Shown here piece by piece: positions 1-52,919 of a DNA stretch of 52,919 bases; position 1 is the first letter of the stretch, and each line of letters opens with the position of its first letter. The notes beneath the pieces were generated by a model. It saw only the letters and a program-made list of their open reading frames with translations. It was not told the DNA's origin and searched no databases. The position numbers and the translations under genes were made by a program. Where the stretch lies: positions 1 through 52,919 of the forward strand of contig JBBTTD010000006.1 in NCBI GenBank assembly GCA_038064415.1. The letters run 5' to 3'. The stretch is from Patescibacteria group bacterium (GTDB lineage Bacteria > Patescibacteriota > Minisyncoccia > Phycocordibacterales > PALSA-1337).

Positions 1-278
1 AAGGAGGAGTAATAGTTGACTCCGTCAACGGTCTGACCTGCTTTGAAGTGGTCAGAAGCCACAAACTTCTTGACAGCCGTAATCTTAACTGGGGTCACGA
101 ACTCAAGGAGTTTAGTGATAGTGGTTTTTGTGCGATTTTTGATCGCCTCAACCCAGAGACCAATGGCCGTGGCAGTGTTTAGGATTGCCCATTGAGCATC
201 CTCATTTGGAAGAGCACCGAAATGATGCTGATGCTCGACAATTACCCCGGCGAGCTTAGGGATCTGTTGTTCAGTCAT
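1..278 (-). CDS. Hypothetical protein, truncated by the window edge (MTEQQIPKLAGVIVEHQH...)
   Basis: Hand translation: ATG at 278, open to position 1, AGGA upstream, perfect sigma70 promoter at 361-389. Not in the ORF track. Confidence 0.65.
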   Translation of the reverse strand, partial: MTEQQIPKLAGVIVEHQHHFGALPNEDAQWAILNTATAIGLWVEAIKNRTKTTITKLLEFVTPVKITAVKKFVASDHFKAGQTVDGVNYYSS

Positions 279-360
279 AACATTCCTAACTGTTTTTACA
301 GGCTTTAGTTGTTAAATAGCGGTGAACAAGATAAATATCAAGTTCTCTATTCTGCACGCT

Positions 361-389
361 ATTATACACCCAAACTATATATCTGTCAA
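361..389 (-). promoter_or_regulatory. Sigma70-type promoter TTGACA-17-TATAAT for the gene starting at 278
   Basis: Minus strand TTGACA (389-384), 17-nt spacer, TATAAT (366-361). Confidence 0.75.
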
Positions 390-424
390 CCCTGCCAAAA
401 CCCCTTGAAATAAGCCATACTATA

Positions 425-447
425 GTAGCGAGGTTCCACCTCGCTAC
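425..447. repeat. Short palindrome GTAGCGAGGT-TCC-ACCTCGCTAC (GAGGT-N3-ACCTC family)
   Basis: Perfect 10-bp arms and a 3-nt loop; near-identical copy at 5826-5848. Confidence 0.8.
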
Positions 448-451
448 CTCC

Positions 452-1714
452 ATGTTAGACACAACCCTCGCCAAAATCCGCCAATACATTCCAGTCAAAA
501 TGTTCAGTAAAATCCAGCCTGTTTACCACTGGACACTTTCATTTTTGGCGGCAGTTTGGTACCAATTCCCTTCTAGAAAAATCAAAGTCATAGCGGTTAC
601 GGGCACAAAGGGTAAAAGTTCAACTGTGGAAATACTCAACGCCATTCTAGAAGAAGCCGGCTACAAAACCGCTCTTTCAAATACCATTCGCTTCAAGGTT
701 GGGGATATTTCTTCGGAAAATCTTTACAAAATGAGTATGCCTGGAAGATTTTTCGTCCAAAAACTTATTCGTAAAGCAGTAAATAGTAATTGTCAGTATA
801 TAATTTTAGAAATGACATCACAGGGAGCGCTTTTATATCGCCACAGATTTATTGACCTAGACGCTTTTATTTTCACGAATTTATCCCCTGAACACATTGA
901 AGCACATGGCTCATATGAAAAATATATTGAATCAAAAGTTTCAATCGTCAGAAGAATGGAAAAATCCAAGAAAAAAGACAAAGCTATAATTACCAACGCT
1001 AACGATAAAGAAAGTTACAGATTCAACGAATGTAAAGTAGATAGAAAAATCAGCTATGGAATAAATGATGTTGAACCGTATGAAATAAAAAAAGACGGGC
1101 TAATATTTACTTTTAGCGGTCAATTGGTCAATTCTCATCTTTCCGGACTGTTTAATTTGTACAATATCTTGGCCGCGATCACATGCGCCAGAAGTCAAAA
1201 TATCTCTGACGATTCAATAATTCGCGCTATTGAAAAGTTTGACGGCATCCCAGGTCGTGTACAAAAAATAGTCGCTGGTCAAGATTTCACCGTCATTGTT
1301 GACTACGCGCATACTCCAGACTCGCTGGAGAAATTGTATCAAATCTTCCAATCGTCCAGAAATATCTGCGTACTTGGTGGAACTGGCGGTGGGCGTGACA
1401 CTTGGAAGCGTGCTGTCATGGGTAAAATTGCCGACAATTATTGCGATGAGATTATTTTAACCGACGAAGACCCATATGATGAAGATCCACAAAAAATCAT
1501 TGCCGATGTGGCAAAAGGAGTGACATCTCAATTACCACATATTATCTTGGACCGCCGCGAAGCGATTCGTGAGGCCATAAAACACGCCAAAACTGGCGAC
1601 ACCGTTCTGATTACCGGAAAAGGAACAGATCCATATATTATGGGACCAAAAGGAACAAAAACGCTTTGGAATGACGCGAGAGTGGCCAAAGAAGAACTAG
1701 AGAAAATAATTTAA
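452..1714 (+). CDS. murE: Mur ligase, MurE-like (UDP-MurNAc-tripeptide synthetase)
   Basis: P-loop VTGTKGKSST, FTNLSPEH, DYAHTPD, LITGKG motifs. Confidence 0.85.
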   Translation: MLDTTLAKIRQYIPVKMFSKIQPVYHWTLSFLAAVWYQFPSRKIKVIAVTGTKGKSSTVEILNAILEEAGYKTALSNTIRFKVGDISSENLYKMSMPGRFFVQKLIRKAVNSNCQYIILEMTSQGALLYRHRFIDLDAFIFTNLSPEHIEAHGSYEKYIESKVSIVRRMEKSKKKDKAIITNANDKESYRFNECKVDRKISYGINDVEPYEIKKDGLIFTFSGQLVNSHLSGLFNLYNILAAITCARSQNISDDSIIRAIEKFDGIPGRVQKIVAGQDFTVIVDYAHTPDSLEKLYQIFQSSRNICVLGGTGGGRDTWKRAVMGKIADNYCDEIILTDEDPYDEDPQKIIADVAKGVTSQLPHIILDRREAIREAIKHAKTGDTVLITGKGTDPYIMGPKGTKTLWNDARVAKEELEKII

Positions 1715-1764
1715 GCCAAATAAACTTACTTTTTTATGCTAAAAACTGTTTGAGCGACTAGAAA

Positions 1765-3024
1765 TTAAATCGTCTTAACTCCATACTCCCGATTCAAGGC
1801 CTCTACTGTTTGTGGCCCAGTAATCCCCTTTTCTCCAGTGATGCCATGCTTATTTTGAAACGCTTCTAACGCCGCTTTAGTACAAACTCCAATTTTACCA
1901 GTGCGCGGACAATCATTTTTACTTTTTTGTCCTGGAGGATATAGACCGTCAGCGAGTAGCGCTGTTTGAAGAGCATAAACATCTTGTGATGTGCTAGATT
2001 TTTCTGAAATAGGAACGGTCCAGGTATGCGGTAGAACTAGAGTATCATAAGTTGAAGCTAATGAACTTTGTCCTTTAAAATTAAAAAAATCTTCTAGCCC
2101 TAGATATGTCTGAAATGCCAAGTCTTTCAGAGCAAGTTCGCGTGTATTCGGATCAGTAAATTGAGTTTCATAAATATAGCCATATTCAATAAGCAAGCTT
2201 GCCGCGTCTGCGGTGTTATTTGCTCCAATTGATATAAGTTCACGCTCGTCAACAATCCCTTCAGATTCACCGGGTAAATCACTGATTGGGTTATATTTTC
2301 TAAGACGCGTAAAAAGCGTCTCGGAAATCGCGCGTGTCGTCGTGCTGTTGAGATATTGCGCTTCTGGAGTATAAATCGTAAAACCACTGTATTCGCCCGG
2401 TGATCTTTGAGAATGTCCGGGATGATCGTTAAAGTGAATGTGGATGGCAATATCAATATTATTTTCATTTGACCATTTTGTAATTCCATACAGACGATAT
2501 GCCACATTATCTGGAGCGGAATTGTGATAAACTTTAGGTTTATTTGATGGTTGTGGAGTAGTAATTCGCCTCAAAGACTCTTCTTTATAAGATTTCTGCC
2601 AATTAATTATGTCATCCCAATAGTTCTTAAAATATGATGAAAATATCGGGTTCCAAGAATTTGCGCCGCGTGTTGTAACAACTTCATATTTTTTATTTTC
2701 ATTCAAAAATCCTGACAAATAATTGGCTAGTGAAACGGTAAGGTCTCGCTCTTTTATTGAACCATATTCAGCGCCTCCATAGTTTGGCTCGTGGCCAGGG
2801 ACCAATAGAATACGAACTCTGGTAACACTGTTTGGTGTTTCAGTTGAATATTTATTTTGCAGTTGAGTGATTGTTCTTGGGTTGTGTATAACTATGGCAG
2901 CTAGTTGGCTACCAATATTCTTCATTCCCGCAAGGATATAGTCAGCTTGCTCGGGAAAGTTGAGCGCCAACCACGGAACTATAAACACGCTTATTGAAAC
3001 AGCAACTGCTATATAGTAACGCAT
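1765..3024 (-). CDS. N-acetylmuramoyl-L-alanine amidase (Amidase_3) with C-terminal peptidoglycan-binding domain
   Basis: LVPGH, ERDL, HFN and LIEYGY Zn/catalytic motifs; C-terminal DVYALQ..TG.IG..T..AL..FQ...G..G PG-binding pattern; N-terminal hydrophobic segment. Start at ATG 3024 preferred over 3066. Confidence 0.85.
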   Translation of the reverse strand: MRYYIAVAVSISVFIVPWLALNFPEQADYILAGMKNIGSQLAAIVIHNPRTITQLQNKYSTETPNSVTRVRILLVPGHEPNYGGAEYGSIKERDLTVSLANYLSGFLNENKKYEVVTTRGANSWNPIFSSYFKNYWDDIINWQKSYKEESLRRITTPQPSNKPKVYHNSAPDNVAYRLYGITKWSNENNIDIAIHIHFNDHPGHSQRSPGEYSGFTIYTPEAQYLNSTTTRAISETLFTRLRKYNPISDLPGESEGIVDERELISIGANNTADAASLLIEYGYIYETQFTDPNTRELALKDLAFQTYLGLEDFFNFKGQSSLASTYDTLVLPHTWTVPISEKSSTSQDVYALQTALLADGLYPPGQKSKNDCPRTGKIGVCTKAALEAFQNKHGITGEKGITGPQTVEALNREYGVKTI

Positions 3025-3095
3025 ATGCGACTTATTATAGCAAAATATTTGCATACTCACTTGCAAATTCGGTTGTTTTGATTTCTACTTATGAG

Positions 3096-4103
3096 ATGCC
3101 CGAACTTCCCGAAGTGCAAACAACTGTAAATGGCTTACAAAAACACATTGTTGGCCTGAAGATCAGAGGTGTCTGGACTAGTTACAATAGTTCATATTTC
3201 AAGGGCTCCGAAACAATCAAAGATCCTTTGTATTTCAAAAAATTCAAAAAAGAAATCATTGGCAGAAAAGTGATTACTGTCAGTCGCCGCGCAAAAAATG
3301 TTTTGATTTATTTGAGTAGTAAAACGGTCGGTCAAGCTGGAAAGTTTGGCGACAAAAACTTCAAGAAAATTATCTTAGTCCACATGAAGATGACCGGGCA
3401 TCTGCTTTATGGGACATATAAATTCAACGCTAGAAATAAAAATGATCCTTGGGAAGCGGTTGAGTCAAAGACTCTTCAAGATCCGTACAATAAACATGTA
3501 CGATTCCTAATAAGTTTCTCAAACAATAAACATCTTGCCTTATCTGATGTCAGAAAATTCGCAAAAGTAACACTAATTGATGGTCACGACCATCACTTGT
3601 CAGACCATTTGAAGAATATTGGTCCAGAACCCTTGGAAAAATCTTTTAACCTGGAGAAATTTTCAGCGAGAATAAATCTCAAACTAAATGGTAAAATCAA
3701 ACAAGTTTTAATGGATCAGAGTGTTGTTGCTGGGATAGGTAATATTTATGCTGATGAATCTCTTTGGCGCGCGGGTATTCATCCTCTGGAAAGGGTTAAG
3801 AATATTAAACACCAGCAATTGGAAGATCTCTTTAGCGCAATTCAGACAACGCTTTCAAAAGGAATTGATTTTGGTGGAGATTCAACTTCGGACTACAGAA
3901 ATGTTTTAGGAAATAAAGGAAAATTTCATGAAACGCATCATGCTTATCAAAGAACTGGCGATAAATGTGACAAAAAAAATTGTGGTGGAACTATTGTCAG
4001 AATAATTATCGGCTCGAGAAGTACACATTATTGTAATAAGCACCAAAAAATTAAATTTAGCTTAGTTCAAAATCCTAAAAAGAAAAACTCCAGCGGCAAC
4101 TGA
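3096..4103 (+). CDS. mutM: Formamidopyrimidine-DNA glycosylase (Fpg/MutM)
   Basis: MPELPEV N-terminus at 3096, HMKMTG, GIGNIYADE H2TH motif, C-terminal zinc finger. Confidence 0.95.
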   Translation: MPELPEVQTTVNGLQKHIVGLKIRGVWTSYNSSYFKGSETIKDPLYFKKFKKEIIGRKVITVSRRAKNVLIYLSSKTVGQAGKFGDKNFKKIILVHMKMTGHLLYGTYKFNARNKNDPWEAVESKTLQDPYNKHVRFLISFSNNKHLALSDVRKFAKVTLIDGHDHHLSDHLKNIGPEPLEKSFNLEKFSARINLKLNGKIKQVLMDQSVVAGIGNIYADESLWRAGIHPLERVKNIKHQQLEDLFSAIQTTLSKGIDFGGDSTSDYRNVLGNKGKFHETHHAYQRTGDKCDKKNCGGTIVRIIIGSRSTHYCNKHQKIKFSLVQNPKKKNSSGN

Positions 4104-4556
4104 AACATTTAGAGACTCCTTCCTCCCGTTGAGAGGAATTTCAGCAATTATATCTGATGACTTCAGAAGTTTTTTTGAAACTCCCCCGACTTCATTTCCA
4201 AGAATAACTAAAGCTTTGCTGTGAATTTTAACTTTTTTGTAGTCTAGAGAGTTTGTGGCTTGTTCAAGTGAGATTATCTGAAATTTCTGTCTCTTTAAAT
4301 CTTTAACAAGATTGACACCACCTTTAACGTGTCCCCACTCAACCAATTTCTCCGCCCCTAGAGCCACTTTGGCAATATCGCCACGAATTCGACCAAAACG
4401 ATCAATTGGGGTTGGGGTTGTATTTAGGCAATATATCTTTGAAATACCCAGTGCCTCGGCCGTACGAAAAATGGAGCCAACATTGTAGGCGCTTCGGATA
4501 TTATCAAGTAAAATACGAATATCTTTCTTCGTTTCCTTTTTCTTTTTATTAGGCAT
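4062..4556 (-). CDS. TrmH/SpoU family RNA 2'-O-methyltransferase
   Basis: LDNIRSAYNVGSIFRTA, GNEVGG and ESLNVSVA SPOUT motifs. Confidence 0.9.
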   Translation of the reverse strand: MPNKKKKETKKDIRILLDNIRSAYNVGSIFRTAEALGISKIYCLNTTPTPIDRFGRIRGDIAKVALGAEKLVEWGHVKGGVNLVKDLKRQKFQIISLEQATNSLDYKKVKIHSKALVILGNEVGGVSKKLLKSSDIIAEIPLNGRKESLNVSVAAGVFLFRILN

Positions 4557-4588
4557 ATAATAGCTATATTACACAATAATATAATACT

Positions 4589-4957
4589 ATGCTTGCATCA
4601 TTTCCTAGTTTACTGGCTTATGAATCATTTGCCCCATTTATTATTAGAGTGGTCCTTGGCGTCACTCTGGCTTATTTTGGCTATAGAAAAATAAAAGGCC
4701 GTGGTCAAAGTTCCGGTAGCAATAGTTTAATGTACGGAATCGTGGAAATCTTGATCGCTGTATTTTTGGTAATAGGTCTCTTCACTCAAATCGCCGCGTT
4801 ATTAAACTCAGTAATTTTGGTAATCAAACTCGGATACAAAACTAGAGACAAAGCTTTGCTAACAGATGGTATCAATTACTATATTCTTCTTCTAACCATG
4901 GCAATTTCACTGATGTTCACGGGTGCGGGATGGTTGGCGTTTGATCTACCGTTGTAA
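4589..4957 (+). CDS. DoxX-family membrane protein
   Basis: Four hydrophobic segments, IRVVLG, E...G..LVIGLFTQ.AA, G.G..A.D C-terminus. Confidence 0.7.
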   Translation: MLASFPSLLAYESFAPFIIRVVLGVTLAYFGYRKIKGRGQSSGSNSLMYGIVEILIAVFLVIGLFTQIAALLNSVILVIKLGYKTRDKALLTDGINYYILLLTMAISLMFTGAGWLAFDLPL

Positions 4958-5038
4958 ATGGTGGCTCTGTATGACGCCGCTCGAACATTCTTTCAGACTG
5001 AACACCAGCCGTAAAGGTTTCCCCACACCTATAAATAA

Positions 5039-5320
5039 CTAACCGAACAGCTCCGAATGTGAGCCGATTTCCACTAAGGTTATCAGTTTGAGCTTATCGT
5101 CTATTTCATAAATCAATAGTAAGTCACCTTTCATGTGGCACTCACGACACCCGGCGTAGTTGCCTTTGAGAGCATGGTCTCGAAATTGGGCGGGAAGAGT
5201 GCCGTTTAACATTAAAATATCAATTACTTTCTGAATGGCTGATAATTCAATAGTCGAGGAGTAAGCTAGTTTTTTGAGAGATTTCCTGAATGATTTGGTA
5301 AGAACGATTTTGTATGGCAT
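5039..5320 (-). CDS. Type II toxin, YafQ/RelE family mRNA interferase
   Basis: DHAL.GNY.G.RECH...DLLLIY and GSHSELF motifs; ATGA overlap with the antitoxin. Confidence 0.9.
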   Translation of the reverse strand: MPYKIVLTKSFRKSLKKLAYSSTIELSAIQKVIDILMLNGTLPAQFRDHALKGNYAGCRECHMKGDLLLIYEIDDKLKLITLVEIGSHSELFG

Positions 5321-5601
5321 CAGCCAAGTATATCACCTAGCATATAAGTAGCGGAAGAATATTTCTTACCTTGTTTTTTCGCAGACTCAATCTCCTTTAC
5401 AAGCTGTGCAATATATTTCGGATCATTCAAACGACCTTTCTGGTCAAAAGAAAAAGGAATTGATCCGGTTTGTATGATCTTTCTAAAGAAGGCGGTTATG
5501 GCAGTAGATATATCCAACCCAAAATCCTCAATGATTTTTTGCGCCGAAGATTTAGTCTCCTTATCCATGCGAACATTTATTGTCGTTGTTTTGATAGACA
5601 T
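5320..5601 (-). CDS. Type II antitoxin, RelB/DinJ family
   Basis: TINVRMD...K..A..I.E.FGLDISTAI..F...I...G.IPF ribbon-helix-helix pattern; start at ATG 5601. Confidence 0.9.
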   Translation of the reverse strand: MSIKTTTINVRMDKETKSSAQKIIEDFGLDISTAITAFFRKIIQTGSIPFSFDQKGRLNDPKYIAQLVKEIESAKKQGKKYSSATYMLGDILG

Positions 5602-5607
5602 GATACT

Positions 5608-5635
5608 AGTATACACGATGTATACTCAATGTCAA
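5608..5635 (-). promoter_or_regulatory. TA operon promoter (TTGACA-16-TATACT) with overlapping operator palindrome AGTATACA-CGA-TGTATACT (5608-5626)
   Basis: Read directly from the sequence; RelB/DinJ-type antitoxins are known to autorepress through inverted repeats over the -10. Confidence 0.75.
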
Positions 5636-5645
5636 TACAACCTAG

Positions 5646-5718
5646 TGCGCCCAGTTGGAGTTGAACCAACGACCCACTCCTTAAAAGGGAGTTGCTCTAC
5701 CAGCTGAGCTATGGGCGC
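5646..5718 (-). tRNA. tRNA-Lys(TTT), CCA not encoded
   Basis: GCGCCCA/TGGGCGC acceptor stem, ACTCC-CT TTT AA-GGAGT anticodon arm, GTTC T-loop. Confidence 0.95.
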
Positions 5719-5825
5719 ATGAATAAATTGTCAATCCTATTTGATACCTACCAAAACAGCTATGGGCACGTGCAGTTAATAACTAACAGATAATATAACC
5801 ACGACATTTAGATTAGCACAAATAG

Positions 5826-5848
5826 TTAGCGAGGTCTCACCTCGCTAA
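5826..5848. repeat. Short palindrome TTAGCGAGGT-CTC-ACCTCGCTAA encoding the last codons (EVRPR*) of the holA-like gene
   Basis: Perfect 10-bp arms; matches 425-447. Confidence 0.8.
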
Positions 5849-6596
5849 AATTATCTATCGCCAAAATAAACCTCTCAATTCCCAGTTCCAGATCAACTCT
5901 TCCACGATGTCCATCATGATATAGAGAAATAATTTGGGATGCATTTGACTCCAACTCATCAACTAAATAGTTTTCTGATGCTTTTTTTGCTTTCATAAAT
6001 ACAAACGGATTTAATCCAGATTCCGCGACGCTTTTTACTGTATGCGCCACAATCATTGACTTAATTTGCCAGAAAATCGTACCGACAATACTCTCAACTT
6101 CAAGTCCAAAATCAATTGCTTGGCGATATATTGACCAGGCTTTGAATGAATCTCGCATGCCAAGGGCGTCGGCAAGAGCAAAAATATTGAAATCTTCTTT
6201 TGATGAAGTACTTCCAAATAGTTGTTTAATGGATGCGACCGGTAAATTACACTCAACCATTTTTTCCGAACTCTTACCAAAAGCTTTTTTCAATTCTGTG
6301 TTGAGTCTTCCTTCAAGAACAATAAAAATATTTGCTGACTCCGCCATTGTTGGAATAAAATCAATAATTTTCTCTTTAGCTTCACTATTTTCGGTAATTC
6401 TATCAAGAAAAACTATATATCTATTTGAAAAAAGTCCTTGACCACCAAAATGACCTTCTAAAACAGAAAAATTCCAATTATCTGCTGAAATGCTTTCAAG
6501 GGCCGCGTCCGGTTTTTTGGCGCGCAGTGAATTAATCAGAGAATGCGCCTTCTCCACTCCTCTTTTTATATCTGATCCATGAAAAACATATAACAT
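5826..6596 (-). CDS. holA: DNA polymerase III delta subunit (HolA)-like protein
   Basis: MLYVFHG start, GLFSNR, FNIFALADA, AA..SGLNPFV..KA, LERFIL-like C-terminus. Confidence 0.65.
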   Translation of the reverse strand: MLYVFHGSDIKRGVEKAHSLINSLRAKKPDAALESISADNWNFSVLEGHFGGQGLFSNRYIVFLDRITENSEAKEKIIDFIPTMAESANIFIVLEGRLNTELKKAFGKSSEKMVECNLPVASIKQLFGSTSSKEDFNIFALADALGMRDSFKAWSIYRQAIDFGLEVESIVGTIFWQIKSMIVAHTVKSVAESGLNPFVFMKAKKASENYLVDELESNASQIISLYHDGHRGRVDLELGIERFILAIDNFSEVRPR

Positions 6597-6608
6597 AATA
6601 GAAGTATA

Positions 6609-9116
6609 TCATTTCAACTCCCCCCAATTGTTACCAATAGACGCCAAGGCCTTCATAATCACTCCTTTAGTATCTTTTGTGCTCATGACTGATTCCATAA
6701 TTTTTGTAATCTCAACAGCAACTTTTTCAGTTTTATCTTCTCTTATTTCATAGACCAACTCATCATGAACTTGAAGCAGTGGGAAAACATCGTCCTCTAA
6801 TTTCTCGCGACTGATGTACTCGTCAATACGAACCATTGCGAGCTTGATAATATCAGCTCCAGTGCCTTGAATCGGAGAATTTATAGCCATTCGTTCAGCT
6901 GAAGCGCGAATGTATGGAATCTTTGATTTAATTCCTTCAAAATAACGGCGACGCCCAAAGAATGTCTCTGTAAACCCCCGACGGGTCGTTTCTACCTTCA
7001 CTGAATTTAAATATTGCGCCAAAGTGGAAAATGTAGAAAAATAATCGTTATAAAACTTCTGCGCTTCGGCTCGATTGGTTCCGATACTTTGTTGTAACGC
7101 ATTGACTCCCATGCCATAAATAATTCCGAAATTAATAGCTTTGGCGTTGCGGCGCATTTCGGCAGTAACTTTATCTATTGGTACTTTAAACACAAAAGAC
7201 GCCACAGAAGAATGAACATCTTCGCCTTTTTGGAAAATTTCAATCATTTTTTTATCACCAGATATGAACGCGGCGATCCGGAGTTCCACTTGGGAATAAT
7301 CAAAACTACATAATCTGAATCCTTTATCGGCAATAAATGCTCCACGAATAGCACGGCCAAGTTCGGTTTTTATTGGAATGTTTTGTAGATTTGGGTTTTG
7401 TGAAGCCATTCGTCCGGTTGTTGAACCAGAAGAAATCAAATTTGAATGTAATCGATCATTGATATCAAGAAGTGGTGGAATCGCGTCAATATAAGTTGAA
7501 AGTAATTTTGCCAATTCCCGATATTCAAATATCATCGGAACTATCGGGTGCAAGTCACGCAGTTTTTCCAGCTCTGATTCCCTAGTTGAGCGTGCGCCAC
7601 CAGCGGTTTTCTTCATATTCTTGACCGTAAGATTCATTTTATCAAAAAGAATTTCACCAAGTTGCTTTGGTGAATTTATATTAAATTCTACGCCGGCATG
7701 TTTCCAGATTTCCTTTTCCAAACGAGTTAATTCAGTATGGTATGTCTTTGATAGTTTTGAGAGTAATTCCTTATCAATTTTAATTCCATGTTTTTCCATT
7801 TTTTCTATTATTGGAATAAGCGGCAACTCAATGTCTTCATAGACTTTTCTGAGTCCTCTTTTATCAAGTTCAGTAAATATTACTCTTTTTGCTTCTTCAA
7901 ATTTATCTGTATTGGCGAAATTGAGGATATCTTCCAGTGTTGGATTAGTTAAATTTGAATTTACAAGCCATAATGCAAGAGCGGTTTTTTGAGATTCATC
8001 CGCAAGGTCGTCTTTTCTCAACATCGCCTGACTCGGTAAACTTAATAGTTGATTTCGCGACATCTGCGAAGAGAGTTCAGTATCATTGTTCCTTTCGCTA
8101 TTGGACATGGGTATATTATTTCCAACCACTTTCTGCAACCTCTGAACTAAAGTTCTAAATTCCAATTCACTCCAAAGTTGGGAAATTTTTTTAATATCTA
8201 GATTTTCCCTGAAAGTTTTCTCCGGTAAGACGAATGTTATCGGCGCGTCTCTGCGTATTGTCGCCAACATTTTACTGAATTCCGCTTCTTCTTTGTTATC
8301 TTTTAATAATTGGATAATTCTGGGGGTGATCCCAGTTTTTTTGAACTTTTCTTCATTCCCCGCCTCCAATTCTTCATATATTTTTTCAATGGATCCAAAG
8401 TTTGTGATCAAAGTCGTGGCGGTTTTTTCACCGACGCCTTTTATGCCGACAATATTGTCAGACGGATCGCCACGCAATCCCTTATAATCAGCCATAAGCT
8501 CTGGTCCAAAACCAAAACGATCGTAAACTGCTTTTTCATTATAGATAATTGTGTCTTTGATTCCCTTTTTAAAGGTATAGACCTTAACTTCGTCGCCTTG
8601 GACCAGTTGTAATGTGTCCATATCTCCCGAAGCGATGATTATTTCCGTATCTTTTTTTGGTTTTGGTTTTTTGGTTTTTAGTTTGTCTAGGATTTCGGGT
8701 TTAGAATTTTGTATTTTTCCCTTTATCTGTTCCACTATCGTCCCCAACATGTCATCCGCCTCAAATCCTTCCTTGTCATATATTGGGATATTCAAAGCAT
8801 GAAAAATATCTCTAGACCTTATCAATTGTTTGATCAGATCGTCTTCAATTTCTTTTCTTTGAGCTTTATATTCTTTGTAAGCTTTGTGGCGATGGGTTGG
8901 ACCTTTGACATCATAGCAAGCAACCACATAGTCAGGTTTTAAGTCCTCAATAATCTTAATTAACATTGAAGAAAGACCATACAAAGCTCCGGTTGGTTCA
9001 CCTTTGGCGGTAGAAAAATCCGGTAAGGCGTGGTAAGCGCGATGGAGAATAGCGTGTGAATCCAAAAGAATAAGTCTCTTTGGTGTAGTATTTTCTTGTT
9101 TTTTCTTTACCGCCAT
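6609..9116 (-). CDS. polA: DNA polymerase I (5'-3' exonuclease plus polymerase; 3'-5' exonuclease vestigial), with two in-frame insertions
   Basis: LDSHAILHRAYHA, EADD, GDMD, GDPSDNI, TGRMASQNPNLQNIP, DYSQVELR, AKAINFGIIYG, QVHDEL. Start 9116 (MAVKK) preferred over 9131. Confidence 0.95.
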   Translation of the reverse strand: MAVKKKQENTTPKRLILLDSHAILHRAYHALPDFSTAKGEPTGALYGLSSMLIKIIEDLKPDYVVACYDVKGPTHRHKAYKEYKAQRKEIEDDLIKQLIRSRDIFHALNIPIYDKEGFEADDMLGTIVEQIKGKIQNSKPEILDKLKTKKPKPKKDTEIIIASGDMDTLQLVQGDEVKVYTFKKGIKDTIIYNEKAVYDRFGFGPELMADYKGLRGDPSDNIVGIKGVGEKTATTLITNFGSIEKIYEELEAGNEEKFKKTGITPRIIQLLKDNKEEAEFSKMLATIRRDAPITFVLPEKTFRENLDIKKISQLWSELEFRTLVQRLQKVVGNNIPMSNSERNNDTELSSQMSRNQLLSLPSQAMLRKDDLADESQKTALALWLVNSNLTNPTLEDILNFANTDKFEEAKRVIFTELDKRGLRKVYEDIELPLIPIIEKMEKHGIKIDKELLSKLSKTYHTELTRLEKEIWKHAGVEFNINSPKQLGEILFDKMNLTVKNMKKTAGGARSTRESELEKLRDLHPIVPMIFEYRELAKLLSTYIDAIPPLLDINDRLHSNLISSGSTTGRMASQNPNLQNIPIKTELGRAIRGAFIADKGFRLCSFDYSQVELRIAAFISGDKKMIEIFQKGEDVHSSVASFVFKVPIDKVTAEMRRNAKAINFGIIYGMGVNALQQSIGTNRAEAQKFYNDYFSTFSTLAQYLNSVKVETTRRGFTETFFGRRRYFEGIKSKIPYIRASAERMAINSPIQGTGADIIKLAMVRIDEYISREKLEDDVFPLLQVHDELVYEIREDKTEKVAVEITKIMESVMSTKDTKGVIMKALASIGNNWGELK
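8002..8079 (-). repeat. Decayed copy of the CGGAG-core palindromic element, in frame within polA
   Basis: Minus strand TGAACTCTCTTCGCAG-atgtcg-N31-cgatgt-TGAG-AAAAGA-CGACCTTGC matches the cores at 37551-37658 and 39295-39404. Confidence 0.8.
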
Positions 9117-9176
9117 ATAATCATTGTACATTATTTATAAGAAGTTATTCACAACTAAAATAGAAAACGGGCTAAG

Positions 9177-9755
9177 TTATATTTCAGGGTTTAATTGATT
9201 AAAACCAATCACTCGATCGGTTTTTTCACTTGAACTTGTATCTAAAATACTAAAACTTATGTCTTGATGTAAATTTTCTGGTAACAAAACACTTTTAACA
9301 TTTTCCGGCCACTCAATCAAAATTAAATTGTCAGAATCTGAAACCAACTTCTCAAAATTCAGCGCATCCAATTCTTTTCCGCTCTCCAATCGGTAAGCAT
9401 CAATGTGTATCAGTCGTTTCCAGGGTATAACTTTAGCTTGTTCTGACAATTTTTGTTCTGACTTTCTATTAGTATCTGGTAATTGAACATTGGTTGTTGA
9501 ACATTGATCATTTTTCCCAATTTCATAAATCTTCATGATTACAAAAGTTGGACTGGTTATTATTTCAGTGATTCCGAGTAATTTTCCAATTATTTGCGTA
9601 AAAGTGGTTTTACCTGAACCGAGATGTCCAGAAAGTCCAACAACCATGGCTTCATCACGCGCGAATCTACCCTGTGCGTCTCGCACAAGATCACCAAGCC
9701 AATTTTTAGCAATCTTTTCTGTTTCTTCCAGAGAATGAGAAGGGTATTCTTTCAT
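9177..9755 (-). CDS. tsaE: tRNA threonylcarbamoyladenosine biosynthesis ATPase TsaE, with insertions
   Basis: LSGHLGSGKTTF, TSPTFVIM, HIDAYRL, LIEW motifs; start 9755. Confidence 0.92.
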   Translation of the reverse strand: MKEYPSHSLEETEKIAKNWLGDLVRDAQGRFARDEAMVVGLSGHLGSGKTTFTQIIGKLLGITEIITSPTFVIMKIYEIGKNDQCSTTNVQLPDTNRKSEQKLSEQAKVIPWKRLIHIDAYRLESGKELDALNFEKLVSDSDNLILIEWPENVKSVLLPENLHQDISFSILDTSSSEKTDRVIGFNQLNPEI

Positions 9756-9864
9756 CTGAACAATATAACATAACATTCCATGACAAGGCCTACCCTAGCC
9801 ACTAACCAGATTAAAAAGACCGCAACCCCTCAAGGAGGTTGCGATCGTGAATTGGTCCGGTCCA

Positions 9865-10506
9865 TCAGCGTCTGTGGCCAACGAGTGGGCCTTGTTGGTA
9901 GGGATACAGCCCACCTGGCGGAACATGGTTCTGAATGAGTCGCGAGCCATGACCACCACGTCCGCCATCATACTCTCCACCACTATATCTGTGGCCACCA
10001 CCATACAGCATTTGGGTATTACGGTAGTTGTACCGTTCACCGGCCGAATAATTGTAATCCCAATATGTCGGATAGTATCCTCCGTCATATGAATTGACCT
10101 CAATTGAAGCGTAGGCAGAGGCGCCACCCCATCCAATCATTCGTTTGAAAAAGCCACGCTTCTTCTTTTCCACGAAGACCACTTTCACCACTTGTTGCGT
10201 CACAACAATTACTGATGGTTGCGACACTGGTTGGGTCTGTGATTGTTGCCAATTACTGTTCGGGTCGCGGATCGTGCCCGACTCGGGCCCCGAATTCACA
10301 CTGCTTGGGGCAATCTTGATCTGGGTTGTTTGAACCTGATCAGATCCGGAACGAACCAGAGACGGATCAGAAGCGGGAATGACATCCCCACTCTTGGTCC
10401 TAATTGTGATCCCCGAACCATCTCCCGCTGAAGCTGGAGTGGCTGACGCAATCGTAATCATGACCAAAACCAAAACGACACTGAAACCGAAAAATGCATT
10501 TTTCAT
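9865..10506 (-). CDS. Hypothetical secreted protein with Gln/Ser/Pro-rich middle and Gly/Tyr-rich C-terminus
   Basis: Signal-peptide-like MKNAFFGFSVVLVLVMITIASA...A; dedicated promoter at 10559-10588. Start could also be 10539. Confidence 0.6.
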   Translation of the reverse strand: MKNAFFGFSVVLVLVMITIASATPASAGDGSGITIRTKSGDVIPASDPSLVRSGSDQVQTTQIKIAPSSVNSGPESGTIRDPNSNWQQSQTQPVSQPSVIVVTQQVVKVVFVEKKKRGFFKRMIGWGGASAYASIEVNSYDGGYYPTYWDYNYSAGERYNYRNTQMLYGGGHRYSGGEYDGGRGGHGSRLIQNHVPPGGLYPYQQGPLVGHRR

Positions 10507-10558
10507 GTGCAAAACCTTTCTTTTTTGTTCAGGATTCATTCCTAAACATTCTTGTACC

Positions 10559-10588
10559 ATTGTACCACAATCAGTACCATAAAGTCAA
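10559..10588 (-). promoter_or_regulatory. Sigma70 promoter TTGACT-18-(TGg)TACAAT
   Basis: Read directly on the minus strand upstream of the 9865-10506 ORF. Confidence 0.6.
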
Positions 10589-10640
10589 TAGCTATAAAAG
10601 GCCTCAAATTTGAACATTTGGGGTATAATAATAACCAAAT

Positions 10641-12311
10641 ATGATTCAATTTGACGAAGATAAACAAAACCGAAAACTTAACGAACTTCTCCATAAAGAA
10701 GAGGAGGACCTTGTCCAACTACTTTCTGGTAAATATAATCTGGAATATGTAAACCTTTTGATCACCCCAATAAATACCGACGCCCTTAGATTAATTCCAG
10801 AGGATACCGCCAGGTCTACTCAAGTCGCGGCTTATGCTTTGATAAATAAAAAAGTAAAAGTCGCTTCACGAAATCCACAAGATGAAAAAATAAATGGCGT
10901 TTTGGAAGATCTAAAAACAAAAGGATACCAACCGGAAATCCATATCACTTCAACGCAAGGACTTGAAAAGGCTTGGAAAATGTACAAAGATCTTTCATTT
11001 GCATATGAAAGTAAAGCAGGATCTTTAGAAATTTCTAGTGAAGAAATCCAAGCAATAATTGAGCAGGCAAAAAGTCTTCCAACTATTGTCTCTATTTTGG
11101 AAAACACAACTAAAGCCAAGAAAAGTTACCGTGTATCTAGAATTCTAGAAACGATTGTGGCCGGAGCGTTGGCGGTTGACGCTTCAGATATTCATCTTGA
11201 ACCAGAAGAAAGTTATGTCCAGCTTCGTTATCGTTTGGACGGCGTGCTTCAGGAAGTTACTCACTTTGACAACGAAACTTATGGTCTGATTCTATCCCGA
11301 GTCAAGCTCATTTCGGGAATGAAATTAAATATCAAAAAAGACTCACAGGATGGTCGCTTCAGCATCCGCCTTCCTATTGGAGACATTGAAGTGCGTGCCT
11401 CTATTTTGCCTGGGGCCTACAACGAATCAGTAGTCTTGCGTCTTCTCAATCCAAAATCAATTGATGTGCCGTTGGAATCTCTTGGAATTCATGAGAAATT
11501 ACTTAAAATTCTTCTCAAGGAAATAGATCGTCCAGACGGAATGGTCCTGACGACTGGTCCTACTGGTTCTGGAAAAACCACGACTCTCTATTCTTTTTTG
11601 AAAAAAATTCACAACCCAAAAGTGAAGATTGTGACAATTGAGGATCCAATTGAATATCATCTGCCTGGAATAGTCCAGACACAAGTCAACGATAAGGGTT
11701 ATACTTTCGTTGAGGGTTTGCGTGCGGCGGTGCGACAAGATCCTGATATCATTATGATTGGTGAAATTCGTGACAACGAGACGGCTGATATCGCCATCAA
11801 TTCCGCCTTAACTGGTCACTTAGTGTTCTCTACTCTACACACCAATGACGCGGCTGGAACATATCCCCGTTTGATTGATTTGGGAGTTAATCAAAAAGTT
11901 TTAACTTCGGCCATCCGCGTCGCTATGGCGCAAAGGTTAGTCCGCAAGCTTTGCGAGTTTTGTAAGAAAGAAGTCGTGGTTGAGGGAAACTACCGAAAAG
12001 AAATTGAGGATACTGTTGCTGGAATTGAAGACAAGTCACTGGTTCCAACAGAACGAACAAAAATGTGGACGGCTGTTGGTTGTGAGAAATGCAACAAAAC
12101 TGGCTTCAAGGGTCGCATCGGAATTTACGAGGCAATTTTGTCTGATGAAAAAATTGAAAACGCCGTGGAAATTAACCCAAGTGAGCGTGAAATATGGGCG
12201 GCCGCCAAGGGTCAAGGTATTTTGACCATGAAACAAGATGGGGTCTTGAAAGTTTTGAAAGGGATCACTTCGGTTGAAGAGTTGGAGAGAGTTATTACGA
12301 TTAGTGATTAG
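10641..12311 (+). CDS. pilB: GspE/PilB family type IV pilus assembly ATPase
   Basis: ASDIHLEP, GPTGSGKTTT, TIEDPIE, RQDPD, TGHLVFSTLH, CEFC/CEKC Zn motif, GRIGIYE. Confidence 0.9.
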   Translation: MIQFDEDKQNRKLNELLHKEEEDLVQLLSGKYNLEYVNLLITPINTDALRLIPEDTARSTQVAAYALINKKVKVASRNPQDEKINGVLEDLKTKGYQPEIHITSTQGLEKAWKMYKDLSFAYESKAGSLEISSEEIQAIIEQAKSLPTIVSILENTTKAKKSYRVSRILETIVAGALAVDASDIHLEPEESYVQLRYRLDGVLQEVTHFDNETYGLILSRVKLISGMKLNIKKDSQDGRFSIRLPIGDIEVRASILPGAYNESVVLRLLNPKSIDVPLESLGIHEKLLKILLKEIDRPDGMVLTTGPTGSGKTTTLYSFLKKIHNPKVKIVTIEDPIEYHLPGIVQTQVNDKGYTFVEGLRAAVRQDPDIIMIGEIRDNETADIAINSALTGHLVFSTLHTNDAAGTYPRLIDLGVNQKVLTSAIRVAMAQRLVRKLCEFCKKEVVVEGNYRKEIEDTVAGIEDKSLVPTERTKMWTAVGCEKCNKTGFKGRIGIYEAILSDEKIENAVEINPSEREIWAAAKGQGILTMKQDGVLKVLKGITSVEELERVITISD

Positions 12312-12356
12312 ATAAATAAATTATTGATATAACCATAAATATATTTAAATATTATC

Positions 12357-12680
12357 ATGCAAAATCCCCAAAACCTTAGCCAGTCAATCCAACACATACA
12401 ACAAGAAATCCAAAAGGAGTTGGGTGAACTTCGCGCTTTAGAAGAACAAATCAGAGCCAAGGAACAAGAAAAGATGCAACTCAAACAAGAATTGCCGACA
12501 TTACAAAAAAAGATTGAGGTTGATAAGCATAAGCTTTTTGATGATGAGAGGGACCTTCCAATATTAAAATCAAAGCTTGCAAAATTACAATTAGAAAAGC
12601 TCCAAAAACAAAATGAATTGGGCGCCGTCCAAAAATCTTTTCAGGAGGGCCTTAGAAAATCAACGCTTGGACGCAAATAA
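12357..12680 (+). CDS. Hypothetical coiled-coil protein
   Basis: Q/E/K/L-rich heptad-like sequence, ATG start, co-oriented with pilB. Confidence 0.6.
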   Translation: MQNPQNLSQSIQHIQQEIQKELGELRALEEQIRAKEQEKMQLKQELPTLQKKIEVDKHKLFDDERDLPILKSKLAKLQLEKLQKQNELGAVQKSFQEGLRKSTLGRK

Positions 12681-12768
12681 AGGGAGGGTTGGGACTTTAT
12701 ATACTAAAAACTATTTTGTCACACGTTGTCAATTGCTTTTTTTCTGGGGATAGCGCTAGGATGTCCAG

Positions 12769-12985
12769 TAGAAGAAAGCTTGAATAATTTTCAAGCGCGA
12801 GAATCTCTAAGCAATATCTTGTTGCGTGATGCATCAAGCGAGGTAGAGTCCCGAGGATAATTTCAGTACGCAAAACCGAAGTATTGCAACCAAAATGTCC
12901 TTAGCACTATACCCAAACCTGGGAAGGCCATTGCTTAGAGGTTCGCGAACTTGAATAACTAAAAATACGAATCGTCCGATTCGCA
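12769..12985 (+). ncRNA. Candidate structured RNA (rod-like, 6S-sized) or long structured leader upstream of ruvB
   Basis: Promoter-like TTGCTT-18-TAGGAT (12733-12762); 11-bp perfect stem 12805-12815/12930-12940 with extensions; inner stem; 3' bubble hairpin. Confidence 0.4.
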
Positions 12986-13057
12986 TTCATGTTATTGTGT
13001 TGGTACACTATACTACACTTATTAGATTCAATTGAATCCTAGCATAACCTTATAAAA

Positions 13058-14077
13058 ATGTCAATACCGTCTAAACAACCATCAGTTGACGAAAAGGAAG
13101 TTGGTTTTCTTGACCAAACTCTCCGTCCTGTTCGCTGGGATGAGTATATTGGCCAAAAAAACATCAAAGATAACCTGCATATCCTCCTAACTGCCGCCCA
13201 AGAGCGCAAACATCCACCAGAACACATTCTTTTCTATGGACCACCAGGACTTGGTAAAACAACCCTTGCTCACCTCATAGCGAAAGAAACTGGGGCACAG
13301 ATGAAGGTAACTTCTGGACCAGCGATTCTAAAAGTTGGCGACCTTGCTTCAGTTGTTACAAATCTGTCGGCTGGCGACATTCTATTTATTGATGAAATTC
13401 ATAGATTAAACAAAGCAATTGAGGAAGTTTTGTATCCAGCAATGGAATCAGGGACCTTGGATATTATTATAGGAAAAGGTCCTTCCGCAAGAACTATACA
13501 ATTAGACCTTCCCCCATTCACACTGATCGCGGCCACAACCAGAATAGCTATGATTTCCTCTCCATTGAGATCGCGCTTCTCTGGGGGTGTATTTAAGCTT
13601 GAGTTTTATTCTGATAAAGAAATTGCTGAGATTATCAAGCGGTCGGCGAAGATTTTGGATATAGAAATTCATCCTGACGCAGTGTATGAAATCGCAATCC
13701 GTTCACGATTTACTCCGCGCACGGCCAATTACCATTTAAAGCGCTGTAGAGATTACGCGCAAATCAATAAAACTGTTTTAACAAAAGATGTGGTTGGAAA
13801 GGCGTTGGCAATGTTGGGTGTTGATATTCTGGGACTAACAAGCGCAGATAGAGAAATTCTGAAAGTGTTAATAACCAAATTTGGTGGTGGCCCAACTGGA
13901 TTGAATACTATTGCGGCGGCGTTATCTGAAGAACAAGCAACAATTGAGGAAGTCTATGAACCGTATTTAATTCAGTTGGGATTGTTGGAAAGAACTTCAA
14001 GAGGAAGAATTGCTACAAACAAAGCTTATTCTCATTTAGGTGAAGGTCTGTCGAAGTCTACCCTAGACAGAAAATAA
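13058..14077 (+). CDS. ruvB: Holliday junction branch migration helicase RuvB
   Basis: LRP..WDEYIGQ, GPPGLGKTTLA, FIDEIHR, LYPAME, ATTR, EPYL...G...RT.RGR. Confidence 0.97.
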   Translation: MSIPSKQPSVDEKEVGFLDQTLRPVRWDEYIGQKNIKDNLHILLTAAQERKHPPEHILFYGPPGLGKTTLAHLIAKETGAQMKVTSGPAILKVGDLASVVTNLSAGDILFIDEIHRLNKAIEEVLYPAMESGTLDIIIGKGPSARTIQLDLPPFTLIAATTRIAMISSPLRSRFSGGVFKLEFYSDKEIAEIIKRSAKILDIEIHPDAVYEIAIRSRFTPRTANYHLKRCRDYAQINKTVLTKDVVGKALAMLGVDILGLTSADREILKVLITKFGGGPTGLNTIAAALSEEQATIEEVYEPYLIQLGLLERTSRGRIATNKAYSHLGEGLSKSTLDRK

Positions 14078-14085
14078 ACAATCCG

Positions 14086-14616
14086 ATGTCTGGCCATAAC
14101 AAATATTCAAAAATAAAACATATTAAAGCTAAAAATGACGCTCAAAAAAGCAAGTCGTTTGGAAAATACGTGCGATTAATTACCGTTGAAGCTAAAAAAG
14201 CCAAGGGTAATCTAGCATCGCCAGGATTAGTGGCGGCAATAGAAAAAGCACGTAAGGAAAACATGCCCAACGACACTATTGATCGTGCGGTGAAAAAGGC
14301 AATGACTGACAATAGCGCTACCATGGAATTGATAATGTATGAAACATATGGTCCTGGTGGGGTCGCCATCTTAATTGAGGCCCTTACAGATAATAGAAAC
14401 AAGGCAGCTCAAGAAATTAAACATATTCTTTCTCTTCATGGTTTTGAACTCGCCTCCCCGGGCAGTGCGTCGTGGGCCTTCAAAAAAGACCACGCCACAT
14501 GGAACGCAACAACCACCGTGCCACTTGAGGATACTGATATAGAATTGCTGTCTAAATTAGTTAGTGAGTTGGAGGAAAACGATGAGGTGCAAGAGGTCTT
14601 TACTAATGCGGAATAA
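14086..14616 (+). CDS. yebC: YebC/PmpR family protein (short, 176 aa)
   Basis: MSGHNKYSKIKH, YETYGPGGVA, TDNRN, LEENDEVQEVFTN. Confidence 0.9.
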   Translation: MSGHNKYSKIKHIKAKNDAQKSKSFGKYVRLITVEAKKAKGNLASPGLVAAIEKARKENMPNDTIDRAVKKAMTDNSATMELIMYETYGPGGVAILIEALTDNRNKAAQEIKHILSLHGFELASPGSASWAFKKDHATWNATTTVPLEDTDIELLSKLVSELEENDEVQEVFTNAE

Positions 14617-14623
14617 TTAATAT

Positions 14624-15097
14624 ATGAAAATTCTCGGCATTGACCCGGGCTACGATCGGCTTGGAGTCGCTGTAATAGAAAAGCTAGAAAAAGGCAAAGA
14701 AAAACTGCTTTATTCTGGGTGTTTACAAACTTCCGCGAAAGAAAATATTTACAAGCGATTTGAAAAAGTTGGATTGGAAATTTCAAAGGTAATAGAAAAA
14801 TACAAACCAGGCGCCCTAGCAATAGAAACGCTTTTTATGACAAAAAACCAAAAAACTGCCATGCGCGTATCGGAAGCTAGAGGAATTATTATCTATGAGG
14901 CTATCAAATCTAAAATTCCTGTATTTGAATACAGCCCGATGCAAATTAAAACCGCCATAACTGGCGATGGAAATAGCGATAAAATTAGAATAATAAAAAT
15001 GGTTAAAATATTAGTTGATATTCCAAAAAAAATATCAAAAGACGATGAATATGACGCGATAGCGGTGGCTTTAACTCATGGTGCTTATATACGGTAG
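14624..15097 (+). CDS. ruvC: Crossover junction endodeoxyribonuclease RuvC
   Basis: ILGIDPG, AIETLF, EARG, Y.P.QIK.AITG.G, DD..DA.A.A. Confidence 0.95.
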   Translation: MKILGIDPGYDRLGVAVIEKLEKGKEKLLYSGCLQTSAKENIYKRFEKVGLEISKVIEKYKPGALAIETLFMTKNQKTAMRVSEARGIIIYEAIKSKIPVFEYSPMQIKTAITGDGNSDKIRIIKMVKILVDIPKKISKDDEYDAIAVALTHGAYIR

Positions 15098-15167
15098 TTT
15101 TTTGGTCCTATTGCAATGTTTCAAAAAAGTGTCGTTTGTGATGGGAATAGTTATGGAATTATCGGAG

Positions 15168-15298
15168 CATATCCCCGCACTACATAATACTTCTTTGAAG
15201 CATTGCCGGAGGCCTAAACAGATATTCATCATTCTTTAGCCATTGATTTTAGACAACAGGCGTCGCTTCAAAGAAGTATTATGTAGTGCGGGGATATG
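15168..15298 (+). repeat. Palindromic element A: perfect 34-bp inverted arms around a CGGAG...CGT core
   Basis: 15168-15201 is the exact reverse complement of 15265-15298; CGGAG at 15207, CGT at 15261. Confidence 0.9.
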
Positions 15299-15305
15299 TG
15301 TTGAA

Positions 15306-15314
15306 TTATCCACA
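15306..15314 (+). promoter_or_regulatory. Perfect DnaA box TTATCCACA
   Basis: Exact 9/9 consensus match; a single site may be chance. Confidence 0.5.
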
Positions 15315-15361
15315 GCCCCTATTTGTTGCCAAAATAAGTTATCTTTGTTAAAACATTGTGT

Positions 15362-15634
15362 ATGACAACCGCGACAAAAAATCTACGCCCAAAAAATAAG
15401 AAAAATTTAGTTTCCGCGCGCCTAAATAATAACAAGACTGACGGTGGGGTTGACGTAATTCCAACACTAATAAAAAAATCACTACCTGTTGATGATTTAG
15501 ATCCAGTTATAACATTAGAAGAAAAGCCCGAAGAAGATCCGCTGATTGGGGCGATAGAAGAAGATGAAAATCTAGAGGAAATCAGTCTAGACCGTGAGGA
15601 ACTTAATCCATTTGGGGATAGGTGGGAAGAATAA
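15362..15634 (+). CDS. Small hypothetical protein, basic N-terminus and highly acidic C-terminus
   Basis: ATG at 15362; C-terminus ...DREELNPFGDRWEE. Confidence 0.65.
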   Translation: MTTATKNLRPKNKKNLVSARLNNNKTDGGVDVIPTLIKKSLPVDDLDPVITLEEKPEEDPLIGAIEEDENLEEISLDREELNPFGDRWEE

Positions 15635-15680
15635 TAAAAATATAGGGCATTAAAGCCTTTTTTCTGCTACTATTATCTTC

Positions 15681-18212
15681 ATGCCCCACCATAAAAAAAA
15701 GAGGCCGCGCCGTATTCGTTCTTTAATCTTGCTCATAATATCGGCGGGGTTGGTTGTTGTTGGCTTTAGTTCATTGTGGGTCGCGACACTAGAGATGCCA
15801 GATCTCAACTCTTTCCAAACCAGAAAAGTCGCTGAATCAACAAAAATATACGACCGGACGGGAGAAATTTTACTTTATGACACTGGAAAGGACGCGAAAA
15901 GAACAGCTGTTCCGCTTTCAAGCATATCTCCTTTTATTCCCAAAGCCTCAATCGCTATTGAAGACTCAAATTTTTATACTAACAGTGGTATTGAGCCAAC
16001 TTCAATTATTCGAGCAATTTTTGCAAACCTGGCCACGGGTGGATATAGACAGGGTGCGTCTACAATAACCCAACAAGTGGTAAAAAATTCTCTACTCACA
16101 ACAGACAAAACAATTACTCGCAAAATCAAAGAGTGGGTAATCGCGATAAAGCTCACAAAAATAATGAGTAAGGACCAAATATTGGAAACCTATCTCAATG
16201 ATACTTCATATGGTGGAACCATTTTTGGTGTGGAAGAAGCGAGTCGTATTTTTTTTGGTAAGTCATCAAAAGATGTCACGCTGGCGCAGGCGGCGTATTT
16301 GGCGGCCATACCTCAAGCACCAACATATTATTCACCATATGGAACACATAGAGACGCGCTCGATGCCCGCCATAAACTTGTGTTGCAAAGAATGAAAGAT
16401 CTCGGTGTTATAACAAAAAATGAATATGACTCCGCAATAGCGGAAAAGGTGCAGTTTTTATCAAAAAATGATTCAAACATCCGCGCGCCTCATTTTGTAA
16501 TGTTTGTAAAAGATTATATAACCCAAAAATATGGCGAGGATGTGATCAATAACGACGGCCTTAGGGTCATAACAACACTAGATTTTGGTATGCAACAAAA
16601 GGCCGAGGAGGTCATTGATAAGTTCTCGCCTTCATTACAATCAAATTTTAACGCCAGTAACACGGCAATGGTTGCGATAGATCCAAAAACTGGAGATATT
16701 CTAACAATGATTGGGTCTAAAGATTATTTTGACCCAAGTATTGATGGCAACTTCAATATTGCGCTTGCAAAAAGACAACCAGGATCAACTTTTAAACCTT
16801 TCGTCTATGCGACGGCATTTAAAGAAGGTTATACGCCAGAAACAATATTATTTGACACGGAAACAGAATTTTCAACACAATGTACAGTTGAAGGTAAGCC
16901 CAAAAACCCATCAGATGACCCAGTAAAGGTGTGCTATTCGCCAGATGAATTTGATGATGTTTTTATGGGCCCACTAACAATCCGTAAGGCCCTATCACAA
17001 TCTAGAAACATACCGGCAGTAAAAGCTTTATATTTAGCTGGAATTCCAGATTCAATACAAACAGCTGAAGATATGGGCATTACCGGTTTAACTGACCCAA
17101 ATAGATACGGACTAACCCTTGTCCTTGGTGGTGGTGAGGTGTCTTTGTTAGATTTAACCAGTGCTTATGGTGTATTCGCCAACGATGGGTTGCGCAACCC
17201 TTATCGTTCAATTTTGGGGGTTGAGGATAGTAAGGGCGTGATTCTTGAGAGTGTCAGCGCAACAACAATTCCCACTCAAGTTATCGCTCCAGAAATATCT
17301 AGACAAATATCTGACATCCTATCAGACACAAGTATTAGAATGGAAAGTTTAAAACCAATCGGTGAAAGTGTCGGCAGAAAAGTTGCCATCAAAACTGGTA
17401 CCACAAATGACTATCGTGATGTTTGGACGGTTGGATACACGCCAAATCTTGTTGTTGGTGCTTGGGCCGGAAACAATGATAACCATCCAATGCAACACAA
17501 TGTTGCTGGTTTAATAATCACGCCGTTGTGGGGCGCATTCATGTCACAAGTCGCACAAAATTTTCCTCCAGAAGACTTCCAGTCGCCCCCACCACCACTA
17601 TCTGATAATAAACCGGTTTTGCGTGGGGTGTGGCAAGGGGGAGCATCTTATTGGAAAGATAGTATTTCAGGAAAAGTCGCGACCGAATATACCCCGCCGG
17701 AAACCAAAAAAGAGGTTGTTTTCAATAGCGTCCACACAATTCTTAATTGGATAAATAAGGACGATCCACGGGGACCAGTTTCGGTAAACCCACAAAATGA
17801 TTCGCAGTATGCATATTGGGAATATGGGGTAAGAAAGTGGTTTGATACCTACAAACAAAGTCATCTAGATTTTAGTGAGGTAACTAGTACATCTATACCA
17901 ACAGCAATAGATGACGTCCACGTTCCGGGTAAATTACCGTCTGTTTCGTTCCTCTCACCACAACAAGGGTCGAGTATTGATTCGGGTGGATCGTTATCAA
18001 TCAAACTTAGGTCTATTGGCGCCTATCCACCACAAAAAACGGAGGTATATTTGAACGGAAAGTATGTTATGACTTCAGAAAAAGATCCCTTAAATATTTC
18101 ATTCTTCCCTTCGGATGTTGGTGGTCTGTCCGAAAACAACACCTTGTCGGTCACTATGTATGATAGTGTGTTCAACCGAGCATTAGCAACGACAACATTC
18201 TCAATTAAATAA
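15681..18212 (+). CDS. Class A penicillin-binding protein (transglycosylase/transpeptidase, PBP1A-like)
   Basis: IEDSNF, QGASTITQQVVKN, GSTFKPF (SxxK), SRN (SxN), KTGT motifs; N-terminal TM segment. Confidence 0.93.
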   Translation: MPHHKKKRPRRIRSLILLIISAGLVVVGFSSLWVATLEMPDLNSFQTRKVAESTKIYDRTGEILLYDTGKDAKRTAVPLSSISPFIPKASIAIEDSNFYTNSGIEPTSIIRAIFANLATGGYRQGASTITQQVVKNSLLTTDKTITRKIKEWVIAIKLTKIMSKDQILETYLNDTSYGGTIFGVEEASRIFFGKSSKDVTLAQAAYLAAIPQAPTYYSPYGTHRDALDARHKLVLQRMKDLGVITKNEYDSAIAEKVQFLSKNDSNIRAPHFVMFVKDYITQKYGEDVINNDGLRVITTLDFGMQQKAEEVIDKFSPSLQSNFNASNTAMVAIDPKTGDILTMIGSKDYFDPSIDGNFNIALAKRQPGSTFKPFVYATAFKEGYTPETILFDTETEFSTQCTVEGKPKNPSDDPVKVCYSPDEFDDVFMGPLTIRKALSQSRNIPAVKALYLAGIPDSIQTAEDMGITGLTDPNRYGLTLVLGGGEVSLLDLTSAYGVFANDGLRNPYRSILGVEDSKGVILESVSATTIPTQVIAPEISRQISDILSDTSIRMESLKPIGESVGRKVAIKTGTTNDYRDVWTVGYTPNLVVGAWAGNNDNHPMQHNVAGLIITPLWGAFMSQVAQNFPPEDFQSPPPPLSDNKPVLRGVWQGGASYWKDSISGKVATEYTPPETKKEVVFNSVHTILNWINKDDPRGPVSVNPQNDSQYAYWEYGVRKWFDTYKQSHLDFSEVTSTSIPTAIDDVHVPGKLPSVSFLSPQQGSSIDSGGSLSIKLRSIGAYPPQKTEVYLNGKYVMTSEKDPLNISFFPSDVGGLSENNTLSVTMYDSVFNRALATTTFSIK

Positions 18213-18226
18213 GCAGGTGTGCGTCC

Positions 18227-18487
18227 CTATCTGATGTCATTAATTTTCTTGATATCTTGAGTTAAATTAAACTCTTGAATTATTTGTTGTTTTTTGATAA
18301 AAATTTGAGATTTTTGGGATTGATTTATACTATTTAAAACCGCGGAATATTCCTTAAATGCAATTGATTCTACTGGTAAATCAATGTTTGTGTGGTTTTT
18401 TATGGCAACCTGAAGTGTTGATCTAACAAAAATCTCTTTCGCCTGTCTTTTTTGTATTTTCTTAAAAAACTCCGAAATTTTTAACAT
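18227..18487 (-). CDS. Small hypothetical protein immediately downstream of dnaN; possible remote DciA/DUF721 homolog
   Basis: ATG 6 nt after the dnaN stop; C-terminal pattern resembles DUF721 by eye. Confidence 0.6.
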   Translation of the reverse strand: MLKISEFFKKIQKRQAKEIFVRSTLQVAIKNHTNIDLPVESIAFKEYSAVLNSINQSQKSQIFIKKQQIIQEFNLTQDIKKINDIR

Positions 18488-18493
18488 TATTTT

Positions 18494-19600
18494 CTACCTA
18501 TTCATTGGCATAACTAAATACAAAAATGTTTGGTCCCCAGACACTGGGCGAATCACGACCGGCTTATTTAGGCCGTTAAATTGAAACGAAACACTATCTG
18601 AGTCTATTGATTGAAAACCATCCGAAAGATATTTATAATTGAAGTTTATTTCCATGCGATCGCCCGTTATTGCGGAGTCTACTGATGTTTGATTTTCCCC
18701 GACATCACTATTTTTTGTATGTATGTCAAAAATTTTGGCTTTTGGATCAATTGTTAGATGAACTTGGTTGAACTTGTCAGAAAAAATGTTTGAAATTTTT
18801 AGCGAGTCTAAAACATCTTGTTTCAACGCCACTGCTTCTGTTGTGAATGACTTTGGAATAATTTGACGATAATCAGGGAAGACGCCGTCAATAATTCTAG
18901 ATACGATGTAGGTTCCGTTATTTTCAAAAGAAATCAGGTTCTTACTTACTTTCACTTCCACGGTTGACTCAAAACTGCTCAAAATCCTTATAATATCTTG
19001 TGTATTTTTAAATGGAATTAAAATATCGTTAATTTTGGTAGTGTTTGATGTTTTTACCTTTTTTTCCGCCAACCTAAATGAGTCTGTGGCGACAAAAGTC
19101 AAATAGTTGTTATCTTTGTAAACATAAACACTTGAAAGTTCTGGCTTTACGCTAGAAACTGAAGCACTATAAGAAACCGAGTTAAGTCCATCAATAAAAT
19201 CTTTTGGTGAAAAACTATATTCTTGACCACCTTGAACTTTTGGAATGCTTGGAAAATCTTCTGGTGCCAGCGTTTTTATAACACCCCTAGATTTATCTGT
19301 TTTAATGTGGGCGTTTCCTGAAATAACCTCAATAGTTATTGTTTGGTTTGGGTTGGTTATTTGTGATAAAAATGAAGAAATGGTGTGAGCTGGAATCGCG
19401 ATCACGCCCTCCGTTGTTGATTTTAGTGGCACAGACACCTCTACTCCAACATCAAGGTTGGTTGCCTTAAAAACCGCGGTATTTTTACTTACCTCAATCA
19501 AAATACAAGAAAGAACTGGTAAAGTTTGGTGTTTACTGGCAACTTTATCAATAAGACTAATCGCGTTTTTTATTTTTTTATAACTAATTTCAAGTTTCAT
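18494..19600 (-). CDS. dnaN: DNA polymerase III beta sliding clamp
   Basis: ATNLD.GV, FVATDSFRLAE, G.FPDY..IIP, FN.KYL, YLVMPM; follows dnaA. Confidence 0.97.
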   Translation of the reverse strand: MKLEISYKKIKNAISLIDKVASKHQTLPVLSCILIEVSKNTAVFKATNLDVGVEVSVPLKSTTEGVIAIPAHTISSFLSQITNPNQTITIEVISGNAHIKTDKSRGVIKTLAPEDFPSIPKVQGGQEYSFSPKDFIDGLNSVSYSASVSSVKPELSSVYVYKDNNYLTFVATDSFRLAEKKVKTSNTTKINDILIPFKNTQDIIRILSSFESTVEVKVSKNLISFENNGTYIVSRIIDGVFPDYRQIIPKSFTTEAVALKQDVLDSLKISNIFSDKFNQVHLTIDPKAKIFDIHTKNSDVGENQTSVDSAITGDRMEINFNYKYLSDGFQSIDSDSVSFQFNGLNKPVVIRPVSGDQTFLYLVMPMNR

Positions 19601-19825
19601 AATATTTTTTTATTTATAAAATAAAATCATTGTTATTATAGTTGTGGATATGTTGACATCTTTTTGTGTGGCTCTGTGCGTTGTTTGAATGGTTTTTTAT
19701 TATTAACAACATCACCAACATTTTTCCTATTTTAATAAGCGTATTTTAAATGGGGATTACTTACCTATTTATTAACAACCCAAACTACCACCACCCACAA
19801 CATTTCCACAAGTTTATTAACACAA
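19601..19825. promoter_or_regulatory. Candidate oriC, dnaA-dnaN intergenic part
   Basis: DnaA-box-like TGTGGATAT (19643-51), TTATTAACA x3, ATTTCCACA; AT-rich tract and trio-like NAN repeats next to the box. Confidence 0.65.
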
Positions 19826-21172
19826 TTACAGCATCGTTCTAACTTGAGTTATCTCTTGTAATAACAACTGATCGGTTTTTATCTCCTCACGAACCTTCTC
19901 ATAAGAATGGATCACGGTCGTGTGGTCTCTGCCGCCCAGTTTCTCACCAATAGACGGAAAAGAAATACTAAAATCCTCACGAAGAATATACATTACCACC
20001 TGTCTGGGCCTCACAACCTCTTTTTTGCGAGTTTTGTTGTATATACTATCCTCGCTAACACTATAGAATTCAGAAACAATTCTAACAACATCTTTAACAG
20101 AAATCATTTTCTTCGGTTTTACATTGTTTTTTAGGATGCCCCTCACTTCATTTAAGCTTAGCTCCCTGTTTTTCAGTTGGGTTTGGCAAGCAATGACATT
20201 AACTATACCCTCTATTTCACGGATATTATCTTCTATTGATGAGGCAATATGTTCAACAACCTCGCTGGAGAGGGTGATGTTATGTGTTCCACACTTGCTT
20301 CTTACTATCATTGCGCGTGATTCTTGGTCTGGCTCTGGTATATCAACAATCATCCCCATACCAAACCTCCCCTTTAGACGGTCTTCTAGGCCAGGGATTG
20401 CGTTTGGGTGTTTATCCCCAGAAAACACCAACTGTCTAGATGTGTCGTAAAAAGTGTTAAAAAAATGGAACAATTCTTCCTGGAACTTTTCTTTACTAGC
20501 AAAAAACTGGACATCATCCATTATGATTACATCATATTTTCTATATTTGTCTTTAAATAATTGAACCTTACCCTCTTGGATGGCAGAAAACAATTCCGAT
20601 CCAAACCTCTCCGATGTTAAATAGAAAACTTTTTTGTTTGGATGAAGCTTTTTTATTTGATTTCCTACCGCCTGAATAATGTGTGTTTTTCCACGACCAG
20701 TTTGTCCATAAATGAAAAGCGGGTTGTATGCTTGTCCAGGACTCTTCACCACCATTTGTGACGCGGCGTTAGCAAGCTCGTTGAATGGCCCGACAACCAA
20801 GTTTTCAAAAGTATATCTCGGATTTAGGTTGTCGTCTTTATTTATATAAAAATCTTGAAGTGGCATGGCAATTGTTGGAGCCTGAATTTGGCTTCTCCTC
20901 ATACCCACCACATCCTCAACGCTGTCTTTTAGTATTACATATTCAAGCGCCCTAACCCCCTCATTCATCTGTCTCAAAATACGAAGAATTGAGTTATGAA
21001 ACTTCTTTTGAAGCCACTCATGGGTGAATGAATTTGGTACTCCAAGATATATGACACCATCGTCTTCACGGAGAATACGGATGTCTTTGAACCAAGTTGA
21101 AAAGTTTGCTTGCGATACGGCCGTTTCTATCTCTATTAGGGCGGTTTGCCACATTTTACTGTAGTCATTCAT
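19826..21172 (-). CDS. dnaA: Chromosomal replication initiator DnaA
   Basis: NPRYTFENLVVG, YNPLFIYGQTGRGKTH, DDVQF, RELEG-like REIEG, RDHTTVIH. Confidence 0.98.
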   Translation of the reverse strand: MNDYSKMWQTALIEIETAVSQANFSTWFKDIRILREDDGVIYLGVPNSFTHEWLQKKFHNSILRILRQMNEGVRALEYVILKDSVEDVVGMRRSQIQAPTIAMPLQDFYINKDDNLNPRYTFENLVVGPFNELANAASQMVVKSPGQAYNPLFIYGQTGRGKTHIIQAVGNQIKKLHPNKKVFYLTSERFGSELFSAIQEGKVQLFKDKYRKYDVIIMDDVQFFASKEKFQEELFHFFNTFYDTSRQLVFSGDKHPNAIPGLEDRLKGRFGMGMIVDIPEPDQESRAMIVRSKCGTHNITLSSEVVEHIASSIEDNIREIEGIVNVIACQTQLKNRELSLNEVRGILKNNVKPKKMISVKDVVRIVSEFYSVSEDSIYNKTRKKEVVRPRQVVMYILREDFSISFPSIGEKLGGRDHTTVIHSYEKVREEIKTDQLLLQEITQVRTML

Positions 21173-21219
21173 AGGATTTGGTAGCTATAAGTATATACCT
21201 GTTTATAATTTTGCAAACT

Positions 21220-21258
21220 TGTGGAGAACAAAAAAATATGTTGATAAGTTGTGGATAG
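21220..21258. promoter_or_regulatory. Three co-oriented DnaA-box-like 9-mers upstream of dnaA
   Basis: TGTGGAGAA (21220), TGTTGATAA (21239), TGTGGATAG (21250); each 8/9 to TGTGGATAA. Confidence 0.65.
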
Positions 21259-21418
21259 TAAATAAAGTGATAAAGAGTTTGGTGAATATATATTTTATAC
21301 AAATTGCGTTATGTCCCCAACAAAACCTAGACGATGGGGCAACATAATTTGTATAAAATATATATTCACCAAACTCTAAAACTTGATTTATTAAAATATT
21401 TAAGCTATTGTTTGTGTC

Positions 21419-21553
21419 ATGTCATTTACATACAAACCAAAAAAAAGAAAGCGTGCAAAAACCCACGGATTTCGGGTGCGCATGAAGACAACCCCAGGAC
21501 GCAAGGCCGTGGCCCGTCGCCGTGCCAAAGGACGAAGGCGCATTAGTATATAA
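21419..21553 (+). CDS. rpmH: 50S ribosomal protein L34
   Basis: Hand translation [44 protein letters not shown] (44 aa); canonical position divergent from dnaA. Missed by the ORF track. Confidence 0.95.
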
Positions 21554-21554
21554 C

Positions 21555-21890
21555 ATGCTACCTCAATCAAGTAGAATTACCCTAAAACAGTTTAACTTAG
21601 TTATGGAAAAAGGGAATATTTTTCACTCCCCCCTTTTTTGGGTTCGTGTTCTAAAAAACCAACAAGAAACAAGGATTGCTTCCGTTGCTCCGCAAAAAGT
21701 CGTCAAGTTGACTGTTTTTAGAAACAAAATACGCCGAAAAACGTATGAAGCATTAAGACAGATAAAAGAATCAATCTCAAACGGGAATTATATTGTGGTT
21801 TTCGCCAAAGTTAATCTTTGCAAACACAGTCAGAAAGATATTTTAAATGATCTAAAAACCCTTTTTGTAAAAGCTGGTGTTTTAGGGTAA
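21555..21890 (+). CDS. rnpA: Ribonuclease P protein component
   Basis: MLP...R start, RNKIRR motif, position between rpmH and yidC. Confidence 0.85.
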   Translation: MLPQSSRITLKQFNLVMEKGNIFHSPLFWVRVLKNQQETRIASVAPQKVVKLTVFRNKIRRKTYEALRQIKESISNGNYIVVFAKVNLCKHSQKDILNDLKTLFVKAGVLG

Positions 21891-21946
21891 CATGGATTCT
21901 ACTAGTTCCTCTTAGACCTTAAGACACCCAACTTTTGATTTAATTT

Positions 21947-22696
21947 ATGTATCACGAATATATATTTCGCCCTCTCTACAATGGCCTCGTTGGTATTATG
22001 GATATTATTCCATGGGTTGATGTTGGTGTTGCTGTCGTTATTTTTACCATTATTGTCAAACTTATCCTATTTCCCCTATCAAAAGCGTCACTGTTGACCC
22101 AAGTTCGCATGAAGGAAATTGAGCCGGAGGCAAACAAAATTAAAGCCCAATACGCGTCCAATAAACAAACACAGGCCCTGAAAATCATGGAGCTTTACAA
22201 AGAGAAGAGAATCAAACCATTTTCTGGTGTTTTACTTCTTTTTATTCAACTTCCCATCCTTTTCGCTCTTATTTCGGTGTTTTATAAAATTATTCCAACC
22301 ATTGATGTCGCCCAACTTTATAGTTTTATAGCTGTTCCCAACAACCCATCTTTTCATTTTCTTGGACTTATTGATTTGAGTCAAAAAAGTTTTATTCTCT
22401 CACTAGCGACGGCAGTAATTCAATTTTTGCAAATGCATTTTTCACCAGCCATGCGCCAACAAAAACTCGCCAGCAACCAACCCCAAACAAACCCAGCCGA
22501 CTTTGCTTCACAACTATCTGGCTCCATGACAAAACAAATGATGTACTTACTGCCCATACTTGCTTTTGCCTCAACATATTGGATTATTCCAGCAACGTTT
22601 CCTCAGGCGGCGTCAATCATAGCTATTTATTGGTCAGTTAGTACTTTATTTACATTAGTGCAAGAGCTTTATATTAGAAAGAGACACTTAAAGTAA
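21947..22696 (+). CDS. yidC: YidC/Oxa1 membrane protein insertase (short form)
   Basis: FT..VKLIL.PL, LYKE..IKPF.G.L...IQLPI, IYW..S..F...QE motifs. Confidence 0.92.
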   Translation: MYHEYIFRPLYNGLVGIMDIIPWVDVGVAVVIFTIIVKLILFPLSKASLLTQVRMKEIEPEANKIKAQYASNKQTQALKIMELYKEKRIKPFSGVLLLFIQLPILFALISVFYKIIPTIDVAQLYSFIAVPNNPSFHFLGLIDLSQKSFILSLATAVIQFLQMHFSPAMRQQKLASNQPQTNPADFASQLSGSMTKQMMYLLPILAFASTYWIIPATFPQAASIIAIYWSVSTLFTLVQELYIRKRHLK

Positions 22697-22813
22697 CAAG
22701 AAACATGTGTAGTTCGGATACGTTGCGGAGCGCGACGGCGCGAGCATAGGAATTTTTCAGCAGAAAAATATCCGTGTATCCGAACTACACATGTTTCTTG
22801 TTACTTTAAGTGT
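22684..22813 (+). repeat. Palindromic element B: perfect 38-bp inverted arms around a CGGAG/CGAG/CGT core, between convergent genes
   Basis: 22684-22721 is the exact reverse complement of 22776-22813; the left arm includes the yidC stop codon. Confidence 0.9.
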
Positions 22814-24258
22814 TAGTTGTTAGCAACCAAATCCAAAGACCACAAAGAGAGGTCATTTTTGTTCATAAATATCAGAAAATCATCTTTTTCATCAAGACCA
22901 AGGTTAAATGCGTCAATTACACGATCTGAAGTGTCTACAATTGACGAAACCAACTTAATTTCTCCTGTGGTTGCGTTGACTTGCCAGATTTTATCAACAG
23001 TTGAAAGTGTTCCTTTATACCAATCATCCGGATAAGCTCCTTTTATTGGTTGTGATGGTACGGCGCAATACACCATTTCTTTGTAGAAGTTGCCCCAAAT
23101 ACACTTATCCGCCAATGTTCTTATAATTGCGTCAGTTCCCTTTTTGTCTTTTACATTATACACACTAGCGACAACATTTTCCGCGTTTCCCGTGGCTGAA
23201 ATTAAGACATATTTTGCATCTGTACTAACTTTTGTGCCCAAACCAGGAAGTGGACCAATAATTTTCTTCCAGATGCCGGTCTTTGGATCAACAAAATACA
23301 AATAACCACTCTCACCAGAATTTCCTTTGGTGGTAACTGCAATAGTATTATCCTCTGGCCAATCAACATTGACCTGTGTTAGTGGAGTTGTGAATATTTG
23401 AGTGACTAGTTTCCCATCAAAAGTTGCAGTGTAACCAACGCCTACCCCACTCTCATTTGTGAACATAAATACCCTATCTTTTTTTGGTGAGACAGCATAA
23501 CCAACAAGGTTTTGTGGCAGATTTTTACCTTTAAGTTCAAACGGAGTAAGTGATATTGGCGTGTTTGTTGTAATTGCTCCAATTTGGACCGTACTTGAAG
23601 CGCTGACAGTACTCGTGGCAACCTTTGGAATTATTCTAGCTTTTAATTCCGCATATATTCCTTCCATAGAATTATTTTCATCAGAAAAAGCCGAAGCCAG
23701 AAATGCCGTCAGATTTTTATTCCAACTACTCTCATATATTTTAGGGACAACTGTATTTGAGATTGTTGTTATGTCTAAGTTATCTCCACGCGCCTCGTAA
23801 ACATTACCTCTTCCCCTATCAACCCACCTAATTACAGTCACACTTTTCATTTTTGGCGGAACGGACCTTGTTGGGGTCTTGGGCTTTGTGCTAGTTGCAG
23901 TTGTTGTGGCGCTCGAAAGGCCAGAACTAGTGATTGGATCAATTATAGCGACCATTGTTGTACTTGCCCCATACCCCCCAACAGGCGTGTCACTCAAAAG
24001 TCGTAGTGTTGGGATTTTTATTTGATTGTTCTGTATTGTTGAAGTTGCAACATCTCCATTGTTGTTTGTATCACTTCCAGCCCCACCCCCACTATTACTT
24101 GGTGTCCTGCCAAATGGGGTGAAGCCGCCCGGCTGGCTGTCTGTTGAGGTTTCTATGGTAGTTGACGGGGCGCGCACGAAAAAGTACCAGTAGGATAAGC
24201 TAATGATTATAAGGATAAAGATAAAGGCGGAGGTTATTTTTAAGGAACTGTTTTTCAT
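22813..24258 (-). CDS. Membrane-anchored hypothetical protein with Thr/Ser-rich linker and beta-rich extracellular domain
   Basis: N-terminal TM segment, T/S/P-rich stretch, beta-strand-like repeats; last gene of the T4SS-like operon. Confidence 0.7.
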   Translation of the reverse strand: MKNSSLKITSAFIFILIIISLSYWYFFVRAPSTTIETSTDSQPGGFTPFGRTPSNSGGGAGSDTNNNGDVATSTIQNNQIKIPTLRLLSDTPVGGYGASTTMVAIIDPITSSGLSSATTTATSTKPKTPTRSVPPKMKSVTVIRWVDRGRGNVYEARGDNLDITTISNTVVPKIYESSWNKNLTAFLASAFSDENNSMEGIYAELKARIIPKVATSTVSASSTVQIGAITTNTPISLTPFELKGKNLPQNLVGYAVSPKKDRVFMFTNESGVGVGYTATFDGKLVTQIFTTPLTQVNVDWPEDNTIAVTTKGNSGESGYLYFVDPKTGIWKKIIGPLPGLGTKVSTDAKYVLISATGNAENVVASVYNVKDKKGTDAIIRTLADKCIWGNFYKEMVYCAVPSQPIKGAYPDDWYKGTLSTVDKIWQVNATTGEIKLVSSIVDTSDRVIDAFNLGLDEKDDFLIFMNKNDLSLWSLDLVANN

Positions 24259-24260
24259 GA

Positions 24261-25388
24261 TTATTTTCCGTGAATACTATTTATATATGCTTGAGCCAAT
24301 GCTTTTTTTGTCGGGTCTATTGGTAAATATGGCGTAACAAGGTTTTTAAAACCCTCTATTTCTTGTTGATTGTAATTTCTCTGATACCATGCGGTACCTT
24401 GATCTATCTCCTCTTGTAGATTTTTTGTATATTTTTCTATCATAGCCAATTTTGTGTTGTCTGCTACAATAGCTAAGGTTTGTAGTGTGGTCGCATCGCT
24501 TGTCCCTGAATTAACGACAGTAGAATATCCATTTGCAAAAGTCTTTAACGACCCAGCAATATCACCGGAGTTCTTTTCTGGTTGGTTAATTTGTCCAAGT
24601 CCCCAAGCAGAGGACACTTCAATTCTAGTTGTATCGATTTTGTTGTTATTGTCTTGAATCTCGTTATTGAGTTTTGCCATCTGTAAATCAATCGCATCTA
24701 ATTCATCTTTTGTTGGTCCACCCATAGATACACAGCGTTCGTTTACTCCAGCATCTGTGTCCTTATTTAAATTTGCACCTTGACATATCTCCCATCTCTT
24801 AAATGCCAAATCACTCAACTCATTTTTCTTTGTGGTATTTTCCGCCCCTCTCTGTTGGTTTAGTGCTACTGCATCTTTACCCATTTGCCCCATTTGCGCC
24901 AGTTGTTCACTATAGTATTTATTCCATGAAAATTTTTCTACAGTAAGTGGTTTTAAACCACCCAAATCAATCTCAACCAGTTTTGGATTTATTGTTTTAA
25001 GTAGCAAAAAAGACCCAAGTATTAAAACTAAACCAATAATTGCGTTTTTAAATATCTTTAAACCATCACTTTTTTCTTGGAACGATGCCGTGGCAGTATA
25101 TTTGAACCCACCCCAAACAATCATAAATACTGCCATAACCGAGGCAATGGCGATTGCCAAATTAAAAAGATATTTCATATATGTTCCAAGATCAACATTC
25201 TCAACCTGATTATTCGTGCATTTTGCACCACTATCTGTTCCATTTAAACATGGTAACGGCGAAAGAAGCGTGTAAGTTTTTAGTTCTGAATTTCCTGTCG
25301 CACTTACATATTCAAATGACCAGAATGTTCCCAAAAATAAAGTGAGGAGTATTAAAATAGTGGCTGATTTGGTAAGTATGTTTTTCAT
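24261..25388 (-). CDS. VirB2/TrbC-like T4SS pilin domain protein with coiled-coil extension
   Basis: Y...LFNLAIAIASVMAVFMIVWGGF.Y....I.NAIIGLVLILGSFLLL.TINP.L pilin pattern typical of CPR. Confidence 0.7.
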   Translation of the reverse strand: MKNILTKSATILILLTLFLGTFWSFEYVSATGNSELKTYTLLSPLPCLNGTDSGAKCTNNQVENVDLGTYMKYLFNLAIAIASVMAVFMIVWGGFKYTATASFQEKSDGLKIFKNAIIGLVLILGSFLLLKTINPKLVEIDLGGLKPLTVEKFSWNKYYSEQLAQMGQMGKDAVALNQQRGAENTTKKNELSDLAFKRWEICQGANLNKDTDAGVNERCVSMGGPTKDELDAIDLQMAKLNNEIQDNNNKIDTTRIEVSSAWGLGQINQPEKNSGDIAGSLKTFANGYSTVVNSGTSDATTLQTLAIVADNTKLAMIEKYTKNLQEEIDQGTAWYQRNYNQQEIEGFKNLVTPYLPIDPTKKALAQAYINSIHGK

Positions 25389-25404
25389 ATATTGTATTTA
25401 TTGT

Positions 25405-26436
25405 TTAAAACACAGAACTGCCGGTATTATCTAAAACACTTTTATCAGCAGAAAACGAAGCCGAAAATCCCCCACTCTCACCTTGCAATATTTTATCAGG
25501 ATTTCGGATATCTAGCTGGATATTTGAAGATCCAGAAGAATTGTCGGGCGCGCGGAGAACCAAAGACTCATTTTTTGATAATCCAGAGTCCTGTAGACCA
25601 TTTATTAGCCACGAATAGGTAAGATTACCGATGCCATTTACTGGTTTATCAAAACCAAACGGAACAGCTAGCACCCCAGTTTCTTTTTGCGAACCAATTC
25701 TTATAACATCACCAATTACTCTATTAAAAAGCGGTCCATAAAGCGGATCATTAATATAAAAATTAATACTAGGACCTCCAACAGCAATGTTGATATAACC
25801 CTGAGCCCTAGCTTCAATATCTCGTGGCCAAGCAGTCACACTGATATCATAAGGCCTAGGCACTATCTCACCCGTTAAAATTAAAGCTTGTTTACCATAT
25901 CCCGATTGGTCCTCAATTACACGGTCATTCTTTTTCCATTGGTATACCAAATTTTTAGGGTCGTATTCCACACCACTTGAGTTTGCTATATGTGGAATCG
26001 CCACAATCTTAACTGTGTTTTGATATACTGGTGGAATTTTTCCTTTGAAAAACGGATGCGTGTAACCGCTAGTTTCAACGATTATGTCAATTGAACCAGA
26101 CCCAACCACGATAGATGCTTTAATATTCCTACCTTCTGGAGTCGTTGCGCTGACATCAACATTTAATTTTTTACCAAGATCAGGCGCCACCACCTTTAAA
26201 GTAGTAGCTCCTGTTGCGTTTTGTTCAGTTTTTCCATTAATTATCCAAGAAATTTTGGCAGTATTTATATCAACAATATAACTTCTTGCTGTTATAGTCA
26301 CAGTTTGACCAGGGACCGGATTGTCGCTTGAAGCCGTCAACTCAAGTCCACCAACGGAAATTGGGACTTGAGCAGAAGTTATGGAGGTAAAAAGAAAAAA
26401 TGTAAAAATACAGAAAAGTAAAAGAGAAGATTTCAT
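25405..26436 (-). CDS. Secreted hypothetical protein, probably Ig-like beta-sandwich domains
   Basis: Signal peptide, PGQTVTITA, SWIING, LVYQW and YSWLING motifs. ATG at 26436. Confidence 0.7.
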   Translation of the reverse strand: MKSSLLLFCIFTFFLFTSITSAQVPISVGGLELTASSDNPVPGQTVTITARSYIVDINTAKISWIINGKTEQNATGATTLKVVAPDLGKKLNVDVSATTPEGRNIKASIVVGSGSIDIIVETSGYTHPFFKGKIPPVYQNTVKIVAIPHIANSSGVEYDPKNLVYQWKKNDRVIEDQSGYGKQALILTGEIVPRPYDISVTAWPRDIEARAQGYINIAVGGPSINFYINDPLYGPLFNRVIGDVIRIGSQKETGVLAVPFGFDKPVNGIGNLTYSWLINGLQDSGLSKNESLVLRAPDNSSGSSNIQLDIRNPDKILQGESGGFSASFSADKSVLDNTGSSVF

Positions 26437-26459
26437 CAATACTATTTTAGCATATTCAC

Positions 26460-26891
26460 CTAATCAACCAATCCCCCACTTGGTGGGCGAACACTCCCTT
26501 GGTTGAGCGGTACCTTGGGCGGAGGTAATCTTACCCCGCCACTATTTAAATATGGTTTACCTCCACCAGCCACAGAAGTCACTGATATTCCAGTCTTATC
26601 TTCTATTCTAGTTAAAACTATTATTATTATCATACCAGCAATAATTGTTGGAAATTCTTGGACAACAGGGATCAACTCAGCAACCGTTGAAATAGCACTC
26701 GTAATAAGTCTTCTAGGATTCATTAATCCCATTCCCGACTTCCAGAAATATATACTTGCAAGTATCCAAAATATTGGACCGACAAGATCACCAACAAAAG
26801 GAATTAAACTCAAAGCATCAGCAATACCAGCGGCAACAAAAAGAACTATTGCCGCAATGTTTCCAAGCTTGTGTTTTTTGCCTTCCTCCAT
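26460..26891 (-). CDS. Small membrane protein
   Basis: Hydrophobic helices, ELIP..QEFP motif, Pro-rich tail; start 26891 has an extended -10. Confidence 0.65.
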   Translation of the reverse strand: MEEGKKHKLGNIAAIVLFVAAGIADALSLIPFVGDLVGPIFWILASIYFWKSGMGLMNPRRLITSAISTVAELIPVVQEFPTIIAGMIIIIVLTRIEDKTGISVTSVAGGGKPYLNSGGVRLPPPKVPLNQGSVRPPSGGLVD

Positions 26892-26942
26892 AAACCAATT
26901 ATAACAGAACCACCACATGTGTACCCGTGTGGTTGAATGATA

Positions 26943-28766
26943 CTATTTACCACTCTCCGCGTGTTCCAAATCTCTTTTTGCTTGTTGTATCTGCATGATT
27001 TGTGCCGGGTTTGTGGTGATGATCTGATCTTCAGTATAAGAACCGACGATTTTGATAGCCACATGTTTCAGACCAACGAAGAATATACCCTCTCCAACAT
27101 CTGATTCCAAGAGCAAATACTTTTCCTCATCTGTTAGATTGAATGTTTTCTGAACATGATCAATAACTGATGGTGATTGCTTCAAAAGTACCTGAATAGA
27201 TGAGTTACTCACGATTGGCATGCCATAAGGCGAATTCAAGAAGTCGTCAACATCTTGAGTGATCGTGGATAATCCGAGAAAATATTTACGACCACGCTTA
27301 GCAAGACTAAAGAGGAATGAAGCGGTGTCTTCTGATTTCATCATCCACCATGCCTCATCTATGACCAACAGGCGTTTTTTGAGGTTTTTGCGGATGGCAT
27401 TCCAAATATAGTGTGTAACTATATACATGGCGACCGGTTTCAGTTCATCTTCCATATCACGCAGTGAAAAGACCACGAATTTTTTGTTTATGTCTACATT
27501 TGAGGGTCTATTTATAAATCCAGCCCAAGTTCCTTTTGTATATTTTGATAATCGTTGAACTAATGAATCTCCGCCTTCCATTCCAGCTAGCACCAATTCA
27601 AAATCTGATAGAAGTGGCGGTTCTACTGTACGAAAATCTGCTTCAGGGGTAATATCCTTCAACGCATAAGTTTCACTAATGGCGCGATCAATTATTGCAT
27701 CTTCTTCTTGAGTCAAACCACCCAACATAATACGAAATAGTCCGACCAAATTGATAATATTTGAGCGCAAAACATCAGCCGAAGACTCATCCTCACGAGT
27801 TACTGGTAAGTCAAAAGGATTGATATGGTGTTCTGAATTGAGTGAGATATTGAAATATTTTCCACCCGTGGCCTCGGCCATATACTCATATTCCTTTTCT
27901 GGGTCTATGACAATAACATCAGTTTCAAACATCAAAGTACGCAGTATTTCCAATTTGGTGTTATAAGATTTTCCAGCACCAGCTGTGGCAAAAGTAACTG
28001 AATTGTAGTTTTCCAACGAGAAACGATCAAAAAGCACCAACGAAGAATTGTGTCTATTGATACCATACAAAATTCCCTTGTCAGAAGTAAGGTCAAATGA
28101 GACGAATGGAAACAGAGATGAAAGGGGTGAGGAATTTAACTTAGAATGGACTGCCAATTGGTCATCTGCGATAGGAATGACTGATTTGAACCCTTGTTCC
28201 TGTTGGAAAAGTGCTGGTTTTACATAAATAAGTTTTGATTCAAGAATTGATTTTATTTCGGACTCCAATTTGTCCAATTCTCCTTCTGTGTCTGCAAACA
28301 AAGTGATATAAACGCCAACATCAAACAAGTGCTCTTGGGCTTGCATGAGCTGATCTCGCAGTTGTTCCAGATCTTGGTAAGCGGTATCAAGGGCGGGATC
28401 ACGAACCAATCCCTTGTCTTCCCTTCTGGATATCTGACTTTGAACTTCAGCGACCTTCTTTTGGAAATGACGGAGAATTTTGGCGGTATCTACAGGGTGG
28501 ATGAATATTGAAATATTAAAAATCTTATCCAGATTGATTATCGGAGCAAACCAGCTTTCATCCAAAAACCTAGGATATGAAATAACAAACATCGTGCGGC
28601 CAACTTTCTCACCAAGGTTCAATTCTTTTGGACTAATTTTCAAAGCTGACGGCGAAATAACATCTCTCAACTCCAAAACCCCGGCCTGGTATATTTCTTC
28701 AGGTAAGATTGAAACAATCGGTGATTGCTCGTTTTTATTTCCAAATAATTTGTTTAAAAATGACAT
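26943..28766 (-). CDS. VirB4/TraC-like conjugation-type ATPase
   Basis: Walker A ATAGAGKS, IDPEKEY, INPFD, Walker B VIDEAW, KRGRKY, TQDVDD, GEG motifs. Confidence 0.9.
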   Translation of the reverse strand: MSFLNKLFGNKNEQSPIVSILPEEIYQAGVLELRDVISPSALKISPKELNLGEKVGRTMFVISYPRFLDESWFAPIINLDKIFNISIFIHPVDTAKILRHFQKKVAEVQSQISRREDKGLVRDPALDTAYQDLEQLRDQLMQAQEHLFDVGVYITLFADTEGELDKLESEIKSILESKLIYVKPALFQQEQGFKSVIPIADDQLAVHSKLNSSPLSSLFPFVSFDLTSDKGILYGINRHNSSLVLFDRFSLENYNSVTFATAGAGKSYNTKLEILRTLMFETDVIVIDPEKEYEYMAEATGGKYFNISLNSEHHINPFDLPVTREDESSADVLRSNIINLVGLFRIMLGGLTQEEDAIIDRAISETYALKDITPEADFRTVEPPLLSDFELVLAGMEGGDSLVQRLSKYTKGTWAGFINRPSNVDINKKFVVFSLRDMEDELKPVAMYIVTHYIWNAIRKNLKKRLLVIDEAWWMMKSEDTASFLFSLAKRGRKYFLGLSTITQDVDDFLNSPYGMPIVSNSSIQVLLKQSPSVIDHVQKTFNLTDEEKYLLLESDVGEGIFFVGLKHVAIKIVGSYTEDQIITTNPAQIMQIQQAKRDLEHAESGK

Positions 28767-28767
28767 T

Positions 28768-29409
28768 TTATGTTATTTGTATTGGCTTTTCTGTTTCTCC
28801 AGGATTGAACAGTTTGTAGAACAATTCTACCACTTCCTCTGTTCCAAGTTCTGCGGTGCGAACACCACACCTGACCAATCCTTGCTCAACCACAGCGACC
28901 CTCTGTTCTAGCTGGCTTCGGTATTCTTGAAATTGCGCGTCAGCTACAGCCGAAGCGCTTACGCCGGCGTTTTTTCCAGGGAAAAATTTAGTCAATGGAT
29001 TTTTGCTCGTTGTGATGATCGGTGGATCATAAGGTATGACCACAAAGAAACTCTTGGACATAATATTGGTACTTTCTACAAAGGTTCTGATGAATTCTAT
29101 GTATTCACGGACCTGTATTTTCATGAGTTCTGTTACTTGTTCTTTATAGCGATCTTCCAAAAGTGCAATATATGGCCTAATATCTAGCTTTTTTGATTGG
29201 ACGAATATTTGAATTGAGAAATCAAGAGAGTTAAGAAAATTCTGAAATTGCATCAAGATTGAACTCTGCTCATCTTGTGATTTTAAGGCAAAGTTTAATG
29301 ATGATGCTAAAATAATAGCTCGCATCCCACCACTCTTCAAGATGATTACACCATCGCGAATTTCTTGGATAGGGATGAAATCTTGAGTTGTTTTTTGAGG
29401 ATTTGCCAT
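28768..29409 (-). CDS. Conserved T4SS-associated protein resembling a VirB4 N-terminal region
   Basis: TQDFIPI.EIRDG, NF.LKS.DEQ..I...F..FLNSL.F..QI pattern; sits between prgI-like and virB4-like genes. Start 29409. Confidence 0.7.
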   Translation of the reverse strand: MANPQKTTQDFIPIQEIRDGVIILKSGGMRAIILASSLNFALKSQDEQSSILMQFQNFLNSLDFSIQIFVQSKKLDIRPYIALLEDRYKEQVTELMKIQVREYIEFIRTFVESTNIMSKSFFVVIPYDPPIITTSKNPLTKFFPGKNAGVSASAVADAQFQEYRSQLEQRVAVVEQGLVRCGVRTAELGTEEVVELFYKLFNPGETEKPIQIT

Positions 29410-29840
29410 TAGCGTTGGTTTTTGTTTGAGTAAACACTCTCTTTTATGTCCAGACTCCAACTCAAGTCTTTCAATTTACTGTCAGATATTTTTGGGACCA
29501 TAATAGAGGCATAATTTTTAGCGTCTTTTATCGCGTTTGATTCGGTTTTGGGTTTATTCTCCTCTTTTTTCCAAATATATAGTTTACCACCTAGGTAATA
29601 TTTGAAAGCAGACTCCACAACATTAATGAATGGCTTTTTGTTGACTTTATAAAAAGCAAAAGCCGCGGAGATTCCCATAACAAGCATAATTGGAAGGACT
29701 GCCAAGATGAAACTTCCTAGTAAAGTGTAAATCAGAAACGAAAGTCCTCCTCCACCAGCAAGATATATGAACTGCTTCAAAGTGAGCGGTCCGAATATTT
29801 TGTCTTCTACCTCAATGAATTGGGGAACTTGGAATCGCAT
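29409..29840 (-). CDS. PrgI family protein
   Basis: MRFQVPQFIEVEDKIFGPLTLKQF N-terminus followed by two TM helices. Confidence 0.85.
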   Translation of the reverse strand: MRFQVPQFIEVEDKIFGPLTLKQFIYLAGGGGLSFLIYTLLGSFILAVLPIMLVMGISAAFAFYKVNKKPFINVVESAFKYYLGGKLYIWKKEENKPKTESNAIKDAKNYASIMVPKISDSKLKDLSWSLDIKESVYSNKNQR

Positions 29841-29884
29841 TACTTGATATTATAGCGTTTTTTACTCAAAAACCGAAATAACCT

Positions 29885-30586
29885 CTATTTCAACGCTTCT
29901 CTATATGGATCAATTGTTGGTTTCGTAGGAGTATTTTTAGGAGTTTCTTTGTTTTGAATTTGGTTTGGATTTTCAGTAGCCACTTCAGAGACTACCTTCT
30001 TTTCTCCTTGCCCAACGGGATTTTTTAATAGGTAATCAACCAATGGTTCAGTGTGGTTTTCAGTACCACTAATTAAGCTTTTGGAGAAATTACCCTTGTT
30101 TAGTTCAGGGTTCTCTATGCCAGCAAGGATTTTGTTTTTGTCGGCCGACGTTACGCCGTTACCGCTGGTTGGTTCTGATTTAACGGGCTCAATACTGAAG
30201 CCACCGGCGCGTTCTATTGAGGAAATATCTTGTCGTGCTTGGGTTTCTGTATCTTGTGGTGGCATTTCCGCTTCCAATTTTTTTAAACTATCCTTTATTG
30301 AATTAAAAACCTCGCTATTTACATCTTGTGCGATAAGTGTTGCCACTTTTGATGATATATTAAGTTTCCATGAAGCATGATTTACAAAGTCAGACGATTT
30401 TTCAAGTCCAAGAAGTATAAGACCGATTTCATCAACCAATTCACCTAGTTGGTCGATCAATAAATTGTGCCTTTTTCCAATTGTCTCAATTTTGTCGTGA
30501 ATTTCTGGCGATGTTACAACCTTCTGCAGTTCTGTCGGCAGTTTTTCAAATTGACCCTGGATTTCTTCAGAAGTAAATTGCTTCAT
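29885..30586 (-). CDS. Conserved hypothetical protein
   Basis: Helical N-domain, disordered C-terminus ending DPYRE; ATGA-coupled to the upstream gene. Confidence 0.7.
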   Translation of the reverse strand: MKQFTSEEIQGQFEKLPTELQKVVTSPEIHDKIETIGKRHNLLIDQLGELVDEIGLILLGLEKSSDFVNHASWKLNISSKVATLIAQDVNSEVFNSIKDSLKKLEAEMPPQDTETQARQDISSIERAGGFSIEPVKSEPTSGNGVTSADKNKILAGIENPELNKGNFSKSLISGTENHTEPLVDYLLKNPVGQGEKKVVSEVATENPNQIQNKETPKNTPTKPTIDPYREALK

Positions 30587-32403
30587 GATGTTTTTGGTTT
30601 ATCTTTATCATCATCTTTCTTTTTACTCCCATCCCCATCGGTTTTTTTACTTTTTTCTGCAACCTTTTCAGCAATTTTTTCACTACGATTTTCTTCCTCA
30701 AGATCATAAATTTCGCCCAGTTCTACATTATACTTACTTATCTGTTCCTTTAGTTCCTTTAGTTTTTCTAATTCGGCAGCGGTCGGAGGTTTTCCTGGTG
30801 CAAAGCCAACTCCTCGGGAATCTTTTTCTATAGATTCCTCAAGTCTTTTTAGCTCTGCCTCTGCTTTATTTTTATTTTCTTGCACGGTTTTCTTCTGTTG
30901 CATTTTTACTTCAGCTGCCGCCTTTTTTTGAGTATCAGCTGCAACTTGTTTTCCCGCACGTGAGCCAACCATTTTTGCTAATATTGATGGTTTGGCGAGA
31001 TGTTCATTGAATGTTGCTTGGTATTCTTTTCCAACATGTTTTTGTAGTCCCAACAGGTCCTTCTTTTTTTGTTTCAACACCGCGTCATAACTACCTTTTT
31101 TGTCTCCAAAACCAGCTCCACTAACTTTTGATAGTCCCTTTGATGCCGCCAGACCAATGGTTGGGTTACTTGCATAGAATTTTTTTGCAAACGCACTATC
31201 GTTTATGCGACCAGCCGCCGCGCCGACAGTGTTTCTTCCAGCAAATCTGCCAACCTCCTGCAACCTCCTCTTTCCCCACCCACTAAAATTATCACCCCAT
31301 TGTTTACCAAAACTCATGGCCTTTCCTCCGACTTGAAGCGCAGCAATTAGTGGTGCCATTATAAACATAATAGCAAGCACATAACTCAAAATCATTCCAA
31401 AATAACTCGCCCCAAGAACCCCATCACTTTTTACATTGGAAGTTCCAGTGAGAATATTTGCTATGCTGGTGGCTGGTGGATTATCGCCGAGCAGAAGTCG
31501 CATTGCTATGTAGGTGAAAAGCAAATACACAGGCATGAAAATAAGGTTTGCCTTCAAATGACCCCACCATTTATCAGAGAGATCCCTCTTGATTTGTGGT
31601 ATTACCATTCCCGCCATCCACAACGGAGAAAACGCCAACAACAATATAAGCATTCCCGTGCGGATAATAAACGCAAGTGCTGTCGCTAGAAAACTTAATG
31701 CCGCTATTACCATAACCACGGTTCCACCAACTCCGGCGATGATCATTTGTATGTCTACATCTTTTTGTTTTAACTGACCCGTATTTTTGTAAAAACTTTG
31801 TGGTCTAAGTGCTTGCATAAAGACGTCCGATATTCCCCCGTCGTTAAATGCTTGTGAAGCTATACTACTTAATGAATTTACGTTTGTTCCATACTCTTTT
31901 CCAGGCGCAATTGCTCTATAAAATTGAAGAGATATAACATTAGAGAAATCAATCATTGCTCCTACTATAAAGAAACTGAAATTTATAAGAATGCCAGCGA
32001 TGATAATATTTTTTACCAAGTCGCCAATTTTTTGTTTTTCAATACTTAAGATCATTGTAATGGCGAGCCATAGAAGAGCAAATATAAAAAACATACTTGA
32101 AATGTCACGGACTACCATCCACGCAGTATAAACTGCCGGAACCGCTTCCAATAACTGTTTTATGTGGAGGGTTAGGTTAATTGACGCATTAAGAAGTGTT
32201 CCCGCCACCGTGAGAAACCAGCTTGCTATAGTAAGAACATAATAAGCGATGTTTGCTAGTATGCTTAGCACAAAATCAGTGAGACTAAGACCAAAGGCAC
32301 TTGTTAAATCAAACAAACCAGCCTCCACCACATGCCCCGAAAGTCCCACCATAATGGTGACGAGTAGGATGACTATTGGTATGTGTTTAAGGTATCTTTT
32401 CAT
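30583..32403 (-). CDS. VirB6/TrbL-like polytopic membrane protein with C-terminal coiled coil
   Basis: About 8 TM segments; VRD....FFIF.LL, I.AG.LINFS.F, R...L.LLL.FSP, W pattern. Confidence 0.7.
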   Translation of the reverse strand: MKRYLKHIPIVILLVTIMVGLSGHVVEAGLFDLTSAFGLSLTDFVLSILANIAYYVLTIASWFLTVAGTLLNASINLTLHIKQLLEAVPAVYTAWMVVRDISSMFFIFALLWLAITMILSIEKQKIGDLVKNIIIAGILINFSFFIVGAMIDFSNVISLQFYRAIAPGKEYGTNVNSLSSIASQAFNDGGISDVFMQALRPQSFYKNTGQLKQKDVDIQMIIAGVGGTVVMVIAALSFLATALAFIIRTGMLILLLAFSPLWMAGMVIPQIKRDLSDKWWGHLKANLIFMPVYLLFTYIAMRLLLGDNPPATSIANILTGTSNVKSDGVLGASYFGMILSYVLAIMFIMAPLIAALQVGGKAMSFGKQWGDNFSGWGKRRLQEVGRFAGRNTVGAAAGRINDSAFAKKFYASNPTIGLAASKGLSKVSGAGFGDKKGSYDAVLKQKKKDLLGLQKHVGKEYQATFNEHLAKPSILAKMVGSRAGKQVAADTQKKAAAEVKMQQKKTVQENKNKAEAELKRLEESIEKDSRGVGFAPGKPPTAAELEKLKELKEQISKYNVELGEIYDLEEENRSEKIAEKVAEKSKKTDGDGSKKKDDDKDKPKTS

Positions 32404-32408
32404 GTTTA

Positions 32409-34109
32409 CTAGCGACCACGATTACTCAAAATTAAGATAAGATTTTGAGCGTTTGTTCCATTTGGATATGCGGTACACGCTTGCTGGTAGGCCGCCGCGT
32501 TGATGTTGAATTTTTGTGCTTGGGTTTGAGCATTTACTAGGTCTTTTTGAGCGTCAGTCATTCCAGTGACAGCTATTGTGTTTGCGTCAACCGCCCCCTT
32601 TACGCCCGATTCGTATAGAGGCAACTGATTTCTTAGACCGTTAAATTGGGAACCTTGTAATTGCGTACTTGACGCTGATGCTTGGTTCTTCAGATTTTGT
32701 ATATCTGTAATTTGTTGGGTTGTACTGGTCTGCTTCGTTGTAAGTTGCGTCAACAACGGATCGACATATACCGCTACCGTGTTGTCTATATTAGATATAT
32801 AATTTTGCGCGCTATTTTCACTGAACCAACCTCTAGAATTATCAATTTTTCCAGCGAAGCATGTTCTGGCCGTAATGTATTGTGAACGACTACCAGAAAT
32901 CAACCCCACCGCTTGGTCGTACACAGTTTTGTATTGATTTAATGATGTTATCGCACCATCAAAGGTATTTGATAGTTGAGTTGAATTATTTTGATTATTT
33001 TTGGCGTTCTGTTTATCAATATCATTAATGATTTGTTGGGTGTAAGAAGTTCTACCACTACCAGACCCACCACCACTCAATGCCGCCAAACCACCGTTTA
33101 GCATCTGACTGATCATTTGTGAAACAAGGGCGTTCAAAACAGCATTGATATCATCCGCAAGTTCTGCTTCAACTATCGGGCTGTCAACTGCTTTTTGTAA
33201 TGATCCCGCGATAACAGATCCTGGAGTTTGGGTAGTACAACGCTCTGCTACTCCAGTTTTTTGATTTATTGAAACATTATCTGATCTATACGGCGCCGTT
33301 GAGTTATTGTTGTTGGTCATTGCTAATACATTGTCAGCGGTTGAGGTGTTTGCAAGTCCAAGAGAAGGATTGCTCAATCCCGCGCCAAATCCCGCGCTTT
33401 GTTCTTCGGTTGATAGTTCCTCACACTTTTGCCACGACATGAAACCACCGCCACGATTTAAATCTTGATTTATTTTACCCTCTTTAGCGCCGATCAGACT
33501 CAAAAGTTCACTATGTGCTTGTAGATATGAACCATAGATATTATTTTGTGGTTCGGTTGTCAATGAAATAAATGCTGGCCAACCACCTTGTGAAAAGTCT
33601 CCATTGGTAAATCCATCTATTGTCCCTTGGACATTATTTACGATTTTACCAAGCGTACAAGTATATCGTCTTGATGCTGACATTGTTTGATCAAGCGCCA
33701 AGGCCAGACGTATATCAAGTTTGAATGGAGAACAAAGCGCGGAAAGTGCGCCGTTTTGTGCTAGAAACTGTCCAGTAACTTGGTCTGCCGCATCCAAGAA
33801 AAACCCTTCCGGATTTGTCAGAAATGCCGGACTACCTTGAAATCCGGAGTTTATCCAGTTTATGATACTTATGGTTATTTGGTGAAGAATTTGTTTGGCG
33901 ATGTTTTCTGCTAAATGGTCAAGCGTAAACGCCTTTAGTTTCATCATTATGGCTTTTAAATCAAATTGTTGGTTAGTCGGGACATCGGCACCTTCTGCTC
34001 GTGCCGAGTGTGGAGACAAAAGGACCGCGGAGAATGAAGTAGATATCACAATCATTAATATAAGAGTAAAACCGAGTATTTTTTTTGTTATTTCGTTGAT
34101 TTCCATCAT
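32409..34109 (-). CDS. Large exported hypothetical protein of the T4SS-like operon
   Basis: N-terminal hydrophobic segment, WINSGFQGSPAF, CSPF, GGW..F, TPG.VI motifs, C-terminal coiled coil. Confidence 0.7.
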   Translation of the reverse strand: MMEINEITKKILGFTLILMIVISTSFSAVLLSPHSARAEGADVPTNQQFDLKAIMMKLKAFTLDHLAENIAKQILHQITISIINWINSGFQGSPAFLTNPEGFFLDAADQVTGQFLAQNGALSALCSPFKLDIRLALALDQTMSASRRYTCTLGKIVNNVQGTIDGFTNGDFSQGGWPAFISLTTEPQNNIYGSYLQAHSELLSLIGAKEGKINQDLNRGGGFMSWQKCEELSTEEQSAGFGAGLSNPSLGLANTSTADNVLAMTNNNNSTAPYRSDNVSINQKTGVAERCTTQTPGSVIAGSLQKAVDSPIVEAELADDINAVLNALVSQMISQMLNGGLAALSGGGSGSGRTSYTQQIINDIDKQNAKNNQNNSTQLSNTFDGAITSLNQYKTVYDQAVGLISGSRSQYITARTCFAGKIDNSRGWFSENSAQNYISNIDNTVAVYVDPLLTQLTTKQTSTTQQITDIQNLKNQASASSTQLQGSQFNGLRNQLPLYESGVKGAVDANTIAVTGMTDAQKDLVNAQTQAQKFNINAAAYQQACTAYPNGTNAQNLILILSNRGR

Positions 34110-34110
34110 G

Positions 34111-35010
34111 TTATTGTGTGACGATTGCTACGGTTGATAATACTGATCCCGCCTCATTTGTTGAATAAGAAATGTCATTAGAGTCAAAATAATTTTTTAT
34201 ATTTAGAAGCGCACTTTCAAGGATGGTATGTGCCACGTCGTATGTTCCAAGAGCGATCATTGCTTGCATCGGGTCTTTTTCTGAACCCCTCAATCCTTGA
34301 GCGACATACATTATTGAACTTAATCCGTTTATTAGATCAATGTGGTATTTAGCCACTGATGTCGGCGTAGGAATTGATATCAATGCGTTTATGGTTTTTT
34401 GATACCCAGAAATTATCGGATCAATTTGTGTGAGTAAATCCATATTTCCAGCGTTAAATGCGTTTGACGCGACTTCAGCGGCGTCTGTTTGTGGTGAGTA
34501 TTTAATAAAAGCTGAACCGACAAAATTTCCGTAGGAACGAATTGAGTCGGCGCTTACATCGGTAGATATAAATATGTCAGAAGCAGAATAAAATTTTGGT
34601 TGAGCCGCGACCGCCAGAGTATTCCCTATTGTATAGTCAACTGCATCGCCAACAGCTTTGTCGTTGGTCGTGAGGTTACTTTGTTTTAATTGCATGTAAC
34701 TGGTAAAGAAGTTTCTGCCAAACTGATCGGTGAGCGTCAGTGGACCAAGGTCTTGTTCTTTTAGGACCAACACTGATCGTGAAAGCGAAGTTGTAGATGA
34801 TCCAGAAACTAAAAACTGCTTTTTCCAATCATCAGAAACTAATTTCGCGTTGCTTGAGTCGTCAGTTTTATTTGTTGTTGAAACAGACACTACTGGTCGG
34901 CTTGTTTCAGATGGTTTTGTCCAGTCAATATAGATTGCCGTACCGATAACGGCTAACGCGCACACGATTGTTATGACAACAGTTTGTTTATGCGGGTAGT
35001 AACTCGCCAT
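34111..35010 (-). CDS. Membrane-anchored hypothetical protein, first gene of the T4SS-like operon
   Basis: N-terminal TM segment, LTLTD.F.R.FF, DP..AM motifs. Confidence 0.7.
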   Translation of the reverse strand: MASYYPHKQTVVITIVCALAVIGTAIYIDWTKPSETSRPVVSVSTTNKTDDSSNAKLVSDDWKKQFLVSGSSTTSLSRSVLVLKEQDLGPLTLTDQFGRNFFTSYMQLKQSNLTTNDKAVGDAVDYTIGNTLAVAAQPKFYSASDIFISTDVSADSIRSYGNFVGSAFIKYSPQTDAAEVASNAFNAGNMDLLTQIDPIISGYQKTINALISIPTPTSVAKYHIDLINGLSSIMYVAQGLRGSEKDPMQAMIALGTYDVAHTILESALLNIKNYFDSNDISYSTNEAGSVLSTVAIVTQ

Positions 35011-35103
35011 GATGCTGGAATTATATCAGAAAACAAGCATTTATTCTTTGTTCTGTGGACAGTAAAAGGCCAGTTAATAAGCCTAAAATGCTATAATTGT
35101 CAC

Positions 35104-36186
35104 ATGCACAAGATTTCTCACTTTTTTCTGATTTTTTCCGTATTGTTTTTTGTTGTTTTTGTACCATTTAGTCACAAGATCGTTTTTGCGTCCAATTTTA
35201 CATTTATTCGTACAATGGGGGTTGGTTCATACGGTCAAGACGTGCGAGAATTGCAGAAAATTCTAAATAGTGATGCGCGGACTCGTGTAGCAGAAAGTGG
35301 TCTAGGGTCTCTTGGCATGGAGACTCTCTATTTTGGTGAGTTAACCAAAAAAGCGGTTATTAGGTTTCAAGAAAAATATCCAGACGAAATATTAAAGCCG
35401 AATGGCTTGTCTGTTGGTACGGGATTTGTTGGAAGATCTACTCTCGCCGTTGTTTCGTGGCTAAAACAAATATATGAGCAACAAGGAAATTTATTAGTTA
35501 CTACTACCACACAACAGATACAACCAATCAAGACCAATAATATTATAACCAATTCAGTTAATTCTGCTACACCCACGTCAACATCAGCTCGAATTTCTTT
35601 GACCCAGACATTGGCACCAATACTAAACACGCCGATAAACCCAAATCAAAAAAACCTTGATGTATTTTTATCTGGAATAGAGAATCTCGCTCAAAAAAGA
35701 GGAATATCAAGCGACAAAATTGCTCGTATGAAAAATCGGATAATAATTGACACGGCAACATCAACCGATTTACAAAAGAAATTTATTGAGACGGTGAATA
35801 GAAGTATCAGTAAGAAAATTCCTAGGCCAATACTTGGTGCGCTGGCTAATTTTTTCGGATCAATTAAATCAACCTTTTCTCCTGAACAAGTAAAGGCGGC
35901 TTCGGGAGTTCCTTTTGGTGGTGCTATCGTATTTACCTATTATTGTAGTTGCAGTCAAAATTGGTTGATTGAGATAACGCCACTACTTCCGTCATTTGTA
36001 ATTTTTCTCTCATATTATGAAGGAACCCAAGCTTTTCTTTCGTATAATATTCCTTTTACAACTTGGCTTTTGGGTGAATATGAGGCGGGCGCCGGAGTAT
36101 GCGTTACTGAACCAGAAGCTGATTGTGGCGTTGAACTTCCTAGTGAAGGAATGATTTCTCCAATGACCGGATCTTCTCCAATCTAA
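35104..36186 (+). CDS. Secreted peptidoglycan-binding domain protein with Cys-rich C-terminal domain
   Basis: Signal peptide; F.R.M..GS.GQDVRELQ.ILN, YFG.LT..AV..FQ, TGFVG..T; C-terminal YCSC...C..C. ATG 35104. Confidence 0.75.
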   Translation: MHKISHFFLIFSVLFFVVFVPFSHKIVFASNFTFIRTMGVGSYGQDVRELQKILNSDARTRVAESGLGSLGMETLYFGELTKKAVIRFQEKYPDEILKPNGLSVGTGFVGRSTLAVVSWLKQIYEQQGNLLVTTTTQQIQPIKTNNIITNSVNSATPTSTSARISLTQTLAPILNTPINPNQKNLDVFLSGIENLAQKRGISSDKIARMKNRIIIDTATSTDLQKKFIETVNRSISKKIPRPILGALANFFGSIKSTFSPEQVKAASGVPFGGAIVFTYYCSCSQNWLIEITPLLPSFVIFLSYYEGTQAFLSYNIPFTTWLLGEYEAGAGVCVTEPEADCGVELPSEGMISPMTGSSPI

Positions 36187-36284
36187 TAATTTTTATTTCC
36201 GGTATCCTTCAGGATATCAACGGCGGACTTCAACCTAAGTGAATTTAATGTTTCTTTAACCCAATTTTTGTTTGTTAATTTGAT

Positions 36285-37118
36285 TCAAATTAATTTCACG
36301 ATTTCTAACCACTGACTAGTTGTGATATTTTCCGCTCTAATTTTCAGATCCAATCCAATCTTTTTCCACGCATCCTCCAATTTTTCTTTCGTTACCACAG
36401 TTTCCAAATTTCTCACAGCAAACTTTCTTTTGTGGGCAAATCCGGCTTTTAAAACCTTAAAAAACGTTGTTATGTCTGGATTTTTGGTCACGAATTGCGC
36501 GTCTGAAATATCACTGATTGAAAGTATTGCCGAATCAACGGTCGGCGGTGGCGTGAATGCTCCAGGTGGGACATTCGCGATAATTTTTGGCGTGCCAAAA
36601 GCTTTTACTGATATTGACAGCACGCTTTCTTTTCCGTTGCGAGCCACGATTCTTTCCGCGACTTCTTTTTGCGCCAAAATAATCATTCTATTTGGTCTAG
36701 GTTCGTGTTCTAAAAATTTCTCTAAAATAGCGCCAGTTATGTAATACGGAATATTTGCGACTATTGAATAGGAGGAGAAAAATTGAGGTCGGATCTCGCG
36801 CGATTTCGTGTTAAGGTCCAATCCCAGTTTTTCTAATATATTTGGATCCAAAATGTCTCCGTAAATAATCTTTAGTTTCCCATCTTTGATTTCATTAAAA
36901 AAATCTTGCTCTACCATGTCAATCGTTCGTCTATCTTTTTCAATCGCCACGACATTTGCGCCGGCAGTTAATAGTGCGCGCGTCAAAACTCCGGTGCCCG
37001 GCCCTATTTCAAGCACATTTTCTCCTTTTTGGATGTTGGCCGCGGAAATTATTTGTTCCAAAACATGTTTAGAATTTAGAAAATGTTGCCCAAGTGATTT
37101 TTTTGGTTGAAGTTTCAT
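36285..37118 (-). CDS. rsmA: 16S rRNA m6,2A dimethyltransferase RsmA/KsgA, with short insertion
   Basis: KKSLGQHFL, EIGPG.G.LT, ANIPYYIT, QKEVAER, F.PPP.VDSA. Confidence 0.96.
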   Translation of the reverse strand: MKLQPKKSLGQHFLNSKHVLEQIISAANIQKGENVLEIGPGTGVLTRALLTAGANVVAIEKDRRTIDMVEQDFFNEIKDGKLKIIYGDILDPNILEKLGLDLNTKSREIRPQFFSSYSIVANIPYYITGAILEKFLEHEPRPNRMIILAQKEVAERIVARNGKESVLSISVKAFGTPKIIANVPPGAFTPPPTVDSAILSISDISDAQFVTKNPDITTFFKVLKAGFAHKRKFAVRNLETVVTKEKLEDAWKKIGLDLKIRAENITTSQWLEIVKLI

Positions 37119-39224
37119 TTAAAAATCAATAAATATCGCTTTCACGCCCGTTGGTTTTTCTGGAATACCCTCATCAAGTAACTTACTGTCTATGTCGGCA
37201 ATAAACTCTGAAGGGGTATTGATTCTTTTAGTTCCATATATTGTGCGAATAAGAGTATGACTCAAATGTACCTTCTTTTTAGCGCGAGTCAATGCTACAT
37301 AAAAAAGACGACGCTCTTCTTCCGCTTCCGATCCACTCGTTTCTTCATCGTCAGAGTGTTTGAACGGAAAAAGTTCCTGTTCCATTCCAGCGATAAAGAC
37401 ATGATCAAACTCCAGTCCTTTTGACGCATGAACTGTCATTAGTTTTACCGCATCCTCGTCTTTTTGTAGGTCATCTTGGTCTGTGGCTAAGGCGGCGTTT
37501 TCCAGGAATTTTTCTATTCCCGAAACGCCCAACTTTACAGATAAGAGTTCTGAACCCTCTTCGGAGCGCCGCTGGATTGCGTATTCATTTACTCCGAATG
37601 GCGGCGCGAGAAAAGACGGCTTTGCGAGCGATTCTGTTGTGCGAGCAAAGCCGATCGTGGGTGAAGAACTCTTATCTGTAAAGTTGGGCGTTTCGGATAT
37701 TGTAAGATCATCATACTGAGTCGCGACGGAAACTAATTCACGAATATTAAGTAGTCGCTCTAAATCTTCTGAATCGCCATCCAAAAGAAGCTTTTCTATT
37801 CCTGTTTCCTGAATAACAAATTTAATTGCTTCTGATGGCTTTTTTTCCATTATTTCATGTTGGATATCATCAAGTAATTTCCAAAAACCATCAATCTTCA
37901 ACCTCATGACTGGCGGGATCAAGTCTGGTCTGGCCGACATTATTTTGGCAATCGTGGCTTTACCTATCCCACGGATCGGAACATTGATTATCCTGCCAAT
38001 ATCACCCCAAGACTCTCTATTTAACGACGCCCTAATGTATGAAAGGACATCCTTAACCTCTTTCCTCTCAAAAAACCTAACTCCAACTAATTGGTAGGGT
38101 ATGTTTTTTTTAATGAATGCCTCTTCAATAACTCGTGATTGAAAATTAGTTCTATACAATACGGCAATATTTCTAGCTGATGTGCCACTTTCAATTAGTG
38201 ATCTGGCAGAATCGGCGATATTTCTAGCCTCATCTAGTTCTGTGTACGCGGCATTCAGGACAATCTTCTCCCCTTGAGCATTATCTGTGTGTAGAGTTTT
38301 CTTTTTTCGCAAATTATTCTTTTCTATGATGCTGTTTGCTGCGGCTAAAATTGTTTTTGTTGAACGATAATTTTTTTCTAAAGCGATCACTGTTGTGTTT
38401 GGGTAATCTTTTTCAAAGTTAAGAATATTTTCGATTGTCGCGCCGCGCCAGCTGTAGATATTCTGGTCAGCGTCGCCGACTACGCAAATATTCCTATGCG
38501 ATTCCGCTAAATATTTTGTTATTTTATATTGCACTCTATTTGTGTCTTGATATTCATCAACATGAATGTATTTCCAGATTGATTGGTAGCGTTTGCGAAC
38601 CGTTTCATTTTTCTCCAAAATATTCATGGTCTTTAAGAGCAGGTCGTCAAAATCCAAAGCTTTTTCTTTGGCTAAAATCGCGTCGTATTTTCTCCAGACA
38701 CTGGCGATTATTCCTTGGATATGATTTTTTGCCTCATCTGAATATTCTGAATGTCCGATCGCATTCCCCTTTGCGCGCGAAATCAAATTGAGGATCATTC
38801 CTGGTTCGTATTGTTCCGTGTTTATTGAAAGTTCCTCCATGGCTTGTTTTATTGCTTTTTTAGAATCTGATCGGTCAAAAATTGTGAAATGTCTGGTTAG
38901 TCCGACCAATTGAGTATTTTCTTTGATGATATGTACTCCAAGCGCGTGAAATGTGCTTAAAAACGGCCGTTCACTGATTGAAATAGGAATATTCAAGCTT
39001 TCATCCTCGGATATTAATGTTTCTACCCGTTCACGCATCTCTTTTGCCGCCTTATTTGTGAAAGTTATTGCCAAAATTTCATGTGGAGCCACGCCCTTTT
39101 TAATTAGATTGATGATTCTATGAGTTATTACCCTAGTTTTACCAGTTCCCGCTCCAGCGATAATAAGAAGTGGACCTTCAGTGGTTTCCACTGCGCGTTG
39201 TTGGGCTTCATTGAGGGTTGTCAT
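37119..39224 (-). CDS. pcrA: UvrD/PcrA ATP-dependent DNA helicase with a 59-codon element insertion
   Basis: AGAGTGKT, FTNKAA.EM, VDEYQDTN, VGDADQ.IY.WRGA, NYRS, MT.HASKGLEF, EERRLFYVA.TRA. Start 39224. Confidence 0.96.
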   Translation of the reverse strand: MTTLNEAQQRAVETTEGPLLIIAGAGTGKTRVITHRIINLIKKGVAPHEILAITFTNKAAKEMRERVETLISEDESLNIPISISERPFLSTFHALGVHIIKENTQLVGLTRHFTIFDRSDSKKAIKQAMEELSINTEQYEPGMILNLISRAKGNAIGHSEYSDEAKNHIQGIIASVWRKYDAILAKEKALDFDDLLLKTMNILEKNETVRKRYQSIWKYIHVDEYQDTNRVQYKITKYLAESHRNICVVGDADQNIYSWRGATIENILNFEKDYPNTTVIALEKNYRSTKTILAAANSIIEKNNLRKKKTLHTDNAQGEKIVLNAAYTELDEARNIADSARSLIESGTSARNIAVLYRTNFQSRVIEEAFIKKNIPYQLVGVRFFERKEVKDVLSYIRASLNRESWGDIGRIINVPIRGIGKATIAKIMSARPDLIPPVMRLKIDGFWKLLDDIQHEIMEKKPSEAIKFVIQETGIEKLLLDGDSEDLERLLNIRELVSVATQYDDLTISETPNFTDKSSSPTIGFARTTESLAKPSFLAPPFGVNEYAIQRRSEEGSELLSVKLGVSGIEKFLENAALATDQDDLQKDEDAVKLMTVHASKGLEFDHVFIAGMEQELFPFKHSDDEETSGSEAEEERRLFYVALTRAKKKVHLSHTLIRTIYGTKRINTPSEFIADIDSKLLDEGIPEKPTGVKAIFIDF
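37520..37696 (+). mobile_element. Palindromic element C (177 bp, perfect 32-bp arms) inserted in frame in pcrA
   Basis: 37520-37551 is the exact reverse complement of 37665-37696; 177 is divisible by 3; core matches element D. Mobility is inferred. Confidence 0.85.
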
Positions 39225-39271
39225 GCGGGTTAGTTTAACACATTGAAATGAATCGTTTTTGATTATGGTTA

Positions 39272-39434
39272 GGTGGGGTGGAGACAATTCCCCTTGAACC
39301 CTCTTCGGAGGCGTCGGGTAACTATAGTTTAACTATAAGATGTACACGATGCCGAGAAAAGAAAACTCTGCGAGCTTTTCTGTAATGCGAGCAGAGTTTA
39401 TCGTGGGTTCAGGGGGAATTGTCTCCACCCCACC
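39272..39434 (+). repeat. Palindromic element D (30-bp arms, 29/30) upstream of pcrA
   Basis: 39272-39301 pairs with 39405-39434 with one T-G; core in the same register as C. Confidence 0.9.
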
Positions 39435-39631
39435 ACACCATTTCCCAACATTCATTGACATTACAGCAAGTATTGTGACTGTGTATATCTTTCATTGACA
39501 ACACAACTCCACCTGCTACCCTTAATACATACCCACAGAGGTATTTACGGTGATATGGCTTTACAGAGCCATTTATTTATTAAAGGGTATAACACGGCGA
39601 GGAAGCAAAACAGTTATGATTGATTTGCAGG

Positions 39632-40699
39632 ATGGCAACAAATGTTATGCAATTAAATACAAAATATACAAAAAAATATTCTTCTTTTTCAAAGCGTCTA
39701 ACTACAGGCACCGCTATTTTTGCCGTGTCTATTGGTTCCATGATTATTTACGCAGGGACTGCTAACGCCGGTCTTATTTCTTATATTACTTCATTTTTAA
39801 GCGGTGAACAGGCTTCAGCAAAAATCATTCAAAATCCAATTGGGTCTAGTTCACAAACGATCGCTTTGCTTCAGGCCGCGACAAGCTATAATCCAAGCCC
39901 AGAACAACCATCAGGTATTTCTCCAATTGTTGGAAATGTTTTAATCGCGGATATGGCTTTATCAGAAACAAGTATTGATTCTGATACCTTTAGTACTCAA
40001 ATTAGTTCATATATTGTTCGTGAAGGAGACACTGTTTCTGGTATTGCCAAAATGTTTGGAGTATCAGTAAATACAATATTATGGGCAAATAACATCGGTC
40101 GTGCTTCGGCGCTTCGTGCGGGACAGACACTCATCATTCTTCCTATTACTGGTATCAATTACACCATCAAAAAGGGAGATACCATTAAAGGTATTGCCCT
40201 TCAATACAAAACCGATTTCAATGAAATCATTCAGTACAATGATTTGTCGTTAGATTCAACCTTGATTGCCGGCCAAACCATTATTATTCCTGATGCAGAA
40301 CAAACATCAAATCAAACCAAACCTGAAGCTAGTGGCCCAAGTTACAAAGGCTACTATATTCGCCCTATTATTGGTGGCACAAAGACACAAGGTCTTCATG
40401 GAAATAATGGCGTTGATTTAGCTTCCTATCCCGGAACCCCTATTTATGCTTCTGCTGCCGGCACAGTAATTTTAAGCTCAAATGGGGGATGGAATGGTGG
40501 TTATGGAAATTTGGTGATCATTTCTCATAACAATAGAACTCAAACCGTATATGCCCACAATTCCAGAAATCTTGTGTCAGTTGGTCAGTATGTAGATCAA
40601 GGGCAAAAAATCGCGGTTATGGGTGCCACTGGAAAAGTTGCTGGGATTACGGGCGTGCATTTACATTTTGAGATCCGTGGAGCCAGAAATCCATTTTAG
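39632..40699 (+). CDS. LysM-domain M23 family metallopeptidase
   Basis: Two LysM repeats (YIVREGDT..GIA.MFGVS..TI.WAN; YTIKKGDT), H..NGVD, YGNLV, YAH, HLHFE. Start 39632 or 39647. Confidence 0.9.
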   Translation: MATNVMQLNTKYTKKYSSFSKRLTTGTAIFAVSIGSMIIYAGTANAGLISYITSFLSGEQASAKIIQNPIGSSSQTIALLQAATSYNPSPEQPSGISPIVGNVLIADMALSETSIDSDTFSTQISSYIVREGDTVSGIAKMFGVSVNTILWANNIGRASALRAGQTLIILPITGINYTIKKGDTIKGIALQYKTDFNEIIQYNDLSLDSTLIAGQTIIIPDAEQTSNQTKPEASGPSYKGYYIRPIIGGTKTQGLHGNNGVDLASYPGTPIYASAAGTVILSSNGGWNGGYGNLVIISHNNRTQTVYAHNSRNLVSVGQYVDQGQKIAVMGATGKVAGITGVHLHFEIRGARNPF

Positions 40700-40729
40700 A
40701 TAGTACAAATCAGCGAATTTTATTCTCCC

Positions 40730-42262
40730 TTAAAATATTTTTTGTCTATATTGTAGGGCTTCCAAAATGAAGTCTTTTTTAATTATCTCTTCTCTTGCCA
40801 AATCAGCTATAGTTTGAGCAACTTTTATTACTCTATGAAAGGCCCTACCTGATAATCCGAATTTTTCCGCTGATATTTTTAGGATTGTCCGAGCGTCATC
40901 AGCTATTTTTACGCAAAGATCCAAATTTTGAGCGTCCATCTCGCTATTATAAAATATTGGAATTCCTTTTTCTTGAAATCGTTTAGTTTGTCTCAATCGC
41001 GCGGTAATTATTCTGGCAGATATTGCGCTAGAACTTTCATCAGAGGTGTTTTTGGCTGATAATTTATCATAATCTATTTTTGTGACACTGACCCAGACAT
41101 CCATTCTGTCCATTATTGGCCCTGAAATCTTTCTCTTGTAGTGATTTAGGGTTTTTTCCGAACAGACACAACCCATTTCTTTACCAAGTCCACACGGACA
41201 TGGGTTCATTGAAGCTATCAATATACATTGAGCCGGGAAAGTGATCACTCCACGCGCCCGCGATATGGTTATTGTTCTATCTTCAAGTGGCTGGCGCAAC
41301 GCCTCAATAACACTTCGGTCAAATTCCGGAAACTCATCAAGAAACAAGACCCCACGATGCGCCAAAGTTATTTCTCCAGGTTTTGGAAAACTTCCCCCGC
41401 CAACTATTGATGGATATGAAGCGGTATGATGGGGCGATCGAAATGGTGGATTAATAATAAGATCTTCTCGCAAGGCGTGTGCCGCCGAATGTATACCCGT
41501 TACTTCAACTGATTGTTCATAAGTCAGTTCGGGCAGAATTGAGCAAAAACTCTTGGCAAGCATTGTTTTACCAGTTCCCGGAGGTCCACACATTAGAATA
41601 TTATGAGCTCCGGCGGCGGCTATTTCCAACCCTCGTTTTGCCGTCTCATTTCCCCTAATTATACTCATGTCGTTTGTCATTTCTCTAGAACGGCGCGCGG
41701 GATATCCAACGGAATTTCTTATTGATATCGGATCTAACGAATTTCTATTTATTAAATGATCCACGATCTCTTTTATTGAAGAAACCGCATATATTTTTAT
41801 ATTTCTGGCTAAAGAAGCCTCCCTCTCATTATCTTTTGGGATAAAAGCTGAAGTGAATCCATGAGCTGAAGCTTGGCAAAGTATTGGTAATAATCCGTTT
41901 ATTTTCCTAATGTTTCCCTCAAGCGAAAGTTCTCCCAGAAATAACTTTTCATTTGGGTCAAATCCAACTTCACCAGAAGCTTTTAGATATGCCAGTGCCA
42001 TTGCCAGATCAAATGAAGGACCTTCTTTACGAATATCCGCCGGCGCCAACGAGATGACAACCTTTTGATTTTTCTGTTTAGGTGAGACGAATCCACTGTT
42101 TTTTATTGCCGCCGATATTCTGTCTTTTGATTCCTCAACTGCCCGATCACCCAGTCCGACCACGGAAAAAGAGTGTAGACCGTTGGAAATGTCCACCTCT
42201 ATAATTACGATTTCAGATTTGAGTCCAATGAGTTGGGCGCTATAAGTGATGGCGATACTCAT
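40730..42262 (-). CDS. comM: YifB/ComM Mg-chelatase-like AAA+ helicase
   Basis: VGL.D.AV.ES..R, LAPAD..K.G..FDL, GELSL.G, GPPGTGKT, PFRSPHHT, GEITLAHRGVLFLDE, NPCPCG, SGPIMDR.D. Confidence 0.93.
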   Translation of the reverse strand: MSIAITYSAQLIGLKSEIVIIEVDISNGLHSFSVVGLGDRAVEESKDRISAAIKNSGFVSPKQKNQKVVISLAPADIRKEGPSFDLAMALAYLKASGEVGFDPNEKLFLGELSLEGNIRKINGLLPILCQASAHGFTSAFIPKDNEREASLARNIKIYAVSSIKEIVDHLINRNSLDPISIRNSVGYPARRSREMTNDMSIIRGNETAKRGLEIAAAGAHNILMCGPPGTGKTMLAKSFCSILPELTYEQSVEVTGIHSAAHALREDLIINPPFRSPHHTASYPSIVGGGSFPKPGEITLAHRGVLFLDEFPEFDRSVIEALRQPLEDRTITISRARGVITFPAQCILIASMNPCPCGLGKEMGCVCSEKTLNHYKRKISGPIMDRMDVWVSVTKIDYDKLSAKNTSDESSSAISARIITARLRQTKRFQEKGIPIFYNSEMDAQNLDLCVKIADDARTILKISAEKFGLSGRAFHRVIKVAQTIADLAREEIIKKDFILEALQYRQKIF

Positions 42263-42299
42263 AGAGTTGAGAGTATCACTATGTAATCAAGAAATGATA

Positions 42300-42327
42300 A
42301 AGATTTGATCAAGATTTGATCAAGATC
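42300..42327. repeat. Tandem 11-mer AAGATTTGATC x2.5 containing palindrome GATCAA-N3-TTGATC
   Basis: Read directly; lies just upstream of the predicted comM -35 region. Confidence 0.6.
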
Positions 42328-42367
42328 GGAAAATGTGGCAGAAAATAGAGAGATTTGGAGTTAAGGA

Positions 42368-42730
42368 TTAGTGTGCGTGCTTGATGGAAACTCTCGCTGA
42401 AGGATTTGCTTCAAGGCGGTCCGCTTCAATTGGTTTTCCACAAACCTCACATATGCCGTATGTACCCTTTTCAATTCTATCCAATGCTCCAGTTACTTCG
42501 TTCAACTGTTTTTCCAATTGACTTACAATGCCAGAATTTTCCTCAATCTCTTCTAGCTTGTCAGCAACTTCGTTTTCATCAGCAGAGTCAACTTCCATGC
42601 CTCCGGCCGTTGCCTCCCAAACACTAGAGTTTCCAGCGACACGCTGACTAATACTCGCTAATTCTTTTTCAAGTTCGGATTTTTCTGTGATAAGTTTATT
42701 TTTGAATTGTTCAAACGATTTTTTACTCAT
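42368..42730 (-). CDS. TraR/DksA family protein
   Basis: Coiled coil with DENEVAD tip; ALDRIEKGTYG.CEVCG..I...RLEANP.AR. Confidence 0.85.
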   Translation of the reverse strand: MSKKSFEQFKNKLITEKSELEKELASISQRVAGNSSVWEATAGGMEVDSADENEVADKLEEIEENSGIVSQLEKQLNEVTGALDRIEKGTYGICEVCGKPIEADRLEANPSARVSIKHAH

Positions 42731-42739
42731 GGCCCCATA

Positions 42740-44266
42740 CTATCTTATAAGAGACTGCTTTTCAAGCCTAGTCAGTATTTCTGACAGAGTCGCTTCATTC
42801 CCAGTAATTATTAGATGAGAATTATCAATGAATGAATATAGGAAGAGCGTTGTACCAGTATCGGTGCGAAACTCACGCACATCTTTATTTTTGACTATTC
42901 TATCTTCAAATTTTCCGCGTAAAGTGAAATAAGGTTGAAGTGGCGGAGTCAAATCAGTGGTTGTTGAACTTGTTTGGGTGACATTTGTTGATGTCGCGAT
43001 TTTTTTGACCTGCTTTGAAACATTTGAACTAGTGGTAGTGCTTGTCGTCGTCAAAGGCGCGGGTGCTCCTGGAAGAATAGAATTCAAATCAGCCAAAGGA
43101 TCTACTTTTTTTGTGTCGGTAGAGACATTTTCAGATGAAATATTCGCGATTCCTTTTAAGGCAATTGGATAAAGATATTGTTTTATGTCATCCGCCATGA
43201 CGCTTTCCCACTGCAACATTCCGGAAAATGTATTTTGAAAAAAATTGGTAGTCACAACGACAAAAATAGTTTTTTTATTGTCTATATTGTTGTGTACCCC
43301 AAGCATCCAATCTGCTGTCAATGAGCGAAGTACCGTATCAGGAGCGCCAATATCCATCATTTCTATCATTCCAGGTCCGGAAATTCTTGCAAGTGAACCT
43401 GTGGAATCTTTATTAGCAAAGATGATTTCTTTAATAGTTTCTAGTGCTTGCGTCTTATCTATCTCCGTTTGAATTTTTGATTGGATACTGACAGGGAGAT
43501 TATCTCCAAGCGTGATGATTACTTGCGAATCTCTCGGGATAATACTCGGTATAATTTTTTGTTGTGGCGTGATGAATTTGGCTGGGGCTAATGGGCTTAT
43601 AGTGTATAGATAATATGCCCCAATTACTCCACCGCCAACAAAAATTAAACTAAGTAAAGTCAAAAGTATTTTTTTACCAGCACGACTTGTCTCTATGTTG
43701 GAAATTGTTTCTCCTCCATCCTTTTTATTGCTTTCGGCGATGGCAATAGAAGCCCTAGAGGTTTTTTTATGAGACATGACATCGGCAACATCGCTTTCGT
43801 ATGTGCGGATTGGTTTTATTTCTGAATCTCTATCCTGTTCCAGACTTGTATTTTTTAGATTTTGCGAAGAAAGTGGCGGTTGAGATATTTGTGACGCTGA
43901 AGTAGTTGTGGATGGTGTGCTTTGTGCCACTTCCTGATTTCTGAGGTTTTTGGGCAAAACAGAGGTGATCTCGTCTTGAAGGCTTCTTTTGCGGGTATTA
44001 TCTACTATCGGTTTTATTTCTTTGATTGGTATTGGAGCCGGCTTACTGGGTTTTAATACAGTCTGTCCAGCTAAGCCAACTGCTTGCGGGTTTTGTGAAT
44101 TATCGCTTACTGGTAGATTGGTTGGCACGGAGTCGTCTTCTGTCACAGGTGAAATACCATTTTCTGAAAATTCAAATACACGTTCAGAAGACGGCTCCTG
44201 TTCTTGCGCATCATTGGAAATATTTGAAGTGGGATTATTTTTAGGGCCAAAATTATCTGGATCCAT
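42740..44266 (-). CDS. Hypothetical single-pass membrane protein with long disordered N-terminus
   Basis: P/S/T/Q-rich N-terminus, IRTYESD motif, TM segment, C-terminal F.D.IVKNKDVR. Confidence 0.7.
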   Translation of the reverse strand: MDPDNFGPKNNPTSNISNDAQEQEPSSERVFEFSENGISPVTEDDSVPTNLPVSDNSQNPQAVGLAGQTVLKPSKPAPIPIKEIKPIVDNTRKRSLQDEITSVLPKNLRNQEVAQSTPSTTTSASQISQPPLSSQNLKNTSLEQDRDSEIKPIRTYESDVADVMSHKKTSRASIAIAESNKKDGGETISNIETSRAGKKILLTLLSLIFVGGGVIGAYYLYTISPLAPAKFITPQQKIIPSIIPRDSQVIITLGDNLPVSIQSKIQTEIDKTQALETIKEIIFANKDSTGSLARISGPGMIEMMDIGAPDTVLRSLTADWMLGVHNNIDNKKTIFVVVTTNFFQNTFSGMLQWESVMADDIKQYLYPIALKGIANISSENVSTDTKKVDPLADLNSILPGAPAPLTTTSTTTSSNVSKQVKKIATSTNVTQTSSTTTDLTPPLQPYFTLRGKFEDRIVKNKDVREFRTDTGTTLFLYSFIDNSHLIITGNEATLSEILTRLEKQSLIR

Positions 44267-44298
44267 TACACTGTAGTATAACTAATTTTTGACCAAAT

Positions 44299-44330
44299 AA
44301 AAACGGCAACCATTACCGATCGCCGTTTTT
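44299..44330 (-). terminator. Intrinsic terminator downstream of pnp
   Basis: AAAAACGGC/GCCGTTTTT stem with a T-tract on the minus strand, 30 nt after the pnp stop. Confidence 0.7.
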
Positions 44331-44359
44331 GTTACAACTATTTATTTTAATTACCCCCC

Positions 44360-46558
44360 CTAATACCTTTTTTTGAAATCCTTCTTAAAATCACCCTTTG
44401 GTTTTGGCATCTCTTCTCTCTTGGTATAGAAGTCTGGATTTGCGGCCTTAATTGAGAGATTTATTCTTCCCTTCTCGTCAATTTCCTTGACCATGACTGG
44501 GACCTTGTCCCCTTCTTTCAAATAAGTCTCAACTCGCTCAACACGGAATGGGGCGATTTCAGAGACATGGACGAGGCCTTCCGCGTTTGGACCAATTTTA
44601 ACGAAAACGCCGAAATCCATCAAGCGCACGACTTCCCCGTCAAATCTTTCGCCAGGCAAATATTCACGAGTCATGTTAAAAATGATTTCTTTGGCTTTAG
44701 CGGCGGTTTCATTCTTGCCAGTAATGAATATTGACCCGTCTTCTTCAATTGTAATATCATCAACATGTGTCACATCACGGATTTCGTTGATGGTTTTACC
44801 GCCAGAGCCGATAACTAGGCCAATTTGATCTGGCTTAATTTTGATGACGATAATTTCTGGAGCATTTGGAGAAATTTTCGCGCGCGGAACAGGAATTTCT
44901 TTTTCAATGACATCCAAAATCTTGAAACGAGCTGATTTAGCTTTCTCAAACGCCTCCGCGAGAACTTTGAGCGGAATTCCTCCAACTTTTACATCCATTT
45001 GAACCGCGGTAATACCTGAACGAGTTCCAGCGACCTTAAAATCCATGTCGCCATGATGATCTTCAGGTCCTTGAATGTCAGTTAATATTTTGTACTCAAA
45101 TTTACGAGGGTAAACCTCCGCTTCAGATTTTCTAGGTCTACTCTCGGGAATTTCTTGCATCATCAAGCCCGAAGCGATTCCTGCGACAGGAGCTTTTATT
45201 GGTACTCCCCCGTCCATTAAAGCTAATGTTGATCCGCAGACTGAACCCATAGAGGTAGAACCGTTTGAAGCCATAGCTTCAGAGACCAGACGAATGGTGT
45301 ATGGAAATTTATCTTTATCTGGAATGATTGCGATCAACGCCTTTTCAGCTAGCGCGCCATGGCCAATCATTCTACGATTGGTATTTCCCACTCGACCAGT
45401 TTCTCCAGTGGAAAATGGCGGAAAATTGTAGTGATGCATGAACCTTTTCTTTTCTTGGACGATTAATCCATCAACAACTTGCGCGTCTCCAGGACTGCCG
45501 AGTGTCAAAGCAGATAAAATGTGCGTACCGCCTCGGAAAAATATTCCTGTTCCATGAAGAATTGATGATATTCCACCAGCCTGGGCAAACAATGGACGGA
45601 TTTCATCCATACCGCGACCATCGGCTCGCTTGTCATGCCTGATTGCTTGTTCATGCAGGAGATCATTAATCGCCTCCTCAAGTATTTCTTGTGCCATAGC
45701 GGGATTTCCTTCTGGCATTTTTTCTATAAATAATTCCGACCATACTTTATTGATTTCACTGATCCCTTCATGGCCCGGTTTATTGCTCATGACATATTTT
45801 GCAAGTTTCGGCGCAATTTCTGCGTCAAACAGTTCTTTTGTTCCAGGAGTTGGTTCTGGAAGCACGATTTCCACCTTCTTTTTACCAATTTCTTTGACTA
45901 TTTTTTTCTGCCATGCTTGAATTTTTTCTATTTCCTCCGATCCTTTAGTCAAGCCTTCATTGAGTACATCTTCCCCCACTTCCTTACTGCCAACCTCTAT
46001 CATATTGATCATTCCATCTTTTCCGCAAATTACCATTTCCAAAACGACGCCAACCTCTTCCCTTGCCGCGAAGTCCGGATTTATCAACCACCTTCCATTT
46101 TTACAAATACGTATGGCTGATGCGGGTCCATTCCAAGGAATGTCAGAGACACCCAGTGCGAGTGAGGCGGCAATGACTGATACTACATCCGGATCATCTT
46201 GATCAATTGAAATTGTGGTCAAAATAACCTGCACCTCGTTACGCGTTTTTTGATTAAAAAGTGGGCGAATAGTTCTATCTACTATTCTTCCCGACAAAAT
46301 TGCTTCCGTTGAAGGTCTTCCTTCTCTGCGCACAAATCTAGAGCCCAGGATTTTTCCTGTAGCGTAAAATCTTTCTTCATAGTCAACAGTCAACGGAAAA
46401 AAATCTCCATCTTTTAAATTTCCCATTACCGCGGTAGCTAAGACCGTGGTATTACCATAACGAACCATGACTGACCCATTTGCTTGATCCGCGAGATCGT
46501 TGAATTCAGCGGTTAATGTTTTGCCGCCAACCTCAAGCGAATATTCTTTTTTGTTCAT
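44360..46558 (-). CDS. pnp: Polyribonucleotide nucleotidyltransferase (PNPase), with short insertion
   Basis: FFPLTVDYEE, R..DR.IRPLF, RADGR, HYNFPPFSTGE, SNGSTSM.SVC, D..GDMDFKVAGT, KH and S1 domains. Start 46558 or 46582. Confidence 0.97.
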   Translation of the reverse strand: MNKKEYSLEVGGKTLTAEFNDLADQANGSVMVRYGNTTVLATAVMGNLKDGDFFPLTVDYEERFYATGKILGSRFVRREGRPSTEAILSGRIVDRTIRPLFNQKTRNEVQVILTTISIDQDDPDVVSVIAASLALGVSDIPWNGPASAIRICKNGRWLINPDFAAREEVGVVLEMVICGKDGMINMIEVGSKEVGEDVLNEGLTKGSEEIEKIQAWQKKIVKEIGKKKVEIVLPEPTPGTKELFDAEIAPKLAKYVMSNKPGHEGISEINKVWSELFIEKMPEGNPAMAQEILEEAINDLLHEQAIRHDKRADGRGMDEIRPLFAQAGGISSILHGTGIFFRGGTHILSALTLGSPGDAQVVDGLIVQEKKRFMHHYNFPPFSTGETGRVGNTNRRMIGHGALAEKALIAIIPDKDKFPYTIRLVSEAMASNGSTSMGSVCGSTLALMDGGVPIKAPVAGIASGLMMQEIPESRPRKSEAEVYPRKFEYKILTDIQGPEDHHGDMDFKVAGTRSGITAVQMDVKVGGIPLKVLAEAFEKAKSARFKILDVIEKEIPVPRAKISPNAPEIIVIKIKPDQIGLVIGSGGKTINEIRDVTHVDDITIEEDGSIFITGKNETAAKAKEIIFNMTREYLPGERFDGEVVRLMDFGVFVKIGPNAEGLVHVSEIAPFRVERVETYLKEGDKVPVMVKEIDEKGRINLSIKAANPDFYTKREEMPKPKGDFKKDFKKRY

Positions 46559-46604
46559 GTGAGTTTTGTACGCAGTCATCATGTAGGAACATGGCGAATG
46601 CGGG

Positions 46605-46724
46605 TCGCCCCAAGATTTCAGCTTTGAATGAGTTTACGCGGAATAGACCTGCGGAAAACTTCAAATCTGCCTATCTGGGGGCGAGTTAGTTCTATTGATA
46701 AAGTGCTTCCTCGTCACGCCGAGG
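46605..46724 (-). promoter_or_regulatory. Structured pnp 5' leader with nested hairpins
   Basis: Stem 46605-46616/46673-46684, inner stem, extra hairpin 46709-46724; promoter-like TTGTCA-18-TACATT at 46752-46781. Confidence 0.45.
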
Positions 46725-46804
46725 CGAATACGAAAGCGGACGGACAAAGGTAATGTAGCACAAAGACGCCTAAATTGACAAACTATCAATTATCACAGCC
46801 ATTT

Positions 46805-47326
46805 TTACTTCTTCCCCCCAGTTCTTAATAAATACTTACTTGAATTCTCATCCAAATCCATGAAATGATCCGTGACCTCAATAAGTTTTGCCGAAGTGGA
46901 TTTGCCGAATGAAGCAACCTCAACTTGACAGCCCTGATTCATCTGTAAATATTCCACAAGCGGTACGAAATCGCCATCACCCGTGATTAAAATGACAGAG
47001 TCTAATTTTGGAGAAAGTTTGACCGCATCAATTGCGAGTCCAACATCCCAGTCAGCCTTTTTAGCGCCAGAGCTGAAGACTTGCAGGTCTTTGACCTTGG
47101 TCTCAATTCCCATTTTGGTAAGTGCGTCAAAAAAAGCATTTTCTTCACCTGATTCAGTGGCGATGACATAAGCAACCGCGCGGACGAGCTTGCGACCATC
47201 CATGGCGTCTTTGACAATTGCTCCGAAATTGACCTTTGAATGATAAAGGTTTTTGGCACTATGATATAAATTCTGCGCGTCTATAAAAATCCCGACGCGT
47301 TGTTCTTTGTGTTTTATGATTGACAT
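46805..47326 (-). CDS. NYN/LabA (DUF88) PIN-like domain protein
   Basis: IFIDAQNL, KKADWDVG.A.D, L.TGDGDF.PL motifs. Start 47326. Confidence 0.9.
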   Translation of the reverse strand: MSIIKHKEQRVGIFIDAQNLYHSAKNLYHSKVNFGAIVKDAMDGRKLVRAVAYVIATESGEENAFFDALTKMGIETKVKDLQVFSSGAKKADWDVGLAIDAVKLSPKLDSVILITGDGDFVPLVEYLQMNQGCQVEVASFGKSTSAKLIEVTDHFMDLDENSSKYLLRTGGKK

Positions 47327-47504
47327 AAAAATTGTTAATAATGCAAAGACTGTCCCCTGCAAATTTGCTGACAAAAAATTACATTAAAAATAGTTACTAA
47401 ATTTATTAAAATGGTTGATAATATAAAGAGCCGTTAGAAATACAGAAATACTATTATATTTCTATTCTGTATACATTATAACAGAATCGCCTCTCGGCGT
47501 CTTG

Positions 47505-47771
47505 CTATTTTTTAAGTTCCAACTTCTTAATGATAGTTGAATAGCGACGAGGATGATTTTTCTTGAGGTAAACCAGATGTGTCTGACGATCCGCGACCAT
47601 ACCAAGCAAGCCGCGTCGTGAATGGTTGTCTTTCTTATGTTTCTTCAAATGGTCGGTTAATTCGTTGATTCTTTTGCTCAATAAGGCAACCTGAACCTCC
47701 GAAGAACCAGTATCTTTGGCGTGAACTGCCGTTTCCTTAATGATTTTGATCTTCTGTCGTGTGGTTAACAT
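47505..47771 (-). CDS. rpsO: 30S ribosomal protein S15
   Basis: DTGSSEVQVALL, HL..HKKD.HSRRGLL.MV. Confidence 0.98.
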   Translation of the reverse strand: MLTTRQKIKIIKETAVHAKDTGSSEVQVALLSKRINELTDHLKKHKKDNHSRRGLLGMVADRQTHLVYLKKNHPRRYSTIIKKLELKK

Positions 47772-47838
47772 GGTTAAAACATCATAGCATAAATAGGGTC
47801 GAGGCGCAAGAACTAACTCACCATGCTATACTTTGATC

Positions 47839-48792
47839 ATGTCGCATAATATTAAGGACTTAAAACAGCAATTTTTGGAATATGTGGAGATAGAAAAAGG
47901 TCGGTCTACGAAAACGGTGCGAAATTATGACTTTTTCATCACTAAGTTTTTTAATTACGCAAAAATTAAGAGTCCGGAAAATATTACCGCGGAAACAGTT
48001 CGCGATTTTCGTCTCTGGCTAAATCGTCAACCTGGAATGAAAAATAGGACCGAAACGCACACACTCAAAAAGAATACACAAAATTATCACCTTATTGCTT
48101 TGCGTTCGTTTTTGAAATATTTAGCCAGACAACAAATCAAATCATTGTCTCCTGATATGATTGAATTGGCTAAGGTCGGCCAGCGTCAAATAGATTTAAT
48201 CACACCAAGTGAACTACATCGTCTATTGGATGCGCCCGATGGCAGTACTCTCACTTCTCTTCGCGATAAAGCCATTCTTGAATTGCTTTTTTCAACTGGT
48301 TTGCGTGTAGCCGAACTCTGTTCCCTTTCTCGTGATCTTGACCTTGATGCTGATGAGTTTTCGGTGCGAGGTAAGGGAGATAAAGTTCGCATTGTATTTC
48401 TTTCCCCCGAGGCAAAGACTGCTCTCAAAAAATATCTTGATAATAGAAAGGATATGGGTGATGCTTTGTTCGTTGAAATCAGCGCGCGTGCTAGCAGGGC
48501 TCAATTGAAAAATTCAAAAGAAGAAAAAGGTGCTGGAGATAAGCCACTCACTACTCGTTCCATTGAGCGTATAGTTAAACAATATGCTATCAAAGCCGGA
48601 ATTTCCAAACGAGTTACTCCACATGTTATTCGTCACTGTTTTGCTACTGATCTTCTAGGAAATGGTGCGGACATCCGTTCGGTGCAGATGTTTCTCGGGC
48701 ACGCCGACATTAGTACCACGCAAATCTATACTCATGTTACTGATACTGAACTCAAGAGAGTTTATAAGCAGTTTCATGGGAAGAAGAGGTAG
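47839..48792 (+). CDS. XerC/XerD-like tyrosine recombinase
   Basis: Complete catalytic set: STGLRVAE (R), GKGDK (K), HVIRH, LGH, TTQIYTH (Y). Start 47839. Confidence 0.92.
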   Translation: MSHNIKDLKQQFLEYVEIEKGRSTKTVRNYDFFITKFFNYAKIKSPENITAETVRDFRLWLNRQPGMKNRTETHTLKKNTQNYHLIALRSFLKYLARQQIKSLSPDMIELAKVGQRQIDLITPSELHRLLDAPDGSTLTSLRDKAILELLFSTGLRVAELCSLSRDLDLDADEFSVRGKGDKVRIVFLSPEAKTALKKYLDNRKDMGDALFVEISARASRAQLKNSKEEKGAGDKPLTTRSIERIVKQYAIKAGISKRVTPHVIRHCFATDLLGNGADIRSVQMFLGHADISTTQIYTHVTDTELKRVYKQFHGKKR

Positions 48793-48806
48793 TGTATTAT
48801 TACTCC

Positions 48807-49604
48807 ATGCGTATTATCTCTTGGAATGTAAACGGCCTCCGCGCCAATGTTAAAAAAGGCGGTTTTGACTGGTTCATCAACGAATCTCCTGATATTTACT
48901 GCGTTCAAGAAACGAAGGCGCACCCAGAACAATTAGAAGATGGTGTCAGGAAGCCTTTTGGTTATTTTTCATACTTTGACCACTCAAGAGGTAAGAAAGG
49001 TTACAGTGGCGTTGCTATTTTCTCTAAAATTGAACCAACTAGAGTTGGATATGGCCTAGGAAAAGAAGAACTTGATCAAGAGGGACGACTTCTGGCCTTG
49101 TTTTTTGATTCAACAAAATCCACAGATCTATTCTGCGAAAAATTTGTCCTTATAAACACCTACTTTCCTAATGGTGGGGGTGGTCCAGAGCGTTTGGATT
49201 TCAAACTTCGTTATTATGATGAGTTTTTGAAGTATGTTAACAAGCAAAAAGAGGCCGGCTATGAAGTCATCTTTTGTGGTGATGTAAATACAGCTCACAG
49301 AGAGGTTGATTTGGCGCGACCAAAGGAAAATGAAGAAAATACCGGCTTCCTTCCCATTGAGCGTGCTTGGATTGATAAAGTAATTGAAGCGAGATATACA
49401 GATATCTTTCGTTTAATACATCCTGATATTAAAGATGCTTATACCTACTGGGATATGAAAACCTTTGCTCGGGATCGCAATGTTGGCTGGAGAATCGATT
49501 ACTTTTTTGTCTCACAAGGGTTGACTAAAATGGTTAAAAATGTTGAAATTATGGACTCCGTGATGGGTTCTGACCATTGCCCGATTGAACTTGTTATTGG
49601 GTAA
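48807..49604 (+). CDS. xth: Exodeoxyribonuclease III / AP endonuclease
   Basis: ISWNVNG, QETK, GYSGVA, CGDVN.AH, YTYW, GWRIDY, SDHCP. Confidence 0.96.
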   Translation: MRIISWNVNGLRANVKKGGFDWFINESPDIYCVQETKAHPEQLEDGVRKPFGYFSYFDHSRGKKGYSGVAIFSKIEPTRVGYGLGKEELDQEGRLLALFFDSTKSTDLFCEKFVLINTYFPNGGGGPERLDFKLRYYDEFLKYVNKQKEAGYEVIFCGDVNTAHREVDLARPKENEENTGFLPIERAWIDKVIEARYTDIFRLIHPDIKDAYTYWDMKTFARDRNVGWRIDYFFVSQGLTKMVKNVEIMDSVMGSDHCPIELVIG

Positions 49605-49677
49605 TTCTATGGCTCTAATCAGGCGTGAATACTGAAAATTGTAGGTATACATTTCATAAAAAATAGCCATTTTTACT

Positions 49678-49693
49678 AGTTTCACGTGAAATT
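49678..49693. promoter_or_regulatory. parS-like site AGTTTCACGTGAAATT (13/16)
   Basis: Compared with the consensus TGTTTCACGTGAAACA. Confidence 0.55.
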
Positions 49694-50234
49694 TAAGTAT
49701 TTTGTTCACGATCACTTTCTTATTTGTTGAATGTGAAACTGATTAAAAGAAAGCCGCGTCTTACGTTTCAGATGGAAACGAGTTGACGCGGCTACGAGAA
49801 GTCTTTGTTGCGAAGAAGAAAGAACTGGGGTCCACAGACCCGATAGATCCAAATGGCGGATCTATTAATCCAAGATGTTCCTAATTAAGACAGTGTGCAC
49901 TGTCCTCAAAAATGTGTGCTCTCCAGAAAAGGAGGCAATGTTGTAAATGAGACAAGATACACCATCGACAAAGCAACAAAAGGATTGAAATTTCTTCGCA
50001 GACTTCAAAGTGAGAGAAGCCTACCCAGATTTGTGAAAGAACAGTTGTCTGTTTTGATCACAGAAAAATAATACTGAACTAGATTTTATTCCGTAGCATT
50101 TTTCTGCGATCACCTCGGGTAACAAACTTGTCTAACTCAATTGTATGTCCTTTAGATATGTCTGTAAAGGACATATATGTGGATAACTATGTCTTTTTGA
50201 AATATCCTTGCAAAATAATGGTCTGGTGTCCTTG

Positions 50235-51728
50235 TTATGAGACAAAATGTTTACTCCTAATCTCTTTCAACTTTTTTTCCTCTTCCTCTTCCCTCTTTTC
50301 TTTTCCCCTTTTTGCCATTTTTTTCAACTCACCCTCTGATAATTTGAAAAGCTCCATGGTTTTTTCTTTTAGATAGTTTTCAGTATTCAATTTTGGATCC
50401 TCAAGGACTTCTTCCATTAAGGCATTGAGAATGAGACCAATCTTTGGTTCTGGACCGATATTACATATTTCCATTATGTCTTTACCGTCAATTTTTAACA
50501 TTTTCACAGAAATAGGATCTCTCAAGGCCTCCTCTACCATAGATTTGTATTTTCTCAATCTATATGGGTCAGCTTTTGGTCTTCCAGTGCCTATTCTGTC
50601 ACATATACGGACATTCATAAGGTCCCAAATATTCTCTGGTCCAACATTAACGACCATTCTACGAACTGCCGACAGAGTAATCATACCCGTATCAGAGAAA
50701 AACATGTGCCAACGCACCAATTTAGTCACTTTCTCAATGATTACACGTGAAAACTTCATTCTTTCAAGTATTTTTCGTGTTTCACGTGAACCAATTACTT
50801 CGTGTCCATAGAAAGTTGGCTGTTTTGTTTCTTGTGAAACACCCTTAGTTTGAGGCTTTGAAATGTCATGAAATAGGGCAGAAAGCCTTATTTCTAGCCC
50901 CCAATTCTTGTCTGCGGCATGTTGTAAGCTTCTTAATAGGTGTTCCCAGACCGTATATGCGTGTGCTTGATTTTGTTCTACACCAATAGATTTGGTTAAT
51001 TCTGGGATAATATGCTTTAGTAAAGCACTTTCTTGAAGTAGTTCAATACCTTTTTGGGGATCTGGAGATAGAATTATCTTTGTAAACTCATCCCGAATCC
51101 TCTCCATTGAAACATCTTTTATCGTAGTATTAAGTTTTTTTATCGCCCCAAATGTTTCGGTTTCAATAGTGAAACCAAGTTCCACAGCAAATCTTATGGC
51201 GCGGATCATGCGCAGAGCGTCCTCATTGAAGCGATCATAGGGTTTTCCGACTGACCTTATAGTTTTGTCCTTTATGTCAGCAAAACCGCCGTATAAGTCA
51301 ATTATGTCCTTTATAGCCCCACCAGAAAGAGACACTGCCAAAGAATTAACAGTAAAATCCCTTCTTTTTATATCATCTTCAATTTTGTCACTGAATTTTA
51401 CTTGATCTGGGTGACGACGATCAGAATATCCTGATTCCAACCTATATGGAGTTACTTCTACATTGCGCAATGTAATGTCTTCAGTCTCTTCATCTATCAC
51501 AACTACAGTTCCATAGATATTTTCATAAACTGTTTTTATGAAAAGTTTCTGGATTTCTTCGGGTTTTGCATTTGTGGTGATGTCCCAATCTTTTGGAGTA
51601 CGACCCAAAAAGATATCTCGAACACAACCACCGACCAAATAAGCCTGAAAATGGGCCTTTTCTAGGGTTTCTACGATGTTTGTTATTTCTATTGGTATTG
51701 GGGAATTTTTAACAATCTTTGTAGGCAT
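50235..51728 (-). CDS. cca: CCA tRNA nucleotidyltransferase / poly(A) polymerase family, with HD domain
   Basis: LVGGCVRD, DWDITT, RRDFTVN, EDALRMIRA.RF, ALFHDISKP, FYGHE. Start 51728 or 51740. Confidence 0.93.
   Translation of the reverse strand: MPTKIVKNSPIPIEITNIVETLEKAHFQAYLVGGCVRDIFLGRTPKDWDITTNAKPEEIQKLFIKTVYENIYGTVVVIDEETEDITLRNVEVTPYRLESGYSDRRHPDQVKFSDKIEDDIKRRDFTVNSLAVSLSGGAIKDIIDLYGGFADIKDKTIRSVGKPYDRFNEDALRMIRAIRFAVELGFTIETETFGAIKKLNTTIKDVSMERIRDEFTKIILSPDPQKGIELLQESALLKHIIPELTKSIGVEQNQAHAYTVWEHLLRSLQHAADKNWGLEIRLSALFHDISKPQTKGVSQETKQPTFYGHEVIGSRETRKILERMKFSRVIIEKVTKLVRWHMFFSDTGMITLSAVRRMVVNVGPENIWDLMNVRICDRIGTGRPKADPYRLRKYKSMVEEALRDPISVKMLKIDGKDIMEICNIGPEPKIGLILNALMEEVLEDPKLNTENYLKEKTMELFKLSEGELKKMAKRGKEKREEEEEKKLKEIRSKHFVS
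50778..50793. promoter_or_regulatory. parS-like site TGTTTCACGTGAACCA (15/16) inside cca
   Basis: Compared with the consensus TGTTTCACGTGAAACA. Confidence 0.7.
50826..50841. promoter_or_regulatory. parS-like site TGTTTCTTGTGAAACA (14/16) inside cca
   Basis: Compared with the consensus TGTTTCACGTGAAACA. Confidence 0.55.
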
Positions 51729-51788
51729 AATAGTTGACATTGTATTATAATTTTGGTTTTTTTACTAACTGCGTTAGTATGTAGTATC

Positions 51789-51860
51789 GCGCCCGTGGTG
51801 AAATGGATATCATTTTTGTCTTCGGAACAAACGTTGGGGGTTCGAATCCCTCCGGGCGCA
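51789..51860 (+). tRNA. tRNA-Arg(TCG), CCA not encoded
   Basis: GCGCCCG/CGGGCGC acceptor, TTTGT-CT TCG GA-ACAAA anticodon arm, GGTTCGAATCC. Confidence 0.93.
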
Positions 51861-51864
51861 CTGA

Positions 51865-51890
51865 TGATCCGTACCCCATAAAGTGGACAC
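51865..51890 (+). mobile_element. IS3-family-like terminal inverted repeat relic, copy 1
   Basis: TGATCCGTACCCCATAAAGTGGACAC; 22/26 identical to 52868-52893; resembles IS3/IS150-type ends from memory. Confidence 0.5.
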
Positions 51891-52036
51891 AGAAACCAAA
51901 TGTCTGCAGTTTTATTTTGTTAGAATTACTAATAATTAAAAAAGTAAAGAGTAAATTCTGACGAGGATAATATTTTGTAAAATATCTTTAAGTACGCTAT
52001 ACTCTTTTTGTAATTTTTGATTAGTTTTTTTAAAAA

Positions 52037-52107
52037 GCGGGTATAGTTTAGTGGTAGAATGCGTCCTTGCCAAGGACGAGATGGGAGTTCGATTCTCCCT
52101 ACCCGCA
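52037..52107 (+). tRNA. tRNA-Gly(GCC), CCA not encoded
   Basis: GCGGGTA/TACCCGC acceptor, CGTCC-TT GCC AA-GGACG anticodon arm, GTTCGATTC. Confidence 0.95.
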
Positions 52108-52191
52108 CCGACAAATATACAGGACGAATCTATCAAGTGGGACTGTCCTTTAGATGTTCTGTACTTATTAGACGGCTTAAAATCGTGTGCT

Positions 52192-52359
52192 TGTTAATAA
52201 AACTGTGGATAACATTGTGGGTAATGGGTATAAAAGACAGAAAATATGGCTTATTATCGTAAAAATTTGTCCATAAAAGGTGTTTTTAGTGTGGATAGCC
52301 TTATTTATAGCCATTTATTAAAAACATCTATTTAAAAGTCATCGGAAGTGTGTTAATAA
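52192..52359. promoter_or_regulatory. Cluster of co-oriented DnaA-box-like 9-mers
   Basis: TGTTAATAA (52192), TGTGGATAA (52204), TGTGGGTAA (52216), TGTGGATAG (52290), TGTTAATAA (52351). Confidence 0.6.
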
Positions 52360-52366
52360 AATCTAA

Positions 52367-52744
52367 ATGCACAAAAGAGCTAAGGGAAATAAAGGTGAAG
52401 ACGTGGCTTGTAAATTCATTGAAAAGAATGGGTTTGAAATTATTGATCGTAATTATCAAAAGAAGTGGGGTGAGCTTGATATCGTCGCGACAAAGAATGG
52501 AGTTATTAATTTCTTTGAAGTTAAAAGTGTGACAGTTGATTTTTCTTTGAATTCTAATAGCCATAAACCAGAAGACAATATTGATGGATGGAAAGTTAAA
52601 CACCTACGAAGAATTATTGAGTCATATTTAGAAGAAAAGGGTGGGGGACTTGGCGTGGAGTTTAGTTTTCATGTTATTTGTGTTTTTCTGGACATGAATA
52701 CGCGAAGAGCTCGGGTAAAATGGATAAAAAACTTAATTTTGTGA
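52367..52744 (+). CDS. yraN: YraN family (UPF0102) PD-(D/E)XK nuclease
   Basis: G..GED.A..F....G..I..RNY...WGELDIVA, FFEVK motifs. Confidence 0.92.
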   Translation: MHKRAKGNKGEDVACKFIEKNGFEIIDRNYQKKWGELDIVATKNGVINFFEVKSVTVDFSLNSNSHKPEDNIDGWKVKHLRRIIESYLEEKGGGLGVEFSFHVICVFLDMNTRRARVKWIKNLIL

Positions 52745-52790
52745 AATTGTGTGCAGTTATATGAATGATATGCTACGATAGGTCAACAAA

Positions 52791-52863
52791 CGGAGCGTGG
52801 TGTAACGGCTAACATTCCTGTTTTGGGAACAGGCGACTCCGGGTTCGAATCCCGGCGCTCCGA
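52791..52863 (+). tRNA. tRNA-Pro(TGG), CCA not encoded
   Basis: CGGAGCG/CGCTCCG acceptor, CCTGT-TT TGG GA-ACAGG anticodon arm, GGTTCGAATCC. Confidence 0.95.
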
Positions 52864-52867
52864 CAAG

Positions 52868-52893
52868 TGAAATGGACCCCATAAAGTGGACAC
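52868..52893 (+). mobile_element. IS3-family-like terminal inverted repeat, copy 2 (element may continue beyond the window)
   Basis: TGAAATGGACCCCATAAAGTGGACAC; begins with TG; shares an 18-bp identical core with 51865-51890. Confidence 0.5.
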
Positions 52894-52919
52894 GGTCCGT
52901 TGGTTTCTTTTGTATAATT

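Follow-up and report, generated by a model that had tools for sequence, protein, structure and literature searches.

Terminal repeats behind two tRNA genes of a Patescibacteria genome are very probably the left ends of a tRNA-directed IS3-family element

The window, meaning the whole 52,919-nt stretch of DNA that was analysed, carries three tRNA genes near its right end. These genes and all features described around them lie on the + strand. Gene boundaries were obtained with ARAGORN, and the discriminators A51860 and A52863 were taken directly from the sequence. tRNA-Arg(tcg) (51789..51861) is followed by CTGA (51861..51864), which corresponds to tRNA positions 74-77 and separates the discriminator from the first repeat, TGATCCGTACCCCATAAAGTGGACAC (51865..51890). 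tRNA-Gly(gcc) (52037..52109) is unoccupied and provides an internal control. tRNA-Pro(tgg) (52791..52864) is followed by CAAG (52864..52867), again positions 74-77, and then by the second repeat, TGAAATGGACCCCATAAAGTGGACAC (52868..52893). According to the original prediction the two 26-mers begin with TG, share one orientation and start 4 nt past the discriminator; all of this holds, with CTGA and CAAG as the spacers. The two repeats have an 18-mer in common, ACCCCATAAAGTGGACAC, which the window contains at 51873 and 52876 and nowhere else. When as many as 3 mismatches were tolerated, it matched 0.04 times on average in 100 shuffles, and 0/100 shuffles contained two or more matches. The trailer of tRNA-Gly is free of the element, as had also been claimed. 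A possible relic there was rejected because its local alignment score of 16 was equalled or exceeded in 161/500 shuffles.

The second repeat runs into a terminator-like hairpin followed by GGTTTCTTTTG (52871..52912; -12.8 kcal/mol by RNAfold), whose function is inferred. Outer nucleotides of the repeat pair with GGTCCGTT, and AGTGGAC/GTCCGTT is an alternative pairing. A consensus scan flagged 52885-52901 plus the T-tract as terminator-like. Equivalent hairpins with changed arm sequences are found in most relatives. The start of a leader occupies 52904..52919, including a TATAAT box at 52913-52918 and the 5' arm of a palindrome, TTTCTTTTGT..ACAAAAGAAA. The contig stops inside this leader, in agreement with the statement that copy 2 runs off the window.

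The sequence beyond 52919 was examined using the metagenome contig L172, which belongs to the same groundwater population. Its left flank is the window's tRNA-Pro (...CCGACAAG), after which follows a complete 1388-bp element with orfA, orfB and a right end (IRR). The expectation of IS3-type ends was thereby borne out, as L172 has TG...CA inverted repeats, orfA, a slip site and an orfB encoding an IS3 transposase. The left repeat (IRL) is that of copy 2, which is found in identical form at 5 contig ends, and the IRR is ATGTCCACTAAATGGGGTACACATCA. The orfA gene (nt 73-528) is intact and encodes 151 aa with the Pfam domain HTH_Tnp_2. The orfB frame lies at -1, is open over nt 429-1370 (314 codons), ends with a stop codon within the IRR, and encodes the domains HTH_21, rve and rve_2. 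A slippery heptamer, T-TTT-TTA in the orfA zero frame, is located at nt 450. Frameshifting, which is inferred from sequence, would yield a predicted OrfAB of 433 aa. The full L172 leader folds a second hairpin, which stops immediately upstream of the orfA ATG (IS nt 73). Its arms are almost invariant in 24 relatives and therefore lend no covariation support to an RNA role.

The element satisfies the structural criteria of the IS3 family. These are imperfect inverted repeats of 20-40 bp with TG...CA termini, a length within 1.2-1.55 kb (1388 bp for L172 and 1360-1389 bp for L070, L074, L080 and L105), target site duplications (TSDs) of 3-5 bp (CAAG, CTTG, CAC, AAG and CCA), an rve-type DDE transposase, and overlapping orfA and orfB with a slip heptamer. 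OrfB of L070, which is 78% identical to the population copy, scored 271 bits against the NCBIfam model NF033516 'IS3 family transposase' (cut-off 160) and contains the Pfam domains rve, rve_2, rve_3 and HTH_21. Among plasmids, the best matches were 'IS3 family transposase' genes of Bacillus, with 48% identity. The layout resembles that of IS150, IS3, IS911 and IS2 in size (1.39 kb), TG...CA inverted repeats of about 26 bp, orfA/orfB with a -1 heptamer, an rve DDE domain and TSDs of 3-4 bp. The resemblance to IS150-type ends noted earlier was seen in the right repeat of E. coli K-12 IS150, TGTACTGACCCCAAAAAGTTGGACAG, which has the common core ACCCCAAAAAGT(T)GGACA. At the protein level, OrfB and IS150 InsK share just 33% identity, and OrfA (HTH_Tnp_2) has no blastp similarity to InsJ. 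Transposition in the IS3 family is of the copy-out/paste-in type, in which OrfAB makes an IRR-NNN-IRL circle, and on family knowledge alone this element would do the same.

The interior of the element is absent from the binned genome, and the window holds ends only. A Pfam rve search of this genome and 60 relatives found no copy in this genome. The rve genes inspected in relatives L035-L041 were set aside as unrelated insertion sequences without the motif. Apparent cargo genes after the motif in L013, L014 and L019 were rejected as evidence of a different element type; these are truncated heads of the element (IRL, leader and the first ~25 orfA codons) followed by unrelated DNA.

Copy 1, behind tRNA-Arg, is an old insertion reduced to a remnant of ~85 bp consisting of the IRL and a decayed leader (51891..51950). 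Over its 26 nt the IRL is built like that of intact elements, and the remnant aligns locally to nt 8-110 of L034, an intact same-genus element (60 nt at 87% identity by blastn). The leader retains the hairpin, the T-tract and a -10-like box, TTTTGTTAGAAT, and is degenerate around the orfA start. As claimed earlier, no transposase follows it; tblastn with OrfA and OrfB found no match in the whole 15-contig genome. The proposal of an IS3-type element or MITE needs dividing here, because copy 1 is a one-ended relic and not a MITE, while true mini-elements of 44 bp do exist elsewhere in the genome.

Copy 2 is full-length and was inserted recently; the assembly lost its interior by collapse, which broke the contig. 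The element is present in several copies, with 5 contig ends formed by an IRL and 4 by an IRR. In the population, 6/7 IRL junctions follow tRNA genes (tRNA-Pro, Leu(caa), Gln(ctg), Ser(gga), Gln(ttg) and Glu(ttc)) at a distance of 3-4 nt from the discriminator. By our own arithmetic, chance alone would place ~0.001 of the 11 copies at such positions. Three TSDs could be reconstructed at tRNA genes. C6-R ends ...CAAG|IRL and C8-L reads IRR|CAAG..., CTTG pairs L174 with C12-R, and CAC pairs C4-L with C3-L. All three (3-4 bp) coincide with tRNA positions 74-76/77. The single non-tRNA junction copy (C2-L/C15-R) has the TSD AAG, and the junctions at Leu-caa, Gln-ctg and Ser-gga have no IRR partner in the assembly. 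L172 connects tRNA-Pro to the C3-L flank without a TSD and therefore represents either a chimeric path through the repeat or a recombinant between two copies. The tRNA-Pro site is empty in many same-genus genomes, where a single CAAG is followed by the C8 gene; one such match crosses the junction at 91% identity.

All tRNA 3' flanks of the genome were then compared. 9/37 tRNA and tmRNA genes are occupied at position 74-77 by a full element, a 44-bp mini-derivative or a relic, always IRL-first. Mini-elements that fuse IRL to IRR follow tRNA-Leu(taa), tRNA-Leu(gag) and tmRNA, in agreement with the MITE part of the prediction. The one after tmRNA (C11:7102-7146) has the TSD CCA, and the others lie at C3:58114-58157, C5:59314-59357 and C3:57050-57093. 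They are 44-45 bp long, have both ends and no ORF, which together with a flanking TSD is what defines a MITE, and all fold as perfect hairpins. Copies away from tRNA genes are C2-L, C3:57050 and C10.

These results bear on the suggestion that the motif is no transposon end but either a signal native to the tRNA gene, for 3'-processing or termination, or an integrase att site. The terminator-like fold of the IRL region fits such a signal, the 3' ends of tRNA genes are indeed used by integrase elements, and these genomes contain tRNA-like att arms. We nevertheless find the suggestion scarcely credible. Elements of 1.36-1.39 kb with an IS3 transposase carry the motif as their outermost 26 nt on either side, it is missing from orthologous tRNA-Pro trailers and from 28/37 tRNA/tmRNA genes here, and the same type of repeat occurs far from any tRNA in other phyla. 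The terminator-like property stands, but it belongs to the element. An att site is contradicted by flanks that are 3-4-bp TSDs and not tRNA-derived direct repeats. Likewise, the features of an integrase-type tRNA island are lacking, as the borders are inverted IS repeats and the sole enzyme is a DDE transposase.

The association recurs well outside this genome, and the lineage is widespread in Patescibacteria. In an all-species scan, a canonical T-arm precedes 53/154 unique ends among the matches listed. The consensus upstream of 88 ends, also among the matches listed, consists of T-arm, acceptor and CCA. ARAGORN named at least 14 tRNA types, with Ser accounting for 16/45 among the matches listed. 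The scan pattern was blind to A-type IRRs, and the A, B and relic classes are regular-expression heuristics. Among the T-arm-adjacent ends in the matches listed, 45/53 start 3-4 nt past the discriminator. In an independent sample of the genus, a tRNA 3' end adjoins 10/13 IRL-type ends versus 0/17 true IRRs. Since the IRL always abuts the tRNA and points in the same direction, the orfA start does too. A pattern of this kind could conceivably arise without targeting, if insertion were near-random and copies survived only in neutral places such as those behind tRNA genes. The genome is small and dense (643 kb), and sister elements also occupy non-coding terminator loops, both of which suit that explanation. 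Selection, however, accounts neither for the single-nucleotide precision of the offset and of TSDs at 74-76/77, nor for the strict orientation, and many other neutral trailer and spacer positions on offer are unused. We consider this explanation very improbable.

Specificity is not absolute across the group, because a closely related element (L158) and a sister lineage are found in terminator loops and some copies lie off tRNA genes. A further possibility is that the transposase homes to old inverted repeat relics at tRNA flanks, in the manner of IS911, and not to the tRNAs. Older IRL relics do have newer copies directly upstream in C3-L, L068 and L179. The newer copies lie 3-5 nt before the older IRL tips: C3-L reads CAC AA TGATCCGTACCC, L068 reads CGC AA TGATCCGCG, and L179 reads IRR-CAG-TGATCTGTACC. 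The reconstructed empty site at tRNA-Pro, AACAATCCGAATC, is weakly IRL-tip-like (7/11 by our count). Against this, the empty tRNA-Pro sites of relatives contain no IR-like sequence, and insertion keeps a constant position with respect to the tRNA while the spacing to relics ranges between 3 and 12 nt. In many distant lineages positions 74-77 are used in at least 14 tRNA types as well as tmRNA, so that first insertions would still need recognition of the tRNA. Relic homing is therefore regarded as unlikely, though less so than insertion without targeting. Taken with position, orientation, TSDs, empty sites in relatives and recurrence in many Patescibacteria, which uphold the predicted targeting of tRNA 3' flanks, we are confident, short of certainty, that both repeats represent the left terminus of a ~1.39-kb IS3-family DDE insertion sequence with terminal inverted repeats, whose lineage is widespread in Patescibacteria and is specific for tRNA/tmRNA 3' ends in both site and orientation.

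The staggered target cut spans tRNA positions 74-76/77, the position of CCA whether encoded or not. How the target is read can only be proposed. The transposase itself may recognise, at the DNA level, the final ~30 nt of the tRNA gene. The features inferred to be read are a T-loop-like box, a C-rich acceptor strand and NCCA, with a possible preference for ...CCGCCA. A stretch of about 30 nt resembling a tRNA 3' end seems to suffice as a target. A tRNA 3' site would offer a safe haven in a gene-dense genome of 0.64 Mb. With hairpin and U-tract, the first ~45 nt of the element could serve as a replacement terminator for the tRNA gene and block read-through; this is inferred, and there are no termination data. 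The second leader hairpin, possible only in read-through transcripts, would hide the orfA start, again by inference and without transcription data. We lean slightly towards a broader reading, namely an IS3-family DDE lineage with generic recognition of tRNA-type 3' ends (tRNA, tmRNA and the tRNA mimics of integrase att sites), a cut at CCA, a portable landing pad of ~30 nt and a terminator of its own.

A candidate mechanism in which the tRNA T-arm mimics an extended IRR, with a GGTTYCNAA box beside the IRR, was not adopted, as it is unproven. The spacing of the box from the tip differs (36 nt versus 25 nt), the box is at the same time coding sequence for the OrfB tail, and it is absent from sister elements. 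Some IRLs are preceded by sequences of the form GTTCSAAC-WTCGTCC plus an acceptor-like stretch. These are not IRR/tRNA hybrids and match no Rfam family, and searches for unusual tRNAs among them, using ARAGORN with introns and a search for the 5' acceptor strand, were both negative.

To our knowledge, classical IS3-family members show little target specificity, for which they are the textbook case among DDE transposons, and the only exceptions we know of are the REP-targeting IS1397/ISKpn1 and the IR-targeting IS911. This lineage, in contrast, inserts at tRNA positions 74-77 in a single orientation. IS1397 and ISKpn1 insert in REP/palindromic units (PMC1525189). They share with the present element an IS3 transposase and a high, structure-associated specificity for a small non-coding feature, and the sister lineage in terminator-hairpin loops is much like them. 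The lineage described here differs in that its target is the 3' end of tRNA/tmRNA, where it inserts beside the feature and in one orientation. IS911 reportedly directs insertion next to IR-like sequences. The likeness lies in one end being placed a few bp from the recognised sequence, head to tail, and in copies stacking beside old IRLs; here, however, the recognised sequence is the end of a tRNA gene with no IR similarity evident by eye. tRNA-directed integrases and Tn7-like/CAST V-K elements also use the downstream tRNA flank in fixed orientation. Those systems address one particular tRNA by sequence identity or guide RNA, using recombinases or TnsABC-type machinery, whereas this element uses many tRNA types with a single IS3 transposase, no att repeat and no guide.

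The yeast elements Ty3/Ty1 and Dictyostelium TRE5/TRE3 are retrotransposons that target tRNA genes, guided by Pol III transcription factors. They too treat any tRNA gene as a safe landing site at fixed distance and orientation in a compact genome. The present element is a bacterial DDE DNA transposon, and we know of no tRNA-specific transcription machinery in bacteria. No report of a tRNA-targeting IS3 element was found in the literature searched, and the papers on IS1447 (PMC6211511) and on Patescibacteria genetics (PMC10633639) are silent on tRNA targeting. If the broader reading is correct, this element would be the first DNA transposon of bacteria to parallel the eukaryotic retroelements that target Pol III genes. 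That reading would also imply a new protein-DNA or structure-specific mode of recognition by OrfA/OrfAB with its HTH_Tnp_2-type N-terminus. The inferred safe-haven behaviour is convergent with that of Ty3 and the TRE elements. For a lineage that strikes the CCA position of practically any tRNA gene, in one orientation and throughout an entire bacterial superphylum, how a small HTH plus DDE transposase reads a tRNA gene is a testable question. A compact tRNA-directed DDE system might also be of use for inserting DNA into organisms that are difficult to modify genetically.

The finding has practical value for genome assembly as well. It explains the 26-nt repeats beside tRNA genes, which could be mistaken for the att sites of islands. 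Many contigs of metagenome-assembled Patescibacteria genomes break at tRNA genes because of these elements and their relics. In this bin, IS ends lie at at least 9/30 contig ends, and one tRNA gene has been lost from the bin.

Two tRNA genes near the right end of the window are followed by the same repeat. tRNA-Arg(tcg) lies at 51789-51861 and tRNA-Pro(tgg) at 52791-52864, with discriminators (tRNA position 73) read from the sequence as A51860 and A52863. Copy 1 (TGATCCGTACCCCATAAAGTGGACAC) starts at 51865 and copy 2 (TGAAATGGACCCCATAAAGTGGACAC) at 52868, each 4 nt beyond its discriminator and on the same strand. An 18-mer common to both repeats occurs 2 times in the window, against a mean of 0.04 in shuffled sequences with 3 mismatches allowed. 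The trailer of the intervening tRNA-Gly(gcc) gene (52037-52109) has no significant similarity to the insertion sequence (IS). The repeats are thus arranged exactly as originally described, with equal offset and strand and none after tRNA-Gly.

Copy 2 is the left terminal inverted repeat (IRL) of a full-length element. Metagenome contigs were scanned with the window's IRL and leader, and four Hainich groundwater contigs matched. On one of these, L172 (2351 bp), the tRNA-Pro of the window (...CTCCGACAAG) precedes a complete element of 1388 bp. The IRL is followed by a 46-nt stretch that folds into a hairpin with a T-tract, and then by a leader with a TATAAT box inside a palindrome. The orfA gene (151 aa) starts with an ATG at nt 73, and the heptamer T-TTT-TTA occurs in its frame at nt 450. 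The 314-codon orfB frame is at -1 and has its TAA stop inside the right repeat (IRR); the predicted OrfAB has 433 aa. OrfA belongs to Pfam HTH_Tnp_2. OrfB of a relative (78% identical) scored 271 bits against the NCBIfam model NF033516, 'IS3 family transposase' (cut-off 160), and contains the domains HTH_21, rve and rve_2. When one genome per species was scanned for the pattern, at least 118 stretches were found, mostly in Patescibacteria; inverted copy pairs 1.36-1.46 kb apart enclose an orfA of ~145 aa and an orfB of ~310 aa. The original inference of IS3-type ends, with orfA, orfB and a right end to be looked for past 52919, is borne out by the element behind tRNA-Pro in L172, and every testable defining feature of the IS3 family is met. 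The proposed resemblance to IS150-type ends holds for the IR core, which is shared with the right IR of IS150 from E. coli K-12 (TGTACTGACCCCAAAAAGTTGGACAG). OrfB is 33% identical to InsK and OrfA has no detectable similarity to InsJ, and membership of the IS150 subgroup is not settled.

Copy 1 aligns over 60 nt (87% identity) with the IRL and leader of the intact same-genus IS at L034. The alignment reaches ~nt 83, and weakly nt 110, then ends. Judged by this alignment, copy 1 is an old insertion with only its head left. Head-only remnants are common in relatives and consist of the IRL, the leader and sometimes ~25 first orfA codons, followed by unrelated genes. In three loci of the same genus (L013, L014, L019) the genes downstream of such heads, which lie behind tRNAs, are of restriction-modification, nucleotidyltransferase or RhuM-like type, so that old IS sites coincide with small variable islands.

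The window is the entire contig C6 of a 643-kb genome in 15 contigs (~40% G+C). The sequence TGAAATGGACCCCATAAAGTGGACACggtccgttggtttcttttgtataatt terminates five contigs, at the left (L) or right (R) ends C2-L, C4-R, C6-R, C7-L and C15-L, and its partner TGATGTGTACCCCATTTAGTGGACATtcttgaaaccgagaacccagatctttt terminates four (C3-L, C8-L, C12-R, C15-R). They are the inverted left and right ends of a repeat that is present in several copies and could not be bridged by the assembler. The IS interior was absent from the bin in a Pfam rve search and in tblastn with relatives' transposase. The population's tRNA-Glu(ttc) gene is on a short, IS-bounded, unbinned metagenome contig (L174, 3219 bp), which is why the bin lacks this gene. 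Two further repeats also break the assembly: C10-R and C3-R have their last 55 nt in common (...GGAAGATCCGCTATGAGAAAAAGTCAAGCATTTTGTTAAGTTCGGTAGACCGTTT), and C1-R and C9-L share ~45 nt (CCCAGTATGAGAGAATCTACTGGGTTTTTGTATTTAGAATCG). Runs of G at two contig ends, a long one terminating C11-R and one of ten (G10) close to C8-R, are likely sequencing or assembly artefacts. ARAGORN reported a type-II tRNA-Ser with anticodon ACT at C11:46-135 and at L006:1402-1489.

Within this population 6/7 IRL junctions are directly behind tRNA genes. The IS tip is preceded by CAAG at tRNA-Pro(tgg), by CCA at tRNA-Leu(caa) and tRNA-Gln(ctg), by CTGG at tRNA-Ser(gga), by CAC at tRNA-Gln(ttg) on contig L173, and by CTTG at tRNA-Glu(ttc) on L174. 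All IRR flanks (4/4) match an IRL flank through a 3-4-bp target-site duplication (TSD). The TSDs are CAAG (C6-R/C8-L), CTTG (L174/C12-R), CAC (C4-L/C3-L) and AAG (C2-L/C15-R), the last belonging to the sole non-tRNA copy among the four pairs. In 3/3 tRNA pairs the TSD is exactly tRNA positions 74-76 or 74-77. IRL-IRR fusions of 44-45 bp, which are MITE-like, perfect hairpins, are found behind tRNA-Leu(taa), tRNA-Leu(gag) and tmRNA, the last with TSD CCA. Both tips of the 44-bp mini-element at C3:58114-58157 adjoin a tRNA-type end, one being the tRNA-Leu(taa) 3' end and the other a convergent tRNA-like 3' end (..CTGGCGCAC).

The C6 and C8 flanks of the tRNA-Pro copy were joined in silico and searched in 93 genomes of the genus. 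Many of them have a homologue of the first C8 gene (...FFDKFED...) ~30-110 nt after tRNA-Pro. One match (G073) crosses the empty junction by 23 nt at 91% identity and another (G078) covers positions 128-356 of the query. Aligned empty sites have a single CAAG (or CAAA, CACG) behind the discriminator. These empty sites indicate that the insertion is recent and that C6 and C8 are joined through the IS, with TSD CAAG. Contrary to this join, which TSD and synteny support, L172 connects tRNA-Pro and the IS to the C3-L flank without a TSD. We read L172 either as a chimera assembled through the repeat or as the product of recombination between two IS copies.

Across genomes, a canonical T-arm precedes 53/154 unique ends among the matches listed, and in 45 of these 53 the IS tip is 3 or 4 nt beyond the discriminator. 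For 88 'TGA' ends, excluding sister-type ends, the 30-nt upstream consensus gGGtT..aAtcCc.ccc.c.cC.cCa corresponds to T-arm, acceptor strand and CCA. ARAGORN identified at least 14 tRNA types at 45 ends, with Ser (16/45), Leu (5/45) and Tyr (5/45). Both the flank logo and the surplus of tRNA-Ser suggest that ...CCGCCA is preferred as a target. Independently, the whole genus was scanned with an IRR-type pattern. Here 0/17 true right ends with an orfB tail inside adjoin a tRNA, and 10/13 IRL variants adjoin a tRNA 3' end. Target sites are reused: at C3-L, L068 and L179 an older IRL relic lies a few nt downstream of a newer copy. The anatomy of the element and the fixed position, TSDs, orientation and recurrence of its tRNA-end insertions are direct observations, and they uphold the proposed targeting of tRNA 3' flanks. 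The proposed MITE form exists as the mini-elements behind two tRNA-Leu genes and tmRNA, and genome-wide 9/37 tRNA/tmRNA genes of the bin carry an IS, mini-element or relic. By our own arithmetic, positions up to 4 nt after a discriminator are ~1e-4 of the genome's oriented positions.

In the IS3 family, a copy of the element is excised by OrfAB as a circle in which the two ends abut, and this circle integrates with a 3-4-bp stagger. The left TSD border is constant and TSD length is 3 or 4. We infer that the transposase reads the 3' segment of the tRNA gene as DNA and cuts the bottom strand at 73|74. The element's first ~45 nt fold into a hairpin followed by GUUUCUUUUG, in which outer IRL nucleotides pair with those just inside; the arms differ in sequence among relatives and pairing is kept. 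This structure probably terminates the tRNA transcript and would shield the IS. A palindrome, TTTCTTTTGT...ACAAAAGAAA, has the -10 box between its arms and extends up to the orfA ATG. Read-through RNA may fold it, hiding the orfA start; a transcript begun at the internal promoter could not form this fold. Since the palindrome arms hardly vary, covariation lends this RNA fold no support, and the palindrome could equally be an operator. No IS3-family or other bacterial IS targeting tRNA gene ends was found in the literature, for which coverage was incomplete; we rate the machinery as that of an ordinary IS3 element and the target choice as unusual.

Some IRLs are preceded by a GTTCSAAC-WTCGTCC box and 12-13 nt resembling an acceptor strand with CCA (ending ..CCGCCA), with no tRNA. 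The box occurs outside the window at C10 ~23316-23345 and in other genomes or metagenomes (L002, L003, L007, L021, L065, L079, L080, L092, L095, L105, L109, L150, L205-L227, L228). It precedes an IRL at C10 and at L080, the latter an intact IS with TSD CAAG. It is not a tRNA, has no 5' acceptor partner and matched no Rfam family. It occurs without any IS in 16/401 genomes of the phylum, and at L228 it lies in two 290-nt inverted copies around a 3-kb restriction-like cassette. If the box is a tRNA-end mimic without a tRNA body, the IS would land behind such mimics too, which would suggest that the last ~30 nt are a sufficient target and the acceptor helix is dispensable.

In a sister lineage (L108, L113, L123, L129, L158, L192, L193, L197, all other genomes) the IRL is followed by GTGGACACgaaaGTGTCCACTTTTT, and IS as well as 56-60-bp IRL-IRR MITEs lie in intrinsic terminator loops. 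TSDs are 3-4 bp (ACAG, ATTT, ATGA, TAT), and the upstream consensus of 38 ends is an A-run then a C-rich arm. This location resembles that of IS1397 and ISKpn1, which insert in REP loops (PMC1525189).
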